Positions 1-12,981 of a stretch of DNA of 12,981 nucleotides are shown in pieces (position 1 is the first letter of the stretch; each line of letters begins with the position of its first letter). The notes under the pieces are model-generated. The model did no database searches and was not told the DNA's origin. It saw nothing but the letters and a program-made list of their open reading frames with translations. Source of the DNA: Candidatus Thorarchaeota archaeon (GTDB taxonomy: Archaea > Asgardarchaeota > Thorarchaeia > Thorarchaeales > Thorarchaeaceae); NCBI GenBank assembly GCA_048884785.1, contig JBHLQM010000002.1, forward strand, positions 19,963 through 32,943. Direction: 5' to 3'. The position numbers were made by a program, and so were the translations under genes.

Positions 1-1655
1 CTAGTTGCTGCAATTGCTGAAAATGCAGCCGCGGTGAATACCATTGCAATAAACATGACACCTAATGTTTCGCTTTTGATCTTCAACCTAGCCGTCCTAC
101 CCACCACGCGCGCCCCTACAATTTGGGAGGGATTTCTTATTCTATCCATAATCCTATTCTTTAGAGGAGCAGTTATTCGTGCAAGAAATCTTGTAAGGAA
201 TACAATAAATGACCCGAAGCTCCCAATTATCAGTAGGGGAAAAATCCATCCTGTACCTCCAATGAGACCTCCTGAAAGCATCAGGAATAGCTGTGTGGCC
301 AGAAAACCGGAAATTGAAATAGCCATTACATCAATAATAGGTGAGCTTAGCTCTTCTTCTTGAGTGTCGGAATCACGTTCTATCTCCTTATGTGCATCCG
401 ACGCAGGCATGAGTATATTCTTGACAGCTGAAGGTATTGAAACGATGATGCCTAGTACAAACGAAAAGAGAAAGACAAAGATTAGCGTGGGCATCTGTAG
501 GAATATTGAAAATTCAGATGCTTGTGAAAAATCGAAATTGAAGAGACCTTTTGATGATCCAGAAAGAAAAGCAGCCATGATTCCAGTGAGAATTGCTCCT
601 GCGCCTCCCAAGATTCCTGTAGTTAGAGAAATGCTCAGAATCCACTCAAACGCCTGTTTAGTTGATGCTCCCCGAACGCGCAGTGTACCAATGTCTTGCC
701 TTCGTTTGTCAGAGGAGAGCTTGGATGTATAGTATACAAGAACGACACCCATTACGATACTAGGAATTGAGAACGCCAACGCCAGTGAGATCATGTTTGT
801 ATTCCATGTTGCATACTCTGTTATTATGCTTGTAAGCGGGAATTGCCCTACAATGGCAAGCGGGAATGTTCTCTGTTCAATCCTTCTTCTAATGTTCAAT
901 AGGCTGTTTACTGCCTCAGATGGCGTGGTTTGTCCCAGTGCAGTTGACTCAAATTTGCACCAGATTCTATCATGAACTCCATTCGTTGTATCATTTCCCA
1001 AGAATCCAAACTTTTCCTTCAGGTCCTCCCTCATAGTGATTGCCCGTAGGATTGGAACGGCTTCTTCGCCTTCACCATAGTTTCCCCAGAGTCCGCGTGA
1101 TGTAAAAACACCCAGTACAGTAAATGGAATACTTACATATTCAACATCAGAGAACCAATCACCTACACGTGATATAACAGTGATACTATATTGGTCTCCT
1201 ATGTTTATTCCTGCGGCCTCAAAATACGTTTGTTCAAGATAGCAGCCATTTACCTGCAATGGCTGGCTAAGGCTGGAGAATTCAAATGCATCAGAGAAGG
1301 TTTCAAAAAATGTTTCAGAAACGCCGAGATAGACAAATCTATTCAGATATGTCCGCCATACATGCTTGTACTCTCCGTCTATGACTGCGATGTGTTCAGC
1401 TGAAGCAACTCCCTCTTGATCAGTAATTATGTTTTGTATATCTTCGATTGTAATATCAGATTGCTGATAGTACAAGTCTGTACAGTGGACATCCATATGC
1501 AAAGGCATACCATCAGTCATTTCTGCCAATACAAACGGCCCTGCACTATCCATATATACAAAAATGCCACCTAACACGCCTGATGCGAGGGAAAACACCA
1601 AGAGGGTTGTGAGTACCTGAGGGGCTTCTGAAAGTAGGCGACCTGCAAGATACAT
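1..1655 (-). CDS. FtsX/MacB-family ABC transporter permease, 5' part (at least 551 aa; runs off left edge; missing from the ORF track)
   Basis: Hand translation from ATG at 1655 is open to the window edge: MYLAGRLLSEAPQVLTTLLVFSLASGVLGGIFVYMDSAGP... It has an N-terminal TM, a large soluble domain, then the FtsX signature 'SSDKRRQDIGTLRVRGAST' and several TM helices. The ATG directly follows the TGA of the upstream paralog and is preceded by AGGAGG. Confidence 0.9.
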   Translation of the reverse strand, partial: MYLAGRLLSEAPQVLTTLLVFSLASGVLGGIFVYMDSAGPFVLAEMTDGMPLHMDVHCTDLYYQQSDITIEDIQNIITDQEGVASAEHIAVIDGEYKHVWRTYLNRFVYLGVSETFFETFSDAFEFSSLSQPLQVNGCYLEQTYFEAAGINIGDQYSITVISRVGDWFSDVEYVSIPFTVLGVFTSRGLWGNYGEGEEAVPILRAITMREDLKEKFGFLGNDTTNGVHDRIWCKFESTALGQTTPSEAVNSLLNIRRRIEQRTFPLAIVGQFPLTSIITEYATWNTNMISLALAFSIPSIVMGVVLVYYTSKLSSDKRRQDIGTLRVRGASTKQAFEWILSISLTTGILGGAGAILTGIMAAFLSGSSKGLFNFDFSQASEFSIFLQMPTLIFVFLFSFVLGIIVSIPSAVKNILMPASDAHKEIERDSDTQEEELSSPIIDVMAISISGFLATQLFLMLSGGLIGGTGWIFPLLIIGSFGSFIVFLTRFLARITAPLKNRIMDRIRNPSQIVGARVVGRTARLKIKSETLGVMFIAMVFTAAAFSAIAAT

Positions 1656-4448
1656 TCATGGACTCCTCCTGAAATTGTTGGTTTCTTCCCAAATTCCATT
1701 TGCACAATCAACAAGGGTTTCTCTTTCTTCAATTGCACCAAGAAGCAGCATAATCAATCCTACAACTGCTATTGTTCCCAAGAAGATGGCAAAGAAGGGG
1801 AATAATGGTATAATAAGAAGGATAGGAATCGGATACGCCGAATAGGCCACCGTGCTCTGAAGGATAAAAACAAGAAGAGAATTCTGAATGAGTATTGGCA
1901 TGCAGAGTAATAGAAGAAATACTCCATAGAGAGTTAGAATTAGAATTTCTATCTGATTTGTTATTTTGATGTTTCTGGACTCCGCGCCTAGAATCCGCAT
2001 CATCACCTCGTCTCTCTTTCTGTCTTCTTTTCCACTATAGATATAGATTAGATAAGATCCGGGGATTGCGGCCAACGTGGCAACTACCAACATTGTGTCA
2101 ATTGACCCGTTGAATGTATACTCGCTTTCGGTCCTAAGTTCATCTGCATACTCTACTGCAGTTGAATATCCTATTATGATATCGCCTGGATTACCATCAA
2201 AAACAGTACTTACAACTGACCTGGCATCAATTCCATCTGATAGGCGGGCACAGAGAAAAACTCCCGTCGCGAAATCATCATCTAGTAGTACATGTTCATA
2301 TTGGTTAGAAATCCAGATTCTTCCTCTGCCAATTGATGGGTCGCTAGCATCGATTTGAGGGGGATGGAAGCCAACTGAAGTGACCATTGTGTCAGGAAGA
2401 TAATCAACAATCTTCAAGACGCTGAAACTTAGCGTATCAATAATTGTACCATTGGCTTTGAAAGCCCTCAACGTATCTCCCTCAACAAGCTCGTATGTCT
2501 GAGAAATATCGGAAGTTATGACTACCCCTGTAGGATTTTCTGATAGGCTTTGGACAATTACTGAAAGATGTGAGTTTTCTATCGGTATCCCGCTTTCATC
2601 ATAGGGTAACGCAAACATTTCGTCTGTATCAATAATCGCGAAATCAACTGTATTTTGCAGGCTTGATGATAATGAGAATCCGCATACAATGACCAATGTT
2701 GTTGACAAAACACCAGAAATGTGGGAGAGGTTTTCCTTTAGTTCTGTGAATGCATCATGATAGTCCGTATCCAATCGAAAGGTGACATCTCCCCCTATGG
2801 CGAATCGCGCATGAGCAAGTGCTGTGTGTGGTAGGGAGCTATTGACGATTACACCGTTCCATGCCAAGCTGCAGACCAATGCGAAGATGAGGATAGTAAA
2901 TCCGGAAGTTTTACTATCAAAACCAGTTCTTCGGGCTCCGATTTCTAAAGACATCTTGGGCAATATTCTGTGTAATCGTTTCGACAAAACCAATGAACCA
3001 AAATTCATTCCCCGGGTGATTAGGCTTGCCAAACCAATCATCATCAATACTGGAAGTATGTAAATTGCAGAGTACAGCAGAGGAGCATTGTTCAGTCGTG
3101 ATCCAATCTCCCACAGGCCAAGCGTTAATCCAAGTGAAATTAGGACAACAGCAGCGTCCCATCTTATTAGGCGAATAGCTCTTACCAGTTTCGCCAATTT
3201 CACATTCTCGATGCCCTCTAATTTGGTATTTCTGGATTGCAGTTTAATTGAACCGAAAACAACTAGCGGAAGCACTAGTGAGAATGCAAATGCCATTAGG
3301 ACTGTGCTAATTGTCACAAGAACCGGAGTTTCAATTATTGAAGCCGCAGAGAATACAAAGAATCCTTGAGCTAGCAGTCCCACTCTGCTGATAGCTAGTC
3401 CTAGGGGAAGCGCAAACAGCATAGAGCCTAGGGACAAAAGAATGATTTCGCGAGCAACTAGAATATTGGTTTGATTTGTTGATGCACCTCTTGATGTAAG
3501 CAGGTCAATTCTGTCTTCTTGATTCTTAACATTGAATCTCACTGTTAATGCGGTGAGAATTATTCCTACAAAAATTGCTACTTGTGATCTTATGAGCTGG
3601 TCAATACCAGTTTTTGATATCCAGACAAGATATCTCTGGATTCCCTTACCAAGAATATCATCAAGTGTGAAAGTAGTGTGATGAAATAATCTGTATTGAG
3701 GATCGAGAAATCTGATATCCTCCTCGATTTCAGAGAGTGTAGCTAAGGCATTACTAACTAGATTCGGGTGAAGTACGAGATTCTTAACCTTCAAGTATGC
3801 ATAGTATGTTCTCTCCCTATCACTAACATACTGAGGCATAACAATCGTATCGCCCAGGACATAATAGCCTTGATTTCTATTGTCGGTTTCTGGGTGGCTG
3901 TATATTCCAACAAGACGGAATTGCACATATTCATGTACAAAACCACTCTCATAAGTGACAATGGCGCCTAATTCAACTCCAAACAGATTTGCCAGCCATT
4001 CAGCAAAGGCGCACTCCCATGGTTCTTCTGGCCATTTTCCTTCTGTGAGATTGAATATTGTAGGGAAATCAGTAACTAGGTCCAAGTTCATTTCAATTGC
4101 TTTTACGGTTGTATTAATGCTCGGTTCAGCAGGCCCATTGAGTGCTGAGATATCTCCTGCTTCGCTTGCCAACGATGTTGCGTTTTGATCCGGCGGGAAT
4201 GCAACCAGCGAAGCCCATGATTTCGTCATCAAAGCAGCCTTTTCAATTCCTTCAATCTGCATAAATGCCGCTTCATCTGGAAGCTCTGCTTGAGACTGCA
4301 TAAACATTGTAGCGGGTCCCACGTTGGTTTCATACTCCCAGATATAGACTGAGTATGAATCCAGAAATACAAGAAATGTGGAGAATATGACATTTGCTAG
4401 AACAAAGCACAATAGGGTGATTTGCTTTCGCTTTGCATCTTCTAGCAT
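1656..4448 (-). CDS. FtsX/MacB-family ABC transporter permease, two-repeat type (930 aa)
   Basis: Two FtsX-type motifs ('EDRIDLLTSRGAS', 'RKRDEVMMRILGAE'), each after a large extracytoplasmic domain and followed by TM helices. SD GAGGGGTGA lies just upstream of the ATG. Confidence 0.88.
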   Translation of the reverse strand: MLEDAKRKQITLLCFVLANVIFSTFLVFLDSYSVYIWEYETNVGPATMFMQSQAELPDEAAFMQIEGIEKAALMTKSWASLVAFPPDQNATSLASEAGDISALNGPAEPSINTTVKAIEMNLDLVTDFPTIFNLTEGKWPEEPWECAFAEWLANLFGVELGAIVTYESGFVHEYVQFRLVGIYSHPETDNRNQGYYVLGDTIVMPQYVSDRERTYYAYLKVKNLVLHPNLVSNALATLSEIEEDIRFLDPQYRLFHHTTFTLDDILGKGIQRYLVWISKTGIDQLIRSQVAIFVGIILTALTVRFNVKNQEDRIDLLTSRGASTNQTNILVAREIILLSLGSMLFALPLGLAISRVGLLAQGFFVFSAASIIETPVLVTISTVLMAFAFSLVLPLVVFGSIKLQSRNTKLEGIENVKLAKLVRAIRLIRWDAAVVLISLGLTLGLWEIGSRLNNAPLLYSAIYILPVLMMIGLASLITRGMNFGSLVLSKRLHRILPKMSLEIGARRTGFDSKTSGFTILIFALVCSLAWNGVIVNSSLPHTALAHARFAIGGDVTFRLDTDYHDAFTELKENLSHISGVLSTTLVIVCGFSLSSSLQNTVDFAIIDTDEMFALPYDESGIPIENSHLSVIVQSLSENPTGVVITSDISQTYELVEGDTLRAFKANGTIIDTLSFSVLKIVDYLPDTMVTSVGFHPPQIDASDPSIGRGRIWISNQYEHVLLDDDFATGVFLCARLSDGIDARSVVSTVFDGNPGDIIIGYSTAVEYADELRTESEYTFNGSIDTMLVVATLAAIPGSYLIYIYSGKEDRKRDEVMMRILGAESRNIKITNQIEILILTLYGVFLLLLCMPILIQNSLLVFILQSTVAYSAYPIPILLIIPLFPFFAIFLGTIAVVGLIMLLLGAIEERETLVDCANGIWEETNNFRRSP

Positions 4449-4451
4449 TGT

Positions 4452-4483
4452 TCACCCCTCAAAAACGCGCGTATCTAATAAAG
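4452..4483 (-). promoter_or_regulatory. Archaeal SD (GAGGGGTGA, 4452-4460) and candidate TATA box (CTTTATTA, 4476-4483) for the permease pair
   Basis: Minus strand reads catCTTTATTAgatacgcgcgtttttGAGGGGTGAacaATG. Confidence 0.5.
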
Positions 4484-4506
4484 ATGGCCGTTTTAGAATA
4501 GCTTTT

Positions 4507-5448
4507 TCATTCTGTTCCAAATTTCGCCTTTGCCCTCTCCACCAAGTCGTCCTTTCTTTCCGAGTATGAGCTATATAACTCGCCTATCTCCAATAGCTTC
4601 AGATTGTGGTCAATGATTTCCTTCATTGACACGTTTATTTCAAATCCTAGATAATGCCTATACGATCCTTTGCTCGCCACCGCTGTCGTTCCATTCCCCA
4701 TAAATGGATCCAGGACTATACTTCCTGGTTTTGTGGAAAAATCTATGCATCTCATGACGAGTTCGGTGGGAAGCTTTGTGCCATTCTTGCGTTCTCCCTT
4801 GTTGTACGTGCGCTTTATTTCCCAGATGTCAAGGGGATAATGCTCAATTTTATTGAAGAAATATTGTTTACGATTTTTAACCAAAAACAAAAGATGATAG
4901 TGACTTGTAACAAACTTCCTTCTTGTAAACACTCCAAACTGATATTGCCAAATGATGTGATTGACTAGTTCTAGCCCGACATTCTCAATAGCGCTGAGCA
5001 TTGGTCTAAGATTCGTCCATCCGCTAAAAATCCAGACCGACCCTGTCTTCTTCAAAAGTCGTGGTATTTCCGAGACCCATTTGTTAGTGAAGGTTTCATA
5101 GTCGCCCTCAACTTCTTGATATCCCTCAACAACAAAAGACTCGTCCCTATTGTAGAGGGCTTCTTTCCCGGAGAATGATATTCCAAAAGGTGGATCTGCA
5201 ATCACAGTATCTATTGACTCATCTGGCAATTTTGCCATACCCACAATGCAGTCATCGAATCTAATAGTGTCTATGGGGAAGTCAAAGGCTGCCTTGTTAT
5301 ACAGGTCTAATGCCTTTGACCTTGACCAATCGTGTGTTGGCTTGAAACGCGCAGCTGCCTCATGGGGGACATACGGTCTTTTGCGCCTTTTCTTCTTCGA
5401 TTCCGATGACACAGGTAGAACTTCCATTGAGAGCCATATAAGAGTCAC
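4507..5448 (-). CDS. Site-specific DNA methyltransferase, N4-cytosine/N6-adenine, beta class
   Basis: Motif IV 'IADPPF' precedes motif I 'VLDPFMGNGTT' (beta order); also 'NHIIW' and 'YLGFEIN'. The GTG at 5448 overlaps the upstream stop (GTGA); the true start may be a few codons downstream. Confidence 0.92.
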   Translation of the reverse strand: MTLIWLSMEVLPVSSESKKKRRKRPYVPHEAAARFKPTHDWSRSKALDLYNKAAFDFPIDTIRFDDCIVGMAKLPDESIDTVIADPPFGISFSGKEALYNRDESFVVEGYQEVEGDYETFTNKWVSEIPRLLKKTGSVWIFSGWTNLRPMLSAIENVGLELVNHIIWQYQFGVFTRRKFVTSHYHLLFLVKNRKQYFFNKIEHYPLDIWEIKRTYNKGERKNGTKLPTELVMRCIDFSTKPGSIVLDPFMGNGTTAVASKGSYRHYLGFEINVSMKEIIDHNLKLLEIGELYSSYSERKDDLVERAKAKFGTE

Positions 5449-6137
5449 TGGAAGATGTAGAGATGTGCATTTCCTTGTTTTCCAACGGCTTTAATCACAT
5501 TCATTTTGCGCAGGCAATATGTCATCTTTTGGGCTAGTCTCTTTGGGCATCCCAATGACTTGGATAAATCAGAATTGGTGAATGGAGTAGCAAGGTCTGG
5601 TGGAATTAGTCTAACCATATCTCCTGGAGCTTTAAACATGTGAGTTTCGGCCACCTCGATTAGTCTTCTATCAACATTACTCCATCCTTTTCTTCTCCAA
5701 CTCCCCTTCCCATCATTTTGGAGGACTTTGTCCTCGAAAACCTCGACAACTTCAAGCTCCAAGTTATGATGACCTAGGAGCGTTGGAATGCCTACTAATT
5801 CTTCGAAGACGTTCAGTACTGAGAGCTTCTTTGGAGATTTTCTTCTACTGATTTCCTCACCGCTAGGAGTCTCTCTGACAACCCATTTCACAATAGGTAT
5901 GGGATATACTAACCTGACCCTATGATGAGGAATAAGGTTTCTCAGCTTATCTTTGATGGAATTAAATCCGCTAGTTTGAATCTCTATCAGAAGGTCATCT
6001 CTAACAATGTCAATAATATATCCTGAAATTGAGACTTCAAACCTATCTCCGGGTTTCTGATACCATTGCTTTAGAGCAGCATGAAGAGACCTCTCTTGGA
6101 GTGTTCCTATTCCACTGCCCTTCTCTTGAGAGGTCAT
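5445..6137 (-). CDS. Conserved hypothetical protein, predicted PD-(D/E)xK nuclease-like fold with C-terminal winged helix
   Basis: 'IGTLQERSLHAALK...FEV...GYIIDIVRDDLLIEIQT' fits an E...D...ExQ variant of the restriction-endonuclease fold. The C-terminus 'PFTNSDLSKSLGCPKRLAQKMTYCLRKMNVIKAVGKQGNAHLY' has a wHTH pattern. ATG at 6137 is preferred; the ORF track extends to TTG 6176. Confidence 0.7.
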   Translation of the reverse strand: MTSQEKGSGIGTLQERSLHAALKQWYQKPGDRFEVSISGYIIDIVRDDLLIEIQTSGFNSIKDKLRNLIPHHRVRLVYPIPIVKWVVRETPSGEEISRRKSPKKLSVLNVFEELVGIPTLLGHHNLELEVVEVFEDKVLQNDGKGSWRRKGWSNVDRRLIEVAETHMFKAPGDMVRLIPPDLATPFTNSDLSKSLGCPKRLAQKMTYCLRKMNVIKAVGKQGNAHLYIFQ

Positions 6138-6177
6138 AATGAAGTATTTCTTAAGGGAACATATCAGGGTTTCCAAA

Positions 6178-6642
6178 TCATTTGACCTCTAGCAAGAAGA
6201 TCGATGCATCTGCATGCGGATAGAAATTGGCTATGCTAGCTTTTTCCTCAAATCCAATACTCTCATAGAATTGTCTGGCTGTCTTATTTTCTGACTCCAT
6301 GAATAGAAATACCCTGCGAAGAATCTCGCCTTTTTCAGCGAAAACTGATTTTGCATGAGCTATTGCGTCTTTGACAAGGACGGATGCAAATCCTCTTCTT
6401 CTATATTCTTCGTTGACTCCGAGTCCTATTATCTCAACAACGCCATCATCCCAGCCGCCTCTTCTATCCCATGAGATAGTACCGCAGATTTTCTGGTCCT
6501 CAAGACAGAGGATAGTGTTCAAATGCTTGACTAAATCGTAGGCAAATTGCTCAGCGTGTTCCTTGTTTGGCTCGACTTCACTCAGGAACATTTCTTCTAT
6601 GAGAATAATATCATCTTCAGTTGCTTTTCTGAAAATAGGCAT
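6178..6642 (-). CDS. GNAT family N-acetyltransferase (RimI-like)
   Basis: Acetyl-CoA motif A 'LGVNEEYRRRGFAS' and motif B 'NKTARQFYESIGF'. Confidence 0.92.
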   Translation of the reverse strand: MPIFRKATEDDIILIEEMFLSEVEPNKEHAEQFAYDLVKHLNTILCLEDQKICGTISWDRRGGWDDGVVEIIGLGVNEEYRRRGFASVLVKDAIAHAKSVFAEKGEILRRVFLFMESENKTARQFYESIGFEEKASIANFYPHADASIFLLEVK

Positions 6643-6721
6643 ATCTTCAGTGAGTAAAACTCATGTTATGCAATTTTCGGATTAGTCACTTCCAAGATCT
6701 AAAACGGGAATACCCTTGATG

Positions 6722-6749
6722 CGCCCGATTTGAAAAGAGAAATCGGGCG
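6722..6749 (-). terminator. Perfect 10-bp GC-rich stem-loop 3' of the iscU fusion (terminator or mRNA 3' stabiliser)
   Basis: CGCCCGATTT (6722-6731) and AAATCGGGCG (6740-6749) with an 8-nt loop, 12 nt after the iscU stop. There is no U-tract after the stem. Confidence 0.55.
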
Positions 6750-6761
6750 GTCACTGTGGTT

Positions 6762-7538
6762 TCATTCGATGATTAGTACTGCATCGGCAAAGAGCTCGTA
6801 ATCTTCATCCTCATCGAGATTACGGATTAGTACCTTCTCTACGTCTTCTTCTCCTCTAATCTCAAGCAGTCGCGATTGATAGAGAATTTTTATTGAGGAG
6901 TTTTGGAGTTCATTCATTAGTTCTTCAGTTGTGACTATCTCTCTCTCTGGTGTCAAGAGTATGACTCTGTCGGTGACATCTGTGAGTTCTAATGCTGCAT
7001 CTATTGATTCATCGCCCGTGTGCAACACAAGAGTCCGTTTCTCCCTGAAGTCCTCAGGATTCATCGTCGAAAGGTATACACCTCGATCAAGATATTCATC
7101 TTGGCCTACCACACATGCCGCTTCTTCCGTACTCGACTCCTCATCTTCGGTGAGCTCTCCACGACCTTTGCGATAATTCTTGACAGCATCATGCAAGGCA
7201 TCTGCGGCAAGATTCGAGCAGTGCATCTTGATCGGGGGTAATCCATCAAGTTCGTCTGCAACATCTTGTCGCGTCAGCTTCATCGCATCTTCAAGGTTCA
7301 TTCCAATGACCATTTCAGTGGTCATGCTTGTCGTCGCTATGGCTGAACCACATCCGAATGTTCGGAATTTCGCGTCGGTTATTTTGTCATCTTTAATTCT
7401 GATATACATCTCCATGATGTCACCGCAGGTGGGATTGCCCACTCTTCCGTATGCAACATCATCGCCCTCAAGAGTGCCCACATTTCTTGGGTTCCTGAAG
7501 TGGTCTAGTACTTTCTCGCTATACTTTGTGCTCTTCAT
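6762..7538 (-). CDS. iscU: Fe-S cluster scaffold IscU/NifU-N fused to a degenerate thioredoxin-reductase-like NAD(P)H-binding domain
   Basis: aa 1-122: YSEKVLDHFRNPRNVG, NPTC38GD40, FGC63GSAIA, LPPIKMH106C107. An acidic linker follows, then aa 143-258 align by eye with the TrxR middle domain. Confidence 0.93.
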   Translation of the reverse strand: MKSTKYSEKVLDHFRNPRNVGTLEGDDVAYGRVGNPTCGDIMEMYIRIKDDKITDAKFRTFGCGSAIATTSMTTEMVIGMNLEDAMKLTRQDVADELDGLPPIKMHCSNLAADALHDAVKNYRKGRGELTEDEESSTEEAACVVGQDEYLDRGVYLSTMNPEDFREKRTLVLHTGDESIDAALELTDVTDRVILLTPEREIVTTEELMNELQNSSIKILYQSRLLEIRGEEDVEKVLIRNLDEDEDYELFADAVLIIE

Positions 7539-7540
7539 TA

Positions 7541-8716
7541 TTACGCCCCCTTTCTGGGTGAATATATTGGTGATAGTTCCCTGAGCCGTTCAACAATTCC
7601 AGGAATCTCCGCAATGACTGCATCGATGTCCTCATCAGTGTTGAATCGTCCCGTTGTAATCTGAAGTGAACCATGAGCTTCCTCGTGAAGCAGTCCGGTC
7701 GCAATCAGTGTATGTGATGGTTCAAGAGTCTTAGATGTGCAGGCAGATCCAGTAGAGATTGCAATATTCTTGTCTTTAAATGAGAGGAGAATTGATTCAC
7801 CCTCAATCCCATCGAATCTAACATGTGTGTTGCTTGGTAGACGTTCGGTTCTATGTCCATTTAGATGGCTATCAGCCACGTTGTCAAGGATTTCCCGTAT
7901 TAGCTTGTCACGCCACGCCGTGAATTTCCTCATTTCTTCAGGCATTTCTCTCATCATGATTTCAGCCGCAGTTGCCATACCCACTATTGAAGCCACATCT
8001 TCCGTTCCCGACCGCAAACCTCTCTCCTGTCCCCCACCCAGAAGCATTGGATTGACTCGAAACTTCTTCTGCATATAAAGGACGCCAAGGCCTCTCGGAC
8101 CATAGATGTCGTTTGAAGATAATGTCATCAGGTTGATATTGTCACGCTTCACATCGATAGAAACGAGACCTTCAGCGGCCACGGCATCGGTATGAAACGC
8201 AATGTCTCTCTCGCCCAATATTTTGCCTATCTCATGTATTGGCTGAACTGTACCAATCTCATTACTCGCATATCCAATTGATACCAATATAGTATCATCG
8301 CGAATTCTACTCTCAAGTTTGCTTAGCCTCACTCTTCCATATTGGTCGACAGGTACCTTTGAGACCTCGAATCCGTTTTGCGTGAGGTATTTCGCCAAGT
8401 TGTGGATAGAGATATGGTCCACTTCTGAAATGATGATATGTTTTCCCTTGCCCTTATTTTTCATAGCATAACCAATTAACGCGAGATTACTAGCCTCTGT
8501 GGCTCCCGAGGTGAAGACAATTTCATCCGGGTCCGCATTGATGAATTGTGCGATCTTCTTTCTGCTCTGTTCTAACGCGTCAGTAGCAATGTCTCCCACT
8601 TTGTGAAGAGAAGAAGCATTCCCGAACTTCTCATGGAAGAACGGTATCATTGCATCTACGACCCGCTGATCAACGGGCTTTGCAGATTGATAGTCTAGGT
8701 AGATTTGCTTCTCCAA
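7541..8716 (-). CDS. iscS: Group I cysteine desulfurase-like protein (IscS/NifS), variant lacking the PLP lysine
   Basis: YLDY, FGNASSLH, FTSGATE, NEIGT, GGGQERGLRSGT and STGSACTS motifs are present. The PLP motif reads SSNDIYGP rather than SxHKxYGP. Likely start is TTG 8716 after SD GAGGGTGA; the ORF track gives 8737. Confidence 0.93.
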   Translation of the reverse strand: MEKQIYLDYQSAKPVDQRVVDAMIPFFHEKFGNASSLHKVGDIATDALEQSRKKIAQFINADPDEIVFTSGATEASNLALIGYAMKNKGKGKHIIISEVDHISIHNLAKYLTQNGFEVSKVPVDQYGRVRLSKLESRIRDDTILVSIGYASNEIGTVQPIHEIGKILGERDIAFHTDAVAAEGLVSIDVKRDNINLMTLSSNDIYGPRGLGVLYMQKKFRVNPMLLGGGQERGLRSGTEDVASIVGMATAAEIMMREMPEEMRKFTAWRDKLIREILDNVADSHLNGHRTERLPSNTHVRFDGIEGESILLSFKDKNIAISTGSACTSKTLEPSHTLIATGLLHEEAHGSLQITTGRFNTDEDIDAVIAEIPGIVERLRELSPIYSPRKGA

Positions 8717-8727
8717 TAATCTCACCC

Positions 8728-9081
8728 TCAGAACCACATTGTGGTATCTGCTTCTAGGGCTAGGTCATTCAATGTTGCTGCGCCCACTATTTTGAAGTCT
8801 GGATCGAGTTCTACCTTGTCCCACCCCAGCATTTGCTTGGACGCCTCGCAAACGTAAACTGGGATTCCCATTTCTACGGTCTTTTTTAGCATCTGCGCAA
8901 CACTTGGGAAGTTCCCAATCTTGATTTTCTCTGCTTCCCCTGCCTTGAGAATCCTTAGACCTTGTCCTAAGTAATACACCTTTGCTTCAATATCCATGGC
9001 CTTGGCACTCTGGGCAAGGACCAAAGGTGAATACTGTCGTTCAGGATCATCACTTGTCTGAACATATAGAATCGAACTCAT
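8728..9081 (-). CDS. DsrE/TusD-family sulfur relay protein
   Basis: 117 aa with the DsrE pattern 'AKVYYLGQGLRIL...GIPVYVC78EAS...GAATLNDLALEADTTMWF' and a single Cys. SD GGAGTGA is upstream. Confidence 0.88.
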   Translation of the reverse strand: MSSILYVQTSDDPERQYSPLVLAQSAKAMDIEAKVYYLGQGLRILKAGEAEKIKIGNFPSVAQMLKKTVEMGIPVYVCEASKQMLGWDKVELDPDFKIVGAATLNDLALEADTTMWF

Positions 9082-9090
9082 TTCTATCTT

Positions 9091-9345
9091 TCACTCCTTT
9101 CTTTTTATTAGAAATCTTTGAACGCCGTCCTGCCTTTTCTCATAGCTGATGATTTCGTGACCCGTCCGCTTGGCGAATCTCTTTATGTCCTCCTCAGCAG
9201 CAGGGTCATCTGCTAGGAGTTCAAGGACCTGACCAGGAGCAAGCTTATCCATTGCTTCTCTGGTTTGGAAAAGTGGCTGTGGGCAATATAGACCTACACA
9301 GTCAAGCGTTTCATCGGGCATTTCTTTCATCTCCGGCTCATCCAA
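9091..9345 (-). CDS. tusA: TusA/SirA-family sulfurtransferase (persulfide carrier)
   Basis: 'LDCVGLYCPQP' (CPxP motif) and 'GQVLELLADDPAAEEDI'. The real start is probably ATG 9330 or 9321 rather than TTG 9345. Confidence 0.93.
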   Translation of the reverse strand: MDEPEMKEMPDETLDCVGLYCPQPLFQTREAMDKLAPGQVLELLADDPAAEEDIKRFAKRTGHEIISYEKRQDGVQRFLIKRKE

Positions 9346-9368
9346 CCGCTCGTCTTTGTACTTTACAA

Positions 9369-9392
9369 TAGTTAACTACTTATAACTTTATG
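9369..9392 (-). promoter_or_regulatory. Candidate BRE/TATA promoter of the tusA operon with an adjacent 10-bp palindrome
   Basis: Minus strand reads cataaagTTATAAgTAGTTAACTAtt: TTATAA at 9380-9385 after a purine-rich stretch, and the palindrome TAGTTAACTA at 9369-9378. Confidence 0.6.
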
Positions 9393-9413
9393 GAAACTAC
9401 GTTAATCCTTGGC

Positions 9414-9442
9414 ATTCATTGTTTGAATTCATTACTTTGAAT
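9414..9442. repeat. Two overlapping ATTCA-N5/6-TGAAT inverted repeats
   Basis: attca-ttgtt-tgaat (9414-9428) and attca-ttactt-tgaat (9427-9442) in the intergenic region. Confidence 0.5.
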
Positions 9443-9450
9443 GAAGACTA

Positions 9451-10569
9451 TTAGCGAAAATTCTGGGGCATTGCAAACTCGAAGTACTTGGCCACGACTG
9501 TGTCAAATTCAGTATATTTTGATGGCTGTACCGTGTCCTCTGCAGTAAAACCATAACTCTGCTCAAACCTGTTCAATATCATTGCTAGGAGATTCTTTGT
9601 TAGGTCTGTGCTTTCTTTTGCGATTAGAATCCCGTAGGTGAATATTCCTTCGCATACACTGAGCTCAAGGTTCCCAACCAATATTCTCTCAATTTCACCA
9701 CTACCTAGAGAATGCTTTACATAATGTCTTATTCCAGTGAAAAAGGCGGAGAGAATTTCCGTTTCATTGTTCTGATGATGCGATGCGAAATTGTAATGAT
9801 AGAGCGGAAGTCCTCCATTTCTCTCAATGATATATAACTCCTCTATTACGTGAGTCGCCATGAAGAGAATAGTTGGATGCTTCTGAAAGAGAATTATCAA
9901 TAAAACAAAAAACAAAGCGATTACACTTAGAAACACTGATTGATTTAGGATAAGTCCGAGATCAACTGAAATGGCTTGTCTGAATGGTTGAAGAAGCAAT
10001 ATCGTAGGCAGACATGTTACTATTATCCAAAACAATATTCGTGTTGAGATATCCTCTTGTGCTGAAACTCTAAGGCGATAGAATATCCTAAGCGCAAGTG
10101 GCACTGCCGACAAAATTGAAACAAAAAAGAGAATCCCTCTGATTATCTCGAAAAGAAATGAAAAAGAGCTCAGCCAGCTAGTACCAGTCCAAACTATCTG
10201 AAATGATTCCGGATGATAAAGCCCTACTATTAATCCGCCAGCCATGAGAAACGAGATGTTGGTCAAGATTGACCGTTTATTATCCTTCACGTTCTCCATT
10301 GCCGCAATCATGAACGCCAGAGCAAGATATCCAAAGGGGATTAGGAGGTATTGAGAAATCATGACTTCCAATACGAATCGCTGATCACCAAGAATTGCCT
10401 GAATGAAGAAGGCGGAGCTCCATATTGATATGTAGAAGAAGAATGAGGTTGTGTATTTGAAGAAGCGCGTTCCAATATCACGGTACAGTTTCTCGTTAAT
10501 CCATGTTGCATATAGTGACAATCCAATTAGAGCTGAAGAGGATCCTAGCAGGAGGATATCAACGGTCAT
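9451..10569 (-). CDS. Membrane protein, about 7 TM helices plus C-terminal longin-like domain (Asgard type)
   Basis: About seven hydrophobic segments over the first ~230 aa. The soluble tail 'IEELYIIERNGGLPLYHYNF...ILSAFFTGIRHYVKHSLGSGEIERILVGN...ILNRFEQSY...FDTVVAKYF' has the beta-beta-alpha-beta-beta-beta-alpha-alpha longin pattern. Confidence 0.75.
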   Translation of the reverse strand: MTVDILLLGSSSALIGLSLYATWINEKLYRDIGTRFFKYTTSFFFYISIWSSAFFIQAILGDQRFVLEVMISQYLLIPFGYLALAFMIAAMENVKDNKRSILTNISFLMAGGLIVGLYHPESFQIVWTGTSWLSSFSFLFEIIRGILFFVSILSAVPLALRIFYRLRVSAQEDISTRILFWIIVTCLPTILLLQPFRQAISVDLGLILNQSVFLSVIALFFVLLIILFQKHPTILFMATHVIEELYIIERNGGLPLYHYNFASHHQNNETEILSAFFTGIRHYVKHSLGSGEIERILVGNLELSVCEGIFTYGILIAKESTDLTKNLLAMILNRFEQSYGFTAEDTVQPSKYTEFDTVVAKYFEFAMPQNFR

Positions 10570-11693
10570 GATTTTTTCTCTCCCGCCTTGGTGGCGTGGT
10601 TATGAATAGCAAACTGGAAATAGTTCCTCATGATGGCATCGAAATCCTCGCTTTCTTGATACATCATCGTATTATGAGATTGCTCAAAGAGAGCCAATGA
10701 TTTGACCAGTATTCTTCTAAGGAGTTCGGATCCCTTTTTTGTGACAAGCAGTCCGTAAAGCTGGTCCCCCTCACAAGCTAAGACTTCATTATCTTGTACC
10801 TTGATGCTTCGCACCTCTCCTGGCTCATCCAAAGCTTCATGGAAAACATGTCGAATGCTATCATGAGCTATGGATATACTGAGAGAATCTGCATTAGAAT
10901 CATCAGGATGCAATTGGAATCGATAAACTGTGTTCTGAGTTGCCTTGGAAACGAACTGAATCTCTCTAATGTCATGGCTTGAAGTAAAGAATATTGTTGG
11001 GTATAAACGAAGCAACCTAGCTATGGTTCCAGTGAGCCCTGCAAGTAAAACGAGGAACATGTAGTAAGCGGCACTTATTGGTGATAAAGCAAATTCTGTG
11101 GAATTAATTATAATCATATAGAGTCCGTAGAGCAACAAGATTGATGCAAATCCAAGGAAGAGGATTCTGCTCTGAGCACGGTAGGCTTCGGATTTGCGAA
11201 TCCTCACCCAAACTCGATATACCAGAGGTCCCATCACTGCTAATAGAAATACGAATTGAAGAACAGACAGTGCAATAACTATTGGTCCATAATGTTGAAC
11301 CCATCGGGTTCCAGCCCAGAGAATTTGGTATTCCCCGGGAAGGAATCTACTAGCAATTAAAGCGCCAGAAATCAAAAAGGCCCCATTTATCACGGAATCA
11401 TTTGGCTCCTTTGCATATTCTGACGCATGTATCAATAATGCCAAGGCAAGGAGCCCAAATGATGCAAGAATAGACTGTCCAGTATTCACTAAATCTTGAT
11501 ACTCTGCAGAGCTAAAGAGGCTAGGAAAGAAATACGCTGCAATCATAATTGTCAAGCTAGCACATGCAAGCGTCGCATACATGAAGAACTCTGTTCCCAG
11601 TTCTTTATACGAGCCATAGGAGGTTCTCGTGGCGTGCAAGCCTAGTACAATGCAGATAGTGACGATAGACACTCCATATGGGTCCATATTCAC
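10566..11693 (-). CDS. Membrane protein, about 7 TM helices plus C-terminal longin-like domain (paralog of 9451..10569)
   Basis: Same architecture. Shared motifs: YKELGTEFFMY/YRDIGTRFFKY, QILWAGTRW/QIVWTGTSW, YPTIFF/HPTILF, CEG..YG.L, FEQS, FD....YF. Start is GTG 11693 or ATG 11687. Confidence 0.72.
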   Translation of the reverse strand: MNMDPYGVSIVTICIVLGLHATRTSYGSYKELGTEFFMYATLACASLTIMIAAYFFPSLFSSAEYQDLVNTGQSILASFGLLALALLIHASEYAKEPNDSVINGAFLISGALIASRFLPGEYQILWAGTRWVQHYGPIVIALSVLQFVFLLAVMGPLVYRVWVRIRKSEAYRAQSRILFLGFASILLLYGLYMIIINSTEFALSPISAAYYMFLVLLAGLTGTIARLLRLYPTIFFTSSHDIREIQFVSKATQNTVYRFQLHPDDSNADSLSISIAHDSIRHVFHEALDEPGEVRSIKVQDNEVLACEGDQLYGLLVTKKGSELLRRILVKSLALFEQSHNTMMYQESEDFDAIMRNYFQFAIHNHATKAGEKKS

Positions 11694-11803
11694 CCAGACG
11701 TGCCCCCTTTTGACGCGGATGGCTCATAATCTACAAGTAATCTCTTAAGCTCTTCCTTCATGTATTCAATGGGTCATAACAAGAAGCTGGATTGTGTAGA
11801 GGC

Positions 11804-12981
11804 ATGGTAGCAAGTCTTGAGAATGAGAAATCTAACCAAGCATGTGGGATTTTGAAAGAGATGAACTTGGATGCATGGATGATTTGGATTCGAGAAACCT
11901 CCCAGTTGGCAGACCCTGTCTTGAAACTGATCCTCGATGCTGATCTGGTCTGGCAATCCGCACTTCTCTTCACCAAAGAAAATGAGAAGATTGCCATAAT
12001 TGGAAGCATGGATGCCGAGGGAATAAGGCCGAAGGGAATCTTTGATAGAATAATTACGTATGATCAGAGCATAAGCCAGACGCTACTTGACGAGTTAAAG
12101 CGAATTGGCCCAACACGGATTGCCATAAATTTCAGCAAGAACGATGTCTCGGCAGATGGCCTTACTGTGGGTATGTATCAGATTCTTCAGGACTATCTTG
12201 AAGGTACTCCTTACATTGAGCGACTTGTATCTGCTGAGAATTTTATTGGAAAACTCAGAGGAAGGAAAACACAGACAGAGATTTCTAGAATCAGTAAAGC
12301 CGTGAGCATAACCGAGGAGATTTTTGATGAGATTAGCAGGGAGTTGAAAGTGGGAAAGACTGAGCTCAATATATATCACAGAGTCCATGAAATGATGGTA
12401 GAACGGGGTGTGGCGTCTGCATGGAACCCTGATCACAATCCTGCTGTTGATGCAGGCCCAAACAAGGAGTTTGGACACTCTGGACCTACTGCAAATAAGA
12501 CAAAGCGGGGACACCTCTTGCATTTCGATTTTGGAGTGAGATATGAAGGCTATTGTTCTGATATTCAGCGTATGTTCTTCTTTGGGTCTCCAGATGATGT
12601 TCCTAGGGAGGTTCAACACGCATTTGAGACCGTGAGGGATGCCATTCAGAGAGCAGCAGACTTCATACGACCCGGTGTTACTGGAAACGAGGTGGATACA
12701 CTGGCCCGGGATTATGTTAAGGCTCAGGGGTATGTGGAGTACAAACATGCATTGGGGCATCAACTCGGACGACTTGCGCATGATGGAGGAACCCTCCTTG
12801 GTCCGTTCTGGGAAAAATATGGTAGGTCTCCAGCCGGAATACTGGAAGGTGGCAATGTATTCACGCTTGAACTATATGTTACAACGAAGAACTATGGCCA
12901 AGTTAGTCTGGAAGAGGACATTGTGGTGACGAAAAATGGATGTAAATTCCTATCAAAGCCGCAAAGGGAGCTTCGATGTGT
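11804..12981 (+). CDS. M24 family Xaa-Pro aminopeptidase/prolidase (runs off right edge near its C-terminus; missing from the ORF track)
   Basis: Hand translation from ATG 11804 (MVASLENEKSNQACGILKEMNLDAW...) is open to the edge. Metal-ligand motifs: 'HFDFGVRYEGYCSDIQR', 'HALGHQLGRLAHDGG', 'VFTLE', 'LEEDIVVT'. Confidence 0.93.
   Translation, partial: MVASLENEKSNQACGILKEMNLDAWMIWIRETSQLADPVLKLILDADLVWQSALLFTKENEKIAIIGSMDAEGIRPKGIFDRIITYDQSISQTLLDELKRIGPTRIAINFSKNDVSADGLTVGMYQILQDYLEGTPYIERLVSAENFIGKLRGRKTQTEISRISKAVSITEEIFDEISRELKVGKTELNIYHRVHEMMVERGVASAWNPDHNPAVDAGPNKEFGHSGPTANKTKRGHLLHFDFGVRYEGYCSDIQRMFFFGSPDDVPREVQHAFETVRDAIQRAADFIRPGVTGNEVDTLARDYVKAQGYVEYKHALGHQLGRLAHDGGTLLGPFWEKYGRSPAGILEGGNVFTLELYVTTKNYGQVSLEEDIVVTKNGCKFLSKPQRELRC

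Follow-up and report, generated by a model that had tools for sequence, protein, structure and literature searches.

The source of sulfur for Fe-S clusters has been an open question for years in anaerobic archaea in which IscS is inactive or absent. The closest described pair of proteins is IscS2-IscU of A. fulgidus, in which the loop cysteine of IscS serves as a ligand of the IscU cluster. Isolation of this complex from E. coli reportedly yielded it with a cluster in the absence of TusA/DsrE carriers. IscS2 is a published PLP-free, Lys-to-Asp type having an SSND motif, and is reported to have no cysteine desulfurase activity (PMC7585200, citing Pagnier 2015 and Yamanaka 2013). In a 2026 review, MIS (MisS-MisU) systems are listed without a carrier and without a known electron donor. 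In T. kodakarensis, S0 or polysulfide, and not sulfide, can replace the desulfurase of the organism (PMC12442378), which provides a precedent for sulfane sulfur as a supply. DsrE3 and TusA proteins of sulfur oxidisers undergo loading by polysulfide or thiosulfonate, and pass the sulfur between conserved cysteines (PMC11094781).

The locus described here lies in a 12,981-nucleotide stretch (the window) of contig JBHLQM010000002.1 from a Candidatus Thorarchaeota archaeon, and contains the following features:

9379..9386, minus strand: TATA box GTTATAAG, the putative operon promoter, as read from the sequence
9363..9375, minus strand: operator-like half-palindrome TTAACTATTGTAA, close to the 3' side of the TATA box (family consensus TTAACnATnGTTAA)
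9091..9345, minus strand: tusA, 84 aa from TTG 9345 or 79 aa from ATG 9330 (PF01206, E 6e-26)
8728..9081, minus strand: dsrE, 117 aa, DsrE3-like (PF02635, E 5e-17)
7541..8737, minus strand: iscS/misS, 398 aa from GTG 8737 (PF00266, E 2e-72)
6762..7538, minus strand: iscU, the whole gene, with scaffold domain and fused tail
7164..7538, minus strand: iscU scaffold domain, aa 1-125 (NifU_N, E 6e-48, residues 5-124; TIGR03419, E 7e-56)
6762..7163, minus strand: acidic linker and stripped TrxR NADPH-subdomain, IscU aa 126-258 (TIGR01292, E 5e-14; 2ZBW, E 7e-9)
6722..6749, minus strand: hairpin CGCCCGATTT / AAATCGGGCG after the iscU stop, with a 10-bp stem and 8-nt loop (fold -22.5 kcal/mol)

The initial annotation had drawn tusA, dsrE, iscS and iscU as one co-oriented operon, and each element of that drawing is confirmed: all four genes are on the minus strand, with intergenic gaps of 9, 11 and 2 nt, SD-like sequences (GGAG/GGTGA/GGGGG) directly 5' of the start codons at the three gaps, a conserved TATA box, and a downstream hairpin. 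The gaps of 2-11 nt suggest a single transcript. From the promoters of relatives, ATG 9330 appears the likelier start of tusA. TTG 8716 (391 aa) is a more likely iscS start than GTG 8737. The sequence (A/G)TTATAAG occupies the equivalent place 5' of tusA in some 20 orthologous promoters of relatives. The hairpin exceeds shuffled sequences by a modest margin (z -1.9; 9 of 200 shuffles fold equally well). A run of four T residues lies 3' of the hairpin, at 6704-6701. Conservation of the gene order in relatives was likewise checked and holds from the same genus to other phyla; it is retained in 28 of 30 relatives' loci, the remaining two being cut by contig or locus ends. A downstream GNAT gene was considered as a core member and rejected, as it is kept in only 6 relatives. 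Taken as a whole, the operon may well encode a MIS-type IscS-IscU pair of the A. fulgidus kind that is fed by TusA/DsrE persulfide carriers, a reading to which we give about an even chance.

The IscS protein has the type I IscS/NifS class-V aminotransferase fold (464 bits against TIGR03402), and carries S207-S208-N209-D210 at the place of the normal S-[GA]-H-K, with the Asp210 codon at 8110-8108. Its best PDB match is A. fulgidus IscS2 (4EB5/4EB7/4HVK, E 2e-135), where SSNDIYGP is identical. Comparison of the SSND type with 113 Lys-type IscS sequences revealed systematic differences at three positions only, each of them a PLP-pocket residue (Gln187 to Ala, His209 to Asn, and Lys210 to Asp), and every one of the 63 SSND members compared carries the three replacements. 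In a FastTree analysis of 191 IscS sequences, the SSND proteins, together with two SANS sequences, form a single clade (support 0.991) that takes in kin of the A. fulgidus protein. The absence of key desulfurase residues, noted at the outset, is thus borne out, and for an IscS of the A. fulgidus type having these losses the relay could not start from cysteine by the usual chemistry (PMC7585200). The Lys-to-Asp replacement itself is not new: A. fulgidus IscS2 is already solved and reported inactive (PMC7585200). An IscS that still desulfurates cysteine in an unorthodox way, for instance with non-covalently bound PLP, and loads TusA as usual would fit the full conservation of the fold and of loop Cys333 (GSACTS, codon at 7741-7739, invariant in the alignment of cluster IscS proteins). 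This is extremely unlikely in view of the three pocket replacements in 63 of 63 members and the inactivity reported for the A. fulgidus protein (PMC7585200, citing Pagnier 2015 and Yamanaka 2013).

The two small proteins encoded ahead of IscS have the cysteines expected of sulfur carriers. TusA (90.6 bits against PF01206, cut-off 28.6) has a C21-P-Q-P motif with the codon of the sulfur-binding Cys21 at 9285-9283, and C21, P22 and P24 are invariant in an alignment of 39 cluster TusAs. It scores 59 against the NCBIfam equivalog for E. coli TusA, below the cut-off of 78, and the solved structure that it matches best is E. coli TusA complexed with IscS (3LVJ). DsrE (62.7 bits against PF02635, cut-off 22.7) has Cys78 as its sole cysteine (codon at 8850-8848). 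Its nearest solved relative is 3MC3, the DsrE3A trimer SSO1125 of S. solfataricus (E 2e-11), and Cys78 aligns with the 3MC3 cysteine and is invariant in 23 cluster DsrEs, which have a mean column identity of 69% across phyla. The score against the DsrE2 model is 25 (cut-off 210) and the nearest subgroup by structure match is DsrE3A; by these matches the protein is DsrE3-like, not TusD-like. Neither shdr nor dsr genes were found in the window. Two TusA-DsrE fusion proteins look plausible, with one record each. Two other candidate fusions were rejected: P0124, an apparent DsrE-IscS fusion, is an artefact of frameshifted read-through, and P0125, considered as a Rosetta-stone fusion, joins DsrE to an unrelated domain.

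These assignments bear on whether sulfur could run in the canonical direction, with IscS-IscU taking it from sulfide or from its own cluster to Cys333, then to TusA and DsrE for tRNA thiolation or cofactor synthesis. The match of TusA to the IscS-bound E. coli protein agrees with this, as does the established order IscS to TusA to TusD in E. coli (PMC13066941). It is nevertheless distinctly unlikely, since neither the window nor the clusters inspected contain a tusB, tusC, tusE or mnmA-like gene, and DsrE is of the DsrE3-like kind. No mechanism is known, moreover, that would let an IscS free of PLP form a persulfide.

The IscU scaffold domain keeps every cluster ligand (C38, D40, C63, H106 and C107), and its PDB matches are 7C8M and 4EB5 chain C. 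The fused tail covers positions 115-232 of the 300 in TIGR01292, corresponding to the NADPH subdomain only, with no CxxC, GxGxxA or FAD domain; HTGDES replaces GGGNSA, and TPEREIV replaces HRRDxxR. An active reductase was rejected on the loss of the nucleotide and redox motifs, so that electrons would not be supplied by the tail here, and on its motifs the tail is a relic, not a thioredoxin reductase enzyme. IscU proteins with the tail make up at least 179 clusters at 90% identity, of which the named ones are nearly all from Thorarchaeota. Modules of this family occur in several forms in the gene clusters: 5 loci have a canonical TrxR 5' of tusA, two (L177, L178) have a full-length TrxR-like flavoprotein joined to IscU, and the locus here, like those of Loki, Actinomycetota and others, has an IscU-fused relic.

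The linkage of carrier genes to IscS type was surveyed in approximately 170 IscS loci in four samples, following a comparison of SSND-type with Lys-type IscS proposed in the initial annotation. The expected association was found: every SSND-type IscS with an uncut upstream side has tusA and/or dsrE directly upstream, versus 0 of approximately 103 normal Lys-type loci, with the proviso that distant TusA forms near Lys-type IscS could have escaped the home-made TusA and DsrE HMMs used. These HMMs recovered the same two TusA copies in the organism's own genome as Pfam, and reproduced a Pfam match in G043. In the Asgard sample, tusA is upstream in 28 of 30 loci (22 of them also with dsrE), and both remaining loci are cut. 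Of 80 loci in a mixed sample, the 9 lysine-less ones all have a carrier gene or a cut upstream side, and none of the 71 Lys-type ones has a carrier. A Methanospirillum locus led to a further phylum, in which a carrier occurs at 28 of 28 SSND loci versus 0 of 2 Lys-type loci; among the 28 are close kin of A. fulgidus IscS2, with tusA directly upstream. A small-genome archaeal phylum (approximately 1 Mb, with only Lys-type IscS), reached from a locus labelled Methanosarcinales (L060), served as a control and showed carriers at 0 of 30 loci. The reverse search gave the same picture: of the best 30 DsrE loci, 25 are followed directly by an SSND-type IscS, and another 2 are cut. Adjacency of tusA/dsrE is specific to the lysine-less SSND-type IscS. 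Because these IscS proteins form one clade, the linkage represents one old inherited event that has been long retained, not many independent ones.

The survey also bears on the possibility that free sulfide feeds IscS-IscU, as has been reported in methanogens, with TusA and DsrE being no more than co-regulated neighbours whose role is to buffer or detoxify reactive sulfane sulfur, or to supply other thiolations (tRNA, molybdopterin, thiamine). Fe-S assembly that depends on sulfide has been documented in M. maripaludis; according to the 2026 review, MIS is able to use sulfide. Moreover, dsrE is optional, being missing from 6 of 28 Asgard clusters and from 8 of 28 in the Methanospirillum-reached phylum, and a second IscS-IscU pair without the lysine, which is monophyletic in Thorarchaeia, occurs in this genome away from any carrier genes; loss of the lysine alone therefore does not demand adjacent carriers. 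Against this stand the occurrence, across phyla, of tusA and dsrE of this subfamily almost only beside SSND IscS, and the reverse, a pattern not easily accounted for unless the proteins share a task, together with the close spacing that points to a single transcript and the recurrence of reductase modules in the clusters. The use of S0 needs a reductant, and free sulfide does not. On balance, supply by free sulfide appears rather unlikely.

The promoter region and the remaining Fe-S genes are relevant to a further proposal, in which the module would serve in the repair or sensing of clusters or sulfane sulfur, and not in building clusters de novo. The operator-like palindrome overlapping the promoter is consistent with sensing; one or two copies of the half-palindrome are kept in the tusA promoters of Thorarchaeal relatives where the flanking DNA is not conserved, and five perfect copies occur elsewhere in the genome versus approximately one expected. 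These other copies adjoin unrelated genes (transporters, an iron permease, secreted proteins), and a sulfur regulon defined by the palindrome was rejected. Survival of M. acetivorans after loss of one IscSU pair would also fit a role in repair. In this genus, SufB is a decayed relic or was not found, so that the IscS-IscU pairs are the only recognisable scaffolds found, and this, together with the retention of all IscU cluster ligands, makes repair or sensing very unlikely.

Returning to assembly fed by the carriers, we infer all four of its main terms, namely the direction of flow, the order of the carriers, the source and the reductant. IscS, without PLP chemistry, would act as the structural partner of IscU and would provide the fourth cluster ligand through loop Cys333. 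Sulfane sulfur would be loaded on Cys78 of DsrE, an optional upstream loader, and passed to Cys21 of TusA, which may dock on IscS as it does in E. coli, donating sulfur instead of accepting it. The sulfur could then move to IscS Cys333 or to IscU, be reduced to sulfide, and be built into the cluster. The ultimate source might be environmental polysulfide, S0 or thiosulfate, or equally cysteine by way of a stand-alone SufS-type desulfurase that is encoded with its lysine in the same genome. A narrower form of this proposal is a line independent of cysteine desulfurase. In it, polysulfide or S0 would pass to the DsrE3-like Cys78, TusA and the loop cysteine of an IscU-bound IscS that lacks PLP, reduction would originally have fallen to a TrxR-type module, and the line together with the second pair would constitute the only Fe-S machineries of the genus; this form is possible but doubtful.

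Docking of TusA on IscS, for which the initial annotation had proposed a prediction of the complex, was evaluated with the IscS dimer. The predicted complex scored 0.37, compared with 0.03 for the best of three controls, and passed the mark for a complex, with the runs agreeing in at least 90% of contacts and a partner pLDDT of at least 80. Of 80 solved complexes 58 reach that mark, as do 2 of 110 mismatched pairs; at scores of 0.60 or less it is reached by only 7 of the 80 solved complexes, and by both passing mismatches. The expected interaction thus passes at a weak score, and with a like complex already solved (3LVJ) the pass may be a matter of memory; the prediction lends weak support.

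The four-part system had been put forward as one without a known description, and the literature search found no paper on a TusA-DsrE-IscS-IscU system. As far as that search shows, the new element is the carrier link to SSND IscS-IscU, the IscS type itself being known. For the sulfur supply of anaerobic archaea, the clade-wide link that ties TusA, in most cases DsrE, and frequently a TrxR module to lysine-less IscS-IscU offers concrete, small and expressible candidate proteins. The linkage also bears on an ancestral minimal system that preceded the takeover by cysteine desulfurases, and on Fe-S metabolism in Asgard archaea.

Compared with known systems, the operon resembles the pathway from SufS through SufE/SufU to SufBCD in placing a small persulfide carrier between sulfur source and scaffold, although the carrier families (SufE/SufU versus TusA/DsrE) are unrelated and IscU paired with an inactive IscS takes the place of SufBCD as scaffold. 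With the DsrE3/TusA cascades of sulfur oxidisers (M. cuprina DsrE3A-TusA, sHdr-associated DsrE3B/C-TusA, and SSO1125, 3MC3) it shares the nearest solved DsrE, but those cascades serve dissimilatory sulfur oxidation, not an Fe-S scaffold. Like the E. coli IscS-TusA-TusBCD-TusE-MnmA relay (3LVJ), it encodes a CPxP TusA and a protein of the DsrE/TusD family with IscS; unlike that relay, it has an IscS that appears unable to make persulfide from cysteine, a DsrE3-like DsrE, and no TusB, TusC, TusE or MnmA alongside, and the flow is probably reversed. With MIS it has in common a two-gene core without chaperones, ferredoxin or A-type carrier (no HscAB, Fdx or IscA genes were found in the window), whereas the SSND clade adds one or two sulfur carriers, which depart from the published definition, and often a reductase module. 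The nearest likeness is to A. fulgidus IscS2-IscU (4EB5, 4EB7, 4HVK, and the D199K variant 4R5F), with which the SSND aspartate, the loop cysteine and an adjacent IscU are shared. In the papers found, that work concerns IscS-IscU alone, and the system as described there includes no carriers; to that pair the operon here adds dsrE and a TrxR-like IscU tail.

The initial annotation's four-gene tusA-dsrE-iscS-iscU operon is borne out: the family of each gene is confirmed by both Pfam and NCBIfam, all four are on the minus strand with short gaps (9, 11 and 2 nt in gene order) and a purine-rich site ahead of each, and both the TATA box, kept in the orthologous promoters of relatives, and the downstream hairpin are present. 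The elements are:

9386-9379, minus strand: TATA box GTTATAAG
9345-9091, minus strand: tusA; more likely to start at ATG 9330
9081-8728, minus strand: dsrE
8737-7541, minus strand: iscS; more likely to start at TTG 8716, given that the proteins of relatives and of A. fulgidus begin there
7538-6762, minus strand: iscU
6749-6722, minus strand: hairpin 3' of iscU; real, modestly unusual (z -1.9)

TusA has C21-P-Q-P, the sole cysteine of DsrE is Cys78, and C38, D40, C63, H106 and C107 of IscU are all in place. IscS retains loop Cys333 and reads S207-S208-N209-D210 at the normal S-[GA]-H-K site (SSND-type, or lysine-less, as opposed to Lys-type).

Two further features adjoin the operon. Just 3' of the tusA TATA box is a palindrome, TTAACnATnGTTAA (9363-9375), seen in most Thorarchaeal relatives and sometimes in two copies; the rest of the source assembly (158 contigs, 3.6 Mb, completeness 91%) contains five perfect copies, against about one expected, beside unrelated genes (contigs C12:7685, C20:9929, C28:34718, C49:2713 and C66:4491). 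Next to the operon on its 5' side (9451-11693, same strand) is an overlapping pair of paralogous genes, 375 and 372 aa, that encode multi-pass membrane proteins with no Pfam match; the pair is syntenic in three close relatives.

Judged by its sequence, the IscS is of an already known type, that of A. fulgidus IscS2, which is its best solved match (4EB5, 4EB7, 4HVK; E 2e-135) and has the same SSND; a D-to-K revertant of that protein has also been solved (4R5F). The A. fulgidus protein is reported to be without desulfurase activity because Asp stands in lysine's place, and to contribute one cysteine as a ligand of the [2Fe-2S] cluster on IscU (PMC7585200; PMC13066941). Comparison of 63 SSND-type with 113 Lys-type IscS sequences revealed systematic differences at three positions only, Gln187 to Ala, His209 to Asn and Lys210 to Asp, confirming that key desulfurase residues are missing; since each of these belongs to the PLP pocket, the loss is targeted, with the remainder of IscS kept.

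The carriers, TusA and DsrE, are linked to this type of IscS. In the archaeon's own phylum, the best IscS match was taken at 30 loci that span the same genus and other families. At 28 of them tusA is next upstream of iscS on the same strand, with dsrE between the two in 22 of those, and the other two loci are truncated by the end of a contig or locus; gene order is kept among these relatives. A mixed sample of 80 species genomes set nine lysine-less IscS (from Thorarchaeota, Promethearchaeota, Bathyarchaeales and three Actinomycetota) against 71 Lys-type loci. Upstream tusA is present at seven of the nine, accompanied by dsrE at five of these; of the other two, one is cut upstream of iscS and one, on a 2-kb contig, has dsrE. 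Neither carrier was found within the flanking DNA examined at any of the 71 Lys-type loci, nor at any of 30 loci, all Lys-type, from a small-genome archaeal phylum. In the phylum reached from a Methanospirillum locus, 28 of the best 30 matches are SSND-type, every one with tusA and/or dsrE upstream, whereas the two Lys-type loci have no carrier; the IscS of two SSND loci is closely akin to the A. fulgidus protein (570-575 bits to 4EB5), and at these loci tusA abuts iscS and dsrE is absent. The reverse search, with the best 30 DsrE matches in that phylum, placed 25 directly upstream of SSND-type IscS; two more are cut, one is 3.9 kb off, and the last two are solitary, in genomes with a tusA-only cluster. 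Adjacency was therefore confined to lysine-less loci in the samples examined, and TusA Cys21, DsrE Cys78 and IscS Cys333 do not vary across the alignments.

These locus counts are not independent trials. In a tree of 191 IscS sequences, all SSND forms, together with two SANS variants from an Asgard lineage with small genomes, make up one clade (support 0.991), sister to a single actinobacterial protein with Lys-to-Gln, and the linkage therefore represents one old invention rather than many independent events. It has been inherited, spreading over archaeal phyla and into some bacteria, and its long retention argues for a common function of the carriers and IscS-IscU.

Structure prediction of the IscS dimer with TusA gave a score of 0.37, against 0.03 for the best of three controls, with runs sharing at least 90% of contacts and partner pLDDT of at least 80. 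Of 80 solved complexes 58 pass the score mark, as do 2 of 110 mismatched pairs; passes at 0.60 or under comprise 7 of the 80 solved complexes and both mismatches. Because the E. coli IscS-TusA complex is already solved (3LVJ), the pass may reflect likeness; the prediction weakly suggests that the IscS dimer binds TusA.

Reductase modules recur beside these genes. The match of the IscU tail to thioredoxin reductase (TrxR) is limited to the NADPH subdomain, whose motifs are lost; the tail is nonetheless conserved in at least 179 protein clusters, the named ones nearly all Thorarchaeota. Two SSND clusters (L177:167-1486, L178:162-1493) fuse IscU to a complete TrxR-like flavoprotein with FAD and NADPH dinucleotide motifs intact and no CxxC. 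In five related clusters of one lineage (L202, L206, L207, L212, L216), the cluster opens with the gene for a canonical TrxR (CATC), directly upstream of tusA. On a Promethearchaeota contig (L046:2333-4732), an 800-aa persulfide-reductase-like protein (Pyr_redox_2, dimerisation, two rhodanese domains and a TusA domain) directly follows iscS-iscU. A sulfane-sulfur feed would need reductant and a sulfide feed would not, so that the modules are suggestive of the former; they could alternatively serve reductive coupling of clusters.

IscU varies in another manner in the small-genome phylum, where four ORFs (L127, L133, L145, L149) reach about 500 aa, with some 370 aa inserted behind the first cluster cysteine; the two inserts read (L127, L133) end in HNC and look like an intein.

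The source genome has a second lysine-less IscS-IscU pair (C17:20617-22957, locus L002), its IscS reading DAHH, with a 173-aa HTH/Cys-rich ORF upstream that has no Pfam match. In orthologues from 11 relatives (L183-L200), H, L, R or V comes after DAH or DGH and the Gln and His are retained; these proteins group in a separate Thorarchaeal clade (support 1.0); neither TusA nor DsrE was found near this pair in the source genome or the 11 relatives. Lysine was therefore lost twice, with carriers linked to one lineage only. SufB/SmsB survives in the source genome as a 95-aa C-terminal relic (C62:15948-16157; locus L121:1513-1800); an intact SufB (PF01458) is present in 14 of the 24 genomes from the family, and no PF01458 match turned up in five other genera or in two further members of the genus (92-93% complete). 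No scaffolds besides the two IscS-IscU pairs could be recognised in this genus. A stand-alone SufS-family desulfurase with its lysine (SAHK; C49:25303-26538, locus L001; C-terminus masked by N) has no sufE, sufU or sufBCD at its locus, and its presence means that the sulfur could ultimately come from cysteine. Elsewhere, a separate small locus for sulfur carriers (C15:49836-51016) encodes a second, diverged DsrE (128 aa) and, on the other strand, a TusA; this dsrE is directly preceded by a membrane ORF of 127 aa on its own strand.

In the proposed mechanism, a persulfide would pass from the carriers into IscS-IscU (DsrE Cys78 to TusA Cys21 to IscS Cys333/IscU), and we hold this relay, with roughly even confidence, to be the most likely one. 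The initial reading of persulfide-fed Fe-S assembly finds partial support in the carrier linkage and the lysine-less IscS, but that IscS is itself the known A. fulgidus IscS2 type. Full-text searches, in a collection of mostly open papers, turned up none that ties lysine-less IscS, or the minimal IscS-IscU (MIS, MisS-MisU) system of archaea, to TusA or DsrE; a prior description elsewhere is possible. A 2026 review gives MIS no carrier and an unclear electron donor (PMC13066941); the operon is an A. fulgidus-type MIS pair plus dedicated sulfur carriers.

Follow-up and report, generated by a model that had tools for sequence, protein, structure and literature searches.

A predicted catalytically dead IscS linked to TusA and DsrE-like genes in Asgard archaea

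The third gene of a minus-strand operon in the window (the whole stretch of 12,981 nucleotides analyzed here) encodes, judging by its sequence, a protein of a known type, i.e., a catalytically dead IscS/NifS (MisS) that is an orthologue in kind of Archaeoglobus fulgidus IscS2. Overall, we think it quite probable that this dead family member works with an IscU partner and depends on sulfur supplied from outside. Lys-less archaeal IscS is itself not new (the Lys-to-Asp form has reportedly been known since 2012-2015); the apparently new element is the linkage to tusA and dsrE. No connection of TusA or DsrE to an archaeal IscS-IscU pair was found in the literature searched, and an earlier mention elsewhere is possible.

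An Asp-type iscS as the third of four tightly packed genes

The four genes follow each other on the minus strand in the order tusA, dsrE-like, iscS and iscU:

About 9400-9385: AT-rich TATA-like stretch upstream of tusA
9091-9345, minus strand: tusA, about 80-84 aa, CPxP active-site Cys21 (TGC 9285-9283)
8728-9081, minus strand: dsrE-like sulfur-carrier gene, 117 aa, single Cys78 (TGC 8850-8848)
7541-8716, minus strand: iscS/misS, Asp-type, 391 aa from TTG 8716
6762-7538, minus strand: iscU, 258 aa, starting 2 nt past the iscS stop

The iscS frame is open without a stop, and its 391-aa translation contains YQSAKP, HTDAVAA, SSNDIYGP, STGSAC and HGSLQIT. Of the extent proposed in an earlier, sequence-only reading of this DNA, the unbroken frame stands and the start at TTG 8716 is less sure, with GTG 8725 (the 394-aa form on record, P0002) and GTG 8737 also possible; the choice of start codon has no effect on the other iscS results.

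Residues were numbered on E. coli IscS and IscU, taken from NC_000913. Aligned to E. coli IscS, the window protein (hereafter, Asp-type IscS) has K206 replaced by D, H205 by N, Q183 by A, R354 by Q and T13 by K, and it retains C328, H104, D180 and T76. The residue at the PLP Schiff-base position is Asp203 (GAC 8110-8108 by positional read-out), which aligns with E. coli K206 and A. fulgidus D199, and the SND motif falls under the AHK of the canonical solved desulfurase 9wer in a HMMER alignment. The Lys-to-Asp replacement claimed by the sequence-only reading is thus confirmed, as are the coordinated changes that it described as DAVA, SAKP and SLQIT, which correspond to Q183A, T13K and R354Q. 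SAKP needs a narrower reading: the motif, present in the window protein, characterizes the Asgard subclade and A. fulgidus and does not extend to the Asp clade as a whole. The STGSAC cysteine is intact as proposed, with the mobile-loop Cys326 (TGC 7741-7739) aligning with E. coli C328. At the four positions that mark an active group I desulfurase (Schiff-base Lys, H205, Q183 and R354) the protein therefore carries D, N, A and Q, while the pocket residues H104, D180, T76, S203, T243 and N35 (E. coli numbering) are kept.

The NifU_N domain of the downstream IscU (residues 5-124) retains C38, D40, C63, H106 and C107, which align with E. coli IscU C37, D39, C63, H105 and C106. Residues 141-258, at its C-terminus, form a degenerate NAD(P)H domain of the thioredoxin-reductase type that has neither CxxC nor a Gly-rich loop. 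In one Asgard lineage (G038) IscU is fused to a full-length CxxC-less TrxR-like flavoprotein (448 aa, Pyr_redox_2 143-431; L128:4903-6249, plus strand), and because of this full-length fusion the short C-terminal domain of the window IscU (6762-7160) looks like a remnant of a TrxR-like fusion. In another genome (G058), the IscU gene beside an Asp-type iscS is split by an intein with a LAGLIDADG homing-endonuclease domain (L136:4174-5757, plus strand; 528 aa in total). A GNAT acetyltransferase gene (6178-6642, minus strand) lies beyond a 119-nt gap after the window iscU.

Family assignment and annotation

Asp-type IscS matches Pfam Aminotran_5 (PF00266, E = 2e-72). Among solved structures it is closest to A. 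fulgidus IscS2 (4eb5/4eb7/4hvk; E = 1.9e-135), in which the SSNDIYGP and SAKP motifs are identical; 4r5f is the D199K mutant of the same protein. The AlphaFold model (pLDDT 86) is closest to the 4eb5/4hvk chains (TM 0.91-0.95); pLDDT is low in the Cys loop (325-331), which is usual for a mobile loop. Motif, E value and fold agree with the earlier claim that the Lys-to-Asp change is the one seen in A. fulgidus IscS, and they support membership in a pseudo-enzyme clade, a label that rests on homology to the A. fulgidus protein.

The protein falls below the NCBIfam equivalog cut-offs of both NifS (TIGR03402, 464.1 vs 530.75) and IscS (TIGR02006, 406.4 vs 643.2), and the subfamily model NF002806 is the only NCBIfam model passed, narrowly (308.7 vs 304). 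Source databases nonetheless label the nearest homologues 'cysteine desulfurase (family protein)', bearing out the prediction that automatic annotation would name it as an active desulfurase. These homologues carry Thor-, Odin-, Sif-, Hermod-, Hod- and Promethearchaeota names, in agreement with the Asgard origin that had been guessed from the DNA.

Conservation and selection

The altered motifs are fixed among close relatives: (S/A)SND and HGSL(Q/E)x(T/S) occur in 120/120 nearest homologues (70-82% identity) and STGSAC in 119/120. Both Asp codons are used among 64 fetched loci (GAT 33, GAC 31), as are both Cys codons (TGT 36, TGC 27; n = 64). Comparison of the Asp-type iscS with its closest relative gives a dN of 0.12 and a saturated dS, so that dN/dS is far below 1. 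A total of 249 of 301 Asgard genomes have a match to Asp-type IscS at E ≤ 1e-60, the weaker of which may include Lys-type paralogues, and all 50 best Asgard loci examined have SND and the Cys. The use of both Asp codons, the low dN with saturated dS and the wide presence in Asgard genomes show that the gene is under purifying selection.

Residues lost and kept in the Asp clade

We compared 27 Asp-clade with 126 Lys-type sequences, drawn from 1.8 billion cluster representatives and the fetched loci. The fixed differences between the two sets are Q183A, H205N and K206D only. At the R354 position the Asp clade (n = 27) has Q, L, E, V or M. H104, D180, T76, N35 and C328 are conserved in 27/27 sequences, and S203 and R240 in 26/27; position 243 is Thr or Ser. 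By this comparison, the residues of PLP chemistry are lost selectively and the remaining pocket is retained, which agrees with the non-covalent PMP of A. fulgidus IscS. Given such a largely conserved cofactor pocket, some ligand is probably still bound. A Lys three residues after the loop Cys (Cys+3) is found in 85% of the Asp clade vs 10% of Lys-type sequences; no other Lys is enriched in the clade, and this one is shared by A. fulgidus IscS.

Likely repeated loss of the lysine

Trees were built after deleting the trait columns, and the A. fulgidus sequence was not among the rows. FastTree (165 rows) recovered a 28-row Lys-less clade (SH 88) made up of Asgard, Bathyarchaeia and Methanomethyliaceae proteins together with Ser, Ala or Pro variants at position 206. 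IQ-TREE (LG+C20, 72 rows) recovered a 23-row core clade (SH-aLRT 89), with the deeper branching left open. In both trees the window IscS groups with other Asp-type proteins; a tree of SSND-type proteins had been suggested as a check in the sequence-only reading. Because parsimony requires 8-9 changes of the Lys state, and the starred branches force at least 2 (IQ-TREE) to 5 (FastTree), the Lys was likely lost repeatedly on these trees, with the Cys kept in nearly all cases. Such repeated loss with Cys retention suggests that the role of IscS as a scaffold partner can be selected independently of its enzymatic role.

Variant states were also seen. The Lys is replaced by Ser in Odinarchaeum LCB_4 (P0127) and by Ala or Pro in other cluster representatives (P0130 and P0132 are also variants). 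One protein (P0134) keeps His-Lys and has Q183A and R354L; it is a possible intermediate.

Linkage of tusA and dsrE to Asp-type iscS

Gene neighborhoods were counted at loci with at least 700 bp of upstream DNA, including a scan of one genome per species from which 80 loci were retained, A. fulgidus not among them. The gene directly upstream is tusA in:

Asp-type loci, one genome per species scan: 13/13
Asp-type loci, Thorarchaeota: 25/25
Asp-type loci, other Asgard families: 15/19
Lys-type loci: 0/61

For Asp-type loci as a whole, tusA is directly upstream in 53/57 and a dsrE-like gene is upstream in 41/57, counts that overstate independence because the compared genomes are related. Four of the 19 Asp-type loci of other Asgard families have no tusA nearby, and dsrE is absent in about one quarter of the loci. 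Among the homologues adjoining Asp-type iscS, the CPxP Cys is present in 57/57 TusA proteins and the single Cys of the DsrE-like protein is invariant (44/44). In a separate lineage with a Lys-to-Leu change, i.e., the second IscS paralogue of another Asgard family, tusA lies right after iscU in 3/3 loci. This lineage and the Actinomycetes cassette described below add some independence to the tusA linkage.

A tusA-dsrE-iscS(Asp)-iscU-fusion cassette was also found on Actinomycetes contigs (PHEU01000025, CAVPLM010000008 and CAVOYK010000003) with 64-67% GC and approximately 60-64% identity. These contigs, which also carry MMPL and Tap-type transporter genes, are real Actinomycetes. Because the Actinomycetes IscS nests within the Asgard clade (99% support), the sequences point to a likely interdomain transfer of the four-gene cassette to Actinomycetes. 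One further locus (L028), labelled Spirochaetota and with a GC content of 35%, forms a pair with an Asgard sequence, and its binning may be wrong.

Other desulfurase and Fe-S assembly genes

The assembly of the window genome is 91% complete. A second IscS-like gene lies on contig C17 (L002:1375-2589, minus strand), followed by the gene for a 122-aa IscU (L002:776-1144, minus strand). Its product reads DAHHIHGP, with K206H, H104T, N155A and S203D; Q183, R354 and the Cys are retained. At the K206 position, orthologues from Thorarchaeota carry H, L, R or V, and those from other Asgard families Lys. The gene preceding this second IscS-like gene encodes a 173-aa protein that has C-terminal cysteines and matches no family. 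As the C17 gene is the sole other IscS-like gene found in the genome and has His, a second Lys-containing IscS was not found there. A SufS-family gene with SAHKMCGP is present on contig C49, with a 100-N scaffold gap within its 3' part. The suggestion to look for a second Lys-containing IscS or SufS thus returned the latter and not the former.

A SufS-like gene with the Lys occurs in 26/26 genomes of the Thorarchaeota family and in 82 of the 151 Asgard genomes searched. In Asgard family f13 it stands in line with tusA-dsrE-iscS(Asp). At two loci of one Asgard family (L133 and L134, from genomes G023 and G012) tusA, dsrE and iscS(Asp) are followed by a 121-aa gene that matches no family and then by a SufS-like gene with the Lys (SIHKMCGP); no iscU was seen in the fetched stretch of these two. 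Where the SufS-like gene is absent, family f12 has a distant SufS and family f16 a Lys-type IscS. A search of five genomes from two Asgard families for a lineage devoid of any Lys-bearing desulfurase gave none; these genomes encode either a Lys-type IscS or a distant SufS bearing GHHC.

For the SufB/SufD core (PF01458), the window genome yielded only a 70-residue C-terminal fragment in a 95-103-aa frame (C62:15948-16157, L203). SufB was not found in three other genomes of the same genus (92-95% complete); at family level, 19 of the 30 members searched have it. With no intact SufB detected and the Lys missing from both IscS-like proteins, the Asp-type cassette may be a main Fe-S assembly route in the genus of the window.

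Function and sulfur supply

A. fulgidus IscS has no desulfurase activity, owing to its Lys-to-Asp change, and one of its Cys residues ligates the IscU-bound [2Fe-2S] cluster (PMC7585200, PMC8918507), both as stated in the sequence-only reading. It binds PMP non-covalently, and its D199K variant still holds PMP; Methanosarcina acetivorans IscS1 is also without the Lys (PMC7585200, PMC8918507). We infer from this homologue, about 50% identical, that the window protein would likewise have no desulfurase activity, and by analogy with the A. fulgidus structures it would form the complex with IscU and ligate the cluster through its Cys. The window protein has lost precisely what PLP chemistry on cysteine requires (H205, Q183, the Lys of the Schiff base and R354, which binds the carboxylate), and it keeps the dimeric class-V fold, most of the cofactor pocket and the mobile-loop Cys. 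An (IscS-IscU)2 complex would most likely form with the IscU encoded 2 nt downstream, in which Cys326 could act as the fourth ligand of the nascent [2Fe-2S], as the hand-over point of a persulfide, or as both.

Two other explanations of the missing Lys carry little weight. The chance that the Asp codon reflects an assembly error, a pseudogene or recent decay is negligible: the frame is unbroken, identical changes occur in all homologues examined, the Asp is encoded by GAT as well as GAC, and dN/dS lies far below 1. Taken together, these data rule out error and decay, upholding the earlier judgement that the gene is not decaying. It is also very improbable that the protein is still an enzyme, using non-covalent PLP/PMP or a substitute Lys (Lys329 at Cys+3, or Lys13 of SAKP) and acting on cysteine by desulfuration or on another thiol or amine substrate. 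The invariance of the rest of the cofactor pocket, the enrichment of the Cys+3 Lys in the Asp clade (85% vs 10% of Lys-type) and the binding of PMP/PLP by A. fulgidus IscS speak for such residual activity; however, A. fulgidus IscS shares both SAKP and the Cys+3 Lys but has no desulfurase activity, and PMP is retained even in its D199K variant. Q183 and the Arg that binds the carboxylate are lost as well, and position 206 may be Ser, Ala or Pro in the clade. Judged by alignment, a substitute Lys is unlikely because A. fulgidus IscS carries the same Cys+3 Lys and is inactive.

With a dead IscS as the preferred reading, the sulfur has to come from outside, since Asp-type IscS would be unable to make its own persulfide. 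Gene linkage suggests the TusA and DsrE-like carriers of the same operon as the most likely route, one we favor over any other single source while holding it tentatively; a shared gene neighborhood says nothing of which way the sulfur moves. The carriers encoded upstream would deliver sulfane sulfur to Cys326 or to IscU, and could themselves be loaded by the Lys-containing SufS-type enzyme of the genome or from environmental reduced sulfur. The main alternative is free sulfide. On that account, which we consider rather unlikely, a dead scaffold partner uses environmental or metabolic sulfide, and co-transcription of the two carrier genes serves some other end, e.g., tRNA thiolation, molybdenum cofactor synthesis or sulfane-sulfur buffering. 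Asgard archaea live in sulfidic sediments, a habitat that favors it, and some Asp-type loci are without tusA or dsrE. Sulfide is also the source proposed for A. fulgidus IscS-IscU in a 2022 review, which treats the question as open (PMC8918507). The tie of tusA to Asp-type (53/57) and not Lys-type (0/61) loci is, however, hard to explain with unrelated pathways, and the cassette moves as a unit.

Returning to delivery by the carriers, the fuller proposal, held with a little more reserve than the route itself, is that Asp-type IscS is a receiving station through which sulfur may enter ISC-type assembly independently of PLP, passing from a TusA/DsrE-like persulfide to the loop Cys and on to IscU. 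The cassette that would do so is conserved across Asgard, Bathyarchaeia and Methanomethylicia and was, in this proposal, transferred to Actinomycetes. The tusA-dsrE linkage thereby offers a concrete testable hypothesis for the open question of the A. fulgidus IscS-IscU sulfur source (PMC8918507). Metabolic reconstructions of Asgard and other archaea list Asp-type IscS as active, which probably overstates the use of cysteine as a sulfur source.

Comparison with known systems

The closest known system is A. fulgidus IscS2 (AF0564; 4EB5, 4EB7 and 4HVK; D199K 4R5F) with its IscU. The window protein shares with it the fold, SSNDIYGP, SAKP, the loop Cys, the Cys+3 Lys, the absence of Q183 and R354 equivalents and an adjacent IscU, and the two are approximately 50% identical in a Foldseek structural alignment. 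The degenerate reductase-type domain of the window IscU sets the pair apart from A. fulgidus IscS-IscU. The window iscS follows tusA and dsrE; the comparison with A. fulgidus IscS2 is at the protein level.

E. coli IscS, known also in complex with IscU and with TusA (1P3W, 3LVL and 3LVJ), is 44% identical and has the same fold, the loop Cys C328 and the same types of partner (IscU and TusA). Unlike the window protein, in which these four residues are replaced, it is an active PLP enzyme with K206, H205, Q183 and R354. In E. coli, sulfur goes from IscS to TusA; given the four replaced catalytic residues, any sulfur flow between TusA and IscS in the window system would run in the opposite direction.

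The minimal iron-sulfur (MIS) system (MisS-MisU) of anaerobic archaea is an IscS-like/IscU-like pair of two genes that comes with neither chaperones nor carriers; the window has such a pair, and Lys-less members, including M. acetivorans IscS1, are acknowledged in that system (PMC7585200, PMC13066941). The published MIS system has no TusA or DsrE, whereas here these are conserved upstream partners. In this the window operon resembles the TusA-DsrE relays (TusA-TusBCD, Rhd-TusA-DsrE2/DsrEFH-DsrC and DsrE3-TusA), with a CPxP-Cys TusA beside a DsrE-fold protein that has a Cys78-type cysteine. The known TusA-DsrE relays feed tRNA thiolation or dissimilatory sulfur oxidation; in the literature searched, none was found that supplies an IscS-IscU scaffold.
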